64,000 nt of DNA, from assembly GCA_040767085.1 (NCBI GenBank), contig JAXGPF010000012.1, forward strand, positions 128,001-192,000, in the 5' to 3' direction. Position numbers and translations under genes: made by a program. Below are positions 1 to 64,000 of the stretch, in pieces. The notes below the pieces were generated by a model, which ran no database searches, was not told the origin of the DNA, and saw only the letters and a program-made list of their open reading frames with translations. Within the stretch, counting starts at the first letter, position 1, and every line of letters starts with the position of its first letter. Origin of the DNA: Kiritimatiellia bacterium (GTDB lineage: Bacteria > Verrucomicrobiota > Kiritimatiellia > JAAZAB01).

Positions 1-323
1 TGACGCCGGCGGGCGAATTCGCCGGCTATGCCTGGGTGCGCTGGAAAGATGTCAACACCGCCACCGGCAATTTCGGCATCTGCGTCCGGCCGGATTACCA
101 GGGTAGCGGCGCCGGCCGCGCCCTGATGGAGCGGCTGTTCGACATGGTGCGGGAAGCCGGTCCGCCGCGCGTCCGGCTGACGGTTCAAAAGGCCAACGCC
201 CGGGCCGTGGCGCTCTATCAGAAGCTGGGATTCCGGCTTGTGGAGGAACGCCAGCGCCATGCCATACCAGCGCTGGGGCTGCCGGCTGAGCCGGAGTACG
301 TCATGGAGCGCGCCAGCCGGTGA
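1..323 (+). CDS. GNAT family N-acetyltransferase (5' end outside window)
   Basis: Frame is open from the window start. Acetyl-CoA motif VRPDYQGSGAGRALM and N..A..LYQKLGF. Confidence 0.85.
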   Translation, partial: TPAGEFAGYAWVRWKDVNTATGNFGICVRPDYQGSGAGRALMERLFDMVREAGPPRVRLTVQKANARAVALYQKLGFRLVEERQRHAIPALGLPAEPEYVMERASR

Positions 324-411
324 TGGCTTTTGCCTTGCCCGCGGCGTTCTTCCGGTGTTACATTGTCCGTCAGCCGGGCGAGGGTGCCGGCCAAAACCTG
401 GCGGAGGCGGG

Positions 412-2022
412 ATGCGCAACCAAATTGAAGAAAATGCCTTGTTTTTAGGCCTGGATGCCAGCACCCAGAGTTTGAAACTGCTGTTGATCAACCGGCGGTT
501 GGAACCCGTGGCGGACGCCGCGGTTAACTTCGACGAGTCCCTGCCGGAATTCCAAACCGAGCATGGCGCGCACCAGCACGCGGATGGGCTCACCGTCACG
601 GCCCCGCCGCTGATGTGGGCGGCGGCGCTGGAACTGGCCCTGGATAAATTGCGGCGGGCGGGAGCGCCATTGGACCGCGTGGCCGCCCTGTCGGGTTCCG
701 GCCAGCAGCATGGCAGCGTCTGGCTGCGCCGGGGCGCCGGCGCGGTTTTGAATAATCTTGATCCTGCGCGGCCTTTGCGCGGACAAGTGGCGGAGATTTT
801 CGCCCTGACGGAGTCGCCCATCTGGATGGACGCCAGCACCGCCGCCCAATGCGCCGCGCTGGAGCGCGCACTGGGCGGACCCCAGGCGCTGGCGGACTTG
901 ACGGGATCGCGCGCTTATGCGCGTTTCACCGGCAACCAGATTGCCAAAATTCATGCCTTCAACCGCGCGGCGTACGAGGCTGCGGAACGGATTGCGCTGG
1001 TAAGTTCGTTCATGGCTTCCCTGCTGATTGGCGGATATGCGCCGATCGATTTCAGCGATGGCTCGGGAATGAACCTGCTGGATATCCGCGCCCGGCGCTG
1101 GGCGCCCGCGGCGCTGGCGGCCTGCGGCGATGCGCGCCTGGCGGAGATGCTGGGCGTGCCGGCGCCCGCGCATGCGCCGGCCGGCGTTTTGCATCCTTAT
1201 TTCGCGCAACGCTTCGGTTTCCGGCCGGATTGCCTTGTGATTAATTTTTCCGGCGACAATCCCTGCAGCCTCGCCGGCTTGCGCGTGCAGCAGCCCGGCG
1301 CCGTCGCCCTCAGCCTGGGCACCAGCGATACCTTGTTCGGTTCCACCGTCCGGCCGGCGCCCTCCGGCGCGGAAGGGCATGTGTTCGTCAGCCCGGTGGA
1401 TCCCGGCGCCTGGATGGTCATGCTGGTGCGCAAAAACGGTTCGCTCATGCGCGAGCATGTCCGGGACTTTTGCGCCGGCCGCTCCTGGGAGAAATTTAAC
1501 GCCTGCCTGCAAACCACCCCGCCCGGCAACCTGGGCCGGCTGGGATTTTATCACCTGTCCCCGGAAATTACCCCGCCTGCCGATCGTACGGGTGTTTTCC
1601 GGTTCGATGCGCAGGATCATCCTGTGCCGGCGTTGCCGCCCGCGGCGGATTGCCGGGGTGTGGTGGAAAGCCAGTTTTTGTGCTTGCGGGCGCACGCCGC
1701 CGCCATCGGATTGACGCCCGCCAGCCTGCTGGTCACCGGGGGGGCATCTGTCAATCGCCCGCTCGTGCAGGTCGCCGCCGATGTGTTCGGGACGCCCGTG
1801 CTGGCCGGCGCCCAGCCGGAGTCCGCGGCGCTGGGCGCCGCTTACCGCGCATTGCACGGCTGGCTGTGCCGGCAGCGCGGCGCATTTTTATCGTTTGACG
1901 AGGCCGTGCGCGGCGCGCCGGAATTTCAGGTCGTGGCGCGCCCGGATCCGGCGGCCGGCGCGGTTTACCGGGATTTGTTGCCGCGGTATATCAAGTTGGA
2001 AAAAAGTTTGTTCTCAACCTGA
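412..2022 (+). CDS. xylB: Xylulokinase, FGGY family, eukaryote-like (XYLB/XKS1-type)
   Basis: Motifs LGLDASTQSLK, SGSGQQHGSVW, SPIWMD, TGSRAYARFTGNQI, DGSGMNL, GDNP, SLGTSDT, KNGSL. Start placed at ATG 412 after GGAGG. Confidence 0.85.
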   Translation: MRNQIEENALFLGLDASTQSLKLLLINRRLEPVADAAVNFDESLPEFQTEHGAHQHADGLTVTAPPLMWAAALELALDKLRRAGAPLDRVAALSGSGQQHGSVWLRRGAGAVLNNLDPARPLRGQVAEIFALTESPIWMDASTAAQCAALERALGGPQALADLTGSRAYARFTGNQIAKIHAFNRAAYEAAERIALVSSFMASLLIGGYAPIDFSDGSGMNLLDIRARRWAPAALAACGDARLAEMLGVPAPAHAPAGVLHPYFAQRFGFRPDCLVINFSGDNPCSLAGLRVQQPGAVALSLGTSDTLFGSTVRPAPSGAEGHVFVSPVDPGAWMVMLVRKNGSLMREHVRDFCAGRSWEKFNACLQTTPPGNLGRLGFYHLSPEITPPADRTGVFRFDAQDHPVPALPPAADCRGVVESQFLCLRAHAAAIGLTPASLLVTGGASVNRPLVQVAADVFGTPVLAGAQPESAALGAAYRALHGWLCRQRGAFLSFDEAVRGAPEFQVVARPDPAAGAVYRDLLPRYIKLEKSLFST

Positions 2023-2031
2023 CAAGGATTG

Positions 2032-2367
2032 TTTACCACGGATGTCACGGGTAGCACGGATATGAGAGCTTCATATCGTCCATGTTATTAGTGTCATCAG
2101 TGGTTAAATCATCTGAATGGCAGAAAAAATTTACCACGGATGTCACGGGTAGCATGGATATGAAAGATTTATATCATCCGTGTTATTGGTGTTATCAGTG
2201 GTTAAATCATCTGAATGGCAGAAAAAATTTACCACGGATGTCACGGGTAGCACGGATATGAAAGATTTATATCATCCGTGTTATTGGTGTTATCCGTGGT
2301 TAAATCATCTGAATGGCAGAAAAATTTATTACGGATGTCACGGGTAGCACGGATATGAAAGATTTAT
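2032..2367. repeat. Tandem array of 97-98 bp palindromic units (3 full copies plus the left arm of a 4th)
   Basis: Units start at 2032, 2130, 2228 and 2325. Consensus tttaccacggatgtcacgggtagcacggatatgaaagatttatatcatccgtgttattggtgttatc(a/c)gtggttaaatcatctgaatggcagaaaaaa. Confidence 0.95.
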
Positions 2368-2726
2368 TACACGAAACGTTGAGTGAGCACATTATCGGCG
2401 CAGCTATGACTGTATTGAATGAATTAAAGCCAGGGCTGGATGAAAAGCTCTATGAAAAAACTCTGGTCATAGAATTGTTGGAACTTGGACATTCGGTCAA
2501 TCAACAGAAGGTTTTCACGGTGGAGTATAAGGGGCGTGAAATTGGCAGGCTGATTCCCGACTTGATTGTTGACGACCTTGTCATCGCCGATACGAAAGTC
2601 GTGTCAGCGTTCAACGAAACACACTGGGCGCAAATGATAGGTTACTTGGCGTTGACGGGAATGCGGCTAGCCTTGCTGCTGAACTTTAAATACGCTAAAC
2701 TGCAGTGGAAGAGGGTGGTGAGATAA
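2355..2726 (+). CDS. GxxExxY protein (PD-(D/E)XK nuclease-like family)
   Basis: GLDEKLY is the GxxExxY motif; also PDLIVDDLVIADTK, AQMIGYL, LLLNF. ATG 2355 (MKDLLHETL) is preferred over 2313, which lies within the repeat. Confidence 0.92.
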   Translation: MKDLLHETLSEHIIGAAMTVLNELKPGLDEKLYEKTLVIELLELGHSVNQQKVFTVEYKGREIGRLIPDLIVDDLVIADTKVVSAFNETHWAQMIGYLALTGMRLALLLNFKYAKLQWKRVVR

Positions 2727-2762
2727 TACAGCTATAGCGAGAATATGTTCAGGCTTTTTATG

Positions 2763-2862
2763 TCATCCGTGTTATCGGCGTCATCCGTGGTTAAAATATC
2801 TGAATAGCACCTTATAAAGAATATTTATATCATCCGTGTTATTAGTGTCATCCGTGGTTAAA
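2763..2862. repeat. Two right-arm copies of the palindromic unit downstream of the GxxExxY gene
   Basis: tcatccgtgttatcggcgtcatccgtggttaaa (2763-2795) and atttatatcatccgtgttattagtgtcatccgtggttaaa (2823-2862) match the right half of the 98 bp unit. Confidence 0.92.
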
Positions 2863-2917
2863 TCATCCGCCGGTTTTGCGTGGCGGAAGGAAATGGCGGA
2901 AAACAGACAGGGAAAAC

Positions 2918-3841
2918 ATGCAAATCGAAAAAATCAGCTTCAATGGCTGGCGTAATTGTATCCGGCTGCGCAATGCGGACATGGAACTGGTGATTACCAC
3001 CGATGTCGGGCCGCGCGTCATCCGCTGCGGCTTCATCGGCCAGCCTAACCTCTTCGCGGAAATTGCCGGCCAGCAGGGCGGCGCCGGCGAGCCGGAATGG
3101 AAAATCCGCGGCGGCCATCGCCTGTGGATCGCGCCGGAAGACAAGACTATTTCTTACGAACTGGACAATGTCCCGGTGTCCTGGCGGACGGTGGATGGCG
3201 CCGTGCTGCTCGACCAGCCCCCGGGGCCGGCCAGTAAAATCAGCAAGCATCTGGCGATCCGGTTGGACGATCGGCGGAACCAGGCGCGCGTCCGGCATAT
3301 CCTGCGCAACCGCGGGGACGCCCCGTGCCGGGCGGCGCCCTGGGCTTTGACCGTCATGCCGCCGGGCGCCCGGTTGATTGTTCCGTTGCCCCCTAAGGAA
3401 ACGCATGGCCGGGACAACCGCTTCGAGCCCAACCAGATCTGGAGCATCTGGCCCTGCACCGACCTGGCGGATGGCCGCTGGCAATTCGGTTCGCGCTACC
3501 TGTTCTTCCAGCAGCGGACGGACCGTGATGCCGGCAAGCTCGGCATGTCGCTGCGCGAAGGCTGGGTGGCCGGCCAGTTGCCGGGCGGCGTCTTTGTCAA
3601 GCGTTTCGACTGGCTGCCCGGCGCGGTTTATCCGGATGGCAATGTCAATTTTGAAACCTTCGCCAACCGCGAGATTCTGGAAATTGAAACCCTGGGGCCG
3701 CTGGTGGAATTGGCGCCGGGCGCCGAAGTCGTCCATGAGGAGACCTGGGAACTGCTGACGCCGCTGCCGCCATTGCAGACGGAGAAGGACGTGACCCGGC
3801 ATTTGCGGCCGTTGGTGGCGCAGTCCGCCACGAACGCTTAA
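2918..3841 (+). CDS. Conserved hypothetical protein, likely galactose-mutarotase-like supersandwich (DUF4380-like)
   Basis: GW.N...L.N...ELV.T.DVGPRVI, GGHRLWIAPE, LEIETLGPL..L.PG....H.E.W pattern. Confidence 0.6.
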   Translation: MQIEKISFNGWRNCIRLRNADMELVITTDVGPRVIRCGFIGQPNLFAEIAGQQGGAGEPEWKIRGGHRLWIAPEDKTISYELDNVPVSWRTVDGAVLLDQPPGPASKISKHLAIRLDDRRNQARVRHILRNRGDAPCRAAPWALTVMPPGARLIVPLPPKETHGRDNRFEPNQIWSIWPCTDLADGRWQFGSRYLFFQQRTDRDAGKLGMSLREGWVAGQLPGGVFVKRFDWLPGAVYPDGNVNFETFANREILEIETLGPLVELAPGAEVVHEETWELLTPLPPLQTEKDVTRHLRPLVAQSATNA

Positions 3842-3862
3842 CTTGCCGTTGAAAGGAACTGC

Positions 3863-4642
3863 ATGCCTGCCCGGATTTTAATTTGCAATGATGACGGAAT
3901 TTACGCTCCCGGCATCCAGGCGCTGTACGAGGCGGTCCGCGACCTGGGCGAGGTGACCGTGGTGGCCCCGGAAACCGAGCAAAGCGCCGTCGGCCACGCC
4001 ATTACCATCGCCAATCCGATCAAACTCCGGCCCGTTACCCGCAATGGCGGATTGCAGGGGTATGCCGTTGGCGGCACCCCGGCCGACTGCGTCAAGCTGG
4101 CGGTCAGCGAGTTGATGCCGGCCCGGCCGGACCTGGTGCTCAGCGGCATCAACCTGGGTCCGAATGTCGGCATCAGCGTTATCTATTCCGGGACAGTGTC
4201 GGGGGCGACGGAAGGCGCCATTCTCGGCATTCCCAGCATCGCGATTTCACTGGCCTCTTTTCAAAATCCCATTTGGGAGACCGCGGCCCGGGTGGCCCGG
4301 CAGATGGCGCGGCGCGTGCTGGAGCATGGGCTGCCGCCGGATACGCTGCTGAATGTTAATGTCCCCAACCAGCCGCTGGAGCAGATTCGGGGCTTCCGTG
4401 TAGCGCGCATGGGGCGTTCGCGCTTTGCGGAGGTGTTTCACCGCCGCGCCAATCCGCGGGGTGACATTTATTATTGGCTGGACGGCGAATTGGAAATGCT
4501 GGGTGATTTCCAGGGTACCGATGTGCAGGCCGTCGCGGAAAATTACGTGGCCTTGACGCCCATCTGGTTTGATTTGACCCGGACGGAGGCCCTGGACGGC
4601 CTGCGCCAATGGCATCTGCCCTGGCCCCCGCCCGCGGTCTGA
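3863..4642 (+). CDS. surE: 5'/3'-nucleotidase SurE
   Basis: ILICNDDGIYAPG, APETEQSAVGH, GTPADCV, SGINLGPN, YSGTVSGATEG. Confidence 0.97.
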   Translation: MPARILICNDDGIYAPGIQALYEAVRDLGEVTVVAPETEQSAVGHAITIANPIKLRPVTRNGGLQGYAVGGTPADCVKLAVSELMPARPDLVLSGINLGPNVGISVIYSGTVSGATEGAILGIPSIAISLASFQNPIWETAARVARQMARRVLEHGLPPDTLLNVNVPNQPLEQIRGFRVARMGRSRFAEVFHRRANPRGDIYYWLDGELEMLGDFQGTDVQAVAENYVALTPIWFDLTRTEALDGLRQWHLPWPPPAV

Positions 4643-4648
4643 GGCGAT

Positions 4649-4683
4649 TGCATGCGCGCCGGCCGCCGGCCGGCGCGCATGCA
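4649..4683. terminator. Perfect 16 bp GC-rich hairpin between convergent genes
   Basis: tgcatgcgcgccggcc-gcc-ggccggcgcgcatgca. No U-tract. Confidence 0.55.
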
Positions 4684-4710
4684 CCTGTGAATTTGCCGAA
4701 TTGCGGACGA

Positions 4711-5445
4711 TTAAAGTGCAACACTCAGGCCGGAAATCAGGGCCAGATCGTTCCTGTCCTTCCCGGCCGCCGGCGTGTTGTTGTATTTGTCCTGGAATAC
4801 CACGCGGAGCTTCAGGCGCGAGTTGAGGGCTGCTTCCGCGCCAACCTCGGCGTTGAAGAGATATTGGTCGAAATCGTCAGCCTTGGGCAGGTATTCCGCC
4901 GCCTGCCATAAATTGGCGGTGGGGCTCAGGGCAAAATCCATCCGCTCGCCCAGGCGCAAGGCCAGGTAATCTTCGCTGGCGCCGTCAAGTTTCTCGGCAA
5001 TGTACGCCGGGCCGGCTTCGATGGAAAAGGTCAGCCGGTCGTTCTTGACCACGTACGCGCCCGCGCCGGGGCTGACGATCACGCGGTAATCTACTTTCGC
5101 GATGTCGTCATACAGCGCGGAGGCGTCCAGCGACGCGAATGTCCGCGGACTCAGCGTTTTCTTGACGTTGCCGTACCCGCGCACGTTTTCGATGGTGGTC
5201 TCGTTTTTGTCTTCCACCTTGCTCTCGCCGTAATTGCCTTCCACGCCCGCCCGGTAGGACCCCAGCCCTTCCTTATCGCCGAAACTGACGATGCTGCCGT
5301 TCAGCAGCATGGTATCGCTGTTACCGTCAGTCAACGTAAAACCAATATTTAGGGTATTGGTGATAAGCGAGGGGGCGGCCTCCTGCGCCAGGGCGGCGCC
5401 CGCGGCGCCGCCGATCAAAACCATTGCAAGCATCAACTGTTTCAT
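4711..5445 (-). CDS. DUF481 (YdiY-like) outer-membrane beta-barrel protein
   Basis: Signal peptide, G...T.GNSDT, D....VDYR, alternating beta-strand pattern, C-terminal YNNTPA.G..D...SGL. Confidence 0.85.
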   Translation of the reverse strand: MKQLMLAMVLIGGAAGAALAQEAAPSLITNTLNIGFTLTDGNSDTMLLNGSIVSFGDKEGLGSYRAGVEGNYGESKVEDKNETTIENVRGYGNVKKTLSPRTFASLDASALYDDIAKVDYRVIVSPGAGAYVVKNDRLTFSIEAGPAYIAEKLDGASEDYLALRLGERMDFALSPTANLWQAAEYLPKADDFDQYLFNAEVGAEAALNSRLKLRVVFQDKYNNTPAAGKDRNDLALISGLSVAL

Positions 5446-5480
5446 GATGTTTTTTATCCTTTTTTCGTTTTAATCCAACC

Positions 5481-5822
5481 TCAGGCTTTCTTTTCCGCCG
5501 CTTCCTGTTTCCGCCGCATCGTGTTTAAAGCCTTGACGAGCAGAAACACCGCCCAGGCAATGATCAAAAAGTCCACGATCGTCTGGACGCATTTGCCGTA
5601 ATTCAAGGTGACGGCCGCGGCATCGCCGGCGGCGGCTTTCAAGGTGACGGCCAGGTCGGAAAAATTCACGCCGCCCAGCAGCAGGCCGATAGGAGGCATG
5701 ATCACATCGTTCACCACGGACGTGACGATTTTGCCGAAGGCGCCGCCGATGATAATGCCGACGGCCATGTCCACAACATTTCCTTTGACCGCGAATTCGC
5801 GGAATTCACTCATCATGCTCAT
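5481..5822 (-). CDS. mscL: Large-conductance mechanosensitive channel
   Basis: [39 protein letters not shown].....DFLIIA. Confidence 0.97.
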
Positions 5823-6046
5823 ATGGATGTCTTTCTTTTACTTGTTTATACGGCCCCAGGCGGGCATCTGGCCGCAACCAAGGGCGGTCAGCCACTGACC
5901 ACCGGATCTGTAATCAATCGAATATTGTCGGCCCTCCTTTTCATCGCGGCGCTCTGATTTCCGGCGCCTGGCCGCCGCGCCCTGAATTTCCGGGCTGCGG
6001 CGGCGTGGGATTGATCATTTTTTGTTAAAAATATTCAGACGGCGGT

Positions 6047-7582
6047 TCAGGCTCCGGTTGCCGGACTTCCCGCGTGCAATTCCTGGAGGAGTTTCAGGGT
6101 TTCCTCCACGAGTTCCTGGCCGCCCTGTGGCGATACCAGGTTGCAGAACATGCTGGCGCTGTAGCCCTTGCCCCAGGCGCCGCGTTCGGTGCAGAGGTAG
6201 GTGCCGCCATCTTCGCCGGGCTGGCCGGCCAATTGAATGATGAAAGTCTGCGCGAACGGACTGCGCGCCTGGATGCGGTGCTGGAAGTCCATGTACAACT
6301 CGAACCGGTTGGAGGCGAACGCAATTTCGCCCAGCCGGATCACGTGCAGTTCCATGGGTAATTTGGGGTTTTGCCGCTGTTCGCGGTATCGGTTAATGAC
6401 GCGGATGAAGCGGTTGCGGCTGGCTACCAGGATGGAATTATGGCGCAGGCATTCCTTGGGCGAACCATCCGTCTTGAATGGTTGTTGCATCAACTCCGCC
6501 AGGCCGTTGCAGGCGTATTGGTATTCGTCATCGGCGATCAGTCGCCGGCTTAAGTTCACCGTGGCCACCGCGTGGGCCAGCGGGAGGTCGGTCCGGATGT
6601 CCTTCCGCGCCCAGGCCAGCACTTCGTCGAAGGCGGCGGCCGCGCGTTCGGCGATGTCCCGGCGGGCGGCCAGTTCGGTCTTCAAATCGCCGTATTTGAG
6701 CTTGAAACGGCGAGCCTGGGCCTGGTTGTAATGCAGGATGCGCGGAGCCAGATCCCCGCCGGCGGCGCACTGGGGCAGGATGAAAATATCGCCGTGCCGC
6801 TGCCGGATGGCCGCGCGCACATCGTGCCAGTAATCGGCCGAGAGCTTGTATTCGGACTCCGAATTCTGCGAAGGGCAGGGGATATTGATGATTGCGCCCG
6901 TGAGTTTGCCTTGCAGGTCGAAGGTGTAAAGCAGGTTGACGAAATGGTCGGCGCCCGCCTCGTAATGGCTGAAATTGGGATCGTTGGTTTTGCCGTACAT
7001 CATGGCATGGCCGTTGACGCTGCTGCGGGAATTGGACACGGCGCCGGGCCGCCGGGAAGTGTCGTCGAAATACACCACGCGCCGGCTGTGGGCGACCACC
7101 GCGTAGCCGTAGCCGTAGGCCACGCCGGCCGGGGCGCGCCGGGCATAGGCTTCACAGACGGCGCCGGCCGCCTGGTCGGCCAGGAAATGCCGGTAATCGT
7201 CGCTGGAGGCAATCTCGATTCCCGCCTGCGGCACCTCGCTGGCCATGGGAGTGGAAATATTGTTGTTAAGATCGCTGGCGCGGTCGGCATAATGGCTTGG
7301 GCCGGTGTGGGTGTGGGTGGCGTTCATTAAAATCTTCGCGGTGGGGATGGCGGGATTGCCCTGCCACGCGGGCGCGCACTTCATCCAGCAGCCTGGAACG
7401 GATCACCACCAGGTCGGCGGAAAGGAAAAACGGCCAGGTCGTTGCCATTGTCAATGACGAGGGCGGTCACCGTCACCGGATCGAGGACGCCTTCGGAAAT
7501 CCGCATGTGGAACTGGCCGGGGATATTAATCGGTTTATCCGTGGTGACATCGCGCGAAGCCCAGCCGATTTTGAGGGTTCAT
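6047..7582 (-). pseudogene. Neutral ceramidase-like amidohydrolase with about three frameshifts in its 5' end (or sequencing errors)
   Basis: AAGGA RBS and ATG at 7582. LKIGWASRDVT...DPVTVTALV, FLSADL and NATHTHTGP lie in different frames (shifts near 7575, 7427, 7362). The remaining ~435 codons are intact. Confidence 0.7.
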
Positions 7583-7618
7583 GAATTTGATCCTTGGTGG
7601 TGTAAAAGTGTCCGGCCT

Positions 7619-8179
7619 TTACCATGAAACACCGGTGATGTCACGCTGAACTCGCCGGCGGCGGGCCTGGATGTAACGGCCGGCCAGCAGGCAAACGCAG
7701 AGGCTCGCTAACACCAGCGCCGGCCAGCGCGCCAGCCAGGGCGTCCGCCACCAGTTCACGCCGTTGAAGCGGTAATCCGAGAGCGGGAAGAAAACCGGCG
7801 GCAAACCGTCCATGCGTCAGCATATCCGTGACAATATGCAGCGGCCAGGCCAGCATGGCCAGCGCCAGCGGGCGATGCCAGCGCTGCAGCCAGAACGCAC
7901 AAGCCGGCGATCAAAACGCCAGTGGGTCAGGTTATACAGCGTGAAAATATACGGCGGGACGGCATGCCAGCCCATGTGTCCATGCCGGATGACATGGTGG
8001 GCCAGGTGCAGGCCGATGAAGCCAGGTCCGGGAAAATGCCGAAAAACAAGGCTGCGCCGAAAGTCCAGTCAATCATTCGCGGCCGGCCGTCCCGGCCGGG
8101 ATTGGCCGCGCCGGCCGCCGGCGAGCCTTGTGCGGCTGCACAGGGTTGCCCCCATCAAAGCATGTGTGAGTATGTCCAT
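7619..8179 (-). pseudogene. Membrane-bound metal-dependent hydrolase (YdjM-like), multiply frameshifted
   Basis: Fragments MDILTHALMG, FGIFPDL, YNLTH, LHIVTDMLTH and FPLSDYRFNGVNWW occur in changing frames. Confidence 0.65.
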
Positions 8180-8205
8180 GATTTATCCTGCCGCTCGGGC
8201 CCGCT

Positions 8206-9722
8206 TCATTCGCTCCGCCGGCCGCCATAGACGCGCAGGGCGTTGCCGCGCAGGATCTGGACCAGAGCGGCATCCGGCTGCGCGAACCGAGCGCAACGCC
8301 CAGTTCGCAGCGCGGGTCGAACCAGTCGACATCGGTGCCGAAAATGATTCTCTCCGCGCCGATGGCGCCGGCAAAGGCGTCCACCATGCCGTTGTGAAAA
8401 TAGTCGCCGGCCAGGTCCACGTGCACGTTGGGGAAGTCGCGGCACACCTGGACCGTCGCGGCGAAGGCCGACGGCCGGCCGCCGGCATGCCCCAGCACGA
8501 AGGGCGCGCCTTGCAGCCGGGGCAGGTGTTTACGGAAACGGTCCGGGTGCCCCTTGAATTGTTCCGGATTGTAGTCGGAGATTTCCCAGCTATGGGTCAT
8601 GATGGTTTTGCCGGACGCGGCGGACAGGTCGAAAATCCGGGCGTAGGCATCGTCATCCGCCGGCGCCTTGTGGGTTACCGGGTGAATCTTGATGCCGGCG
8701 CATGCCGGGTCGGCCAGGGATGCGCGCACGCGTTCGAAATGCGCCGCATCGCCGCGGGGATGGAATATTTCCAGGTAGCGAAACCGGTGCGGCGCATGCC
8801 GGCGCAGGCGGGCGGTGTAATCCCGGCAGGTGATATGGGGATCAAACAAGGCCTCGCCGGGGATGAGATACAATTGCTCGAAAGCGATGGCATCCATGCG
8901 CTCAATCCAATCCGCGGGCGTGAAATTCACGTCCGGCGTCGGCATGTTATATACATCCGGCGCACCGGGCTGGAGGTTGTGCGCATGGGCGTCAATGATG
9001 AAGGGCGGCGGCGCCTGGAATTCAATCGCGGACGGATGCGTTTCCGGCAGCCCAAGCAGCCGGCGCAGGTTGTTGCCCGCAATGGCGCATTTGGTCTGCC
9101 AGTCGAATTCGCCCATGATGACCGGCGCCATGGCGGCGTCAGCGGAAAACAGGGGCAGATGCGAACCGTACAGCAATTTGCCGCCTAGCCCCATGGCGAT
9201 CAATTCTTCGTGGCCGCGCCAATTGCAGAAATTATAGGTGCATAGATAAACATTAGGACAGGCGCGCAGAATTTGTTTTACGGCCGTGTAATGGTAAATC
9301 AGTTTGCGGGGGCCGGACTCTATGATGATCTTGAGGGACGGGCGCGCCTGGGCCAGGCTTTGGATTGCGGCGAAATCCAGGTCGGTATGCAGGATCGCCA
9401 GGGGCATGCCGGCCTGCGCCATGCGGTCAAAAAGCGCGCCGCAGGTCTCCGGCCGGAAGGCGCGCGGTGCCAGGCGCAGCAGCCGGACGCCATCCGCGTC
9501 CCGCAGGCGGGGGAGGCTGGCGGCAAGTTGCGGGTCAGCCGGGGCTGCCTTGGCAAAATCGGTCTGAATGGGTGCGGCCTGTGTCGGAAAAGCGGCGGGC
9601 TCCGCCGGCCAGACCGACGCATCCAGCCAGGGCAGGGCATTTTTGACTTTTTGATAGGACTGGCGGAGCGCGGCGAGGCGGGCCGGAATATCCGCGCCGG
9701 CGGTTTCGGTATTGGATTGCAT
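8206..9722 (-). CDS. Amidohydrolase_2 family protein with two tandem domains; one frameshift near 8280
   Basis: LLYGSHLP...IAGNNLRRLL, then IIDAHAH, GIKIHP, LGHAGG, IIFGTD. The expected terminal ILRGNALRVY is in another frame ending at 8206. Confidence 0.8.
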
Positions 9723-9790
9723 GCGGGAAGGCCCTTTCGTTGAAAGAGGGTTCACACGGAGTGGAGAGAATCCAGAATAAAGAAATTTAT

Positions 9791-9896
9791 CACACAAAGG
9801 CGCGAAGCCACGAAGTAAGAATAAACGAGAAAACATGACTGTGTTATTCCGTGATATTTAAACCGTTGCTCCTTTGTGGCTTTGCCCCTTTTTGTG
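9791..9896. repeat. Intergenic imperfect inverted repeat built from ~8-mer subrepeats
   Basis: cacaaag-gcgcgaag-ccacgaag ... ctttgtgg-ctttgccc-ctttttgtg. Confidence 0.6.
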
Positions 9897-9953
9897 TTTC
9901 ACATAACCTTTCGCTCCTGCCACGCAAGGTGGCAGGGGGCGGCTTTCAAAATT
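9884..9953. repeat. Dispersed ~70 bp hairpin repeat, copy 1 (copy 2 at 34841-34910)
   Basis: 41 of the first 50 nt identical to copy 2 by eye. Stem cctgccac-gcaag-gtggcagg. Confidence 0.8.
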
Positions 9954-11382
9954 AACTCATAAGAAAACATGCCAAGCCCTGCAAATGCGCCAGTTTTTGC
10001 ACCCGCGCGCTATGGCGCCCGGGGAGCGCGATCAGGTGGTGCGGTCCGCCCGCCAGGCTGTAGCGGTTGAGGAAGGCCCCGGCCGGCTCATCGAGCTGCA
10101 CCATCCAGTGGGGAATATCCAATCCCGGCAAGGGCTCAATATCGGCGACTTGCGTTTCATAGGTCACGTACTGCAGGACGTTCCCCGGGCCGGCAGTCAG
10201 GGCGGTCAGCGTCACCGGGCCGGGTTCCAGCGTGAACCACATGCCGGCGTAAGGCTGGATGCCGGGCGCCCAGAAATCTTTTTTCACCAGCCGGATTTTG
10301 CGGTCGCGGCGCGCCAGGGCGGGATTGCATTCCTGCATATGGGTCATCAGCAGGCGGTTGCGCCGGTAATCAATGGTGTAGATTTCGGTGAAATTCGCCG
10401 CGCCGGCCAGCGTCCGCAGCAGCGCCATCTGCGCGGCGCGCAGCACATCGCCTTCGCCGGCGTAGCCCAGCCCTTCGGCGATCAGTTTATTGATGCCGGT
10501 GAACGGCAGCGTTCCGATGCCGGGCTGGTCAAGCAAATCCAGGAAATTCATCGTGAAGGCGTCCAGGCGATGATCGGCGACCACCCGGCGCAAGGCGGCT
10601 TCCAGCCGGGCGGAAAGGCGGTGGATCGGCGGGATGACTTCGGGGGCAATTTCAAAGCGATCATGGTCGCGGGCGATCATCCGGTCAATCTCCGGTTCGG
10701 GAACGGCATTTTTCACGGCGATAAAGTCCGGGATGGACAGCGGCACAACCTGGAAGCCCAGAATTTTTTCCAACGCCGCGGCATCATACTGAAAATCATC
10801 CATCCCGGCAAACGGGCGACCCAGCAGCCCGACGCGCCTGATGCGCCCGTGTTGGCAGGCGCGGGCAGCCTGCAGCCATTCCGCCAGCCGCGCCAGCGCC
10901 GCCTGGTCGCGATAATGGCCGGACTCCATCCCGAAGATTTTGCCGTCGCGCAGGAGCACGCTGGTCAGGTCCTGGGTGCCCTGGGTGACGTGGTTCATCA
11001 GGAGATCGTCAAAATCGTAGGATGCGGCGATGGTTTCCGCTTCCTGGGTATTCCAGATGATCAGCGGCAGGCTGGTACGCCGCAGAATGGGCGCGATCAC
11101 GCCGCTGCAGGCGTATGATAGCGGAATCAGCAGGATGGCATCGGCCTGGTTTTTCTCCGCGGCGGCGACTTGCGCCTCCGCCTGGTCTGCTGTGAAGCAC
11201 AAATCGGCGGATACGCAGGCGATGCCGGCGTGTTCCTGGATGGCGGAGCAGAACCGGCCGAGTTGCGCGCGCAGCCGATCCATGTAGCCCGGAAATTTCC
11301 GGCTGTAAAGTTCCAGCGTGAATCCGATAACCGCCGCTTTGGGCGGGAGCGCGGGGTTGAGAGTTGACGGTGTGGTGTTCAT
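9952..11382 (-). CDS. L-arabinose/L-fucose isomerase family protein
   Basis: GYAGEGD, NFTEIY, THMQECNP, GGPHH resemble the AraA-type metal ligand motifs. Confidence 0.8.
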   Translation of the reverse strand: MNTTPSTLNPALPPKAAVIGFTLELYSRKFPGYMDRLRAQLGRFCSAIQEHAGIACVSADLCFTADQAEAQVAAAEKNQADAILLIPLSYACSGVIAPILRRTSLPLIIWNTQEAETIAASYDFDDLLMNHVTQGTQDLTSVLLRDGKIFGMESGHYRDQAALARLAEWLQAARACQHGRIRRVGLLGRPFAGMDDFQYDAAALEKILGFQVVPLSIPDFIAVKNAVPEPEIDRMIARDHDRFEIAPEVIPPIHRLSARLEAALRRVVADHRLDAFTMNFLDLLDQPGIGTLPFTGINKLIAEGLGYAGEGDVLRAAQMALLRTLAGAANFTEIYTIDYRRNRLLMTHMQECNPALARRDRKIRLVKKDFWAPGIQPYAGMWFTLEPGPVTLTALTAGPGNVLQYVTYETQVADIEPLPGLDIPHWMVQLDEPAGAFLNRYSLAGGPHHLIALPGRHSARVQKLAHLQGLACFLMS

Positions 11383-11439
11383 TTAACCTTTATACCAGAC
11401 CTGAAATTAAAAATCCATGCGAAAGCCTGGCGTAGGCAC

Positions 11440-11620
11440 GGCTGCTTCATTCTCGGCGGCTCGCTCCCGCGCCAGCCGGGACAAGCCGGAGGTTTACCCC
11501 GCTTTGAGCGGGGTCTCGCCCCACCCGGGGAATCTGCTGAAGGTAGGGCGAGGTCTCCCTGCGGGCTGCGCTATGCAGGGCAAGCCGTACCGAGCCGTCT
11601 GTTCTGAGAATGACGCAGCC
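11440..11620. repeat. Nested REP-like palindrome with three embedded mini-hairpins
   Basis: Outer IR ggctgcttcattctc/gagaatgacgcagcc; cggctcg/cgagccg; ctcgccccacc/ggtagggcgag. Mini-stems at 11465-11481, 11496-11514 and 11557-11580. Confidence 0.8.
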
Positions 11621-11671
11621 CTGCTGGTGCAGGCGGACGTGCCGCAATCCGGATGCGCGCCATCAGCGGAT

Positions 11672-12571
11672 TTATCGTAGACGTGTCGCGCCGGAGCCTG
11701 GCGCAGGCGGACGGTGGCCGGCGCGGAGATCAGCTTGGGGTTGGCGGACCAGAAACTCGGTGGGCGCGCAGCCAAAATGCCGGTGGAAGACCTTGGAAAA
11801 ATAGTGCGGGTCGTCGAATCCCACGGCGTAGGCTGCCTCGGCCACGGTCTGGCGCCCGTCGGTCAGCCGCATTTTCGCTTTTTGCATGCGCACTTCCGTC
11901 AGGAAGGCAAAGAGGGTGAATTTGGTCTCCTGCCGGAACACGCGGGAGAGGTAATACGGGCTGACTTTCAACGCGGCCGCAATGGCGTCCAGGGAAAGAT
12001 GCTCGGCATAGTGCCGGCCGATATAATTCTTGGCCTGTTCCAGCAGCAGATGCTGGCGGGTGGGCTGGCTGCCGGTGCGGGCGGAATCCGGGATGGGGTT
12101 ATGATTTTGCTGGCGATAAATCAGCATGAGCAGGGTCATGAGACGCGCGCCCGCGATGGCGCGGTCAACCAGCAGGTTGTCCGAGGCGTCCGTGCGCAAG
12201 TCTTCGAGCAGGCGCCGGAGGCTGTGTTCGCGCAGGGGGATGAGGATGGGGCGCAGCGGGCGGCGGAACGCCTTGAAAAAAGCGCGTTCGTGTTCCCATT
12301 CCATGCTGCAGAAGAATACCTCGATATCGTCGCGCGCGTTGATGGCGTCGCGGTGCTTGACACTGGAAGGGATCAGCACCAGGTCGCCGTCCTGGGCGGC
12401 CAGTTCCGCGCGCGCGGAACAGACGGTGATGCGGCCGCGCAGGACATGCAGGATTTCAAACCCGTTGGGATTGTGGACGCGCTGGCTCCAGACCGGATCG
12501 AACATCATCCGCCCGATGATTTTCACCCGCGGGAGACTGGTCCAGGCCCTGGAAGTATCCTGAGTTTGCAT
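11672..12571 (-). CDS. AraC family transcriptional regulator
   Basis: N-terminal cupin (H....EILHV..G...) and C-terminal HTH: SPYYLSRVF, AYAVGFDDPHYFSKVF. Confidence 0.95.
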   Translation of the reverse strand: MQTQDTSRAWTSLPRVKIIGRMMFDPVWSQRVHNPNGFEILHVLRGRITVCSARAELAAQDGDLVLIPSSVKHRDAINARDDIEVFFCSMEWEHERAFFKAFRRPLRPILIPLREHSLRRLLEDLRTDASDNLLVDRAIAGARLMTLLMLIYRQQNHNPIPDSARTGSQPTRQHLLLEQAKNYIGRHYAEHLSLDAIAAALKVSPYYLSRVFRQETKFTLFAFLTEVRMQKAKMRLTDGRQTVAEAAYAVGFDDPHYFSKVFHRHFGCAPTEFLVRQPQADLRAGHRPPAPGSGATRLR

Positions 12572-12696
12572 AGTGTAGCATGGTGCAATAAATTACACCA
12601 AAACGCAATATTTTTCAGTTGGCAAGCGCGCGGCGAAGGAGCATATTAAGCTTGAAAGAATGTTTTGCGCATTGCGCCTGAACAGGGAGCGCGGGT
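12572..12696. promoter_or_regulatory. Divergent promoter region of araC and the GH cluster; candidate AraC direct repeats
   Basis: gcaata repeated at 12585 and 12605 (20 bp period). The region is conserved in a second copy at 20952-21137. Confidence 0.55.
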
Positions 12697-14976
12697 ATGA
12701 TTCTGAAAAAACCGGCTGGTATATTTGCGGGTATGATGACGGCCATGTCCGTTATGGCGGAGGCGGCGTGCATGGACAACCTTATGGCGGATGAACGGGC
12801 GCTGCCGTTTTACACCGGTGAAATCCAACCCGTTCCACAGCAAGCCGTGTACCAGGATGTCTTCATGCCCTTGACGCGCTGTTGCCTGCTGCTGGGCGAC
12901 GGGCTGGAAGCATCTGACCAGCGCGTAAACTTGCTGGCCGAGCGCATCCGCCGTTATGGCGGCCGCGTTGAGATCGTCGCGACGCCGGAGGCGCCCGGCG
13001 ATGTGCTCTTCCTGATCGGCTCCACCGGGCGGCATGCGGAACTGTTGGCAGGGCGGGTCGTTCCCGCCCGCCCGGAAGGCTACTTGATTCACGCCGCCAA
13101 ATCCGCGCAGCGGCATGTTATCTTTCTGCAGGGTCATGATTTTCACGGGTTGCTGTGGGCCATCACGGCTTTTAACCAACTGGTGACAGTCCGCGAGAAT
13201 CAGCCCGTGGCGCGCGGGGCAACCATCCTGGATTACCCCGATGCCCCCGGTCGGCGCGCTTATACGCCTTTCCAGGACGACGACGATGCGACTATGGCCT
13301 GGTTTGGCGTGAATGTTGTGCGGGCGAATTTCATCCAGTACCGGCAGGTGCGGATGCTCTACCGGCAGATGCCGCAACCGTGGGCCAAGGTTGACTGGCG
13401 GATGCCGTTGAGAGACGAAAAGGTGTTCCAGGGATGGGAGTCGCGCATCCGTAAAATTGGCGCTTATCTGAATCCTTTGCGGATTGCCTGGTGCGATGCT
13501 ATGCAGCCGCTGAGTTCCGTGCGGACGGAAGACCTGGTGCGTTCCAAATCCGAGGAAGATATCCATTTGGCCGCCAAGGTCGGCTTGTCGCTGGCGGCTG
13601 CCGGCGGACATCTGATGATCATGTACGATGACTTCCGCTTTCCCATTCATCCCGATGACGTGCGCGATTTCAAGTTTGCGCGCGCCGCGGACGTTTATTT
13701 TTTAAACCGGGTTTATGAGGCGGTTGCCGTCAAATACCCGGAATTCAAAATTTATTTTTGTCCGCCGTTCTATTGGGGCGGCGGAGAAAAAGACGACACC
13801 GCCACCTACGGCGAGTCCCGCGACGAATATCTCAAGGCCATCGGCGCGGGGCTGCCGCCGGCGATTGAAATATTCTGGACCGGTTCGCGCGTCAAATCCA
13901 ATGTGGTGACCCGGGAGCAGGTAGCTTGGATTACGGGTTTGATCAAACGCAAGCCGGTGTTCTGGCAGAATGCCTGCGGCACTTTTCGCGGTGGCAGCCC
14001 GTACTATGCCTATCCCGGCCTGGATCCCATGCGGGCCTGGAAGGATTGGTATTATGACGGTTTTTACAATGACTTGCAGTATTATGCCTACAATGGCGAA
14101 TATGCTTATATCACCATGACTTTGCACGATGCCATGTGGAATACGCAGGCTTATGATCCGGCGGCATCGGGTGTGATGGCGGCCAAAAAACTGACGGGGC
14201 CGGACAATTATCAGAAGCTATTGGAGTTGTACGGCCAATTGGAAAAACTTGATCAGTACGGCTGGTTGACTCCCACGGCCCTGGCCGCCAGAAATATCGG
14301 GGAAGTCCGCGCGCACACCGCCCGCCTGGTTGAATTGTACGAAGCCGCCCCGCCGGTTTTGAAGAGCCGCTGGATGCAATTGCCGGAGTTTGTCCAATGG
14401 AAGCAAAGTTACCTGGTAAAATTGATGAAAAACCCGCAGTTGGAAAAACTGGCGGAAGTTGACAGGCTGGTGCGGGAATTGGCGATTAAGGAAACCGGCC
14501 TGCAGCCGGATGCGCCGGGTTTGATCTTGACGCCTAACGACTTTCAAGCCGGCCGACAGCCGCAATACTACGCCTGGCGGGATGCCGGCCGCAGGCATGT
14601 CATCTGGATCAACGGCGCGCGCTCGGCGGCGCCGGACATGGCAGCAGTTTTTCAGTTGCCCTATGCGCTTGCCGGAGGCTCATCGCTGGCGATCGCGGGG
14701 TTGGACCATAATGCCGCGCCGCCATGCCGCATAAGAATTCTGATGAATGGCAACCAGGTGTTTGCAGGCGCGAATCCTTTCAGGTCCGATCGATGGACGG
14801 TGCAAACTTTTGAAGTCAAGGGAGCCTATCTGCGGGATGGCGCGCCCAACACCCTCAAAATCGAAAACCTGGAAGACGCCGACAGTATGACCAGCGCGCC
14901 CTGGTTTATGCTGAACTACGCGGTATTGCGTCCGGCAGGTTCCGCGGTGGGCATCGCCGCGGAGGAAGGGCGTTGA
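12697..14976 (+). CDS. Secreted GH84-like (beta-N-acetylglucosaminidase-type) glycoside hydrolase
   Basis: GH20-domain-2-like N-terminus (PEGY.I, G.D..GL.W, I.DYP). GH84-like YDDF, FCPPFYW, IFWTG..V, RKPVFWQN. C-terminal beta-sandwich. Confidence 0.7.
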   Translation: MILKKPAGIFAGMMTAMSVMAEAACMDNLMADERALPFYTGEIQPVPQQAVYQDVFMPLTRCCLLLGDGLEASDQRVNLLAERIRRYGGRVEIVATPEAPGDVLFLIGSTGRHAELLAGRVVPARPEGYLIHAAKSAQRHVIFLQGHDFHGLLWAITAFNQLVTVRENQPVARGATILDYPDAPGRRAYTPFQDDDDATMAWFGVNVVRANFIQYRQVRMLYRQMPQPWAKVDWRMPLRDEKVFQGWESRIRKIGAYLNPLRIAWCDAMQPLSSVRTEDLVRSKSEEDIHLAAKVGLSLAAAGGHLMIMYDDFRFPIHPDDVRDFKFARAADVYFLNRVYEAVAVKYPEFKIYFCPPFYWGGGEKDDTATYGESRDEYLKAIGAGLPPAIEIFWTGSRVKSNVVTREQVAWITGLIKRKPVFWQNACGTFRGGSPYYAYPGLDPMRAWKDWYYDGFYNDLQYYAYNGEYAYITMTLHDAMWNTQAYDPAASGVMAAKKLTGPDNYQKLLELYGQLEKLDQYGWLTPTALAARNIGEVRAHTARLVELYEAAPPVLKSRWMQLPEFVQWKQSYLVKLMKNPQLEKLAEVDRLVRELAIKETGLQPDAPGLILTPNDFQAGRQPQYYAWRDAGRRHVIWINGARSAAPDMAAVFQLPYALAGGSSLAIAGLDHNAAPPCRIRILMNGNQVFAGANPFRSDRWTVQTFEVKGAYLRDGAPNTLKIENLEDADSMTSAPWFMLNYAVLRPAGSAVGIAAEEGR

Positions 14977-15021
14977 TGTGTCCGGCTCGCTGCCGGAGTT
15001 GATCCTGTCGTCAAAGTCCGG

Positions 15022-16218
15022 GTGAAAATCATTTTCAAATATTTGCATGGATTAATTGCAGCTGTCCTGGCCGCGCCGCTGCTTGACGCGGGCGCGCAGC
15101 CGTCCGGGGCAATGCGCCTGATGCCCGATTTCCCGGAAATGCTCTGGCTGGCCGCCGGCGATTTGAATGGCGATGGCCGCATGGACCTGGCGGCGGTGGA
15201 ACGCCGGACCCGGCGCGCGCGGGAAATGGATAAAACAGTTTACCACATTGATCATATATTAAACTTGTATGACAATCCCGGCGGCGAGTTTATCCATCAG
15301 CCGGCAATATCCCTGGATTTGCCGGTTGCGCCTTCCGGTTTACTGATTGGCGATTATGATCGCGACGGCAAAAGCGATGTGGCGGTCGGATTGCGGCCGC
15401 GCCGCGAGCTTTTGATTTATCCCGGTGCGGCGGGGTTGACCAATGCGCAGGTTTTGCATTATGGCAATGATTCAGGCGGAGCGTCGCTGGCCGCCGGCCG
15501 TATTTCGCCCGGAGGCGCGGATTTTATGACCGGCGCCGCCTGGCGCAAGTGGCATGACGGCGCGCGGCTCGATGCCGGCTATTTCAGCGGTCCGGAAGAA
15601 AATGACAACCTTATCTCAACGCTGGCCGATTTGAATTGGGATGGATGGGACGATGTGATTTTTACCACCCGCAATCACTGCGTCCGCATATACTACGGGC
15701 CGATTATGCGCATGGGCATCCTGGGGGTAAATGACGCGTTTGGAGTAGTAACCCTGAAGCCGCCGCTGCATACGAATGCGCCCCAGCCGGTTTTACGGCA
15801 GGTTATAACCGCCGATGTCAATGGCGACGGCCAGCTTGATTTGCTGGCGGGCGCGCCCGGGCGCACGCTGGTTTGGCTGCAAAACAATCCGATTGGATTT
15901 ACGGAAAATGCCGAGCCCGCCCTGGTGATGGAAGGTTTGGTGGCTTTACTGGCGGTGGATTTGTCCAGGCAGGGGCATTTGGATGTGGTTTTCCGGTCGG
16001 AGGATGCCCGGGAACTGACGGTATGGCGGCAGGATCAAGACGCACCGTTAACGTCCGGCGGCGCGGCGTCCGGCGCAAAGTATGCGATGCCGCGGGCCAT
16101 CAACGCGGTAGCGGCAGGTGATTTCAATGGCGATGGCGCGCCGGAACTGCTGGCGGGGCTGGCCGGCGGCGGCCTGGCTGTTATGGATTTGCGGCGGAAA
16201 GCCGCGCCTGGAGAATAA
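15022..16218 (+). CDS. Secreted FG-GAP/VCBS repeat protein
   Basis: GDLNGDGRMDL, GDYDRDGKSDV, ADLNWDGWDDV, ADVNGDGQLDL, GDFNGDGAPEL. Confidence 0.9.
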   Translation: MKIIFKYLHGLIAAVLAAPLLDAGAQPSGAMRLMPDFPEMLWLAAGDLNGDGRMDLAAVERRTRRAREMDKTVYHIDHILNLYDNPGGEFIHQPAISLDLPVAPSGLLIGDYDRDGKSDVAVGLRPRRELLIYPGAAGLTNAQVLHYGNDSGGASLAAGRISPGGADFMTGAAWRKWHDGARLDAGYFSGPEENDNLISTLADLNWDGWDDVIFTTRNHCVRIYYGPIMRMGILGVNDAFGVVTLKPPLHTNAPQPVLRQVITADVNGDGQLDLLAGAPGRTLVWLQNNPIGFTENAEPALVMEGLVALLAVDLSRQGHLDVVFRSEDARELTVWRQDQDAPLTSGGAASGAKYAMPRAINAVAAGDFNGDGAPELLAGLAGGGLAVMDLRRKAAPGE

Positions 16219-16222
16219 AAAC

Positions 16223-17650
16223 ATGCCGAAAGAAGATATTGCGGGACTGGTGCGCCATTGGCGGTATACGCCGGATGACAGATATCTTGCCAACCCGCAT
16301 CGCGGTTGTTGCACTTTTCAACGTTTTAACGGCGATCCGCTGTATGACGGCGCTGGCTGGACGGAAGCCGGACCGGTAAACGGCGCCTTGTCGCCGGCGG
16401 CCGGGGCCACGGGGGTGCCCGGGTATTTTGCTCCGGCGGTAACTCCGGGTTTTTTGCCGACAACCGTGGCGTATTGCCGCTGGTTTTGGGAAAAATTGGA
16501 ACCAAGCGAAGGTGTGTATGACTTTTCCATGATTGACAAAGCCCTGGATGCCTGCCGGCAGCGTGGTCAGACGTTGGCGTTGCGCCTGATGCCGTTCGGG
16601 GCGGCCTACGTCGGCCAGGCCGGACTCCCGGACTGGTATATAAAAAAATATCCAACGCAAAAATGGCACGCTACGGACATGTTGGCGCCCGTTTACGATG
16701 CCCCCGGATATTTTGAGCGGTTCGGCGGATTGATCGCCGAATTTGCGCGGCGCTATGACGCGCATCCGCTGCTGGAGACGGTGGACGTGGCGTTTCTCGG
16801 TCCGTGGGGGGAAGGCGACGGCGTTTGTTCGCAGGCGCGCGTAGACCAGTTCGCCGAACTTTACCGGCGCGCATTCCAACATACTCCGCGCCTGGCATTA
16901 ATCGGAGGAGGAGGCGGCGCCGCCGGCCAGGGCGACCAGTTGCGCGCCGGCATTGCGCATGGCAGCGGCTGGCGCGCGGATTGCTTCGGCGACCTGCGGC
17001 AGAAGCATAACCATCCCGCCCCGCTGCATATGATTTGGAATCACATGTACAATTTATACCCCAAAAGGATTTGCGAGGTCGGCGCGCAGGACGCCTGGAA
17101 GACGGCGCCGGTCCATTTCGAGGTCTGCGAAGTGCCCATGGATTGGTATCGGCAGGAGTTTGACATTGATTTCATCATCGAGCAGGGATGGAAATATCAT
17201 ACCACTTATTTCATGCCGAAATCATCGCCGCTGCCGGAAGCATGGATGGACAAGCTGGCTGCTTTTTGCAACAAGCTGGGATATCGCTTTGTCTTCCGCC
17301 AGGCCACTTTGAGCCGGCGCACGGCGCGCGGCGGGAAATTTGTGTTCCGCGCGTGGATTGAAAATACCGGCGCGGCGCCGCTGTATCGGCGATACGATTT
17401 CGCCTTGCGTTTGCAGCAAGGCGATGCGCAGGAAGTGATCGTCTTGGAAGATGTGAATCCCTGCCAATGGTTGCCGGGCGACATCTGGCTGGATCGTGAA
17501 ATTGACTTGCCACGGTCTTTTCAATCCGGGTATATTGAACTGTCGGCCGGTCTGCTGGACAGGCGCACGCATCAGCCTGGTGTTAATTTCGCCGTCAGGG
17601 AAAGATTTGCGGACCGTTGGATGCTGCTGGGCGGAGTAGAGGTTGTCTGA
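16223..17650 (+). CDS. DUF4832-domain putative glycoside hydrolase
   Basis: NPHRG, W..LEP.EG.YDFS.ID, GPWGEG, C-terminal LGYRF and ENTG.APLY. Confidence 0.75.
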   Translation: MPKEDIAGLVRHWRYTPDDRYLANPHRGCCTFQRFNGDPLYDGAGWTEAGPVNGALSPAAGATGVPGYFAPAVTPGFLPTTVAYCRWFWEKLEPSEGVYDFSMIDKALDACRQRGQTLALRLMPFGAAYVGQAGLPDWYIKKYPTQKWHATDMLAPVYDAPGYFERFGGLIAEFARRYDAHPLLETVDVAFLGPWGEGDGVCSQARVDQFAELYRRAFQHTPRLALIGGGGGAAGQGDQLRAGIAHGSGWRADCFGDLRQKHNHPAPLHMIWNHMYNLYPKRICEVGAQDAWKTAPVHFEVCEVPMDWYRQEFDIDFIIEQGWKYHTTYFMPKSSPLPEAWMDKLAAFCNKLGYRFVFRQATLSRRTARGGKFVFRAWIENTGAAPLYRRYDFALRLQQGDAQEVIVLEDVNPCQWLPGDIWLDREIDLPRSFQSGYIELSAGLLDRRTHQPGVNFAVRERFADRWMLLGGVEVV

Positions 17651-17673
17651 TCTAATTTCAAGAGGGGGGGTAT

Positions 17674-19029
17674 ATGAAGTATCTTGGGCTTTTGTGCTTG
17701 GCGCTTGGATTGAGCCTGCCGGCCGCCGGCGCCGGCACCTGGTATGTGGATGATGACCGTCCGGATGATTCCGGCGACGGCGCAAGTTGGGCGTCCGCCA
17801 AGCGCACCATTCAGGCGGCGGCGGACCTGGCGGTTGCCGGCGGCGGATTGGTTCTGGTGACCAACGGCGTCTATCGCGAAGGGGGCAAGGCCGATACGGA
17901 CGGAATCACCAACCGCGTCTACAGCGCCAACGGCGTCACCATTCAGGCGATGAGTACGAATCCGTGGGATACCGTGATTGAAGGCGCCCCGGACCCGGAT
18001 ACGGGCGGGCTCGGGCCGAAGGCGGTCAGGGGATTCAAGGGGCCGCTTTACGGCGGTACGGCCTATTTGATCGGTTTCACGATTTCCAATGGATACACCT
18101 GGGCCAGCGGCGGTATGGATTTCAAGGATCGCCGCGGCGGCGGCGCCAACGGCGGTATTTTGAGCAATTGTGTCGTGACCGGCAATGCCGCGATTGACGG
18201 CGGCGGCGCTGGATATCTGGTTGCCTATAATTGCATCATACAAAATAATACGGCGGTGACCAATGGCGGCGGGTTGTATTACTCGCAGGCGTATGCTTGC
18301 CTGATCAGCAACAACACCGCCGGCGCTGCCGGCGGTGGGCTGAATCAATGCAATGCCGTCGGCAGTGAAATCGTCAATAACGCCGCTATAGCAGGCGGCG
18401 CTATGGCATTAAATTGCAGCGCCACGAATTGTATCATCCGTGGCAACACGGCGTCTTCCTATGGTGCGGTGGCGGGTTATTCACAGGCGACCTGGCATCG
18501 TTTCCATAATTGCCTGATTGTTGAAAACACCGGGCCATATGGCGCCATTTACCAGCGTCTTGGGACGGCTGGCAATGTCGGTACGCTGATCAATTGCACC
18601 ATGGTCAGCAATCGCGCGACCACCGCCGGCCGTTGCGCCGGCTTGGTCGGGTTGAACGGCTTGAACCCGGGGCCGTATTTGATTACCAACAGCATCATCC
18701 GCTACAATTGGAATATCGCCGATGACGTGGAATCCAACTACTGGTTGGCTGCAACCAACAGTTGGGTATCGCATTCATGCCTGGCGCCGGATGTCACGGG
18801 GCAGCTATTTGACATGGGCGGGAATAATGCCGCCGACCCTTTGATAGCAGCCGGGGCGGGATATTGCCTGCAAAATATTTCACCTTGCATCAATGCCGGA
18901 ACCAATCAGCCGTGGATGGACGATGCGGTTGATCTTTTGTTCAACCGGCGGATTGATCGGATCGTCAGGCGGGTGGACATGGGCTGTTATGAATACATGT
19001 TCCCCGGATCGTTTTTCCGTGTGCGATGA
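17674..19029 (+). CDS. Secreted parallel beta-helix protein with choice-of-anchor-Q-like C-terminus
   Basis: Signal peptide, YV...G.SWA.A..TIQ.A, repeated GGG/N-C-x-I-x-x-N, SPCINAG...VDMGCYE. Confidence 0.85.
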   Translation: MKYLGLLCLALGLSLPAAGAGTWYVDDDRPDDSGDGASWASAKRTIQAAADLAVAGGGLVLVTNGVYREGGKADTDGITNRVYSANGVTIQAMSTNPWDTVIEGAPDPDTGGLGPKAVRGFKGPLYGGTAYLIGFTISNGYTWASGGMDFKDRRGGGANGGILSNCVVTGNAAIDGGGAGYLVAYNCIIQNNTAVTNGGGLYYSQAYACLISNNTAGAAGGGLNQCNAVGSEIVNNAAIAGGAMALNCSATNCIIRGNTASSYGAVAGYSQATWHRFHNCLIVENTGPYGAIYQRLGTAGNVGTLINCTMVSNRATTAGRCAGLVGLNGLNPGPYLITNSIIRYNWNIADDVESNYWLAATNSWVSHSCLAPDVTGQLFDMGGNNAADPLIAAGAGYCLQNISPCINAGTNQPWMDDAVDLLFNRRIDRIVRRVDMGCYEYMFPGSFFRVR

Positions 19030-19230
19030 AACCCCGGCCATCCGGGGGATGGTGGTTATGGCATTTCGAAGACTATAACGGCCATATATCATGGTGCGGG
19101 TATCCGACGCGGTGCAGCCGATGCGCCGCAATCGATCGGGTTCCTGCCGTTGGAAGCAAAACCAGCCAGGACAACGGTTTGGACGAATCCAAGGCCGGCG
19201 GCTGCGGGTATGATAGGGTTTGTCGCCGAT

Positions 19231-20943
19231 ATGAATATGAATCAGCAGGGTTCTAAAGCTGTTTACGGTTACAGAATATTAAGAGATGTCGGCATTACGA
19301 TGCGGGATGGAGTCCGCCTTTCTGCAAATATCTTTCTCCCCGGGGCGGAGGGGAAATTTCCGGTGATCTTTCAACGCATGCCGTACGGGCACAGCGGAAA
19401 CGGCATAGGAGAATTTTATGCGCAGCGGGGTTACGCTTACTTGATCCAGGACTGCCGCGGGCGTTATGATTCCGCGGGCGAATTTTATCCTTTCCGGGAT
19501 GACGGGCGCGACGGTTATGACAGCCTTGACTGGATCTGTGCGCAGCCCTGGAGTAATGGCCGGGTTGGCATGTTCGGGCCATCCTACCTGGGCGCCGTGC
19601 AATGGCTTTTGGCAATCGAAAAGCATCCGGCGCTTCAGGCGATCGTTCCCAATGTCATACCCGGCGATTTCTGGAGGAACGGCTACTGGAAAAGCGGCAC
19701 GTTCAGCCTGGCGCTTAATTCCCTCTGGCTGTGTCTGGAGATTTCCGGCCGCACCAGCGATTTAAACATGATCCCGGCGTATGATTTGAATGCTTTTTTC
19801 CGGCATCTGCCCCTGATGACCCTGGATGAAAAAGCCGGCAGACCATGTCAGTTCTGGAAGGATTTTCTCAAAAACAACCGTTACGGAAAATATTGGGAAA
19901 GCCTCGGGATTCACCACAGATATGAACAAATCCAGGTCCCGACATTTATAATGGGCGGATGGTTCGATTATTATCCCGGAGAAGCCTTTCGTTCTTTCAA
20001 CGGCCTTCGAAAAAACTCACGGGATGAAAAACTTAAAAAACGGCGTAAAATCATCATTGGCCCATGGCAACACCTGATAAGCAATTCGACCAAACTGGGC
20101 GAAATTGACTTCGGCGCAGAATCCCTGCTGGATATAAATAATTTAGCCTTGCGCTGGTTTGACTGTTTGCTCAAGGATATCAATACCGGGATACTTGATG
20201 AGCCGCCGGTCGCTATCTTTGTGATGGGTATAAATAAATGGCGCCAGGAAAATGAATGGCCATTGGCCAGAACCAGATATGTCGATTATTATCTGCATAG
20301 CGGCGGTGCGGCGGGAACCGACGGGCATGACGGCGTTCTGAGTATTGAACCGCCCGGCGAGGAAATCCCGGATGAATATATTTATGATCCGGAAAACCCC
20401 GTCCCCACCATAGGCGGCAATCATTCCATTTGCTGGCCGGCCGCATATCATGTAATTGCTCCCGGACCGTTTGACCAGAGAAAAGTTGAAATTCGAAACG
20501 ATGTTCTTGTTTATACTTCCGATCCGCTTGCGGAAGACCTGGAAGTGACCGGCCTGATTCAGCTTGCGCTCTATGCTGCAAGCGATGCCCAGGACACCGA
20601 TTGGACGGCAAAACTGGTTGACGTGTATCCGGACGGCCGGGCGATGAACTTGTCCGAGGGTGTTATCCGGGCAAAATTCCGGGAAAGCATATATGCGGAA
20701 CCGAAGCTTCTGGAACCCGGGCGAATTTACGAGTATGAAATCGAAATGCAGCCGACCAGCAATGTATTCCTCAAAGGGCACAGAATCAGGCTGGACATCA
20801 GCAGCAGCAACTTCCCGTTGTGGGACAGAAATCTGAATACCGGACATGAGACGGGCATGGATGCGGAAATGCGCATCGCCCGCCAGACCATTTACCATTC
20901 GCGGAAATACCCTTCGCGTCTCAGATTACCCGTCATCCCTTGA
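19231..20943 (+). CDS. CocE/NonD family hydrolase
   Basis: MRDGVRL, QDCRGRYDSAG, WSNGRVGMFGPSYLG (GxSYxG nucleophile), GGWFD, IGPWQH, GHRIRLDISSSNFP. Confidence 0.93.
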   Translation: MNMNQQGSKAVYGYRILRDVGITMRDGVRLSANIFLPGAEGKFPVIFQRMPYGHSGNGIGEFYAQRGYAYLIQDCRGRYDSAGEFYPFRDDGRDGYDSLDWICAQPWSNGRVGMFGPSYLGAVQWLLAIEKHPALQAIVPNVIPGDFWRNGYWKSGTFSLALNSLWLCLEISGRTSDLNMIPAYDLNAFFRHLPLMTLDEKAGRPCQFWKDFLKNNRYGKYWESLGIHHRYEQIQVPTFIMGGWFDYYPGEAFRSFNGLRKNSRDEKLKKRRKIIIGPWQHLISNSTKLGEIDFGAESLLDINNLALRWFDCLLKDINTGILDEPPVAIFVMGINKWRQENEWPLARTRYVDYYLHSGGAAGTDGHDGVLSIEPPGEEIPDEYIYDPENPVPTIGGNHSICWPAAYHVIAPGPFDQRKVEIRNDVLVYTSDPLAEDLEVTGLIQLALYAASDAQDTDWTAKLVDVYPDGRAMNLSEGVIRAKFRESIYAEPKLLEPGRIYEYEIEMQPTSNVFLKGHRIRLDISSSNFPLWDRNLNTGHETGMDAEMRIARQTIYHSRKYPSRLRLPVIP

Positions 20944-20951
20944 CGAATTTT

Positions 20952-21137
20952 ACCCGCGGCAGACTGGTCCAGGCCCTGGATGCAGCCGGAGTTTGTATGG
21001 TACGGCATGGAGCAATAAATTCCACCAAAACGCAATATATTTCAGTTGGCACGCGCGCGGCGAGTGGTTAGATTGTAATGGTTAAGAATGAGTTATGTGT
21101 GCGGAATTGTCTGATTTCAACAACAGGAGCGAGTATG
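20952..21137. repeat. Diverged duplicate of the araC 5' end and divergent promoter (12525-12699)
   Basis: 20952-21063 aligns without gaps to 12525-12636 (98/112 identical by eye). Weaker similarity continues to the RBS and ATG. Confidence 0.9.
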
Positions 21138-22598
21138 CGTAAAATATGCTTGTTGGTGACGGCGGGGTATGCGTCGTTCCTTGCGGCCGACACCCATTAC
21201 GTGGTGCTCAACAACCCGGGCGCGGAATCGAATTACACCAGTTGGGCGACGGCGGCGGCGAACATCCAGGATGCGGTGGATGCGGCGGCGGCCAGCGATG
21301 TGGTTTTGGTGTCGAACGGCACTTATAACGCTGGCGGCCGGACGGAAGGCGCCTACACGCTGACCAACCGGGTGCTGGTTACCAAGGTCCTCGAATTGCG
21401 CGCCGTCAGCACCAATCCCGCCGATACGATCATTGAAGGCGCGGCGGACCCGGACGGGATCAACGGCAACGGCCCGGCTGCCGTGCGGGCCTTGCGCTTG
21501 ACGGTTACTGGCGCGAAAATCGTCAATTTTACCATCCGTAACGGGCACACTCAAACCAACGGCGATATAGCCGCTGAGCAATCCGGCGGCGGCATTCTGG
21601 GGCATTGGCCATCTGTGTCAAACTGCGTGATTGAAAATTGCGGCGCCCGCGCCAATGGCGGCGGGTTTACCTATGGCTATTTGTATGATTGCGTGGTCAG
21701 CAATAACCAGGCGGACGGCGTTGGTGCGGGAAATGTTTTTGGCGGCGGCGGGGCTTATAACTCCGGCGCTTATGATTCGACGATTGTCAATAACCGGTCG
21801 TTGAAAAATGGCGGGGGGTTGGCTGCCGGCAACATTATTTCCAATTGCCTGGTTGCCGGGAATGCCGCCGTCAATAGCGGCGGAGGCATTCACTATTATA
21901 ATCATGCCGGGCTGAGCGTGGATTCGGTTTACAGCAATAACGAATGCGGCAGCAACGGCGGCGGACTATACAACACTAAGATATTGCGGTGCCGGGTGGT
22001 GGATAACCGTGCCGGTATTGTTAGCGGCATTGGCGGCGGGGCGAGTTCCTGTTATGCCACCAACAGCATATTCTATGGCAATACCGCTGCTTATGCCGGC
22101 GGCATTGGCGGGTCGTCGACGAACAACAGTTACCCGGTATATAACTGCCTGATTTACAGCAACATCGCCGGGACTGCCGGCGCCATGCGGTATGCCTTCC
22201 CTGTGAATTGCACGATTGTCGGCAACATCGCGTCCAACGGCGCGGCCGGGCTGGATACTGGCGTTGTGGCCACTAATTGCATCGTTTACGATAATGTCAC
22301 CGAGGGGACCGTCAGCAATTATTCCGGCACGGTGCAGTTTAAAAACTGCAATGTCTGGCCGCTGCCGACTGGCGGCGGCGATCTGGGCGATAATAGTTCC
22401 AATGCGCCGTCCTTCATGAATTTGCCGGCCGCGGATTTCCGGCTGGCGCCCCGCGATTCGTGCATCAACGCAGGCTTGACGGAAAGCTGGATGGCGGACA
22501 CGGTTGATCTGGACGGGCGGGCGCGCGTGCGTTACGGGGCGGTGGATATGGGCTGTTACGAGCAAATTTACCAGGGCACGCTCTATTCCATCCATTAG
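21135..22598 (+). CDS. Secreted parallel beta-helix protein with choice-of-anchor-Q-like C-terminus
   Basis: SWATAAANIQDAV, LTNRV, GGG/N repeats, DFRL....CINAG...DLDG..R....VDMGCYE. Confidence 0.85.
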   Translation: MRKICLLVTAGYASFLAADTHYVVLNNPGAESNYTSWATAAANIQDAVDAAAASDVVLVSNGTYNAGGRTEGAYTLTNRVLVTKVLELRAVSTNPADTIIEGAADPDGINGNGPAAVRALRLTVTGAKIVNFTIRNGHTQTNGDIAAEQSGGGILGHWPSVSNCVIENCGARANGGGFTYGYLYDCVVSNNQADGVGAGNVFGGGGAYNSGAYDSTIVNNRSLKNGGGLAAGNIISNCLVAGNAAVNSGGGIHYYNHAGLSVDSVYSNNECGSNGGGLYNTKILRCRVVDNRAGIVSGIGGGASSCYATNSIFYGNTAAYAGGIGGSSTNNSYPVYNCLIYSNIAGTAGAMRYAFPVNCTIVGNIASNGAAGLDTGVVATNCIVYDNVTEGTVSNYSGTVQFKNCNVWPLPTGGGDLGDNSSNAPSFMNLPAADFRLAPRDSCINAGLTESWMADTVDLDGRARVRYGAVDMGCYEQIYQGTLYSIH

Positions 22599-22608
22599 CG
22601 CAACAATC

Positions 22609-23799
22609 ATGAAAAAAATCATTCCGTCCCGCCGCCGGCGCCTGGTTATCCTGGCCTGGTTGTTGTCCATCCCTCTGTATGCCGGCATGCCGCGGTTCGA
22701 TGCCGACCCGCTGTGCCGGACGGAAAAGATTCCCGGGCTGGTCGCCCTGGCCTTCGGCGATTTAAATGGCGACGGCCTGCCGGACATGCTGGCCAATGCC
22801 TTCGGCGCCAACCAAGCCGGCGCGGAGGCGGAAATCCTCGTGTTTTACAACCGGGCGGGCAAGCTGCCGGAGGCGCCGGACCGGAAAATTCCATCCCCGC
22901 ATTGTTTCCGCATGACCGTGTACGACTTCGATCAGGATGGGAAGAATGACATTGGTTTGGTGGCGGGATCCCGTCTGCACTTCCTTTTGCACAAGGATGG
23001 GTTTGATCCTGAAAAGAAGCGGGAGTTTTTTAACACCAATCAACGGGTCACGGACATACAGGTGTGTAAATTAAACAATGCCGGAATATTTGATGTATTG
23101 GTCGGGCCGGTCTGGCGCAAGTTCACCGCGGCCCAAAGCGGTTTTACGGTTCAAAACGGTTATATCCTGGGGCCGAAGATCAATGACACCTGGCGCACGC
23201 TGGCGGTGGATGTCAATGCCGACGGGTTCATGGACATCGTCGGATCGGGCCGGAACGACAATACCCTGCGGATTTATTACGGCCCGATTTTGTCGCTGAA
23301 CGTCTATCCGGACGACTTGAGCGATTTCCTGCAACTCCCGGTGTCGCCCGGCGGCATTTACGGCGGATTCGCCGTGGCCGACTTGAATGGCGACCACATG
23401 GCCGACCTGGTGGTGGCCGACGGCCGGAACCGCCAGACCTACATCTATTACCAGAACGAGCCGGCGGGCTTCGACGGAGATGCCCAGCCCTCGCTGACCA
23501 TCAAAGGCGGCGGCATAGTTTACACGCCCGACCTGGCCGGCAACGGGACTGCCAGTCTTGTGATTCTGGATGATGCCAGCAAAGCCGGCGTTTTCCAGCC
23601 GCGGGCCGGCCGGGCGATCCCGGATGACCTGGCGAATTTCGACCAGGTCTTGCGGCTGCCCCGGACGATCCGATTGTATTTCGCGGATATGGACAGCAAT
23701 GGCTGCCAGGACATGATCCGGCAAGGGCATGACGGCAGCGTAGCGATCCATGCGTGCCGGCCCGGCCCGGACCAGCCTGCCGGCGTTTCCGGTGATTGA
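22609..23799 (+). CDS. Secreted FG-GAP/VCBS repeat protein (paralogue of 15022-16218)
   Basis: GDLNGDGLPD, DFDQDGKND, DVNADGFMD, ADLNGDHMAD. Shares WRK, GY..GP..ND and RIYYGPI with 15022. Confidence 0.88.
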   Translation: MKKIIPSRRRRLVILAWLLSIPLYAGMPRFDADPLCRTEKIPGLVALAFGDLNGDGLPDMLANAFGANQAGAEAEILVFYNRAGKLPEAPDRKIPSPHCFRMTVYDFDQDGKNDIGLVAGSRLHFLLHKDGFDPEKKREFFNTNQRVTDIQVCKLNNAGIFDVLVGPVWRKFTAAQSGFTVQNGYILGPKINDTWRTLAVDVNADGFMDIVGSGRNDNTLRIYYGPILSLNVYPDDLSDFLQLPVSPGGIYGGFAVADLNGDHMADLVVADGRNRQTYIYYQNEPAGFDGDAQPSLTIKGGGIVYTPDLAGNGTASLVILDDASKAGVFQPRAGRAIPDDLANFDQVLRLPRTIRLYFADMDSNGCQDMIRQGHDGSVAIHACRPGPDQPAGVSGD

Positions 23800-23818
23800 C
23801 CAGTTGTATGAGAGCATT

Positions 23819-26062
23819 ATGAAAACCTGGCGTATTTGGCTGATGGGATTGGCGGTCATGGCGGCGGCCGCCGCGGCGGCGGCGGAAGGCGCGGCGGAAG
23901 GCGCGGTAGAATCCGTGGCGGATCGCTTGCGGAACGATCCGTACATGATCCCGTTTTACACCGGCAAAATATTGCCATGCCCCCGCGAGACCGCGGATCA
24001 CGCGGAGTTTTATCCGCTGGCCAATACCGGCATCCTGCTGGGCGGCGGCCTGGCCGCCGATGATCCGCGGTTGCGTTTGCTCCTGAACCGGATCACGCAA
24101 TACGGCGGCGCGTATAAATTCGTGGATGCGCTGGATGCCGATTGCGCGACGATTTTCGTTGCGGGCGGCACGCCGGCCGGCCTGGCCATGCCGGCGCCGC
24201 CGGACCGGCCGCAGGGTTACGCGATCCGGTGCGCGCGGCGGAATGGGCGCAATCTCGTGGTCTTCAGCGGACGCGATGACCTGGGCCTGACCTGGGCGGT
24301 GAATTCCCTGGTCCAACTGATCGCCTGGCAGGACGGCGCCTGCGTCCTGCACGCCATGGATGTCAGCGATTACCCGTTCATGGAGCGTCGCGGAACCACC
24401 GGCCCGGGCGTGAAGGACTACGTGGATGCCTCCCGGATCTATCCCTTGATGACCAAGCTGGACCTGCTGCAATTCAGCAAATCGCTGCTGGTGCCCCGCC
24501 GCGCCGCGCCGATCGAGTGGATTGACTGGCGGGCGCCGCGGCCGAAGGAGTTGACGGACAAGGTGGCGGCCATCGGCGCCAACCTGCGCGGCCTGGGCAT
24601 CGTCTGGCAAGCCGGCATCATGCCCTATACCATCGGCAACGGCATCGAGGGCAAGTACGGGCTGATCCAGGTGGACAGCCAAAGCGACGAACATTTCGAG
24701 ATCATCTGGAAAATGTGCGAGCCGATCCTCCGGGCGGGCGGGGGCCTCATATATACGCCGGATGACTACCGCTTCCCGCTCAGCCCCGGCGATGAAAAAA
24801 ATTTCGGGACGGCGCGGGATGCCGACGTCTTCTTCATGAACCGCCTCTATGCCAGGATCAAGGCGGAATACCCCGGCGCGGAGTTGTCCATGGTCCAGCC
24901 GTTTTACTGGGGGCCGACGGACACCAATCCCTGGTCGGCGGAATCGCCGCTGGAGTATTTGAAGGCGCTGGGCGCGGGATTGCCGCCGGAGATCAACCTG
25001 GCCTGGACCGGCCCGAGCGTCAAAACCGCCGCGTTTACCAGCGCGGATACCGCCAGGTTCGCGGCCTTGATCCGGCGCAAGCCTTATTTCTTCCAGAATT
25101 CCTCGGATTTTTTCCATGCCTACCGCTGGATTTATCCCACGGATGAACTGCGCTGGTGGCTGGGCGCCGGCCGCGATAAGGGCGTTTACCTCGAAGTCAA
25201 CGCCGCGGTTTTGAATTCGCTGGGCTTGTATTCGGACATGCTCTGGAGCGCCATGCTCTGGAATCCAGATGGCTACGATCCGAAAGCCTGCGCCCGGGAC
25301 GCTGCGGAGAAAATGGTGGGCCCGGAAAACTACGGGCTGGTCCGCCAAATCGTGGAGGGGTTGGCATGGTTCGACCAGTTCGATTTCAAGCAGACGCCGG
25401 CGGCCGCCCGCGAATTAGCAGCCATTGAAGCCCGGCTGGCGGAACTGGAAAAACTGTGCGCGGAATTCGAAAACGATTCCACCCATCCGGCCGCGGCGCG
25501 GCAATGGGCGTCGTTCGCCTGGCAGTTGCGGGCCGTCCGGATTTTCCGCGACAGCCTCAAGAAAAATCCCAGCCTGGCCTTGTTTGCCGTCCAGGGCGCC
25601 ATGATCGAAAAACTGGCGCAGGAGGAGGCGGCATTCCAGGCGCGGACGGACCGGATGTTTACCGCGTATGACTTTGCCGGCGGCCCCAAGCCTCAGCAGA
25701 TTTTCCAGCGGCTGGCAACCTGGATTTACGGCGCGCAGTCGCGCGCGCCGCAAATAGCGGTCTCGTTCGAAATCGAGCCGTACCCGCCGGAAACCGGCTA
25801 TGTCTTGCTGATCTGCGGCCGCGATGGCGGCAACGGCGACCATTGCCCGATCGAGATCACCCTGAACGATCAAAGCATATTCAAGGGGCCGAATCCGTTC
25901 GCGCGCGATCAATGGACGGTGCGGGAGTTCCCGACGCCGTTGCCGGCATGGCAGCGCAACAATGTGTTGAAGATCGCCAATCTCGCGGAAAGCGCCCGGT
26001 CGGGCCGGCCGTATTTCGCGCTGAATTATTTGATATTAAGACAAGATACAGGAGCCAAATGA
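23819..26062 (+). CDS. Secreted GH84-like glycoside hydrolase (paralogue of 12697-14976)
   Basis: PFYTG.I.P.P, PDDYRFP, PFYWG, AWTGPSV, RKPYFFQN, and the same C-terminal G.NPF..D.WT...LNY..LR domain. Confidence 0.7.
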   Translation: MKTWRIWLMGLAVMAAAAAAAAEGAAEGAVESVADRLRNDPYMIPFYTGKILPCPRETADHAEFYPLANTGILLGGGLAADDPRLRLLLNRITQYGGAYKFVDALDADCATIFVAGGTPAGLAMPAPPDRPQGYAIRCARRNGRNLVVFSGRDDLGLTWAVNSLVQLIAWQDGACVLHAMDVSDYPFMERRGTTGPGVKDYVDASRIYPLMTKLDLLQFSKSLLVPRRAAPIEWIDWRAPRPKELTDKVAAIGANLRGLGIVWQAGIMPYTIGNGIEGKYGLIQVDSQSDEHFEIIWKMCEPILRAGGGLIYTPDDYRFPLSPGDEKNFGTARDADVFFMNRLYARIKAEYPGAELSMVQPFYWGPTDTNPWSAESPLEYLKALGAGLPPEINLAWTGPSVKTAAFTSADTARFAALIRRKPYFFQNSSDFFHAYRWIYPTDELRWWLGAGRDKGVYLEVNAAVLNSLGLYSDMLWSAMLWNPDGYDPKACARDAAEKMVGPENYGLVRQIVEGLAWFDQFDFKQTPAAARELAAIEARLAELEKLCAEFENDSTHPAAARQWASFAWQLRAVRIFRDSLKKNPSLALFAVQGAMIEKLAQEEAAFQARTDRMFTAYDFAGGPKPQQIFQRLATWIYGAQSRAPQIAVSFEIEPYPPETGYVLLICGRDGGNGDHCPIEITLNDQSIFKGPNPFARDQWTVREFPTPLPAWQRNNVLKIANLAESARSGRPYFALNYLILRQDTGAK

Positions 26063-27489
26063 CGCATGAACAAACGCTTGCCGCCGGCGCGGCCGGCGCG
26101 GACATTACCCCTGAAATGGGGGTGCAGATCGCCGGCGATATCGGGCGTTACCGGCCGGTTGAGGAAATCCGCGACCGGCTGCATGCGAAGGTGTTGATTC
26201 TCAACGACGGCGCAAATACCGCCTGCATCGTTGCCGCGGACTTGACCGCGGTGCAGCGCGATCGGACCGCTCCATTGCGCGCCCGGATTGCCGAATATTT
26301 GAAAATCCCCCGGGAAGCGGTAATCATCCACGCCACGCAGACCCATTCCGCGCCGGCCTTGGGCAATGAAATCCTGTCCCAAAATTATCTCCAAAAGTTT
26401 CCGCCCAGCCTGGCCTGGATCGGCGGCGGCGATGCGCGGTACGAAGCGTTTTTAACGGACCGCGTCATGTCGGCGGTGCAGGCGGCGCGGTCGGCGCTGG
26501 AACCAGTCCGGCTGCGGGCGGCGCGCGGGTATGACTCCCGGGTGGCCACCAACCGCCGTTACATTTCCCGCGATGACACCGGCATCTACCAGGCACGCCC
26601 GGATAATCCCAACATCTTATGCTGGGAAGGCCCGATCGATCCCGAGGTTGGCGTGGCGGTCTTGGAAAATCCAGCCGGACGGGTGATTTGCGCCATGCTG
26701 CACCATACCTGCCATCCCTGCCATGGATATCCCAAGCGCTGGATTTCGGCCGACTGGCCGGGATACTGGGCGCGCAAAATCGAAGAACATTTCGGCGGCG
26801 GCTGCGTGGCCATGGTTTTGAACGGCGCCTGCGGCAATATCCTGCACGGCAATCCCTTCGATCCGGATCATAAAGGCCCGATTGAAACAAGGGGCGGCCA
26901 CCTGGTTGAAACCACGGCCAAGATTCTGCCCCGGCTGGAGGAATTGCCCGGCGTCCCGGTGCGCTGCACCAGCAAGGTGCTCTCCATGCCGTTACGCCTA
27001 GCGTCCGCGGAGGCGCTGGCGGCGGCGCGGGAATTGACGGCCGCGCATCCCGATCCGGTCTGGCTGGACCCTGAAAAAACCAGGATTGACTGGAAATGGA
27101 TGCATGCGCACTGGCTGCTGGATCAGGCCGCACTGAAAAAAACGCACCCGCATTACGATTACGAAGTGCAGACCGTGCGCATCGGCGGCCTGGCGATCAT
27201 CGGCTGGCCGGGCGAGCCGTTCGTCGAGGCGCAACTTGAAGTCAAAACCAAGGCGCCCGCGCGATACGTTTTCGTGGCGCATATGTGCAACGATTCGCCG
27301 GGGTACCAGCCGACCCGGAAAGCGTTCAAATACGGCGGGTACGAGGTCGAGTGGACCGACTTCGACGAAAACACCCTCGATACGGTGACGGCGGCCACCC
27401 GGCGCTTGATGCAGGATGTCTATGACGATGCCGGCGCTGATAAACCGGAACTTGATGATGCTAAATCACACGGAGACCAAGATGCTTAA
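26059..27489 (+). CDS. Neutral ceramidase-like amidohydrolase
   Basis: GA...DITP, D.L.AKVL, HATQTHSAP, GPIDPEV, ISADWPG, NGACGN, PGEPFVE, GGYE. Confidence 0.75.
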   Translation: MTHEQTLAAGAAGADITPEMGVQIAGDIGRYRPVEEIRDRLHAKVLILNDGANTACIVAADLTAVQRDRTAPLRARIAEYLKIPREAVIIHATQTHSAPALGNEILSQNYLQKFPPSLAWIGGGDARYEAFLTDRVMSAVQAARSALEPVRLRAARGYDSRVATNRRYISRDDTGIYQARPDNPNILCWEGPIDPEVGVAVLENPAGRVICAMLHHTCHPCHGYPKRWISADWPGYWARKIEEHFGGGCVAMVLNGACGNILHGNPFDPDHKGPIETRGGHLVETTAKILPRLEELPGVPVRCTSKVLSMPLRLASAEALAAARELTAAHPDPVWLDPEKTRIDWKWMHAHWLLDQAALKKTHPHYDYEVQTVRIGGLAIIGWPGEPFVEAQLEVKTKAPARYVFVAHMCNDSPGYQPTRKAFKYGGYEVEWTDFDENTLDTVTAATRRLMQDVYDDAGADKPELDDAKSHGDQDA

Positions 27490-30400
27490 ATCAGGAATAT
27501 TGCCGGCACTCGTCTTGACGCTGACTGCGTCGCTGGCCCTGGCGGAGACGGGTACCCTGAAGCGGGTGGGGGTGTTCAAGGATGCCCGGTCGCATATCAC
27601 CGGCAGCATGCTCAAAACCCTGGCGGAGGCGCAATACGAAGTCGAAATCATCGAGCGTCGGGATTTGCAGGCTGGTGAAAAATTGCAGCGCCTAGATGTG
27701 CTGTTCCTGCCCGGCGGGTGGAATGCGCTGAACTTTGCCGGTTTCCACGGCCGGCGCAACATGATTGATTTCGTGGCGCAAGGCAAGGGCATCCTGGCCG
27801 GCGCGTTTCGTTCCGGCTACGTGCGGACCGCCAACCGCCCCCTTTTCCCGCAGATTGGCGCGGTCTATAACCGCGTGAACGGCTCGGGCCTTTTTCCCCG
27901 CGGCGGCAGCCCGTTGACCGCCGGGATCGCGGTCCCGTTTTATCTGACGGCCTGGGATCACCTGATCGTCGAGGTTGGGCCGCTGGGGCGGACGTTCCTG
28001 GAGGACAGCAGCGGGTGTCCCGTGGGCGTGTATGGCGAGATTCATGGCGGGCGTTACATCGCCCTGGGGTGTTTCATCGGGTCCGATGCCGCGTCCGCAT
28101 CCATGCAAGGCCCGGAGCGGGTGCTGCTGCTGAACTGCCTGGCCTGGCTGGCCTCCGCGCCGGCGCTGACGGCGGAGGAGATGGCCGAAACCCGGCGCGC
28201 GGCGGAGCTGGAATTTCTGCGGCGCGAAAAGATTTATGACTATACGCTGAACGACCGCGGACCGGACCACGGCCCGGGCATCATGCCGGCGGTTAAAAAC
28301 CGCCTCGAGGCCGCCTTGCAGTCCCGCCTGGCCCGCTTGGATGATGCCGGGCCGCATTGCCCGGACGCGGCGCGCGCCCGCGCCGCCGGCGTGCGGCAGG
28401 AACTGGAACTGGCCCGGGCAACCCTCGCGCGCAATTACGAGGAAGCGCGGGCGGAAAAAATCAATGCCATCAACGCCATGTCCCGCGCGGAACTCGCGGC
28501 CGATAATCCCTTCCTGCAGAAGGAAGACGTGCTGCGGATGATTGCCGCCGTGCCGGGCAAAACCGCCGATGAGCAAAAGGCTGTCGAACAGGCCATCGCC
28601 GCCATGAACGGCAATGTCTGGATGGACACCGCGCCGCGCGCAGCGGCGGCGTTCTTGTACGGCGATGCGATTCAGGCCCGGTTGTTCGGCCAGACACAGT
28701 TCCAGGCGCTGCTTGACCGGGCGGATGCCCTGCTGGCGGAGGTGGAACCATTGGCGGCGGCCGCCCGGGCCGCGCAGTACGCGGCGGAACATGCGGCCGA
28801 CCTGGAACTTGTCCCTGGATTGCTGCAGGATTGCGCCTCGGCGGATGCCGCCCGGCGGCGGCAAGCGGCGCAGGAACTGGGGCGGATCGGCGATCGGCGC
28901 GCGGAAAAGGCGCTGGTCGGGATGATTGACGACCCGGACAGCCAGGTCCGTACGCATGCCATCCTGGCGCTCGGTTGGCTGCAGGCTCAAGCGGCGGTCC
29001 CGGCCCTGAGCCGCGCGGCGCAAAGTCCCGATCAATGGGCGCGGCGGCGGGCGGCGCAGGCCCTGGGCCAGATCGGCGACCCGGCGGCGGCGGATGTCCT
29101 GCTGCAGCTCATGGACGACGAAGATTATTTTGTCCGTGAAAACGCCATCCTGGCCCTGGGCTGTCTGAAGGCCGCAGAAGCTGTGCCGGCATTGCTGAAA
29201 CTCATCGCCGATTCCGACCGGCAGCATCCGCTCCAGCGCGGCCTGATGACGGCTGCCATCGCCGCCCTGGGCCATATCGGCGATGCGCAGGCGCTGCCGC
29301 AACTGGAACACTGGGCGCAAACGGCGGATGATTTCCCCGCGCCGCGCCGCGGCGGCGGCCGCATCAAGAATATTTACTCCACGGCCCAGTACCTGGGACT
29401 GCAGGGGCATGCGGAACTGGCGATTGCGGAAATCAAGGCCGGCGGCCGCGCCGCGGCCGGCGTGCGCCAGGCGGATTTTCTTGGCCGCCGCGATATATTT
29501 TACGGGTTGACGCGCCATTTCAATTTCTTTGCCGGCCGCCCATTCCCCGTGCTGAAAGCCAATTTCCCCGGCGACCCGGCCGCGGCTTTCCCATGGCTGC
29601 GCGCGGCCGGAGTCACCGGCATCCACAATTCCTGGGGCGCACAGGATGACGATCCGGAGCAATACCGGGAAACGATCCGGCGGGCCGGCGAATACGGTCT
29701 GCGCTGGATTGACGTCATGCCGCAGGTCGGCAACATCTTCGGCAGCCGGGAACATTATGCCGTCAATTCCCAGGACCGTACGCTGAATAAACCCGGCGCG
29801 GAACTGGTCCTCTTCAAATTCGCCGATTTGCCGGCTTTCCAGGGATTCTGGACCGAGGAGGATTACCCCAACGTGGAGATGGAGAATGCCGATCTGGAAA
29901 ACTATCTCCAGGGCAAGCACGGCTCCGACTATCGCCGCGTTCTGGGCGTAACCAACGCCGCCGCGCAACTGCTGCCGCCGCGCGGAGAGCGCCTCCCGGA
30001 AAACTTCTATAATCTCCGGGTTTATGCCGAATTTCTCGAACTGGCCGGCGCCCGTCTGCTCGAGCATTGGCGCGAAGCCCAGGAATGGCTGCATGGCGTG
30101 CGCAAGGGGTGCGCTTTTACCTTCAATAATACCACCGGTGTGCGCTGCACGTATCCCGGCGTGGCCGGGGGTGCGGGGGGCATCATTGACGCGCACGGCC
30201 CGGAATCTTACCAGTCCTTCGGAACGGATAATGCCTTCATGATGGAATTGAACAAGGATGGCGAGGCGCGGCCGGTGCTCTGCGAGTTCTACAACATGTA
30301 CTCGCCTTCGCCGGAGCATGCCGCGCGCGGCTTCGCCCAGCACCTGATGCATGGCGAATGTTATTACAATTTTTCGTTCGAACAAATCTTCGCGCAGGCC

Positions 30401-31633
30401 GGCGAATCAGCCCTCTGGAACTGGGATGCCCGGCGCTGGGACAAAGCGGTTGAGATTTTCCGGAAGGCCCAAAAACTCGGGGAATACCTGGCCGTGCCGG
30501 CCTCCGCCGCCAATGTCGCCCTGGTCGCCAGCGAACGCACCAAGCTCCTGCTGTATTCCAAGGGATACGGCGAACGCGTTTCGCAGTCCCGCCGGTATTA
30601 CCAGCACCAGGCAGGATTATGGTCGGCCCTGCAGCAGTCGCAGATTCCCTGCGACGCCATCTGGACGGAAACCATGACCCCGGAAAAGCTGCGGCGGTAC
30701 CGGGTGCTGCTGTTGCTGGACGCTAAAATCCTGACACCGCCGGAAGCGGAACTGATCCGGCAGTGGGTGGCGGCCGGCGGTATTCTGATTGCCGGCGGCT
30801 CCGCCTCGCTCTTCAATCAATGGGGGGAAATTCATGAAAATTATGCTTTAAGCGACGTTTTCGGCCTGGATTACGCCGGGCAGGCCGCCCGGGTTGATCC
30901 GGCGGCGAACGATACCTGGTGCTGGGATGCCGGCCGGCCGCCTTTCCCGGCGGCGGACGCGGAATTGCTACCGGATAATTTCAGGTGGCACGTGTTGCGC
31001 GACATCAAGCCGGTCAAATCCATCGGGGTGTACCGCGTGGAAGATGATGCGTTTCTGGCGGGGGCCGGCGCCGGCCTGGCCTGTGAATACGACCTGCCGC
31101 TGGGGTATGACCGCGTGCGGACCAACACCGCGCAGACGGCGGCGCGGTTTGCCGGCGGCGACCCGGCGTTGACAGTCAACCGGTTCGGGCAGGGTCTTTG
31201 TTACTTCTGGACGCCGATCTATCCCGGGCTGTGTCATGTGGCCTCCGGCTGGGAAATGCAGGCCAACTACAAGGATTTCTGGCCGGGCGTGCGCGAGCTG
31301 CTGGCGGCGATGGTGCAGGGCGGCCTGCGGCACGGCGGCGCGCGGTTGCCGGTCATGGCGTCGGCCTGCCCGAAGGACGTGGAAGTCACCGTGCGCCGGC
31401 AGCCGGAACAGCGCCGGTGGCTGATCCACCTGCTCAACCTCGATCCCAGCCTGGCGCGGGTACGGGGCGTCAACCTGGCCATCAGCGCCGGCATGCTGCC
31501 GGCCGGCGGCGCGGTTAAAATCAGTTATCCGGATGATCAGCAGGTTGTTAATTACCGCGAGGCGGGCGAGGCCCTGGTGTTTACCGCGCGCGATTTTGAG
31601 GTGCATGACATGATTCTGCTGGAGTGCCAATAA
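27482..31633 (+). CDS. Large secreted protein: class I GATase-like domain, HEAT repeats, GH-like domain and beta-galactosidase trimerisation-like domain
   Basis: Signal peptide; LDVLFLPGG; HEAT repeats RR.AA..LG.IGD, VR..AI.ALG; L.RY.VL.L....L......I..WV..GG.LIA. Confidence 0.7.
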   Translation: MLKSGILPALVLTLTASLALAETGTLKRVGVFKDARSHITGSMLKTLAEAQYEVEIIERRDLQAGEKLQRLDVLFLPGGWNALNFAGFHGRRNMIDFVAQGKGILAGAFRSGYVRTANRPLFPQIGAVYNRVNGSGLFPRGGSPLTAGIAVPFYLTAWDHLIVEVGPLGRTFLEDSSGCPVGVYGEIHGGRYIALGCFIGSDAASASMQGPERVLLLNCLAWLASAPALTAEEMAETRRAAELEFLRREKIYDYTLNDRGPDHGPGIMPAVKNRLEAALQSRLARLDDAGPHCPDAARARAAGVRQELELARATLARNYEEARAEKINAINAMSRAELAADNPFLQKEDVLRMIAAVPGKTADEQKAVEQAIAAMNGNVWMDTAPRAAAAFLYGDAIQARLFGQTQFQALLDRADALLAEVEPLAAAARAAQYAAEHAADLELVPGLLQDCASADAARRRQAAQELGRIGDRRAEKALVGMIDDPDSQVRTHAILALGWLQAQAAVPALSRAAQSPDQWARRRAAQALGQIGDPAAADVLLQLMDDEDYFVRENAILALGCLKAAEAVPALLKLIADSDRQHPLQRGLMTAAIAALGHIGDAQALPQLEHWAQTADDFPAPRRGGGRIKNIYSTAQYLGLQGHAELAIAEIKAGGRAAAGVRQADFLGRRDIFYGLTRHFNFFAGRPFPVLKANFPGDPAAAFPWLRAAGVTGIHNSWGAQDDDPEQYRETIRRAGEYGLRWIDVMPQVGNIFGSREHYAVNSQDRTLNKPGAELVLFKFADLPAFQGFWTEEDYPNVEMENADLENYLQGKHGSDYRRVLGVTNAAAQLLPPRGERLPENFYNLRVYAEFLELAGARLLEHWREAQEWLHGVRKGCAFTFNNTTGVRCTYPGVAGGAGGIIDAHGPESYQSFGTDNAFMMELNKDGEARPVLCEFYNMYSPSPEHAARGFAQHLMHGECYYNFSFEQIFAQAGESALWNWDARRWDKAVEIFRKAQKLGEYLAVPASAANVALVASERTKLLLYSKGYGERVSQSRRYYQHQAGLWSALQQSQIPCDAIWTETMTPEKLRRYRVLLLLDAKILTPPEAELIRQWVAAGGILIAGGSASLFNQWGEIHENYALSDVFGLDYAGQAARVDPAANDTWCWDAGRPPFPAADAELLPDNFRWHVLRDIKPVKSIGVYRVEDDAFLAGAGAGLACEYDLPLGYDRVRTNTAQTAARFAGGDPALTVNRFGQGLCYFWTPIYPGLCHVASGWEMQANYKDFWPGVRELLAAMVQGGLRHGGARLPVMASACPKDVEVTVRRQPEQRRWLIHLLNLDPSLARVRGVNLAISAGMLPAGGAVKISYPDDQQVVNYREAGEALVFTARDFEVHDMILLECQ

Positions 31634-33204
31634 TGAAAATACAAACGAATTCGTATCATGGTATCCGGCCGTGCGATCCCGGGGGCAGGAACGGCTTGCC
31701 CAATCCCGAGCGCGGGTGGCGCCTGGAAACCCTCATCGCCGAGCCCCCGGGCTCGCTGCGCGATACGGGTGTGCATGGCCATGCGCACCATCTGGAAGGG
31801 CGGATTTTTCCCGGCTTCAACGACCACTGGTGGGAACTGGATGCCCAGCGCTACCCGGCTTTCGGATTGAAGGTGATCCAGACCTATTGCTACCTGGATG
31901 AATTCATCGGACGGAAAATATCCGCGGCCAAACTGGCCCTCCTGCAGCAGAGTTTGGACCGGCTACGCGCGCGGGGGTTCAAGACTTTGCTGCGCTTTGC
32001 CTATGAAAAATCCAGCAAGGTAACGCGCGGCCCGGCGCTGAAGGATATTTTACGCCATTTGGATCAGCTCGCGCCGGTAATCCGCGCCAATGCCGATATC
32101 ATCTACGTGATGCAGGCCGGTTTCATCGGGGCGTTCGGAGAGTGGCATTCCTCCGCCCGCGGGCTGGAAAAAAATCATGACAACCTGGGCATCGTCCTGG
32201 CGAAAATCCTCGAGGCGCTGCCGGCGGACCGCATGACCCAGGTGCGCGTGCCGAAGTACAAGCGCTGGGCTTTGGCGTATCCGTCCTTCGGTAAATTCCG
32301 CGAGGTGACCGCGGCCACGGCGCATACCGGCGCGGCGTACGCCCGCATCGGGCACAACAACGACGGCTTCCTGGCCGCCCATACCTGCGGCGGCACCTGG
32401 CCGGAACCGCCGTTTTATGCCAATCCCGGCAATCCGGAATTCGATTACCTGACCCGCGAGGCGCCTTATGTGGCGGTGGACGGCGAATTGTACTGGCATG
32501 ACGAGCGCGGGCAGGCGGACGGCCGGCGCGCCATCGCGCGCATGCGCCTGCACCATTACGGAACCTTCAGCCTCTGGCACTCGTATTCCGGCCGGGTGGG
32601 CGGCCGGTATTCGATTGATGGCTGGATGCTCGACCTGCTGACCGCCGAATATGTGCGCGAGCAGCGTTTGCCATGCTCGGACGGCTATTTCCAGGACGGT
32701 TTAGGCCGGGAAATGCCCCGCACCGTGTTTGAATACATCACCGATCACCTGGGGTACCGCTTCGAATTGCAGCGCGCCGCCAGCCCGGCCGTCCTGCGCC
32801 AGGATGAGCATTTGCGCGTGGAGTTGGATTTCATCAACCGCGGCTTCAGCGTGCCGCATAATCCGCGCCCGGTCTTCCTCGTGCTGGTGGATGCCGCGGG
32901 ACGGGTGCATGCCTGGCCCATCCCCGGCGCCGATCCGCGGCGCTGGCAGCCTTTCGAGCCGGGCGATGAATCTTATCGCCCGCTGACACACCGCATCCGG
33001 TTTAAAGCCGCATTGCCTGCGCCCGTCCGGCCCGGTTGGTATCAATGGGGGCTGTGGCTGCCGGACGCCGCGCCCGGTTTGCGGTTCGATCCGCGCTATG
33101 CCATGCGCCTGGCTAACCGCGATACTCCCTGGTGGACGGACGACCGCGGGCAGTATGGCATCAATATCCTGGGCATCCTGGAAGTGACGCCGGCGCGGGG
33201 ATGA
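31633..33204 (+). CDS. DUF4874/DUF4832-domain protein (putative glycoside hydrolase)
   Basis: NPERG, K.LLRFAY, QAGFIGAFGEWH, RIGHNNDGFL, HLGYRFEL, NRGF..P.NPR. Confidence 0.8.
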   Translation: MKIQTNSYHGIRPCDPGGRNGLPNPERGWRLETLIAEPPGSLRDTGVHGHAHHLEGRIFPGFNDHWWELDAQRYPAFGLKVIQTYCYLDEFIGRKISAAKLALLQQSLDRLRARGFKTLLRFAYEKSSKVTRGPALKDILRHLDQLAPVIRANADIIYVMQAGFIGAFGEWHSSARGLEKNHDNLGIVLAKILEALPADRMTQVRVPKYKRWALAYPSFGKFREVTAATAHTGAAYARIGHNNDGFLAAHTCGGTWPEPPFYANPGNPEFDYLTREAPYVAVDGELYWHDERGQADGRRAIARMRLHHYGTFSLWHSYSGRVGGRYSIDGWMLDLLTAEYVREQRLPCSDGYFQDGLGREMPRTVFEYITDHLGYRFELQRAASPAVLRQDEHLRVELDFINRGFSVPHNPRPVFLVLVDAAGRVHAWPIPGADPRRWQPFEPGDESYRPLTHRIRFKAALPAPVRPGWYQWGLWLPDAAPGLRFDPRYAMRLANRDTPWWTDDRGQYGINILGILEVTPARG

Positions 33205-33272
33205 TGAAGGATCCGCAGATTACGCAGATTAACCACGGTGCGCGCGGGGATGACGGATAATCCGCGGATTAC
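33193..33272. repeat. Short imperfect tandem repeat (49 bp period) between convergent genes
   Basis: gcgcggggatga at 33193 and 33242; atccgc(a/g)gattac at 33211 and 33260. Confidence 0.65.
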
Positions 33273-33877
33273 TGAGGGTAATAGCGGCGCGGGCCGCACG
33301 GTCCGCCGCAGGGATAATACCCGCCGTGGAACAACTTGCCCTTCCGCAGGCCCGCCGCGCCGCGGAGGTCGTCGAGGCCGGCGGCGTTAAACTGCCGGCA
33401 GGCGGCCAGCAGGACCATGGCGCAGGCGGCGGCGTCTTCTTCGGCGTCATGATGCCGGAAAACAATGCCCAGCGACCGCGCAATGTGGTTGAGGGCATAG
33501 CTGCCATGCCGCGGCCATGCGATGCGGGACAGCACCAGCGTGCAGTAGTAATCCGTCTCGGGATAGGGCGCGCCGCATTGGTCGAGCGCATGGCGGAGGC
33601 AGCTTACATCGAAGGCGGCGTTGTGCGCGGCCAGCGGCCCGCGGATTTGCGGCCAAAGCCGCGGCCAGTACTCGGCAAAGGTGGGGGCGCCGGCGACCTC
33701 CCGCGGGGTGATCCCGTGAATGGAAATATTGATCGGATCGAAACGCAGCGGTTCGGGCCGGATCAACTGGCTCATCCGTCCGACTACCCGGCCGTTTTCA
33801 ACCATGGCCAGGCCGACGGCGCAGATGGACGACCGGTCGCCGTTGGCGGTCTCGAAATCTATGGCGGTAAATCTCAT
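33269..33877 (-). CDS. DEDDh 3'-5' exonuclease (DNA polymerase III epsilon-like)
   Basis: AIDFETAN, IHGIT, AHNAAFD, YCT, HHDAEEDA. Confidence 0.92.
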   Translation of the reverse strand: MRFTAIDFETANGDRSSICAVGLAMVENGRVVGRMSQLIRPEPLRFDPINISIHGITPREVAGAPTFAEYWPRLWPQIRGPLAAHNAAFDVSCLRHALDQCGAPYPETDYYCTLVLSRIAWPRHGSYALNHIARSLGIVFRHHDAEEDAAACAMVLLAACRQFNAAGLDDLRGAAGLRKGKLFHGGYYPCGGPCGPRRYYPQ

Positions 33878-34012
33878 GCCGGTATTCCAACCATCTCTTT
33901 GGCGGAGGTTGCCGTCAAAGGATGGAATCAGGCTAAGCGCACCGCGCCTGACTGTCAAGCCGGAATCATGATTTCTGAAGGCCGGCCGCATGCCCGGTCT
34001 GCAAACGGCCGA

Positions 34013-34579
34013 TCAACCGGGTACACCCTGCGCCGGCGGGGGCGGCGCCGGCAATTCAGGCTGGCGGTTCGATCCCAGGATTTCACGGATAAAGTCTTGC
34101 TTGGCGTGCGTGTAGGCTTCCCAATCGTTCGGGAACTGTGCGATGATTGCCTGTTTCAGTTCGGCATAGCGCTTGCGCACGGCGAAATCCTGGCGCAAAA
34201 TTTCGCGGAAGCGGAGGTAATCCTTCCATTGCTGACTCTCAAGCGGTACGACATGGAGATGAACCATACGGACATCCGGTTCCGACTCCATGCTGAATAA
34301 ATGGCCGCCCGCATCGCCGGCATTGCCCCGGTAAATATACCCAATCGCCGTCAGCCGTTCCGACAGGTGCGGGAGCGCGTCGGGCTTGGATAAAGCCGCC
34401 GCCAGGTCCAGCACCGGCTTGGACGGCAGGTTGGGTACGGCCGTGCTGCCGACATGCTGCACATCAGCCACCAGGTTGCCGATGGCATCCTTGACCAGGT
34501 GGCAGGCTTCAGCGCCCAACCTGGCCCATCCCGGGTCATAGTCAAGCACCTGCACGGTATGACGTTTCAAACCGATCAT
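34013..34579 (-). CDS. GrpB family protein (nucleotidyltransferase-like)
   Basis: Y...W, HVGSTAVP.L.SKP.LD, HLHV, L.FRE.LR, Y.ELK, YT.AK..FI. Confidence 0.92.
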   Translation of the reverse strand: MIGLKRHTVQVLDYDPGWARLGAEACHLVKDAIGNLVADVQHVGSTAVPNLPSKPVLDLAAALSKPDALPHLSERLTAIGYIYRGNAGDAGGHLFSMESEPDVRMVHLHVVPLESQQWKDYLRFREILRQDFAVRKRYAELKQAIIAQFPNDWEAYTHAKQDFIREILGSNRQPELPAPPPPAQGVPG

Positions 34580-34675
34580 ATTTGTTCCTTGTGGCAGGTT
34601 AAAACACTCTCCGTATCTGTTTTTTTCGCCGCCGGCGTGAAAACTCCTGAATTCGCCGGTTCAGAACTGTCCCAA

Positions 34676-34779
34676 CCGAACCGCAGAATATCGAACACTG
34701 AGCTACAAATATCAAAATCATCCATCCGGTATTTCCGTCTTCCCTTCGACATTCCCAGGTTCTTCATTCTGCGGTTCGG
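34676..34779. repeat. 104 bp intergenic element with perfect 14 bp terminal inverted repeats
   Basis: ccgaaccgcagaat (34676-34689) / attctgcggttcgg (34766-34779). Confidence 0.75.
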
Positions 34780-34840
34780 GGCGTTCCGAGTCCCAGGAAG
34801 ATGTTTGAACTAATTCATTGGAACCAATTTCAGCCCCTCA

Positions 34841-34910
34841 GCCCCTTTTTGTTTTTTACGTAACCTTTCATTCCTGCCGCACAAAGCGGCAGCGGCGGCT
34901 TTTGCAATTT
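34841..34910. repeat. Dispersed ~70 bp hairpin repeat, copy 2
   Basis: Matches 9884-9953. Stem ctgccgc-acaaa-gcggcag. Confidence 0.8.
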
Positions 34911-35087
34911 GCTGAATCATTTCTGCATTTTTTTATTGATCAAAGGAATATCAGAAAACAGAAAAATAATCAATCCGAAATAATAATTATAATTATAAAT
35001 CATCCGGGCAATCAGCGTGGGAACGCGGCGTGCACCGCAGGGCTAGGCCGGCGGCCGATTTAGTATTTGGCCGCCGTCGCTGGCGGC

Positions 35088-36413
35088 CTATGGAAAGCCG
35101 GTGAAACGCAATAAAACGAAGTGAAAAATGACGGCGGTGGCGATGACCGCCGCGGCGGGCGCGAAAATTCCGCTCAGCGAGTGGAAAAGATTGGTTTTGA
35201 AATGTTCGTTGCTGACCACCAGGCAGACATGCACTGGCGAGAGCATCTGCCCGATGTGGCCGCAGGCGTATGCCAGCATTGTGTATGCCAGCAAAACATA
35301 CAGCGGCGGTTGAGGGCCCAGCAGGCTGGTGACAATTGGAAAGCTTGCTCCCACAAATCCAATCGCCAGGCCGGTTGTGAGCCCCGCCAGGAAAGGCAGC
35401 AGCATGATCATTGCCAGCAACGGGATGCCCCAACGCGCCATTTCGCCCTGCATCACGGCGATGGGGGTGTCTCCGTCCGGCAAGGGGGCTTCGATAAAGG
35501 CGCCGTAAATGCGCACGGCGGCGACAATCAGCGCCAGGTTGATGGTTCTGCCGGAAAGGATGGTTTTTTTCCAGACCGGCCAGGGCAGCGGCCGCCAGCG
35601 CTCAACTACAAGCATGGCCAGGAGAATGCCGAAAATCATGGGGCCATAACGGTTGGATGTCTGCAGCGACGGCAGCCATGCGCTCAATCCAGCCAGTGCC
35701 AGACGCAACATCAGATATCCTGCGATAACCGTGAATATCGGCAACAATAATTGATGCAAGGGAGTCCCCTGCGGAAGCGCACTCTCGGCAGCCGGCTCCG
35801 GCTTGATTTTCCGCAGCAGGCAAATGTAGCCGGCGGCTATGGCCGCAATTGAAAGGGGCAGGCCCAGCAGGATGAATTGCCAGACATCCAGTCCGGTGAT
35901 ATGCATGGCCAGCAAAACGCCAGGATACAAGGGCCACCAGAATTCCCAGATATGCCTGAACCAATAATTGGCCCTGGCCTTGTAAACCGCCGGGACTAGC
36001 CCGGCGTCATCGCAGTGATCAACCAGCGGCGCCGAAAAAATCGCGCCGCCCGGCATGGGCAGAAACCCGATCACGGCCGGCAATGCCGCCATGGCGTGCC
36101 GCCGGCCCAGCCGGCGCCGGATGGCGTCCACCAGGTCGCGCATAACTCCCGCCGCCGACATCTGGGTGGAAAGCCAGATGATGAGAAAAATGACCAGCAT
36201 CAGGCAGAAATTGTCCAGGGAAAGCAGGCGTTCGGCTGCGACACGGATGCCGCCGGCCGGCGTGTGCCCGCCCAGCAGGCCGAGGGCGCAGGTTCCCAGC
36301 AGTACGCTGGCCGATAAGTTGCGCGTGACCCGGTTGGCCGCCAGGATGAGTCCGAGCGAAGCCAGTATTACGGCCAGCATGGGGATGTTTGTCATGGCGG
36401 AGCAGGTCATCAT
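35088..36413 (-). CDS. DUF401 family membrane protein (ion-transporter-like)
   Basis: PA.IG.LPMPGGA.FSAP.V, NYWFRHIWEFWWPLYP, LSPVH.CL; many hydrophobic segments. Confidence 0.88.
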   Translation of the reverse strand: MMTCSAMTNIPMLAVILASLGLILAANRVTRNLSASVLLGTCALGLLGGHTPAGGIRVAAERLLSLDNFCLMLVIFLIIWLSTQMSAAGVMRDLVDAIRRRLGRRHAMAALPAVIGFLPMPGGAIFSAPLVDHCDDAGLVPAVYKARANYWFRHIWEFWWPLYPGVLLAMHITGLDVWQFILLGLPLSIAAIAAGYICLLRKIKPEPAAESALPQGTPLHQLLLPIFTVIAGYLMLRLALAGLSAWLPSLQTSNRYGPMIFGILLAMLVVERWRPLPWPVWKKTILSGRTINLALIVAAVRIYGAFIEAPLPDGDTPIAVMQGEMARWGIPLLAMIMLLPFLAGLTTGLAIGFVGASFPIVTSLLGPQPPLYVLLAYTMLAYACGHIGQMLSPVHVCLVVSNEHFKTNLFHSLSGIFAPAAAVIATAVIFHFVLLRFTGFP

Positions 36414-36688
36414 TATTTCGCGTGCTTCTAACGTCCTCTTTTAAAAACACAGGCGACACTAATAACATGCGGCGGGCAGCCATCCAAGTTTATTTAAACC
36501 CCTTGCCCGCGGCGGCCAGACGATTGTCTGCCAGGGGGTTGCCGCGCGCGCCTTGGACGCGGGACGCATCCGGCCGGACGCCGGATTCCCCGCCGGCGCG
36601 GATGGTATTCTAAAAATACCACCAATTCGAATTGTCGTTGGGGTTTTCATTCTGCATAATGACAACGATGTATTAAACCGGGCTGATT

Positions 36689-37768
36689 ATGCTGACACCG
36701 CGTCAACATGTTGAAATCGTCTTGCATGGCGGATGCGCCCGCCGGACGCCGTTCACCATTTATTCCCAGATGGCGCCGGCTTGCGCGGCGGAGCGGGAAA
36801 TGCGCAACCGGGGGATGTGCCTGGTCAAGAACGCCACGGTGATCCGGGTGGCGCGCCCCAACGTCAAGGTCCGTGAATCCGTCAGCGCGGGAACCGGCCG
36901 CAGGATTAAGCGGACCGTTTACGAAACACCGGCGGGGGAGTTGAACGCGACCTCGGAAGATCAGGGCTTCACCCGCTGGCAGCAGACGTATCTTTTCAAG
37001 ACGCCGGACGATTACCGGGCGCTGGAATGCTTCATCCGCGACGAGCAATACATCCCGGATTACGCCGCTTACACGGCGCTGGACAAGGAGTTGGGGGATG
37101 ATTTCATCCTGCCGGTCTGGTTCGGCTCCGACCCCATGCAATGCCTGATTTCCCACCTGATGGGGCCGGAAGCGTTCTGCATCGAGTGGATGGAAAACCG
37201 GGATGAGGTTTTAAAATTATATACGGCGCTTTACGACAACCGGCGCCGTTTATGGCCGCTGGTGACGGCTTCGCCCGCGCGTTATGTCAGTTGCGGGTCG
37301 AATGTCACCGTGGAAATCGTCGGACGGGAGCGTTTCGCGCAGTATTACCTGCCGTATTTTCAGGAAACCGCCGATTATCTGCATCGCGCCGGCAAGCGGC
37401 TGGGCTACCACTTTGACGGCAACTGCCGGTTGCTGGCGCCGGCGATCAACGCCAGCGGGCTGGATTACATCGAGGCTTTCACCCCGGCGCCGGATACCGA
37501 TATGACTTTGGCCGAAGCGCGCGCCGCCTGGCCGGACAAGGTGCTGTGGATCAATTTCCCATCATCGGCGCATATTAAACCGGACGCCGAAATCACGGCC
37601 CTGGCGGTTGATCTGCTCGGGCAGTTGCCGTCGCCCGCCGGGATTTTATTCGGCATCACCGAAGACATGCCGCCGGATCGGTGGCGCGACAGTTGCCGGG
37701 CCATCATGACCGGGCTGGAACAATATGCCGCGGATTGTCCGGGGCGGTATCGCGCGGAAGAAATATGA
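36689..37768 (+). CDS. Uroporphyrinogen decarboxylase (URO-D/MtaA)-like family protein
   Basis: ETPAG.L, F..YYLP, HFDGN, IEAFTPAP..DMTL.EAR..W....LW.NFP. Confidence 0.75.
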   Translation: MLTPRQHVEIVLHGGCARRTPFTIYSQMAPACAAEREMRNRGMCLVKNATVIRVARPNVKVRESVSAGTGRRIKRTVYETPAGELNATSEDQGFTRWQQTYLFKTPDDYRALECFIRDEQYIPDYAAYTALDKELGDDFILPVWFGSDPMQCLISHLMGPEAFCIEWMENRDEVLKLYTALYDNRRRLWPLVTASPARYVSCGSNVTVEIVGRERFAQYYLPYFQETADYLHRAGKRLGYHFDGNCRLLAPAINASGLDYIEAFTPAPDTDMTLAEARAAWPDKVLWINFPSSAHIKPDAEITALAVDLLGQLPSPAGILFGITEDMPPDRWRDSCRAIMTGLEQYAADCPGRYRAEEI

Positions 37769-37805
37769 CGCGGGCCGGCCCGCCAACCATGACCGGGAGC
37801 GACGC

Positions 37806-40613
37806 ATGCAAAAATGGAATTTCAGGCTGCCGATTCTGGCGGCGTTGGCGATGTTGATTCAGAACGACAGCCGCGGCGAAGAGTTGCGCCCATGGATCGG
37901 GACGTTTCTGTCGCGCAAGCCGGGAGTGGTGGATCTCGGGCCGAGCCGGCGTTTTGAAATCAAGCCCATCATCCGCGATCTGGCGGAATTTGGGGTGTCG
38001 GACGTTTACTTCGGACACAATCAGGGCCGCGGCGGCCCGTTTTACCATCCCACTGCCGTCGCTCATCTGAAGGCCCACGGGGTGTTGGGCGAGCGTGATT
38101 TCCTGGAGGAGCTGCTGGCCGAGGCGGATGCCCATGATGTGCGGGTATGGTTGCTGTGGACGCCGCCATCCGCCGGCGAATCGCGCAGGGAGCAGCCGGG
38201 TTTCAAGGATGGCCTGTACGCGCTGGACGATTACTCCCTGGCCAGCCCGGAGTTGCGGCGCGTGTATTGCGATTTGATTGACGAACTGGCGGAAAAATAT
38301 TTGCCGCGCCATCCCAGCCTGGCCGGCATCTACCTGCATGAAATCCATGCCGGACTTGATCCGATGAACCGGCCCGTGGATTTGGAGCGGTTTAAAGAAT
38401 ATTGTCGGGCTGAATTCGGCGCCGCATATGCCGGCACAAACATGCCGGGGATTGATCCGGATGATGTCTGGTCGCGCCGCTACCTGCTTTACCGCAATCA
38501 TGTCACCACTGAGTTCGTGCGCGCCCTCGCTGACCGCGCGCGCTTGCGCGGCTTGAAGACCGCGTTCTGCCACTATCCCGCCGAGACCAGTTCCGGCTGG
38601 CCGATCGGCGCGGATGTCCTGGATCTGGAGCGGGTGACGGACATGATGTGGGAGGTGAGTTTTGCGCTGGAAAACTGCAAGCATTATTATTCCATCAAGG
38701 GCGCCATGCTGGACTTCGGGCCGACTTACCGCAACAACAACCCCGCGTTGAATTACGCCTCCGCCTTCCACGGCTACCCCCTGAGCTATTTCGAATTTGC
38801 CACGCCGGTGTATGTTGACGAAATCCGGGCTCATTTTCCGCCCGCTTCGCCCTGGCATCAGCAGTATGGCGACCCTTACACCGGCCATGGGGGCAAGACG
38901 GAGCGCGAAGTTGAATTGTTCTTCGGCAAAAAAAACATGGGCCAATGGTTGCGCCTGATGGGCCGCTGGCAGGGCGGCGCGCCGCCGGCGCAGATCAGCG
39001 CGGCCATCAATCCTACGCCATACCTGATGCTGCGCCCGCGGGGCCATAGCCAGTTCTTTGTGGATAATGTGGCAAAATTGATGGAGTGCCTGACGTTGTG
39101 GGCGGATGTGGACGGCATGATCAGCGGCTCGCTGGCCATGCCGGAAAATCTGCGGCGCTATGAAACGATCATTATTCCCGAAGAACATGGAACCGGCTTG
39201 CGCGAAGAAGTATTTCGACAGTATTTTAAATATGTGGAGGAGGGCGGGCGGCTGCTGGTGGTGAATACGCCCATAACCACCGCCGCGCCGGATATGACCG
39301 CCGCGCGGGATCGCACCGCGGAATTATGCGGAGTGGCATGGCAGCCGGCGGCCATTACGGCGCTGACCTTTGTGGCGGCGGCGGACCTGGCCGTTACGCC
39401 GCCGCCGCCGGGCCGGGCCTGGCGGCACGGCGCGCTGTCCAATGCCGCCGCGGAAGTCCTGGTCAAGCGCGCCGATAACGGCGCGCCATTGCTGACGCGC
39501 CGGCGGTTGGGCCGGGGCGAGGTTTATTTTTCGGCGTTAAGCTTTCAACCAGGCTTGGAAGATTATTTCGTTTCCCTGGCCAAACTGCTGGCCCAGCCCC
39601 GGTTCTGGCTGGAAGGGCCCGGCGGCATGCGCATCCTCGAGGCGGTGCAGAAGGATCATCAGTTGTGCGTGTCGTTATGGGGACAAGGGGGACGAGTTTT
39701 AAAGGTGGATGCTGCGCGCGCCGGCCTGACCGGCGCGGAATTTCAGGTGCGGGACATCGTTACCGGCCGGATTTTCGCCGAATCGCTTGCCGCCGCGGCG
39801 CTTGTGAACGAGGGCGTGTCAATCTCGATAACCTACAGCAATCAACCGATGGTGGTCGCCGTGGGCGCGCCGGAGGCGCTCCGTGATTATCCAGGACTTT
39901 ATGCAAGCGCCGAAGTGTTCCGCGATTTGCGGGAACGCGCGCCGGTGGCGGAGAATCCGCAAGTGCCGATACTCGTGCCGGAAGGGCCGGGCGCGCGCAT
40001 CGGTGTGTATCACCTGGGGTTGGGCGCGGAGGAAATCGTCAAAGCGGCCGGCGCTGGCGGAATGCGCGCTTTCACCCTGCCGCGCCTGGACACGGAAGCC
40101 ATGGGGTATGCCGATGTGATCGTCATCCCGCAGATTGCCGGCACGGTGGAGTTTTTCAACCAGGCGCGGCCGGTGTTGCGCAAATTCGTGGAAAATGGCG
40201 GCGGCATACTGCTGACGCATGACGCCGTGGGGTATCGCGCCCACCAGTCGGTGTTTCCGGAAGTAGGCGTCGGGCTGGAAAATGTTAAAGACGATCGTTT
40301 GCAAACCGCCGGCCGGCATCCGGCCGCCGCCGGCATTGCGCCGGGCACGGCTTTCAATCCTGGCTTTCGCTTCGATCATGTGGCCATTAAACCCGGTCCC
40401 GCGGGCACGGGCTTGGTGGTGAATGCGCAGGGGGCGGCGGTACTGGCGGCCGGGAAGTTCGGACGGGGGCGGGTGGTTCTGCTGGGTACGCTGCCGGGCG
40501 TGGCGGGCAGCCCGAAAAGTTCCGACGGCCGGCCGGCGGCGCCCGTCGGTGTTGAGTTGGAAATTGTACGCAACGCCCTGCGCTGGCTGGCGGAGAAAGC
40601 CCGCGCTGAATAA
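37806..40613 (+). CDS. Secreted multi-domain putative glycoside hydrolase (TIM-barrel GH plus GATase-like/ThuA-like domains)
   Basis: Signal peptide; DFLEELL.EA; GIYLHE; YVEEGGRLL; C-terminal FVENGGG.LL.HD and G.GRVV. Confidence 0.6.
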   Translation: MQKWNFRLPILAALAMLIQNDSRGEELRPWIGTFLSRKPGVVDLGPSRRFEIKPIIRDLAEFGVSDVYFGHNQGRGGPFYHPTAVAHLKAHGVLGERDFLEELLAEADAHDVRVWLLWTPPSAGESRREQPGFKDGLYALDDYSLASPELRRVYCDLIDELAEKYLPRHPSLAGIYLHEIHAGLDPMNRPVDLERFKEYCRAEFGAAYAGTNMPGIDPDDVWSRRYLLYRNHVTTEFVRALADRARLRGLKTAFCHYPAETSSGWPIGADVLDLERVTDMMWEVSFALENCKHYYSIKGAMLDFGPTYRNNNPALNYASAFHGYPLSYFEFATPVYVDEIRAHFPPASPWHQQYGDPYTGHGGKTEREVELFFGKKNMGQWLRLMGRWQGGAPPAQISAAINPTPYLMLRPRGHSQFFVDNVAKLMECLTLWADVDGMISGSLAMPENLRRYETIIIPEEHGTGLREEVFRQYFKYVEEGGRLLVVNTPITTAAPDMTAARDRTAELCGVAWQPAAITALTFVAAADLAVTPPPPGRAWRHGALSNAAAEVLVKRADNGAPLLTRRRLGRGEVYFSALSFQPGLEDYFVSLAKLLAQPRFWLEGPGGMRILEAVQKDHQLCVSLWGQGGRVLKVDAARAGLTGAEFQVRDIVTGRIFAESLAAAALVNEGVSISITYSNQPMVVAVGAPEALRDYPGLYASAEVFRDLRERAPVAENPQVPILVPEGPGARIGVYHLGLGAEEIVKAAGAGGMRAFTLPRLDTEAMGYADVIVIPQIAGTVEFFNQARPVLRKFVENGGGILLTHDAVGYRAHQSVFPEVGVGLENVKDDRLQTAGRHPAAAGIAPGTAFNPGFRFDHVAIKPGPAGTGLVVNAQGAAVLAAGKFGRGRVVLLGTLPGVAGSPKSSDGRPAAPVGVELEIVRNALRWLAEKARAE

Positions 40614-40630
40614 CGGCCCAGCCGTTATTC
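40608..40630. terminator. 10 bp hairpin over the stop codon
   Basis: gaataacggc-cca-gccgttattc. Confidence 0.4.
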
Positions 40631-40675
40631 CGCCGGTAACTTTATCCATAAATTTACATATATCAGCGGTTGATC

Positions 40676-41941
40676 ATGTCCACAAAATCCCTGATAATTG
40701 TCACGATTGATTTTGACGATGAAGTCGTTTTGCGCCGGCGTGCGCTGACGGAGGCCGACATCCGGGGATTGTTGACGCGCCTGAAAAAATGCGGGGTTGA
40801 CGGCATTGTCTGGCGCCTGACCTGCCTCGGGCAGGCGCATTACCATAGTAAAGTGTTGCCTGGCCCGGCCTTTGATAAGGCCGACTTGAAATATTGGCAG
40901 GATTGGGTCAGTCAAACTCCCGCCCCGGCCGGCATGGGGGCGGGAACAAGCAAGGCCATTATGAACGCGGGCGAGCGTGAAGAGTGGACGAAATGGCTGC
41001 AGCAGACTTTAACTGCCATGGACCCGCCGGATGTGGCCGGGCGCATTTGCCGGGAACTGGGCTTGACTTTTCATTTGTGGGTTGACCTGTTCGACGGGTG
41101 GTACCCCGGCGTCTATCTGCCGGTGTTGCGGGAACATCCGGAATGGTGCTGGACGGATCATACCGGCACAAAATATCTGCGCGGGGCGGCCAGCTACGCG
41201 TTCCAGCAAAATGTCGGGCGCCTGGAGCGCGTGGTGGAAGAGATCAAACGTTATGAGGCGGATGGGCTGTATCTGTGCCTCTCCTGCCATTCCCTGCACT
41301 TGGTGGAGCATCCGGATGCCCTGGCCGCCGGATACGGGTTCGAACCTCCGGTCCGCCGCCGCTTTGCGGAACTGCACGGACGGGAGCCGGATGTCAATGC
41401 CGCCGACCGCCCGCTTTTGAACCGGGTGCGCGGCGAATTCATGACCGCGCTTTTTGAACGGGTGCGCCGGCGGCTGGCCCCGGCCAGGCAATTGATCCTG
41501 CCGATGCATCTGCATCCGGACATGATCAAGACTTCGCCCTACATGTCGGGGCCGGTAGCGATCAGTTATTACCAGGATTACGGCGCATGGCGGCGCGCCA
41601 ACCTGGGGCAGGGCTTTGTCCTGGGCGATTACGAACATGTGTTCACCTGGACGGAAAACTGGCGCCTGAAAGGCTTGCCGGACGGAAATGCGCGGACCAT
41701 ACCGGCGGAACATGCGAGCGCATTGCTGCCGGGGATTGACTGGGAGCGCTGCCCGCACTATTATTTCAGCGGTTGGATGGGCGGCCGGCAGAATATAACG
41801 CAGCGCCTGGAGCGCATGCTGGCGGCAAAGCGGCGCCACCCGCTGTCCGGCGGCTGGCTGCACGAGGCCGCGAGTTTCGAGGAGGCCGGCGCTTGGGACT
41901 TGCTGGCGCAATACGCGGCGGCTTGCCGGGGGATAAAGTGA
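40676..41941 (+). CDS. Hypothetical GHL10/DUF187-like TIM-barrel protein
   Basis: G...I.WR...G...Y.S, DP....G, W.DLFD, EHPEW, DGLYL, YGFEPPV...F. Confidence 0.55.
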   Translation: MSTKSLIIVTIDFDDEVVLRRRALTEADIRGLLTRLKKCGVDGIVWRLTCLGQAHYHSKVLPGPAFDKADLKYWQDWVSQTPAPAGMGAGTSKAIMNAGEREEWTKWLQQTLTAMDPPDVAGRICRELGLTFHLWVDLFDGWYPGVYLPVLREHPEWCWTDHTGTKYLRGAASYAFQQNVGRLERVVEEIKRYEADGLYLCLSCHSLHLVEHPDALAAGYGFEPPVRRRFAELHGREPDVNAADRPLLNRVRGEFMTALFERVRRRLAPARQLILPMHLHPDMIKTSPYMSGPVAISYYQDYGAWRRANLGQGFVLGDYEHVFTWTENWRLKGLPDGNARTIPAEHASALLPGIDWERCPHYYFSGWMGGRQNITQRLERMLAAKRRHPLSGGWLHEAASFEEAGAWDLLAQYAAACRGIK

Positions 41942-42014
41942 GGGTTTTTAATCAGTTCGATTGTCTGGACATAATATTGCGGCATATTCGAAAAAGCGGT
42001 TCCAGGGAGGTTTC

Positions 42015-43316
42015 ATGCAAATCAAGCGCAACGCAAGGGAAGCCGGTTGGAAGGCATTGTTGCTGGGGATGCTGCTGACATTGCCGGCCATGTCCCAGAC
42101 GTGTTATGTCTCGCTGTCGGGCGGCAATGTTGACCCTTTTGACAGTTGGGCCAAAGCCGCGACAACCATTCAGCCGGCGTTGCAGGCTGCGGCCACCAAC
42201 GGCTGGAACACGGTGCTGGTGGCCACCGGCACTTACAACCTGGCCGCGCAGGTGGCGGTCACCAATGCCCTGACCCTGCGCAGTTGGAACAACGGCAGCC
42301 TTGACCCCGAAAACACCATTCTGGACGGCGGCGGCGCGGTGCGTTGCCTGTTGGTCAGCAACGCGGCCGCGCGGGTTGAGGGCTTTACCTTGACCCGCGG
42401 CGGCGCCGTTACCCACGGCGCGGGGACGCTGATGTATTACGGCCTGCTTGACAACTGCATTCTTACATACAACGGCGGCACTAACCTGGACGTGTGGGGC
42501 GGCGGCGCCTGTCTGTATCAAACCGCCGCCATTGTGGGCAGCCGGATCATCGCCAATGCATCCGGCCCCGGTGTCAGCGCGGGCGGCGTGTTAATGAATG
42601 AAAAAGCCCGGTTGGCCGATTGCATCATCGCCTTCAACACCAACATTCATGTTTCCAACATTTCCCACGGGGGCGGCGGTATAATGATGTCCGGCAATAC
42701 CAGCGTGGAAAACTGCCGGATTATCAGCAACTTCAGCATCAGTTACGGCGCCGGGATTTATACCGGCACCGGCGCCAACAGCACCAACATCATCCGCAAT
42801 TGCCTGATTGCGGGCAACCAAGTCACGCATTCCACCGGCGGCGCCGGCATCACCATGGTGGCCACTGGCATGGACAAGGTGACGCTCGTGCAGAATTGCA
42901 CCATCGTCAGCAATTTTTCGCCAACCTATGCCGGGGGAATATATTGCCGTAATCCCGCCGGCAATATGGTGGAGAATTCCATTGTGTATAATAATAACGG
43001 GAGTTGGGCGCAAAAGGATTATTATTATTCCAGTACAGCCGGTGGCACATCCTTCTGGACCAACTGCTGCACCAGTCTGACCAATTATTTTTCCGGATCC
43101 GGCAATACCACGAATGCGCCGGTATACGTGAATTTCGATGAATGCAATTACCGGCTGCCCGGGGATTCTTTCCTCGTCAATGCCGGCATGCCGCGGGAAT
43201 GGATGGGGGCCTCAACCGACCTGGACGGGCATCGGCGGATTGACCGGATGAGCGGCCTCCCGGATATCGGTTGTTATGAGTTCATCCCGCAGGGAGCGAT
43301 TTTCAATTTTCGATAG
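42015..43316 (+). CDS. Secreted parallel beta-helix protein with choice-of-anchor-Q-like C-terminus
   Basis: P..SWA.AA.TIQ, TILDG, GGG/NC.I..N repeats, NYRL......NAG...DLDG..R....DIGCYE. Confidence 0.85.
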   Translation: MQIKRNAREAGWKALLLGMLLTLPAMSQTCYVSLSGGNVDPFDSWAKAATTIQPALQAAATNGWNTVLVATGTYNLAAQVAVTNALTLRSWNNGSLDPENTILDGGGAVRCLLVSNAAARVEGFTLTRGGAVTHGAGTLMYYGLLDNCILTYNGGTNLDVWGGGACLYQTAAIVGSRIIANASGPGVSAGGVLMNEKARLADCIIAFNTNIHVSNISHGGGGIMMSGNTSVENCRIISNFSISYGAGIYTGTGANSTNIIRNCLIAGNQVTHSTGGAGITMVATGMDKVTLVQNCTIVSNFSPTYAGGIYCRNPAGNMVENSIVYNNNGSWAQKDYYYSSTAGGTSFWTNCCTSLTNYFSGSGNTTNAPVYVNFDECNYRLPGDSFLVNAGMPREWMGASTDLDGHRRIDRMSGLPDIGCYEFIPQGAIFNFR

Positions 43317-43325
43317 ACATCCGGC

Positions 43326-46300
43326 GTGAAATTATCCACCACCTGCCTGCGTTATGCTGAAGCGTTGCCGGACGAAGTTGTTCGCTTGCGGGATGCCGGC
43401 GCCATGGTTTATCTGCCGCTCGGGTCGCTGGAGTGGCACGATACGCATGCTCCGCTGGGGACGGACAGCGTGATTGCCGAAGGCTTGAGCCTGCGTCTGG
43501 CCGAAACCACCGGCGGGGTGGTGCTGCCGCCGCTCTGCTGGGCGTTGACGCTGGCCGATGCGGCCAAGCCGCCGTATGTCTGGGAAAAGGCGCGCGGCTC
43601 GCTGGGCCTGGGCGCGCCGGACATCTGGGAGGCGTTCCTGCGCAGCCAGGTGGACGCGCTGTTGCGCGACGGTTGGCAGACAGTGGCGCTGGTGGCCGGC
43701 CATGCCGGCAGCCTGGAACGTGAAATTCTGGGCCGGTTGGCCGCGGAGCATGCGCAACCCAACCAGCCGCAGGTGGCGCTGATCAATCTCTACCAGCATG
43801 TTGCCGGGGATCATGCCGGCTATTTTGAAACCAGCCTCCTCCTGGCTTTGCGCCCTGACAGCGTACAGGCCGCGCCGTCGGAAGGCAATCCCTGGGCGCG
43901 CGCGCCGGCATCCGCCGCCAACGCGCGGGATGGCGGGCAAATGGTTCGCGAATGCCTGGCCGGGGCGTTGGATGTCATCCAGGCTGCACGCGTTCGCCGG
44001 CATCCGCTTTTGCCGCCGCCTTGCCCGATGTTGGAAGGCGCGCGCTTGCCGGCGCCGTGGGCGGCGCAATGGATTGCGCCGGACGCGCCGGCGTCCGACA
44101 ATTTTTACTTCCTGGCTCGCGGCGTGTTTTCCGTGCCCAACCCACCGTCATCGGCCTGCTTGCACATTACCGCCGATGCGCGCTATACGGCTTATTTGAA
44201 CGGGCGCCGGGTAGGCTGCGGTCCCGCGCGCGGATCGCATCGGCGCTATTTCGTGGACACTTATGACGTTGGCGCCTGGCTGCGGCCGGGCGAAAACTGG
44301 CTGGCCGTTGCCGTGCACTGCCCCGTCCAGCCCACTTATAACTCCGTGCCGCATGCGCCGGGTTTGCTGGCGGAAATCCCCGGGCTGATCGCTACGGGCG
44401 CCGCCTGGGAGGTTCGGGTGGACCCGGCGCATAATCCCGCCGCGCCATTTTTCACCAGGCAACTGGGTTATGCCGAATGGCAGGATTTGCGGCTGGAACC
44501 CGCCGGCTGGACCACCGGCCGGGATGCGCCGGGCTCTGAAAACACAAACTCCGGCGCCGGCCGCTGGCAACCCGCCCGCGAACTGGCCGCGGCCGCGGAA
44601 TTCGGCGGCCGGGCGCTGTCCCTCCGTCCGATTCCCGACTTGACCTGGACGGAGCGTCTGCCGCTGCGGGTAGTCGCCGCGGGGCGGGTGCCGCACCTGG
44701 CGGAAGGGAATTTGGCCAAGCCCGGTTTTGCCGAAATCATGCAGGCGGAAATGCATTTCGCGGGCGATCCCGCCGATTTTAAAAACATGGGCGCGCTGGC
44801 GGGGCATACCGGCGGGAGCACCATCCATCCGGCGCCCGGCGCGCCGGGCGCGTATATAATTCTCGATTTCGGCCGTGAAATCGCCGGGCACCTGCTGCTG
44901 GAGGTGGAAGGCCCCGCCGGAATGATTATGGATGTCGGGTATGACGAAGGGCTGGATGGCGGCCGCCTGGTGACGTATCGCGGCGCCTACCGGTTCGCCG
45001 ACCGGTTTGTCCTCCGCGCGGGCCGGCAGACCGTCAATTCCCAGATGCACGCGCGCGGGTTTCGCTATGTGCAGTTGATCTTCCGCCGCCTGAAAGCGCC
45101 GGTGACGCTGCACGCGGTGCGCGCCGTAGAGCGGGTGCATAGCGCGCCGCTGCGGGCGGCCTGGTTTTGCGCGGGCGATCTGCGATTAAACCGGCTCTGG
45201 AAAGCCTGCGCCAATACAGTCCGGTTGTGCGCCCTGGATACTTTTGTGGACTGCATCTGGCGCGAGCAGGCGTTTTGGGTCAACGATTTTGCCGTGGTCA
45301 ATGGTTACTACCTGGGGTTGACCGGTGACGGAAAATTCTCCGCGCACAACCTCCGGCTGGCCGCGGATGGCATCCGCCCCGACGGGCTGCCGCCCTGCGT
45401 CTATCCCGCCGAGCCGGTCAAATCCTTCCCGAAGATGCCCGCCCTCTGGGCCCTGGCCCTGGCGGATTATCATCTTTACACCGGCGACCTGGCGCTGCTG
45501 CGGGAGCTTTGGCCGACGCTGGAAAAAGCCCTGGCCTGGTACGACGCGCACCGCGCCGCGGACGGCTTGACGCCCGATCAGCCCGATATGTGGAATTTTG
45601 TAGACTGGGGTTACCGCGCCGCCGGAGCCGCGCTGGCGGGGAAAACGGCAATCCTCAACATGCTGATCGCCGCCGGCTACAAACAAGCCGCAATCGTCGC
45701 CGATGCGGTAGGCCAGCCGGGGCGGGCGCAAGCATGGCGGGAGCGCAGCCGGGATGTAGTACGGGCGTTGAACGCCGTTTTGTGGGATGCCACGCGCGGC
45801 TGTTACCGCGATTGCACCCAGCCGTCCGGCGCCGCGACTGCGAGCCAGCATCCGCTGGCGGTTGGGCTGGCTTTCAATCTCCTGGAAGAACCGCAGCGCG
45901 CGGCCGCCGCTGCGCGCCTGCTGGACCCCGGCCTGATCCAGGCGGAATTATATTTCCAGCATTTTGTTCTGGCCGCCCTGGCGGCGCTGCATCGTCCCGC
46001 CGATGCCCTGGGCGTCATCCGCGGCTTATGGGTCCCGATGCTTGAGCAGGACGGCGATACCATCTGGGAAAGCCGGTTCGGGCGCGCCGCCTTTCAAAAT
46101 AACGGCAGCTTGTGCCATGCCTTTGCCTGCGCCCCCCTGCGCTTTTTGCAGGAGACGGTGTTGGGCGTCAGGCCGCTGCAGCCGGGATTCGCCGAGTTCA
46201 GCCTCGACCCCCAACCGGCGGGACTGCTGGGCGCGTGGGGCATTGTGCCCGCGCCGCAAGGATTGATCCGGGTCAAATGGACCCAGGCGCCCGGCGGGCC

Positions 46301-46394
46301 GGTCAAACTGGAGGCGGAAATTCCGGCGGGCACGGTCGCCTGTATGGCCGATGGACGCCGTCTCGATGCCGGGCGGCATGTGCTTGAATGTTGA
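43326..46394 (+). CDS. Creatininase-family amidase fused to GH78 alpha-L-rhamnosidase-like protein
   Basis: N-terminal PLGSLEWHDTHAPLGTD and HAGYFETS. Then ITADARY..YLNG, LDFGRE, RGFRY, DC.WREQ, TIWE, SLCHAF, P.G.I.V.W. Confidence 0.85.
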   Translation: MKLSTTCLRYAEALPDEVVRLRDAGAMVYLPLGSLEWHDTHAPLGTDSVIAEGLSLRLAETTGGVVLPPLCWALTLADAAKPPYVWEKARGSLGLGAPDIWEAFLRSQVDALLRDGWQTVALVAGHAGSLEREILGRLAAEHAQPNQPQVALINLYQHVAGDHAGYFETSLLLALRPDSVQAAPSEGNPWARAPASAANARDGGQMVRECLAGALDVIQAARVRRHPLLPPPCPMLEGARLPAPWAAQWIAPDAPASDNFYFLARGVFSVPNPPSSACLHITADARYTAYLNGRRVGCGPARGSHRRYFVDTYDVGAWLRPGENWLAVAVHCPVQPTYNSVPHAPGLLAEIPGLIATGAAWEVRVDPAHNPAAPFFTRQLGYAEWQDLRLEPAGWTTGRDAPGSENTNSGAGRWQPARELAAAAEFGGRALSLRPIPDLTWTERLPLRVVAAGRVPHLAEGNLAKPGFAEIMQAEMHFAGDPADFKNMGALAGHTGGSTIHPAPGAPGAYIILDFGREIAGHLLLEVEGPAGMIMDVGYDEGLDGGRLVTYRGAYRFADRFVLRAGRQTVNSQMHARGFRYVQLIFRRLKAPVTLHAVRAVERVHSAPLRAAWFCAGDLRLNRLWKACANTVRLCALDTFVDCIWREQAFWVNDFAVVNGYYLGLTGDGKFSAHNLRLAADGIRPDGLPPCVYPAEPVKSFPKMPALWALALADYHLYTGDLALLRELWPTLEKALAWYDAHRAADGLTPDQPDMWNFVDWGYRAAGAALAGKTAILNMLIAAGYKQAAIVADAVGQPGRAQAWRERSRDVVRALNAVLWDATRGCYRDCTQPSGAATASQHPLAVGLAFNLLEEPQRAAAAARLLDPGLIQAELYFQHFVLAALAALHRPADALGVIRGLWVPMLEQDGDTIWESRFGRAAFQNNGSLCHAFACAPLRFLQETVLGVRPLQPGFAEFSLDPQPAGLLGAWGIVPAPQGLIRVKWTQAPGGPVKLEAEIPAGTVACMADGRRLDAGRHVLEC

Positions 46395-46407
46395 TGGCAG
46401 GACCAGA

Positions 46408-47481
46408 ATGCCGGAAATTCCAAAACGTATTTCACTGCCGGGGCAGGCCGCGGAAATCATCGTCCGGGGTTTGCGCAATGGCGAGTGGCGCGGCAAGTTG
46501 CCGCCCGAAAGAAGTTTATGCGGGCAGTTGCAAGTCAGCCGCACCACCTTGCGCAAGGCGCTGCGGATTTTGCGCCAGCAGGGGCTCATTGCCACCGTCC
46601 CGCACCGGGGCACAATCGTGCAACATCCGGCCGCCCGCCGCCGGCGGCGCGCCAGCCGGCGGGTGGTGGGGTTGTTGCTGGGTGAAGCGTGGGAGTTGTT
46701 GTCGGGCCAGAACCAGGTGTTTTTTTCCAACCTGGAACAATATTTGCTTAAACAAGGATATCTCTGCGAAATCCGCGTGCAGCGGGACTTGCGCAACGGC
46801 GGATTCCGGCATGGCGGGGACATGCTGGCCGGCTCCGAAGCGGCCTGCTGGGCCATCTGCGCGGTTCCGCTGGAAGTGCAGCGGTGGTTTTTCGAAAACA
46901 AAAAACCGGCCTTGGTCCTGGGATCATGTTTCCCCGGGATCAAGTTGCCCGAGTTGGACGTGGATTATGCCGCCGTTTGCCGTCATGCGGCCATGACCTT
47001 GTTGGAACTGGGGCATCGGCGGCTGGCCTACCTGGCGCCGCAGCGGCAATTCGCCGGGGATTTGCTTTCCGAGACGGGCATCGTTGGAGCAACCCGGGGA
47101 TGCGCAGCGGATATTATCCGGCATCCGGGGACGCCGCAGGGAATCTGCCGCGCCCTGGAAGATTATTTCGCGCGTCCGGCGGCGCCGGCTTCCGGATTCA
47201 TTGTCGCCGGCGCTCTGCCGGCCATCACGGTTGCCGGATGGATGATTTCGCGCGGGCTGCGGATTCCCGGGGACGTCTCGCTGGTCTGCCGGGACGATGA
47301 CCAGGCGTTGGGCGCCTTTGTCCCGCCCATCGCCCGCTATGGCGTGGATAATCGCGAATACGCCAGGCTCTGCGCGAAAATCCTGGCGCGCATGGCGGAG
47401 GGCGGATCGCATCTCTCCAAGTCAACCCGCTTGATGGCCAGATTCGTGCCGGGCGGCACGCTCGCCCCGCCGCCGCGGTGA
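46408..47481 (+). CDS. GntR-type wHTH regulator with LacI-type periplasmic-binding-like sensor domain
   Basis: LPPERSL...LQVSRTTLRKAL..L...G; LLELGHRRLA; GLRIPGDVSLV. Confidence 0.9.
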   Translation: MPEIPKRISLPGQAAEIIVRGLRNGEWRGKLPPERSLCGQLQVSRTTLRKALRILRQQGLIATVPHRGTIVQHPAARRRRRASRRVVGLLLGEAWELLSGQNQVFFSNLEQYLLKQGYLCEIRVQRDLRNGGFRHGGDMLAGSEAACWAICAVPLEVQRWFFENKKPALVLGSCFPGIKLPELDVDYAAVCRHAAMTLLELGHRRLAYLAPQRQFAGDLLSETGIVGATRGCAADIIRHPGTPQGICRALEDYFARPAAPASGFIVAGALPAITVAGWMISRGLRIPGDVSLVCRDDDQALGAFVPPIARYGVDNREYARLCAKILARMAEGGSHLSKSTRLMARFVPGGTLAPPPR

Positions 47482-47573
47482 GCGGATGCGGTGGTTTCCT
47501 GAAAATACCACCGATTTCGTTTCCCGGCGCGGGTGCGGTCTATTATCTTTATGGATAAATGAAAGGAAATACC

Positions 47574-48515
47574 ATGCCGAATAAAGAACCGTTGGTTTAT
47601 CTGAAGGGCCGGTTCATGCCGGCGGCCGAGGCGCATGTGGCGATTTACGACGCGGCGGTGGTGATGGGCGTGACGGTCACCGATCTGCTGCGCACGTTCA
47701 ATCACAAGCTCTTCCGGCTGGAGGATCATATCGCCCGGTTTTACCGTTCCTGCCGTTATGCGCGGATCAATCCGCCCATCGGCCCGGAAGAAACCGTGCG
47801 CGTCTGCGCCGAACTGGCGGAGAAAAACGCGGCTTTGCTCCCGCCGGAATCGGACCTGGCGCTGGTGCTGTTCATCTCGCCCGGCGAATTGAAGCTTTAT
47901 GCCGGCAGCGCCGGCATGTCCGGGGCAATGCAGCCGACTTTCTGCATCCACACTTTCCCGCTGGCGTTTCAGCTCTGGCATCGGGCGTTCACGGACGGTA
48001 TCCACGTCGTCACGCCTTCGATCCGGCACGTGCCGCCCCAGTGCGTGGATCCGAAGATCAAGCATCGCAGCCGCATGCACTGGTGGCTGGCGGATCATGA
48101 AGCGCACCTGGCCGATCCGAAGGCCGTGGCCTTGTGCCTGGACCTGGCCGGCAATGTCACCGAAACCGGCGGCTCGAATTTTGCCATCGTCCGCGATGGC
48201 GCGGTCATCACCCCCCCGCGCCGGCAGGTGCTCTGGGGGATCAGCCTGGCGACGGTGAGCGGCCTTTGCCGGAAATTGCAACTGCCGTTCATCGAGCGTG
48301 AAATCCAGGTTTACGACATCGTCAATGCCGACGAGGCCTTCATGCCGACCACGCCGTATTGCATGGCGCCCGTAACTAAAATCAACGGCTTGCCGATCGG
48401 TTCCGGCCGTCCCGGGCCGGTGTTCCAAAAAATTATCGGCGAGTGGAGCCGGATGGTCGGGCTGGACATTGTCGGCCAGATCATGCAGGGCGGCGCCGGC
48501 CTGGATCAAGCGTAG
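47574..48515 (+). CDS. Class IV PLP-dependent aminotransferase (BCAT/D-amino acid/ADC lyase family)
   Basis: FRLEDHIARF, PKIKHRSR (PLP lysine), G.VTETGGSNF, L.GIS, ADEAF..T. Confidence 0.88.
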   Translation: MPNKEPLVYLKGRFMPAAEAHVAIYDAAVVMGVTVTDLLRTFNHKLFRLEDHIARFYRSCRYARINPPIGPEETVRVCAELAEKNAALLPPESDLALVLFISPGELKLYAGSAGMSGAMQPTFCIHTFPLAFQLWHRAFTDGIHVVTPSIRHVPPQCVDPKIKHRSRMHWWLADHEAHLADPKAVALCLDLAGNVTETGGSNFAIVRDGAVITPPRRQVLWGISLATVSGLCRKLQLPFIEREIQVYDIVNADEAFMPTTPYCMAPVTKINGLPIGSGRPGPVFQKIIGEWSRMVGLDIVGQIMQGGAGLDQA

Positions 48516-49690
48516 CGGCCGTAGCGCTGAATCGCCGCCATGGCCAGCCGCATGCTGGTCAGCCGGGTGCCGTTGTTGATCGAGCCGGCGGTTGTGAACC
48601 GCAAACCGCGCTCCAGGCGCGTCTGGTTGAAATCCCGCAGAAATTCCATGACGATGCCCATCTCGTCGTTCCGGCTATAGGTGAAAGGCGCCAGTTGGCC
48701 GTTAATCACCGCGCGCGGCAGATGCCGCCGGATTTCCGCCACGGTTACCGTCGGGCCGAAATTCGTCCCGGTCAGGTTGAGCCGGCCGAGGATGGGCAGG
48801 ATATGCGACATGGCCGAATCGCTGTGCTGGTAACGCCGGTCGCCGGGAGCGGGGCTGTAAACGTCAAAGATGCCCTGGAGGATGGGGAAGGCGAATTCCT
48901 CGTACATGGCGGGCGTGAGCAGGCAGCAGTTGTCATCGGCAAAACTGAAGCCATGCGGCGCGGTGGCAGGGGTGTAGCCCGCCTCTTCATCCAGCACCTT
49001 CGCCCGCGCGAGCATGCCCTTCAGGATCGCATCGCGCAGACGGGCGGCCAGCGGCGGATCGTCCAGGATCAGGAAGAGCAGTGGTTCCACGCCGTAAATC
49101 GAGGTGGCAAAAGTCACCGGCCCGCGTTGGTAGCGGTAAAGCGGCGGCTTGACGCCCTGTGCCATGAGGCGTTCCTTTGCGGCCGGCCATTCCGGCGGCA
49201 GAAAAAATAATTTCGGATTTTCCAGCCGGCGCGCCACCCGGTCCAGCAGCGCCGCCAATTCCGACGCGTCATGGGCGGACTGTTCCAGCCACCACGACTG
49301 GTCATGCCACACGTTTTTGGCGTCAAACAGATCGCCCAGGGTCTTGACGGGCGGATATTCCCGGCCGGGATCGCGCGGAGTTTCTCCGAGCAGGCGCCGG
49401 CCGACGATTTTTTCCGCCTGGTCGTTGTAGGCCTTGTGCAGTTCCAGGCGCCAGGCATCGTCGTGCTGGTAGCGCCAGTAATCCTCCGGCACGCCCAGCT
49501 CGCTGTAAACGCATTCGCCTGTGAGGCTGGCGCCGAAGGCCGGCTGGGGAATATGCGCGCCGAACGGATCGGCCTGGGCGATGGCCTGGTCCGCCCAGAA
49601 TTGCTCCAGATTCACCGGCGCCAGCCCGGCGTTCGCATGCGTTGCCTTAACCAGGTCCTCCGCCAGTTTTCGATCGTCATGGTTGTGCAT
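48506..49690 (-). CDS. URO-D-like family protein
   Basis: RGPVTFA, ADD.C.LL.P.MY.EF.FP, HSDS, I.GQL.P, GS....T. Confidence 0.75.
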   Translation of the reverse strand: MHNHDDRKLAEDLVKATHANAGLAPVNLEQFWADQAIAQADPFGAHIPQPAFGASLTGECVYSELGVPEDYWRYQHDDAWRLELHKAYNDQAEKIVGRRLLGETPRDPGREYPPVKTLGDLFDAKNVWHDQSWWLEQSAHDASELAALLDRVARRLENPKLFFLPPEWPAAKERLMAQGVKPPLYRYQRGPVTFATSIYGVEPLLFLILDDPPLAARLRDAILKGMLARAKVLDEEAGYTPATAPHGFSFADDNCCLLTPAMYEEFAFPILQGIFDVYSPAPGDRRYQHSDSAMSHILPILGRLNLTGTNFGPTVTVAEIRRHLPRAVINGQLAPFTYSRNDEMGIVMEFLRDFNQTRLERGLRFTTAGSINNGTRLTSMRLAMAAIQRYGRYA

Positions 49691-49819
49691 ATGGTGCCTT
49701 TCCAAAATGGGTGAATTCTTGAACAAATCGGATTGAAATGCAATGCCAGATTTCCGATCGCGCGAATGTAACCGCTCAGAATGCACGGAGCAGAACAAGT
49801 TTAGCCGCAAAAAACACAA

Positions 49820-49966
49820 GATGCAAAAATTCTTCCACGTGGTTTGACGTCATGTCGATATATTAATTATTATTTGAATTTTGATTGACATTTGAGGCGT
49901 ACTTTGTTTTTATATTGTTAAATATGTAAAATATATGTGTAATTATAGTGGTTATATAACAGAATA
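49820..49966. promoter_or_regulatory. Very AT-rich divergent promoter region
   Basis: Strong AT enrichment between divergent genes. ttgaca at 49885-49890, but no canonically spaced -10 identified. Confidence 0.5.
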
Positions 49967-51163
49967 ATGCAAAATATAGATATATATCATGTAGGCAAAT
50001 CCAAGAAGTTCCGGGATATTGTCAGATATGTGTGGCGCCGGCGCGGGATGGCGACCCGCTCGGATGTAGCGCGCGATCTGCATTTAAGCAATGCCACGGT
50101 ATTCCCGGCAATTGATCAGTTGACGCGCGCCGGAATTCTGGAGAATGTTCCATTGCAATCCAATGCCAAGGGGCGTAAACCCAGCGGGCTCCGAATTGCC
50201 GGGCGGCAATGTTTTGCGCTTGGCATATCCCTGCACAGGGAACGGGCCGAGATCGCGGCTTTGGACGCCAGCCAGCAGGTAATCTGTCAAATTGAGATGG
50301 AAAAATTGCCAACCAAGGGCGATGCGCTTTTCAAACAATTGCTGCCGGCCTTGATTAAATTCATGGGCGCCAATGGGCTTCAAGCATCCCGCCTGGCGGG
50401 GGTGGGCGTGGTTTTGCCCGGGTTTGTGGATCACAAGCATGGCATTGTCAGGCAATCATCCTGTTTTGACGCCCGGGTTCAAGTTCCGGTTGCCGCTTTT
50501 GTCGAAAAAGCCCTGGGTTGCCGCTGTATGGTGCTCAGCACCGCCCCAGTGCTGGCGCTGACGGAAAAGGAATGGGGTCTGGCCTCGGAAATGTCAACGT
50601 TCCTGTATTATTGCGGTATGGGACTGGGAATGTTTCTGGACGGGAAGCTGTTCATGGGGCATCAGAGTTACGGCGGCGAACTGGGTTTTATGAAATTCAA
50701 CGACGACCGCAAACCCGACGCCGACAGCCGCACCGGCACTTTTCACTGGGCCTCGCCCTTCCGCCAGGTCGGGCTGCGGCTGGAAACCCTGATTAAGCAA
50801 GGCGCGGAAACCATGGCCGCGGCCTGGCTGGCGGAAGGACGCGCCCTGTCCCTGGATTTGATTATCGAGGCTGCGCTCCAGGGCGATGCCCTCTGCCGCG
50901 GCCTGGTTGCCGAGGGCTTCCAGGTGGAAGCTGAAATGATGGTGAGCCTGAATTACCTGTTTAATCCGGAGGCGATTTTTTTGCAGCCCTGGACCGCGCA
51001 ATGCCCGGATATATCGCTGGACATTGTCAACCGCCGGCTGGAGTTGTGCCGGGTGATCAATCCGGATGTCAAGGTCAAGGCCATGGCTGCAAGGCATGGC
51101 CGGGCTGACCTGGCACGCGGGGTGGCCATGCTGCCGCTGAACCGGTTTTTGAGCGGTGCATAA
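49967..51163 (+). CDS. ROK family transcriptional regulator
   Basis: wHTH TRSDVARDLHLSNATV, GRKP, GVGVVLPGFVD, GLG....GK...G....GELG. Confidence 0.9.
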   Translation: MQNIDIYHVGKSKKFRDIVRYVWRRRGMATRSDVARDLHLSNATVFPAIDQLTRAGILENVPLQSNAKGRKPSGLRIAGRQCFALGISLHRERAEIAALDASQQVICQIEMEKLPTKGDALFKQLLPALIKFMGANGLQASRLAGVGVVLPGFVDHKHGIVRQSSCFDARVQVPVAAFVEKALGCRCMVLSTAPVLALTEKEWGLASEMSTFLYYCGMGLGMFLDGKLFMGHQSYGGELGFMKFNDDRKPDADSRTGTFHWASPFRQVGLRLETLIKQGAETMAAAWLAEGRALSLDLIIEAALQGDALCRGLVAEGFQVEAEMMVSLNYLFNPEAIFLQPWTAQCPDISLDIVNRRLELCRVINPDVKVKAMAARHGRADLARGVAMLPLNRFLSGA

Positions 51164-51188
51164 GGAGAATCATTACACTGGAGATAAC

Positions 51189-54100
51189 ATGCAAACGAAA
51201 CCATTTTTAATGCTGGGGTTGTGCTTGTTCCGGTTCCTGCCCGGCGCGGATGCCGTTGACCTGCAGGAGGCCAGTTACGCCAAATATTTTGACCGGGCCC
51301 AGGCGTTGATTCCGGGAGTGACGGTGGTGGAGCAATCCCTGGTTGATGCCGATGCCTGGGAAATCAAGGGCGGCCGGCTGGTTGGCGCGGATGGCGGCAT
51401 GCGGGTGGAGGCCGATGCCGCCAGCGTGGATTTGATCTGGAAGGGGCGTTTTCCGCCCGCCGACAGCCAGGATGTCCGGTTGGAATGGCGGATTACGGCG
51501 GATGCGCCGGCCCAGGTCATGTGCCATGTATTCACGGACGAACGCTTCAACCGGGTCGGCGGGTGGCAGCCGGCAGATGGCAAGACGAACAGCGTTCTTG
51601 TTTATACGCCGCCCTGGCGCCGTTATGGCGATTTGGACAAGCAGAGATTTGACGGGGTAAAATTTTCAGTCCACGGCACAAATCTGGCGGGTTCGGCGTT
51701 TACCGTCAAATTGGCGCGGCTGAAATCGGATTATTCCGAAGGATTTTTCCGTTGCAACCTGGAGCTTCCAGCCGGGGAAATATGGTCGGCCGCGGCCGAG
51801 GTCGGCGACGCGGTCACCCTGTATGTGAACGGGCGGCCGGTGGATGATGCAACGATCATCATGCCGCGGCCGACTTCGAAGGGATCAAGTTATTACCTGT
51901 CGCGCCGGGTGGACTTGCAGAAATATTTCGTCCAGGGCCGCAACGTGCTGGGCATGCACGTCAGGCGGACGGGTAACGCGCCGGCCGCATATTTGCGCGG
52001 GGCGGTGATCATGGCGGACGGCCGGCGCATGCCGCTGGATAGCAATACCGATTGGGTGTGGCACAATGCCGCTCCCGGCGGCTGGGCCGACCCGGGTTAC
52101 GATGACTCAGGATGGCGCAGGATTTTGGACCGGCATGCGAGCGCCAAGGATACGAAGCAGTCTTTCGGTTATCGCGGCCAAGACGCCATGGCCTCGCGTA
52201 TCACGGCTTTCGGGTTCTCCTACCGACCGCGGGGCAATCTGCCTTGCTATGACGGATTAATCCGGCTGTGCAATCCAGCGGACAATAAATTGTTCTTCAA
52301 TGAAGATAAAGATTTTCTGCTGGAAATCTGGATTCCGCCCGGATTCAAGGGCAAGCAGCCGGAACTGGCCTGGGAAATCCAGCGGTATCATCCGGATGGA
52401 ACATTTGAGGAAGCGGCGCAAGGCAAGGTGGTAAAATTCGATTTGGCGGAATCCCAAACCGAAGGGGTGTCCGAAGCACCGGTTAAATCTTTGGTTGGGA
52501 AAATAAATTCCGTGCGTCTGCCGCGCGGGATTTACGTGCTCACCAGCCGGTTGCGGGTCAATGGTGAAGTAATCGAGGAACGCGATCCGGAGGCGCTGGT
52601 GGTGACCGGGCGGGTGCGGATGGAAAAAGTCGCCGGGGACACCCTGGAGCAGGGGCTGGACCTGGCGCTGGAGCAGACGATTGACTTTACCGACCCGGCC
52701 GATCCGCATCCGTGGTTTGAGACAGATCACAAGGGTCCGATACCGGCGGGGCGCTGGGGCAGCAATTACTATCACACGGTTGAGCCGGCGCTGATCGTCG
52801 AGCGCAACGGCTTGAAATACCGGACGACGCGGCCGGTGGATTGGGCGCAGTTTTCCTGCCAGGTGGAATTCGGGCATCCGGGCGACTGGTACCTGCTGGC
52901 GCTGGAGTACCCGGACGATGCCGAACGCTGGATCGGCGTGTCGTGCAATGCCGACCGGCCGGCGGATCATTTGCGGAAGGCGAAGCCGGAAGAGCGGTAC
53001 AGCGCGAGTTCGAAATGCGGGCCGGCGATCTGGACGGGGGGCAAGTATCCCAACACCGGCCGAATGCTGGAGATGAAGTGGCTTTACCGGCCGGACCCGG
53101 GCGGGCATGCGATTAATGTGATGTCGTTAATGAAAGACACCGCGGCGGCGGCGGCAAGATTGAAGGTATATCACGTCCAGGGGCGCCTGAGCGAGCTGGA
53201 TGCCGGCGGCCGCCCGGAATTTGCGCAGCGCCGGTTCGGCATGGTGACCGAGCGCACTTATCCCTGGGTGAACGGCATTTACAACCTGTTCAGTTCGTTC
53301 GACAGCGGGCAGGTCATCTTACGCGGTGATCAGGGCGCTGGGCAATACACCAACAATGCCATTGTTGACTGGTGCGAGCATCTGCGGCTGCTGGAGGACG
53401 CCGCCAGCCATTACGCCGAATACATGCGGTTTGCCGGGCAGAACCTGCACGCCATGGGGTGTTTCCAGTACGGCGATGACAATACGGCGTCGCAATATAT
53501 CACCGGCGATCCGCGGATTCATGACAGCTCGGAAAACATGCTCGCCCGCGTATTGGCGGCCAATGGCCTGATGTTTTACGCCTCGGTGGAATTCATCTGC
53601 ACCCAGCGCTTGGGGCGTAAGACGCCTAAGCCGGAATGGTTTTTCACCGACCGCGAAGGCAATAACCAGGTTGCCATGTGGGCCGGTAAATTCCGGAATC
53701 TCAATTTTCTGCATCCCGAAGTAGAGTCGGAAATGATCGAGGTGGCGCGGCAGTTGGCGGAATGTTACAAGCATCAGCCGAATTTCCTGGGCATCAACTG
53801 GACCGCTTATTTCGACGGATTCTTCATCCCCAGCTATCGCAGCACCGGCGCGCCGGCGCCGGCGTTGGACCCGATGGAAAGAGGTTACGGCGATTTAACC
53901 ATCGGCATGTTCGAAAAAGATACCGGCATCAAAATTCCGGTTGCCGGCGCGAACCGTGAACCTTCCGCCTGCGAACAACGCTACCAGTTCCTGACTTCCG
54001 CGGAAATGAAGCCGGTATGGCTGAATTGGCGCGCCCGGAAGATGGCGGAATTTTTCGCCAAGGTCAACCAGGCCATCGGTGCAGTCCGGTCGGGGCTGGA

Positions 54101-55829
54101 AACTGTAGCCGGATGCTATTTGAATACCGCGCACATCTCGGAGTGGAAAGCCCGGAATATCCTCTTCCCGGATTACCTCGATCAATGGGGCTGGAATCCG
54201 GAAACGTTTCAGGAGCTGGAAGGAGTCTGGTTGATGCCCTGGTTGCCGGTGGCGGCGCGTTACGCGCCCGCGGCGCGCGCCCATGGATACGCGTTCGGCT
54301 GGCAGGGCAACCATGACCCGGATTTCTACCGTCCGTTTAACATTTTGAATAAACGGGCGATGATGCTGCATGCCGGTTGGATCGAAGTCGAGCGCATTGC
54401 GGCGAATTATCCTTACCGGGCGGGCTGGCCGCGGCCGTACCAGCAGACGATGATGGGGCAGCAGCGGGAGGAGATGGCGCTGGAGCCCTATACCCAGGCC
54501 ATGATCGGGATGGACCCGCAAATGGTAATGATGGGCTTCACCGATGTGTCGCCTTACGTGGGCGTGGAGGGGATGCAGCGTAAATTCGCGCGCGTGCTCC
54601 GGCGTCTGCCGTGGGGCCGGTTCGAGCCGGTATTGAACACGGGGTTTGACTCAAACTTCGCCATCCGCGCGCTGCGCGCGGGCAATGATTATCTTTTCTA
54701 TGTCGCCAATCCGGGATACTGGCCGGTCACCGGGACGGTGACGCTGGCCAATGCCGGGGAAGTCATTGACCTGGTGTCGGGGAAATCCGCGGCGGTGCAG
54801 GACGGCGCCATCCGGGTGGCGCTGGAGCCGTTTGGCATTGCCGCCTTCCGCGCATCTGAAATCTCAAACTTGTCCCGCGCCCAGCGGGATTTGAAACCTC
54901 AAATGCCGCAAATCACTGCCTGGACGGCCGACCCGCTCCCGGCATCGGAGCTGGCGCATATGCAAAACATGCTGCGACTGGCGGAGGATGCGGCGGCGCA
55001 GCCGGGGATGGCGGAATTTCTCGGCGCGCAGGATTATGGGGTTTTGACAGGCGGCATGGCGGCGGCGGAACATGCGCTGGGTGAAAGCCGGTATGCGGCA
55101 GCCTGGGCGGCCCTGGCCGATGCGGGATTCTGGACAGTCGTGCGCCAGCAGGCGCCGGAAATAAAATTCCTGGAATTCACGCGGCTGCGCGAGATGCCGG
55201 CGCCGCTGCTGGATGACGGCCTGGCGCCCGTGATTGACGGCGTCTTGGATGACCACGTCTGGAACGATGAAATTACAAAACCTGCCGGACGTTTTGTCAC
55301 GATTGGCAAGGCCTATTCCGAATTGGAGACAGATGTGCGCGTGGCGGCCGCCGCCGGCAAGCTGTGGCTGGCTTTTGAAATGCGCGATCCGGAACCGGCT
55401 AAAGTCCGCGGCGTCACCGACAGGGAAAATGTCCGGGGCACCATCTGGGGTTCCGGCGACGATATCGCGGTGTTTTTCATCATGCCCAATGCATCCAATT
55501 ATTACCAGTTGGCGGTCACCGCCAACGGCGCGGTCTTTGCCCAGCAGAATTACCTGCGGGACGGCCGCCGCACCGGGGTGAATTACGATTATGCGCCGGA
55601 CTGGAAAGCCGTTGCCGCCCGGAGCGATCAAGGCTGGAACGTTGAGGTGGAATTTGAACTGGCGGATGCCTTCGGAGAACGAATCCGGAATGGTGACGCG
55701 TGGAAATTCAATTTTCACCGGATGTTCCGCCTGAAGCAATATCCGCTGGAATCATGGTCCTTTAATCCCGGGGACTTGCATTCCATCGGACATTTCGGGA
55801 CCGTGCGCTTTGAAAAACCGGAACGTTGA
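51189..55829 (+). CDS. Very large secreted putative carbohydrate-active protein (jelly-roll, GH-like barrel and CBM9-like C-terminus)
   Basis: Signal peptide; LYVNG...G.N.LG.HV; NFLHPEV; FLGINW; C-terminal IDGVLDD..W, YYQ.AV, GWNVEV. Confidence 0.65.
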   Translation: MQTKPFLMLGLCLFRFLPGADAVDLQEASYAKYFDRAQALIPGVTVVEQSLVDADAWEIKGGRLVGADGGMRVEADAASVDLIWKGRFPPADSQDVRLEWRITADAPAQVMCHVFTDERFNRVGGWQPADGKTNSVLVYTPPWRRYGDLDKQRFDGVKFSVHGTNLAGSAFTVKLARLKSDYSEGFFRCNLELPAGEIWSAAAEVGDAVTLYVNGRPVDDATIIMPRPTSKGSSYYLSRRVDLQKYFVQGRNVLGMHVRRTGNAPAAYLRGAVIMADGRRMPLDSNTDWVWHNAAPGGWADPGYDDSGWRRILDRHASAKDTKQSFGYRGQDAMASRITAFGFSYRPRGNLPCYDGLIRLCNPADNKLFFNEDKDFLLEIWIPPGFKGKQPELAWEIQRYHPDGTFEEAAQGKVVKFDLAESQTEGVSEAPVKSLVGKINSVRLPRGIYVLTSRLRVNGEVIEERDPEALVVTGRVRMEKVAGDTLEQGLDLALEQTIDFTDPADPHPWFETDHKGPIPAGRWGSNYYHTVEPALIVERNGLKYRTTRPVDWAQFSCQVEFGHPGDWYLLALEYPDDAERWIGVSCNADRPADHLRKAKPEERYSASSKCGPAIWTGGKYPNTGRMLEMKWLYRPDPGGHAINVMSLMKDTAAAAARLKVYHVQGRLSELDAGGRPEFAQRRFGMVTERTYPWVNGIYNLFSSFDSGQVILRGDQGAGQYTNNAIVDWCEHLRLLEDAASHYAEYMRFAGQNLHAMGCFQYGDDNTASQYITGDPRIHDSSENMLARVLAANGLMFYASVEFICTQRLGRKTPKPEWFFTDREGNNQVAMWAGKFRNLNFLHPEVESEMIEVARQLAECYKHQPNFLGINWTAYFDGFFIPSYRSTGAPAPALDPMERGYGDLTIGMFEKDTGIKIPVAGANREPSACEQRYQFLTSAEMKPVWLNWRARKMAEFFAKVNQAIGAVRSGLETVAGCYLNTAHISEWKARNILFPDYLDQWGWNPETFQELEGVWLMPWLPVAARYAPAARAHGYAFGWQGNHDPDFYRPFNILNKRAMMLHAGWIEVERIAANYPYRAGWPRPYQQTMMGQQREEMALEPYTQAMIGMDPQMVMMGFTDVSPYVGVEGMQRKFARVLRRLPWGRFEPVLNTGFDSNFAIRALRAGNDYLFYVANPGYWPVTGTVTLANAGEVIDLVSGKSAAVQDGAIRVALEPFGIAAFRASEISNLSRAQRDLKPQMPQITAWTADPLPASELAHMQNMLRLAEDAAAQPGMAEFLGAQDYGVLTGGMAAAEHALGESRYAAAWAALADAGFWTVVRQQAPEIKFLEFTRLREMPAPLLDDGLAPVIDGVLDDHVWNDEITKPAGRFVTIGKAYSELETDVRVAAAAGKLWLAFEMRDPEPAKVRGVTDRENVRGTIWGSGDDIAVFFIMPNASNYYQLAVTANGAVFAQQNYLRDGRRTGVNYDYAPDWKAVAARSDQGWNVEVEFELADAFGERIRNGDAWKFNFHRMFRLKQYPLESWSFNPGDLHSIGHFGTVRFEKPER
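52227..52952. repeat. Near-identical block shared with 56946-57671
   Basis: About four substitutions in ~725 bp by eye. Confidence 0.92.
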
Positions 55830-55886
55830 CATTGCCGGCAGAATTACCGGATTCAGCCTTTCATCTAATCGTTATCAGGAGAAAAA

Positions 55887-58800
55887 ATGAAATGCGCATT
55901 GTTGGCAGGATGTTTGTTGGGCGCTGCGCTGTCGAACGTTCCGGCAAGCTCATGCCTGGACGGTTCATACGCGGAATATTGGGGACGGGCGGACGCGCTC
56001 CTGCCGGGGATGACCCGCCTTGCTGAAGATTTGGCGGTGGCAGGCGAATGGGAAATTGTCGGCGGCCGGCGGGTGGAGGCCCCCGGCGCGGCCGGCATTG
56101 CCGCAACCGCGGATGGCGGGACGCTTGCGTTTATCTGGAAGGGCGGCTTGGCGCGTGAATATCCGCTGCTGACTATCGGGCTCAACCTGGCGGCGGAACT
56201 GCCGGCGCCGGCGCAGGTTCTGTTTTACCTGTATGCTGATGGCGAATTTAAAACGGAAAAAGGCGCCAAGCGGGTTCAAATCAATGCGGGGAACCCGACA
56301 AACTTGACTTTCCATATTCCGCCATCGCGCGGGGCCCGCCGTTATGGCGCCGCCGGCGCGGGTTTGGTTGACGGTTTTAAAATTGAGTTCACCGGCAGTA
56401 ACCTGGCCGGCCAGACCGTTGCATTGCATGGTCCGCGTTTGACGGCTGAGTATTTTGAAGGCTTTTTCCGCCGGAACATCTTCATTCCGGAAGGAGCTGT
56501 CTGGGAGGCTGTGGCGGAAGTAGGAAGTTACAGCGAGTTTTATGTTAATGGGAAATTGGTGGAGGATGAAAGCATTGTGCTGCCCCGGCCGGTAAATACC
56601 GGACCCGAAATGTATGGATCGCGCCGGATTTCATTGAAAAATCACATCCAAACCGGGAAAAACACGCTCGGATTGCATGTCAAACGGTTTGGCAGCGCGC
56701 CGGCGGCGTATCTTTGCGGATCGGTGATAATGGCGGACGGCCAACGCATTCCGCTGGACAGCGGGACAAATTGGATATGGAATCGGGTCGCGCCAGATAA
56801 TTGGCCTGCGCCGGGTTACAACGATGCCGGATGGATGCAAGTCAAAAATCAGTCCGAGATGCCGCGCGAACATGGATTGGGTTCATATTATAAAGGCGAT
56901 GCAGCCGTCGCATGCCCAATGGCGAATATCGGTCTTTCCTACCGTCCGCGGGGCAATCTGCCTTGCTATGACGGATTAATCCGGCTGTGCAATCCAGCGG
57001 ACAATAAATTGTTCTTCAATGAAGATAAAGATTTTCTGCTGGAAATCTGGATTCCGCCCGGATTCAAGGACAAGCAGCCGGAACTGGCCTGGGAAATCCA
57101 GCGGTATCATCCGGATGGAACATTTGAGGAAGCGGCGCAAGGCAAGGTGGTAAAATTCGATTTAGCGGAATCCCAAACCGAAGGGGTGTCCGAAGCACCG
57201 GTTAAATCTTTGGTTGGGAAAATAAATTCCGTGCGTCTGCCGCGCGGGATTTACGTGCTCACCAGCCGGTTGCGGGTCAATGGTGAAGTAATCGAGGAAC
57301 GCGATCCGGAGGCGCTGGTGGTGACCGGGCGGGTGCGGATGGAAAAAGTCGCCGGGGACACCCTGGAGCAGGGGCTGGACCTGGCGCTGGAGCAGACGAT
57401 TGACTTTACCGACCCGGCCGATCCGCATCCGTGGTTTGAGACAGATCACAAGGGTCCGATACCGGCGGGGCGCTGGGGCAGCAATTACTATCACACGGTT
57501 GAGCCGGCGCTGATCGTCGAGCGCAACGGCTTGAAATACCGGACGACCCGGCCGGTGGATTGGGCGCAGTTTTCCTACCAGGTGGAATTCGGGCATCCGG
57601 GCGACTGGTACCTGCTGGCGCTGGAGTACCCGGACGATGCCGAACGCTGGATCGGCGTGTCGTGCAATGCCGGCCGGACCCCGGAACACCTGCGCCGCGC
57701 CAAGCCGGAAGAGCAGTACAGCGCGAGTTCGAAGTGCGGGCCGGCGATCTGGACGGGGGGCAAGTATCCCAACACCGGCCGAATGCTGGAGATGCAGTGG
57801 CTTTACCGGCCGGACCCGGGCGGGCATGCGATTAATGTGATGTCGCTGATGAAAGACACCGCGGCGGCGGCGGCAAAGCTTAAAATCTACCACGTAAAAG
57901 GGCGGTTGCCGGAATTGGATGCCGGCGCCATAACGCCCGCCGGGCAGCGCCGGTTCGGCATGGTGACCGAGCGCACCTATCCCTGGGCGAGCGGCATATA
58001 CAACCTGTTCAGTTCGTTCGACAGCAGGCAGGTCGCCTTGCGCGGCGATAAAGGCGCTGGGCAATACACCAACAATGCCATTGTTGACTGGTGCGAGCAT
58101 CTGCGGCTGCTGGAGGACGCCGCCAGCCATTACGCCGAATACATGCGGTTTGCCGGGCAGAACCTGCACGCCATGGGGTGTTTCCAGTACGGCGATGACA
58201 ATACGGCGTCGCAATATATCACCGGCGATCTGCGGATTCATGACAGTTCGAAAAACATGCTCGCCCGGGTGCTGGCGGCCAACGATCTCATGTTCTATGC
58301 CTCGGTGGAATTCATCTGCACCGAACGGCTGGGGCGGCGTGAACTCGATCCGGAATGGTATTTTGCCGACCGCGCCGGCAACCGCGCCATCAGGTTGTGG
58401 GCCAATAAACCGCTGAACCTCAATTTCCTGCACCCGGCCGTGGAGTCGGAAATGCTGGAACTGGCGCGGCAGCTGGCGGAATGTTTCCAGCATCAGCCGA
58501 ATTTTCTGGGCATCAACTGGACCGCTTATTTTTCCGGATTCTGGATTCCCAGCTACCGGAATTATAGCCACCCGTATAATGACGAGGTGGACCCGCTGGA
58601 AACCGGATATGACGACTTTACCGTGGGTTTATTCGAAAAAGACACCGGCATCAAAATTCCGGTTGCCGGCGCGAACCGTGCACCTTCCATCTACGAACAA
58701 CGCTACCAGTTCCTGACTTCCGCGCAAATGAAGCCGGTATGGCTGAATTGGCGCGCCCGGAAGATGGCCGAATTTTTCGCCAAGGTAAACCGGACCATCG

Positions 58801-60512
58801 GCAAAGTCCGGCCGGGCCTGGAAACCGTGGCCGGCTGTTATTTGAATTTTGAGCATGTCTGCGAATGGCACAAGCGTCAAATCACTGTGGCGGATTATCT
58901 GGATTTGTTCGGATGGAATCCGGCGTCTTTCCAGGAGCATGAGCGGGTATGGCTGATGCCGTGGCTGCCTCTGGCCGGGCGGTATCAACCTGCGAGCCGC
59001 GCGGAAAACTACGCCATGTCGTGGCAGTGGAACAAGGATCCGGGATTTTACAGTGTCTTTGCCGGTCAGGCGCGCCGCGCCATCATGTTTCATGCCGGTT
59101 GGATCGAGGTCGAGCGGGTGGCGGCGAATTATCCTTGCCGGGCGGGCTGGCCGCGGCCATACCAGCAGACGATGATGGCGCAGCAGCGGGAGGAGATGGC
59201 GCTGGAGCCCTACACCCAGGCCATGATCGGGATGGACCCGCAAATGGTGATGATGGGCTTCACGGATCAAACGCCTTATATCGGCGTGGAGGAAATCCAA
59301 CGTAAATTCACACGGGTGCTCCGGCGTCTGCCATGGGGCCGGTTTGAGCCGGTATTGAGCACGGGGTTTGACTCCAATTTCGCCATCCGCGCGCTGCGCG
59401 CGGGCGATGATTACCTTTTCTATATCGCCAATCCGGGATACTGGCCGGTCGCCGGGGCGGTGACGCTGGCCAATGCGGGGGAAGTATTTGACCTGGTGTC
59501 GGGCAAATCCGTGCCGGTGCTGGACGGCGTCATCCGGGTGGCGCTGGAGCCGTTTGGCATTGCCGCCTTCCGCGCCTGTAACACTGGAGCCGGGACACCC
59601 TCGTCCCGGTCCCCGATTACAATCGCCGCCTGGCAGACCGATCCGGTTCCGGCATCCGAACTGGCGCATATGCAGAGGATTTTATCCCGGGCGCAGGCTG
59701 AGGCCGGGAAGCCGGGCGGCGTGGCGGGTTTCCTGGGCGCCGAAGATTACCTGGTATTTTCAAATGCCATGCAAATGGCGGAAGCGGCTTTGGCGGAAAA
59801 GCGCTATGCGGCGGCGTGGGCGGCGCTTTCGGATGCCCGGTTCTGGAGCATCTTGTTTGAACAAATGCCGCGGATGCCGGACAATCTCACCGATGCGCTT
59901 GCGTTGAATGTGCGGCATGTGGGCGGCGGTTATATTCCCAAGGTGGACGGCATTTTTAATGATCGTATCTGGAAATCGAATTTAATAGATTATACCGGCC
60001 CGTTTGTCGGCCAGGATGGCCGGTATCCGGCGGCCCGCACCATTGCCCGCGCCGGCAAACCGGGGCATGTGTTGTGTTTTGCCGTAGCTTGCCACGATCC
60101 GACGCCGGAGCGGATAAAGGCCGGCGCGTCGGAGCCAGACGGCCGTGCCTTATGGCGGTCGGGCGATGACATGCTGGTCATCACAATCATGCCCGACGAT
60201 AAACAGGTCTATCAGTTTGCGGTCAATGCCGCCGGAACCAAGTCTGCCCGGCAGATCGGCGGGCCGGCCAACAAGGCCTTCAACCCGGCCTGGGAAGCGG
60301 CGGTCGTAAAATGCGACTGGGGCTGGCAGGCGGAAATCGTCATTGAGCCGCGGAAATCCTTCGGCGGTTTGATGCAGGTTGGCGGCCAGTGGCGGATCAA
60401 TTTACACCGGTTGTTCCGGCCGGATATGGCGGTGCCGGCGTCTTGGACATATACGGCGGATTGGCAATTGGGCGATCGAATGGGGCTGATCAATTTCAAA
60501 CCATATCGCTGA
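55887..60512 (+). CDS. Tandem paralogue of 51189-55829
   Basis: Same architecture; long blocks nearly identical at DNA level (offset 4719 bp). Confidence 0.7.
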   Translation: MKCALLAGCLLGAALSNVPASSCLDGSYAEYWGRADALLPGMTRLAEDLAVAGEWEIVGGRRVEAPGAAGIAATADGGTLAFIWKGGLAREYPLLTIGLNLAAELPAPAQVLFYLYADGEFKTEKGAKRVQINAGNPTNLTFHIPPSRGARRYGAAGAGLVDGFKIEFTGSNLAGQTVALHGPRLTAEYFEGFFRRNIFIPEGAVWEAVAEVGSYSEFYVNGKLVEDESIVLPRPVNTGPEMYGSRRISLKNHIQTGKNTLGLHVKRFGSAPAAYLCGSVIMADGQRIPLDSGTNWIWNRVAPDNWPAPGYNDAGWMQVKNQSEMPREHGLGSYYKGDAAVACPMANIGLSYRPRGNLPCYDGLIRLCNPADNKLFFNEDKDFLLEIWIPPGFKDKQPELAWEIQRYHPDGTFEEAAQGKVVKFDLAESQTEGVSEAPVKSLVGKINSVRLPRGIYVLTSRLRVNGEVIEERDPEALVVTGRVRMEKVAGDTLEQGLDLALEQTIDFTDPADPHPWFETDHKGPIPAGRWGSNYYHTVEPALIVERNGLKYRTTRPVDWAQFSYQVEFGHPGDWYLLALEYPDDAERWIGVSCNAGRTPEHLRRAKPEEQYSASSKCGPAIWTGGKYPNTGRMLEMQWLYRPDPGGHAINVMSLMKDTAAAAAKLKIYHVKGRLPELDAGAITPAGQRRFGMVTERTYPWASGIYNLFSSFDSRQVALRGDKGAGQYTNNAIVDWCEHLRLLEDAASHYAEYMRFAGQNLHAMGCFQYGDDNTASQYITGDLRIHDSSKNMLARVLAANDLMFYASVEFICTERLGRRELDPEWYFADRAGNRAIRLWANKPLNLNFLHPAVESEMLELARQLAECFQHQPNFLGINWTAYFSGFWIPSYRNYSHPYNDEVDPLETGYDDFTVGLFEKDTGIKIPVAGANRAPSIYEQRYQFLTSAQMKPVWLNWRARKMAEFFAKVNRTIGKVRPGLETVAGCYLNFEHVCEWHKRQITVADYLDLFGWNPASFQEHERVWLMPWLPLAGRYQPASRAENYAMSWQWNKDPGFYSVFAGQARRAIMFHAGWIEVERVAANYPCRAGWPRPYQQTMMAQQREEMALEPYTQAMIGMDPQMVMMGFTDQTPYIGVEEIQRKFTRVLRRLPWGRFEPVLSTGFDSNFAIRALRAGDDYLFYIANPGYWPVAGAVTLANAGEVFDLVSGKSVPVLDGVIRVALEPFGIAAFRACNTGAGTPSSRSPITIAAWQTDPVPASELAHMQRILSRAQAEAGKPGGVAGFLGAEDYLVFSNAMQMAEAALAEKRYAAAWAALSDARFWSILFEQMPRMPDNLTDALALNVRHVGGGYIPKVDGIFNDRIWKSNLIDYTGPFVGQDGRYPAARTIARAGKPGHVLCFAVACHDPTPERIKAGASEPDGRALWRSGDDMLVITIMPDDKQVYQFAVNAAGTKSARQIGGPANKAFNPAWEAAVVKCDWGWQAEIVIEPRKSFGGLMQVGGQWRINLHRLFRPDMAVPASWTYTADWQLGDRMGLINFKPYR

Positions 60513-60523
60513 GGACGATTTGC

Positions 60524-63358
60524 ATGGATAATCAATCGCATGCAGCCGATGGATGGTGTCTGAACCTGTCGGGGCCATGGTCATTCGCCCTCGATCCGGA
60601 CGACATCGGGTTGCGGGAAAAGTGGTTCGCCCTGGCCGCCCCGTTCGATACCCCGGTCAAAGTCCCCGGCGCCTGGCAGGCGCAGGGCATTGGCGATCAC
60701 CGGCACCGGCCGGCGCCCAGCCAGAGCGTCATGCCGCCGGTGGAAATGGAAAAGGTTTCTTACCGCGGCACGGGTTGGTATCGCCGGTCCTTTCATATTC
60801 CACAAACCTGGCAAAACAAGCAGGTTTGGCTGAATATGGGCGGCACGCATCCGGTATGCGAGATATGGCTTGACGGCCGGCCGGTATGCAAACATATCGG
60901 CAGCCAATTGCAATATCGGCTGAATATCACCGGCTTTGTCCAGCCCGGCATGGAACACGCGCTGACCTGCCGCATTTCAGAATTTCCCAACGAACCGCGC
61001 GGACGTAATTACCGCAATCCCCTGAGCGGAACTTTCCTGGACTGGTGCAACACCTGGAGCGGCATTTACCGGGAAGTGTTTTTGGAGGCTAAAGACGCGG
61101 TCCGGATTGACAATATCTCCGTCTTTCCGGACATTAAAAACCGGGCCGCCAGCATCCGGATCGCGCTGGGCAGCGCCAGTCCAGCCGCATATTGCGGGGT
61201 GCGCTTGAGCGCCGTGATTACGGGGCCGGACGGCGGGGAAGCCGGCCGGGTCGAGAGCGCGGTGGACGTCATCCAGGAGCAAACCGTTGTGGAATTGCGC
61301 GCGCCCATGGGCGAGGTGCGGTTATGGTCGCCCGACACCCCCGTCTTGTATGGCATTGCCGTCACCCTGTCCGGCGCGGGCATGCATGACGAGTGCCGGG
61401 ACCGGTTCGGGATGCGTGAATTTGCCGTCGATGGAGACAGGATTCTGCTGAACGGCCGGCCGGTCTGGCTGCGGGGATTCGGCGATCATGTAATGTTTCC
61501 CCTGACTTTGGATCCGGGCGTGGAGCGGCCGCAGATCGAGAAAGAACTCAAACGCGCCCGGGAATACGGTTTTAATCTCGTGCTGCATTACGTCATGCCG
61601 TTCAAGGAATACCTGGATGTGGCCGACGAGGTGGGATTGCTGGTGCAGGAATGCCCGATCCTGACCTCGGCGCGCGGGGGCGACCGCGAAGTTTACATGC
61701 AGCCGGCATACCTTGAACAATGCATCCGTCAAAACATCAATCATCCCTCGATCATGGCTTACGCTTTCACCGCCGAGGTGTATTTCCATAACCGGGAGTC
61801 GCGGTTTATCCGGGATTTGGATTGCCTGGTCAAGGCCGCCCGGCAGCTGGATCCGACGCGGCTGATCAACGCCTGCGCCGGCGTGGACCGGGCATGCGCG
61901 GAACGGGACGACACCGACATCCTGGAAATGGCGGGCGGCAACAGCTGTAATCCGGCCGAACTGGATGTCTGCCGCAAGCCGGTGCTGTTGCATGAATACC
62001 GCTGGTGGTCTTCCTACCCGAACCCGGAATTAAAGTCCAAATACGAGCAGTCGGCCATGCGTCCGTGGTTTATCGAGCTGGCCGAGCAGGTGGCGCGCGA
62101 CAAGGGCTTTTACGATCTTTTGCCGGTGTTTGTGAAAAACTCTGAAAAGCTGCAGGCGCTGGAGCGGAAAATCGGGCTGGAAAAAGCCCGCCGGGCCCGG
62201 GGCGTGTGCGGCTACGAGTTGTTCCTGGGCAAGGACACCGGCTGGGCAATTGAAGGTCTATGGGACGATTTCGGCGATCCGAAAAACGTTTCCGCGGCGG
62301 AGTTCCTGCGGACCAACGGCGAAACCGTCCTGCTGATTGACAAGGATTACTATTACCGCAACTATTGGGCCGGCGAAAAAATCGCGGTGGATTTATGGCT
62401 GTCACATTTTGGCCATGCGCCGCTGTCCCAGGCCCGGATCAACTGGAGCCTGACCGCCGATGGGGGGAAAGTACTCGATTCCGGCCGGCTCGATCTTCCG
62501 GAGTTCCCCTGTTATGCAACTGAAAAAATCGCCTTGCTGAAAATTTACCCGGCCGGGGTAAGCCGCTCGACCCGCGCGGTTTTGCGGGTCGAACTGCAGG
62601 CGGGCAAACTGCGGATTGACAACGAATGGAATTTCTGGATATTCGCCCGCGACCTGGTTCCCCGGCCGGCGGGGCGGGTTGCCAACATCGGGATTCATTC
62701 CTATTATTATGATCTGGATTTCTTTGTGAAAAAGTCGCCGGCGGATTCATTGGAAGGCTTCGATTGCGTGGTGACCAACACCCTGAACCGGAATTTGATA
62801 GAATATCTGCGGTCCGGCGGGAAGGCGTTGCTGATCGCACAGGGCGTATTTCCGGCAATCTTCTGCGAATTCAAGTCCAACCTTTATAACGGATCGCCGT
62901 CAGGCAATTCCGGGACGGTCATCGCCGACCACCCCGCGTTGCAGGGCTTTCCTCATGACGGCTGGTGCGACCTGCAATTCTACGGCTTGATCGAAGACGC
63001 GCCCGTGATCAACCTGGACCAGTGGCCGGTAAAAGTCGAGCCGATCATCCGCTCGATCAATAATTACCAATTGGGCATTAACCGCGCTTATCTGGCGGAA
63101 GTTAAAGTCGGCCGGGGCGCTTTGATGACCACCACGTTCAATTTCAAGCCGCTGCGCGGCATTGGCCGGTATTATTGCGAGGTCGAAAACACGTGCCTGT
63201 TGGACCGGCTGCTGCGTTATGCCATGTCGCCGGCATTCACGCCCGCGGCGGAAGCGCCGGTATCGTTTTTCGAAAAACTTGCGGGGTGCGCAACCGGCGT
63301 GGCGGACGCGGGCGCCGCCAGTCAGAATCCCGCTTACCTGGTTAATTCCGGAGTTTAA
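60524..63358 (+). CDS. Glycoside hydrolase family 2 protein
   Basis: LSG.W.F..D, VPG.W, G.GWYRR.F, SGIYREV.L, LWSPDTPVLY, FGMREF, LNGRPV.LRG, ADEVGLLV, NHPSI, DPTR. Confidence 0.9.
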   Translation: MDNQSHAADGWCLNLSGPWSFALDPDDIGLREKWFALAAPFDTPVKVPGAWQAQGIGDHRHRPAPSQSVMPPVEMEKVSYRGTGWYRRSFHIPQTWQNKQVWLNMGGTHPVCEIWLDGRPVCKHIGSQLQYRLNITGFVQPGMEHALTCRISEFPNEPRGRNYRNPLSGTFLDWCNTWSGIYREVFLEAKDAVRIDNISVFPDIKNRAASIRIALGSASPAAYCGVRLSAVITGPDGGEAGRVESAVDVIQEQTVVELRAPMGEVRLWSPDTPVLYGIAVTLSGAGMHDECRDRFGMREFAVDGDRILLNGRPVWLRGFGDHVMFPLTLDPGVERPQIEKELKRAREYGFNLVLHYVMPFKEYLDVADEVGLLVQECPILTSARGGDREVYMQPAYLEQCIRQNINHPSIMAYAFTAEVYFHNRESRFIRDLDCLVKAARQLDPTRLINACAGVDRACAERDDTDILEMAGGNSCNPAELDVCRKPVLLHEYRWWSSYPNPELKSKYEQSAMRPWFIELAEQVARDKGFYDLLPVFVKNSEKLQALERKIGLEKARRARGVCGYELFLGKDTGWAIEGLWDDFGDPKNVSAAEFLRTNGETVLLIDKDYYYRNYWAGEKIAVDLWLSHFGHAPLSQARINWSLTADGGKVLDSGRLDLPEFPCYATEKIALLKIYPAGVSRSTRAVLRVELQAGKLRIDNEWNFWIFARDLVPRPAGRVANIGIHSYYYDLDFFVKKSPADSLEGFDCVVTNTLNRNLIEYLRSGGKALLIAQGVFPAIFCEFKSNLYNGSPSGNSGTVIADHPALQGFPHDGWCDLQFYGLIEDAPVINLDQWPVKVEPIIRSINNYQLGINRAYLAEVKVGRGALMTTTFNFKPLRGIGRYYCEVENTCLLDRLLRYAMSPAFTPAAEAPVSFFEKLAGCATGVADAGAASQNPAYLVNSGV

Positions 63359-63391
63359 CGTTCGATCGAAACACATAACCGGAGGTGGCAA

Positions 63392-64000
63392 GTGAAACCA
63401 AGCAAGATTGCCGTATCAGTCTGCTGCGCATTGTGTTTTATAGCCGTCTGCCGGAGCGCGACCTGGCACGTGGCAACCAATGGGACGGATGGCGCAACTC
63501 CGCCGTGGGGTGAAAGCTGGGATTACCCGTTGTCCACGCTCAGCAATGCCGTGGCGCGCGCCGCCAGTGTCGCCGGCAGCCTGATCCTGGTTTCCAACGG
63601 CCATTATGCGTTATCCGCCGAAATTATCCTTACCAACGGGCTGATCTGCCGCGGATTCAGCGGAAAGCCAGCCGACGTGGTGCTGGATTGCCGGGGCCTC
63701 TGCCGCGCATTCTTCATGAATTCATCCGCGGTGGAATCGGTGAGTGTCACCAACGGCAATCCGTCCAACCGCTACGGCGATGGCGGCGGGATTTACGGCG
63801 GCGCAAACAGCGTGATTTCCAATTGCATTTTGACCTTGAATAACGGACGTTATGGCGGCGGAATCCGGATCGAGGCGGGCGGCGTGGTGGCGGATTGCAT
63901 TCTGGCCTCCAATAACGCAACGCACCGCGGCGGCGGCGCATACATTACAGATGCGCAATTTCTCCGCAACGGGGTGATTGGCAATTCGGTGTCGAATGAC
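63392..64000 (+). CDS. Secreted parallel beta-helix protein (3' end outside window)
   Basis: GGAGG RBS and GTG at 63392. MKPSKIAVSVCCALCFIAVCRSATWHVATNG..SW, ILVSNG.Y, GGGIY, ISNCI...N. Absent from the ORF track because it has no stop in the window. Confidence 0.8.
   Translation, partial: MKPSKIAVSVCCALCFIAVCRSATWHVATNGTDGATPPWGESWDYPLSTLSNAVARAASVAGSLILVSNGHYALSAEIILTNGLICRGFSGKPADVVLDCRGLCRAFFMNSSAVESVSVTNGNPSNRYGDGGGIYGGANSVISNCILTLNNGRYGGGIRIEAGGVVADCILASNNATHRGGGAYITDAQFLRNGVIGNSVSND

Follow-up and report, generated by a model that had tools for sequence, protein, structure and literature searches.

In the genome of a Kiritimatiellia bacterium, a short AT-rich island is set between two co-directional genes and carries a gene of the GxxExxY family inside inverted repeats, next to hairpins of the same kind that contain no gene. 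What kind of genetic unit is this, and does the encoded protein serve the repeats that enclose it? A preliminary description, made from the sequence of the window (the whole stretch of 64,000 nucleotides analysed here), had proposed an undescribed system that pairs an enzyme with its cognate palindromes. In the reading that we favour, with a probability of about one half, the island is a promoter-less and probably selfish word-repeat hairpin cassette, built like the ORF-bearing intervening sequences (IVS) of 23S rRNA.

Anatomy of the island

The island covers positions 2032-2862 of the window, where the hairpin units, the GxxExxY gene and the arms were all confirmed. Its GC content is 0.415, compared with 0.662 and 0.640 in the flanking genes. 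The TGA stop of the kinase frame lies at 2020-2022 and the first arm begins 9 nt downstream, at 2032; this starting point was reproduced with the coordinates given in the preliminary description, as were three hairpin units, a fourth left arm at the ATG and two right arms. The features of the locus are as follows.

238-2022, + strand: FGGY-family sugar kinase gene (xylulokinase-like), upstream neighbour; PF02782 and PF00370; TIGR01312 at 148.6 bits, under the cut-off of 380
2032-2129, + strand: hairpin unit 1, without a gene; arms at 2032-2061 (left) and 2078-2107 (right) on either side of a loop, then a tail; folds as RNA at -31.6 kcal/mol, z -4.16
2130-2227, + strand: hairpin unit 2, without a gene; arms at 2130-2159 (left) and 2176-2205 (right); folds as RNA at -32.9 kcal/mol, z -5.07
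2228-2324, + strand: hairpin unit 3, without a gene; arms at 2228-2257 (left) and 2274-2303 (right), loop as in unit 2; folds as RNA (2228-2325) at -40.9 kcal/mol, z -6.71
2325-2354, + strand: left arm 4, with three words spaced by 9 nt; 96% match to the reference copy
2355-2726, + strand: GxxExxY gene of PD-(D/E)XK nuclease fold (predicted), 123 aa; PF13366 and TIGR04256
2765-2794, + strand: right arm 4, the partner arm of the gene; 80% complementary to the left arms
2795-2831, + strand: tail and probable remnant of a further unit; left arm gone, loop-like TTATAAAGAATATTTATATC retained, as judged by eye against the loops of units 2 and 3
2832-2861, + strand: right arm 5, outermost; its last 18 nt are the sole remainder at the site in the congeners G003 and G001
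2918-3841, + strand: DUF4380/TTE1925-like mutarotase-like gene, downstream neighbour; PF14315; NF052227 at 252 bits, under the cut-off of 550

Because the XylB and TTE1925 mutarotase scores fall under the equivalog cut-offs, the two neighbours are better named a xylulokinase-like FGGY kinase gene and a DUF4380/mutarotase-like gene. The arms also intrude on reading frames. They create false upstream starts, such as that of a 137-aa frame opening at 2313, and can give stop codons to neighbouring genes, as at the end of the kinase gene in G003 and G001; the C terminus of the kinase in G016 differs again from the other kinase ends compared.

The left arm, TTTACCACGGATGTCACGGGTAGCACGGAT, consists of three 7-nt words at 9-nt spacing. 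Tandem Repeats Finder reported a single array at 2032-2367 with a period of 98, 3.4 copies, 94% matches and 0 indels, and a repeat search found three 100-nt units whose identity to the reference copy is 91-92%, together with five right arms and four left ones, the latter at intervals of 98, 98 and 97 nt. Over 30 nt, the complementarity between left and right arms is 77-80%. The last base of the fourth left arm directly precedes the ATG of the gene (2355), and the unit is built as a small gene between inverted arms, with three 7-nt words per arm, spaced by 9 nt. Unit 1 is the most diverged of the three gene-less units. The loop of unit 2 retains ATGAAAGATTTAT, which is the first 13 nt of the GxxExxY gene, and the empty-unit loop reads ATGAAAGATTTAT followed by ATCATCC. 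Since the first 13 nt of the gene are kept in the loop, the empty units appear to be deletion derivatives.

Near-identical tandem units may also result from stuttering during the assembly of a repeat, and the number of 98-nt units indeed stays unverified by short reads, as the contigs of four other runs break inside the array and leave parts of it uncovered. The edges of the array, however, recur in independent assemblies. In two other studies (runs X4 and X5), contigs span the kinase gene and its stop up to 2061 with an identity of at least 99%, and one X4 contig, likewise with an identity of at least 99%, covers 2304 to 2927 and so includes the gene together with both right arms. Both outer junctions and the arm-gene-arm part are thereby reproduced, the three units differ from one another at several positions, and arrays of arms also occur at the other cassettes of this genome and in its relatives, all of which makes an artefact hardly credible.

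The public reads provided further observations. One X5 contig joined the left arm up to 2066, through two extra letters, to the right arm at 2765. Its source could be a related strain with an allele that lacks the gene, or else a path induced by the repeat, and the contig was set aside as evidence because its shorter side has 30 letters. Among the RNA-library runs, X18 gave one 128-nt contig on 2032-2153 together with kinase contigs, in a library where DNA may be present, and X19 gave a kinase contig only; such contigs show no transcript ends. The 19-nt word at the kinase end was found at 8 loci in metagenome contigs, all by chance: 7 had no blastn match to 1000-4000 and 1 matched 22 nt around the word.

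The GxxExxY protein

The 123-aa protein was matched by PF13366 (PDDEXK_3; 110.5 bits, 7.8e-32, cut-off 22) and by TIGR04256 (GxxExxY; 119.8 bits, 7.7e-35, cut-off 35). Its motif residues are G27-x-x-E30-x-x-Y33, D69 and D79-T-K81. Across 24 homologues, G27, E30, Y33, D69 and K81 are invariant and position 79 is always acidic, with D here and E in most others. The AF2 model has a mean pLDDT of 95.3, and Foldseek matched it to Cas4 SSO0001, lambda exonuclease and the Hjc resolvase with a probability of 1.00 and TM values of 0.47-0.57. The predicted fold is the PD-(D/E)XK (restriction-endonuclease-like) fold; a sequence search of the PDB gave no relative, the best match being a hyaluronate lyase at E 0.21. 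Compared with an 85%-identical copy in G008, dN/dS is 0.055, and the gene is intact and under strong purifying selection. Many of the best-scoring family members are tandem fusions of two domains, confirmed as such in three proteins, which suggests that the nuclease may work as a dimer.

At E values up to 0.001 the GxxExxY family comprises 40,854 representatives of 50%-identity clusters. With this one protein as query, 0 of 50,697 phage records and 4 of 72,556 plasmid records were matched; as the family is near-absent from both, no vehicle for transfer between genomes is evident. Literature searches on the family found no assigned function, and the matching passage in PMC8934634 does not deal with the flanks of the genes.

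A weak PADLOC match to an Argonaute-associated Cas4-like nuclease (E 0.0014, 16 bits), along with the Foldseek matches to Cas4, would also fit a small nuclease that acts as a Cas4-like defence or toxin protein, the repeats then being a regulatory or guide-like array. We regard this as very improbable. The 98-nt units are near-identical and have no variable spacers between them, whereas a CRISPR array has identical repeats with unique spacers between them. No partner gene lies inside the island, a PHROG search and the search of phage records were both without a match, and the neighbours are sugar-metabolism genes.

Arms with and without the gene across genomes

The pairing of enzyme and palindrome, which the preliminary description had proposed for this locus, was found to be general in comparisons across genomes. 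Arms scored above every displaced control in 90 of 106 GxxExxY loci (medians 39 versus 17), and with 55 loci added, 135 of 161 GxxExxY genes lay between their own inverted word-repeat arms. The arm-bearing loci span more than a dozen phylum-level groups, going by record titles, and in this genome arms enclose each of the 4 GxxExxY genes, with a word that differs from gene to gene. The locus search by a 7-sequence alignment contributed 79 loci, which are biased to one clade of the family because of the alignment used; it found two loci in Flavobacterium. The best self-lag was 8 or 9 nt in 66 of 85 arms. Left and right arms mismatched at 3.7% of the periodic word positions and at 18.7% of the spacer positions, and the constraint on the arms is carried by the words. 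When the word class was mapped on the protein tree, 37 changes were counted, compared with 69-83 in 200 label shuffles. Arms and protein phylogeny co-vary; the cassette, that is the gene with its arms, is a coherent unit whose word type follows the protein tree.

Constraint of this kind might act on RNA instead. The arms would then pair in the operon transcript and RNase III would cut the stems, which would determine how stable the kinase, nuclease and mutarotase-like messages are or how they are translated, and the array would be a domesticated processing or attenuation module that does not move. As RNA of the + strand, the units fold at -31.6 to -40.9 kcal/mol (z -4.2 to -6.7), with 0 of 200 shuffles as stable, and the 861-nt region has a z of -8.2. 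The + strand folds much better than the - strand at this locus (-40.9 versus -28.6 and -32.9 versus -16.6 kcal/mol); as DNA, unit 3 folds at -19.4 (+) and -18.2 (-) kcal/mol. No sigma-70-like site was found on the + strand of 1800-3100, and by crude longest-frame gene calls both neighbours have the orientation of the gene in 59 of 93 loci and the opposite one in 5. In addition, cutting of the IVS stem by RNase III is described in a passage of PMC4990558, and this genome has a gene for RNase III.

The family-wide data do not follow this expectation. Among the loci with arms in the set of 106, 97 sense G:U pairs were counted versus 93 antisense mismatches, and at the word columns the figures were 39 sense and 43 antisense; the first 30 loci (29 distinct, one scored twice) had given 30 versus 19. 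With no sense-strand G:U excess, selection for an RNA stem was not visible across the family, and the earlier idea that the array transcript is processed drew no support from the arm mismatches. Complementarity is five times less at the spacers than at the words, and a pure stem model leaves the repetition of words within an arm unexplained. The island is also dispensable in two congeners that have the same gene pair. Searches with Rfam over 1900-3000 at E values up to 10 returned only microRNA-type hairpins below threshold, the best at 24 bits compared with gathering scores of at least 44. A non-mobile RNA device is therefore an improbable account of the island.

Arms of the same kind were also found away from any gene. 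The 2.6-Mb genome G004 has 334 CGCAGAT and 239 CACGGAT word pairs, and this genome has 69 CACGAAG word pairs in 24 clusters, with 0-2 in the controls in either case; 23 of the 24 CACGAAG clusters are in one orientation only. Across related genomes, arms of these word families lie dispersed without a gene, in the manner of REP sequences. The genome-wide copies of the arms that the preliminary description had proposed to count were therefore present in relatives, as the counts in G004 show, but not in this genome for the CACGGAT type, which occurs at its own locus and as two solo arms on contig 9, with none dispersed. More word pairs were found where a gene has arms of that word (medians 29 versus 0.5, 14 versus 2 and 14 versus 0), an association that is partly trivial, as cassettes add their own word pairs and related genomes are not independent. 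G017 and G027 have 21 and 9 word pairs without any detected GxxExxY gene, and G004 and G025 have no gene found with cognate CACGGAT arms, the second gene of G004 having arms of the CACGGAA type; completeness is 89-93% for these genomes, in which the typing covered genes left uncut by contig ends. Four-helix-bundle genes (TIGR02436, TIGR04258), whose products are not nucleases, are located in the same kind of arms and arrays in the genome of the island, and such arms therefore need no GxxExxY nuclease in cis. The cargo of the loops varied and included short unrelated sequences and one 200-nt inner palindrome. In the gene-less copies here, in G008 and in G017, the ATG or the first codons are retained beside the left arm.

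The view that the protein acts on its own arms is weakened by the four-helix-bundle genes and by the arm-bearing genomes G017 and G027. It may be that the hairpins came first, as an independent REP-like class that owes its spread to another enzyme or to slippage and is retained in the role of mRNA-end or terminator-like structures. The GxxExxY and four-helix-bundle genes would then be passengers in the loops, and the real job of the nuclease would be repair, defence or homing into the loops. Such an order of events would accommodate the occupation of one kind of arm by two unrelated small gene families, the varied cargo, the plentiful arms of G017 and G027, the discordant word types of G004 and the single orientation of the CACGAAG clusters. 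It fits less well with the cognate arms at 135 of 161 genes and with a word class that tracks the protein tree. Moreover, the start codon abuts the arm, and the first codons kept by gene-less copies are better explained by deletion derivatives than by empty targets, since an ORF would be unlikely to land in frame behind a pre-existing ATG. We consider the priority of the hairpins possible, though rather unlikely.

If the island were syntenic and fixed across relatives, the case that the preliminary description had named as contrary to its proposal, every congener should have it; two of the four (G003 and G001) do not, and they keep the same gene pair with an 18-nt arm stub. The empty site that had been sought downstream of xylB was thus recovered in so far as the island is gone, but the stub stays and the site is not pristine. 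The cassette of contig 2 is a stub in G003 and G002 and gene-less in G001, and that of contig 11 is absent in G001. Cassettes of the CACGGAT type have different neighbours in G008, G023, G007, G020 and G029, and copies with such arms in other genera adjoin different genes. All three congener comparisons read as probable loss rather than gain, with no recent insertion seen among them; as the congener sites compared retain arm stubs, they offer no pristine empty site for comparison. No direct repeat or target-site duplication was found at the junctions.

These observations suggest how a selfish cassette of this build could work. Read-through from the kinase gene would express the gene, for which the common co-orientation of the neighbours and the + strand without a sigma-70-like site speak. 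Internal deletion of the gene-bearing unit would have given rise to the three upstream units and to the stub behind the gene, and slippage or unequal recombination would have multiplied these copies in tandem. The putative nuclease, as a dimer, may recognise the word arrays, either as duplex or as an extruded hairpin or cruciform, and a break made by it would allow the copying of the cassette, or of derivatives without the gene, into another intergenic site, much as an autonomous element may serve its miniature derivatives. In the transcript, the paired arms would form a long stem that RNase III could cut by analogy with the rRNA IVS, and such a cut would make an insertion inside an operon tolerable.

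A bolder version of this selfish-cassette reading is tentative and, in our judgement, doubtful. In it, GxxExxY proteins would be the mobility enzymes of a very large and unrecognised class of bacterial mobile elements, in which a dimeric nuclease reads the arrays of 7-nt words that make up its arms, cleaves them as duplex or cruciform, and so copies the cassette and gene-less miniatures into intergenic sites. If true, this would explain the origin of the 23S rRNA IVS, would account for a major share of the intergenic hairpins of REP-like type in over a dozen phyla, and would give a function to a family of about 40,000 sequence clusters.

This kind of cassette is widespread and barely described, and the present locus is a well-preserved example of it. 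The finding of the family in cognate word-repeat arms at nearly every member provides a substrate to test. Intergenic hairpins that are at present taken for terminators or REP-like repeats may in many cases be remains of such cassettes. With an intact gene under selection, four left and five right arms, adjoining gene-less derivatives, and congeners in which it has been lost, the locus is a convenient object for such tests.

Comparison with known systems

Compared with an integron cassette, the island has arms on both sides of its ORF, rather than a single 3' attC, and no integrase-sized frame adjoins it. In transposons with terminal inverted repeats (TIR) and their MITE derivatives, inverted ends enclose a gene, and internally deleted copies keep these ends; in foldback elements the inverted ends are arrays of short tandem repeats. 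The island resembles them in its gene-enclosing inverted ends of short tandem repeats and in its deleted copies that keep the ends. However, its single ORF is GxxExxY rather than a DDE or other known transposase, it has no promoter-like site of its own, and no target-site duplication was seen at junctions compared with congener sites that keep arm stubs. PD-(D/E)XK homing endonucleases, such as I-Ssp6803I, are small proteins encoded in the element that they propagate. A small protein of predicted PD-(D/E)XK fold inside the element and the existence of a gene-less form of the site are shared with them, whereas the island lies outside any intron or intein and its gene-less units look like deletion derivatives, not naive targets.

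REPIN-RAYT systems, the subject of PMC3116915 and PMC3337134, combine REP doublets with a REP-associated tyrosine transposase. Several features are alike: a single small gene is flanked by the repeat that it is thought to serve, gene-less palindromes lie between genes in tens to hundreds, the system is chromosomal, largely vertical and near-absent from phages and plasmids, and copies are more numerous in genomes with the cognate gene. The differences are that all family matches of the island gene are to PD-(D/E)XK proteins and none to a Y1 HUH transposase; that arrays of short words take the place of the one REP hairpin, with the gene inside the hairpin; that a genome has several word families and several genes; and that some genomes are rich in arms without a detected gene. 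In addition, the CACGGAT-type arms of this locus are without many dispersed copies, which other word families do have.

The closest likeness is to the ORF-bearing IVS of 23S rRNA in Coxiella burnetii and Leptospira, whose ORF encodes the four-helix-bundle protein S23p (PF05635), as stated in the part of PMC4990558 that treats them. In the Coxiella IVS described there, terminal inverted repeats make up a 28-bp stem that RNase III cuts, and three tandem GACAGAT heptamers, whose number varies between strains, precede the ATG of the S23p ORF. The claim of the preliminary description that the system was undescribed therefore stands for the pairing of GxxExxY with arms, on which no paper was found in our literature searches, but not for the anatomy, which this source reports for Coxiella. 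The island differs in its position between protein-coding genes, rather than in helix 25 or 45 of the 23S rRNA; the 23S gene of this genome has no large insert, because its 2953 nt cover 2925 model positions. It also differs in its ORF, with a predicted PD-(D/E)XK nuclease fold in place of S23p (PF05635, TIGR02436), in words that are 9 nt apart with free 2-nt spacers, and in gene-less copies that form a tandem array. What the two share, as far as the published account goes, is an ORF of about 120 aa within terminal inverted repeats whose stem measures about 28-30 bp, a 5' arm with 7-nt words in tandem ahead of the ATG, and the standing of an element regarded as selfish. The genes of the IVS-type four-helix-bundle family (TIGR02436) in this genome are likewise located in word-repeat arms, and through this common anatomy the GxxExxY family bears on the old problem of the origin of rRNA intervening sequences.

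Layout of the island and its encoded protein

The island at 2032-2862, in which a GxxExxY gene is framed by hairpins, could be a nuclease-driven selfish cassette. We give this reading about even odds because gene and arms are tightly linked, the nuclease fold is under selection and constraint acts at word level, and because of deletion derivatives, satellites and patchy presence; four-helix-bundle cargo, arm-rich genomes without the gene and the lack of any observed gain weaken it.

The island is AT-rich from nine bases past the kinase TGA onwards, with a GC content of 0.415 (flanking genes 0.662 and 0.640, genome 0.61). Tandem Repeats Finder reported a single tandem array at 2032-2367 (period 98, 3.4 copies, 94% matches), and a repeat search of the island gave three 100-nt gene-less hairpins (units), four left arms (spaced by 98, 98 and 97 nt) and five right arms. 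The left arm is 30 nt long and consists of the words CACGGAT, CACGGGT and CACGGAT with 2-nt spacers between them, and left and right arms are 77-80% complementary. The array, arms, ORF and flanks were re-examined, and the layout in the preliminary description was correct in every particular.

Features of the island and its flanks
2020-2022: TGA stop of an FGGY-family sugar kinase gene, xylulokinase-like (profile score below the equivalog cut-off)
2325-2354: fourth left arm, its final base directly preceding the gene ATG
2355-2726, + strand: GxxExxY ORF, 123 aa
2765-2794 and 2832-2861: right arms, 3' of the GxxExxY ORF
2918 (start), same strand as the GxxExxY ORF: DUF4380/mutarotase-like gene

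An upstream ATG at 2313 opens a frame of 137 aa in which the left arm is translated, and the homologues begin near the ATG at 2355. Automatic annotation may over-extend GxxExxY genes into the left arm.

Contigs from sequencing runs of two other studies, one on an anaerobic digester (X4) and one on a landfill (X5), were aligned to the island region. Both extend from the kinase past its stop to 2061, and a single X4 contig covers 2304-2927, which takes in the gene with the left arm before it, the two right arms after it and the host junction (identity at least 99% throughout). The outer junctions and the arm-gene-arm core were thus reproduced independently, and the array is not an assembly stutter at its edges; X4 and X5 contigs break in the repeats, so the number of tandem units is that of this assembly.

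The ORF matched the profiles TIGR04256 (119.8 bits) and PF13366 (110.5 bits). When the protein is aligned with 23 homologues, G27, E30, Y33, D69 and K81 are invariant and residue 79 is acidic (D in the island protein, E in most homologues), so that D69, K81 and position 79 form a D...(D/E)-x-K signature. The AlphaFold model is confident (mean pLDDT 95.3), and among solved structures its fold is closest to those of Cas4 SSO0001, lambda exonuclease and the Holliday-junction resolvase Hjc; no solved structure related by sequence was found. The protein is under purifying selection, with a dN/dS of 0.055 against the 85%-identical copy of the related genome G008, at synonymous sites near saturation (pS 0.645). 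The family comprises 40,854 representatives of 50%-identity clusters (E up to 0.001). With the island protein as single query, hardly any members turned up among phage and plasmid records (0 of 50,697 and 4 of 72,556, respectively). Tandem two-domain proteins of 250-295 aa are numerous among the best family matches, which is indirect evidence that the single-domain protein may work as a dimer. Three library proteins (P0001, P0002 and P0008) are such fusions of 250-293 aa; by eye, the (D/E)-x-K residues are missing from the second domain in P0001 and P0002, which would match a dimer that has a single active site.

Linkage of GxxExxY genes to word-repeat arms

The host genome carries four GxxExxY genes, one of them frameshifted, and each lies between inverted word-repeat arms whose word differs from gene to gene.

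GxxExxY cassettes of the host genome
Window locus: CACGGAT-type arms
Contig 2: CACGAAG, 33-nt arms 100% complementary, five left and four right arms
Contig 11: CACGAAG/CACAAAG, one left and three right arms
Contig 22: CGCAGAT

For each gene we took the best inverted match between its two 200-nt flanks as the score, with windows displaced by 600 nt as control. The 106 scored loci were 29 found in 41 related genomes plus 77 from the species collection, where two of 79 were dropped for short flanks; the 79 had been seeded from one family clade, with CACGAAG- and CACAGAG-type words over-represented. The median score was 39 for cognate flanks and 17 for the displaced control, whose maximum of 24 was exceeded by 90 of the 106 loci, and by 135 of 161 once 55 more loci from relatives were added; the expectation that GxxExxY loci are generally bracketed by periodic inverted arms was borne out. 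Record titles of armed loci named Desulfobacterota, Planctomycetota, Gammaproteobacteria, Verrucomicrobiota, Acidobacteriota, Chloroflexota, Bdellovibrionota, Hydrogenedentota, Nitrospinota, Chlamydiota, Bacteroidota, Gemmatimonadota, Myxococcota and others. Of 85 left arms, 66 had their best self-lag at 8 or 9 nt; in control segments the lag scattered.

Left and right arms mismatch at 3.7% of periodic (word) positions versus 18.7% of non-periodic (spacer) positions; the constraint lies on the words rather than on a continuous helix. On a FastTree phylogeny of 157 proteins, with 109 loci typed into 13 word classes, word class changed 37 times, and 200 shuffles of the labels gave 69-83 changes; four changes were needed for the CACGGAT class (10 members) and two for the CGCAGAT class (7 members). 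Gene and arms therefore travel together over long times. The words nonetheless change often, and every change spreads through all copies of both arms. Arms had been expected to co-vary with protein phylogeny, and word class does track the tree, but linkage alone would suffice for this, so the pattern is not proof of protein-site co-evolution.

The cassette looks promoter-less and reliant on read-through. No sigma-70-like site was found on the + strand at 1800-3100. Among 93 loci with usable flanks, both neighbours, called crudely as longest open frames, have the orientation of the gene in 59, both are opposed in 5, and the mixed arrangements number 16 and 13. In the 63 armed species-collection loci, no more than 15 nt separate the stop from the start of the best right arm in 37, and the end of the best left arm from the first aligned codon in 24. 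The CACGGAT-type cassettes of G008, G023, G007, G020 and G029 lie tightly between other, unrelated gene pairs.

This orientation bias would be accounted for if the arms were an RNA device, for which IVSs offer a precedent by analogy. Each island unit folds as RNA on the + strand into a long hairpin (-31.6 to -40.9 kcal/mol, z -4.2 to -6.7), the - strand giving -16.6 kcal/mol for unit 2 and -28.6 for unit 3; the units have four sense-strand G:U pairs each and the + strand folds better. Folded as DNA, unit 3 gives about equal values for its two strands (-19.4 and -18.2 kcal/mol). Across the GxxExxY family as a whole there is no sign of selection for an RNA stem: arm transition mismatches have no strand bias (G:U 97 on the sense versus 93 on the antisense strand), nor do word-like columns (39 versus 43). 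With this strand signature absent and the island dispensable in congeners, we consider an RNA device improbable.

Loss, decay and dispersal of arms

The congeners G003 and G001 lack the island, and their kinase and mutarotase-like genes lie next to each other. An 18-nt copy of the outermost right-arm end remains, which joins the kinase in frame six codons ahead of the usual stop and provides a new stop codon. One ~836-bp deletion with 3-nt microhomology would explain this state, and an insertion scenario fails. Relatives without the island downstream of the kinase, as sought by the preliminary description, thus exist, but the arm stub makes the site read as a loss. In G002 a contig begins within a right arm at the island site, and G004 gave no match to the island region. 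At the contig-2 cassette, G003 and G002 have a 10-nt arm stub, and the orthologous G001 site (L130, contig 74, 15034-15376) keeps the initial codons of the gene together with a left arm, followed by ~250 nt of other repeat-like sequence and a decayed right arm; L130 is a gene-less cassette in decay. G002 and G003 have the contig-11 cassette, which is replaced by ~12 nt in G001 and ~200 nt in G004. These three site comparisons show loss and decay within the genus and no fresh gain, and no target-site duplication was visible at the compared sites. We infer cassette movement solely from differing neighbourhoods in other genera.

The loops of units 2 and 3 consist of ATGAAAGATTTAT then ATCATCC: the gene's initial 13 nt run straight into the bases found ahead of a right arm; the 3' flank of the gene itself is ...TTTTTATGTCATCC. 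A deletion between two TTTAT stretches would yield the empty unit, bar one substitution. By eye, the sequence that separates the two right arms 3' of the gene resembles another unit minus its left arm. Because the loops keep the gene start, and gene-less CACGGAT-type hairpins of G008 and G017 keep GATATG at the left-arm end, the array can be read as internally deleted cassette copies, tandemly multiplied. Arm arrays are common elsewhere: contig 2 has five left arms, a four-helix-bundle gene is preceded by another five, and G020 shows long runs.

Dispersed arms were counted in 41 genomes as identical word pairs 1-4 nt apart, for which a reversed-pattern control gave 0-2 per genome.

Word pairs per genome
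CGCAGAT: G004 (2.6 Mb) 334, G013 41, host genome 37, G039 34, G001 29
CACGGAT: G004 239, G025 103, G008 46, G020 35, G029 29, G017 21, host genome 1
CACGAAG: host genome 69 in 24 clusters, G030 61, G013 21

Median pairs in genomes with versus without a typed cognate-armed gene were 29 versus 0.5, 14 versus 2 and 14 versus 0, where cassettes count their own pairs, the genomes are mutually related and partial contig-end genes are left untyped. Exceptions are G004 and G025, CACGGAT-rich with no cognate gene typed, and G017 and G027, which carry arms and in which no GxxExxY gene was found. The word-arm bloom of the congener G004 stands against only two GxxExxY genes (CGCAGAT and CACGGAA arms). The island's own arm type is not dispersed in the host genome, the CACGGAT type being limited to the island array and two solo arms on contig 9.

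Other arms were noted in the host genome. At 9791-9900 of the window, between minus-strand frames 8073-9836 and 9952-11382, lies a gene-less hairpin with CACAAAG, CGCGAAG and CACGAAG words and an ATG with a short frame in its loop. A solo decayed CGCAGAT-type arm at 33205-33275, right after a TGA TGA stop, counts among the 18 CGCAGAT clusters of the host genome; the GxxExxY gene cognate to these, on contig 22, carries a frameshift. On contig 2, outward-facing CACGAAG-type arms surround a 298-aa RlmI/RlmK-like rRNA methyltransferase gene (15884-16914), and 8.9-22.7 kb holds eight word-arm clusters (seven CACGAAG, two CGCAGAT; two ~200 nt apart).

Other cargo and known systems

Both host TIGR02436 four-helix-bundle genes sit between inverted word-repeat arms, one with five tandem left arms, as does a TIGR04258 gene on contig 23. 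Such varied cargo would be accounted for if the hairpin came first and the gene was a lodger, which we regard as unlikely, since the ATG remnants and the co-inheritance of words and protein would be left unexplained. The nuclease-driven cassette, the lodger and the RNA device are mutually compatible; a DNA-mobile element may also need an RNA stem to be harmless within an operon or rRNA.

At contig 23 347375-348829, four-helix-bundle suffix-domain (TIGR04258) frames lie in ACACGGAC-type arms, and ParE-like and antitoxin-like frames (labelled by eye) lie between two arm sets. A ~230-nt element, with CACGGAG-type arms enclosing a second, inner long palindrome, has three host-genome copies with flanks outside the arms also alike; its ~31-nt central loop is inverted (flip/flop) between the contig-3 and contig-6 copies.

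Copies of the CACGGAG-type element
Contig 3: 181064-181290
Contig 6: 140888-141126
Contig 22: 279926-280161

The host genome has an RNase III gene, and no large insert was found in its own 23S gene. Passages of two papers (PMC8934634, PMC10053308) do not touch on the flanks of GxxExxY genes. The four-helix-bundle family, according to passages of the latter (PMC10053308), is that encoded in 23S rRNA IVSs and is related to Avd of diversity-generating retroelements. In the Coxiella 23S rRNA IVS, as described in passages of PMC4990558, an ORF lies within a 28-bp stem of terminal inverted repeats, three tandem GACAGAT heptamers, strain-variable in number, stand ahead of the ATG, RNase III cuts in the stem, and an old idea holds that the ORF might serve mobility. 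This anatomy, a stem around an ORF with tandem heptamers before the ATG, is the same as that of the host cassettes, and among the published systems in these passages the Coxiella IVS is the closest to the island cassette.
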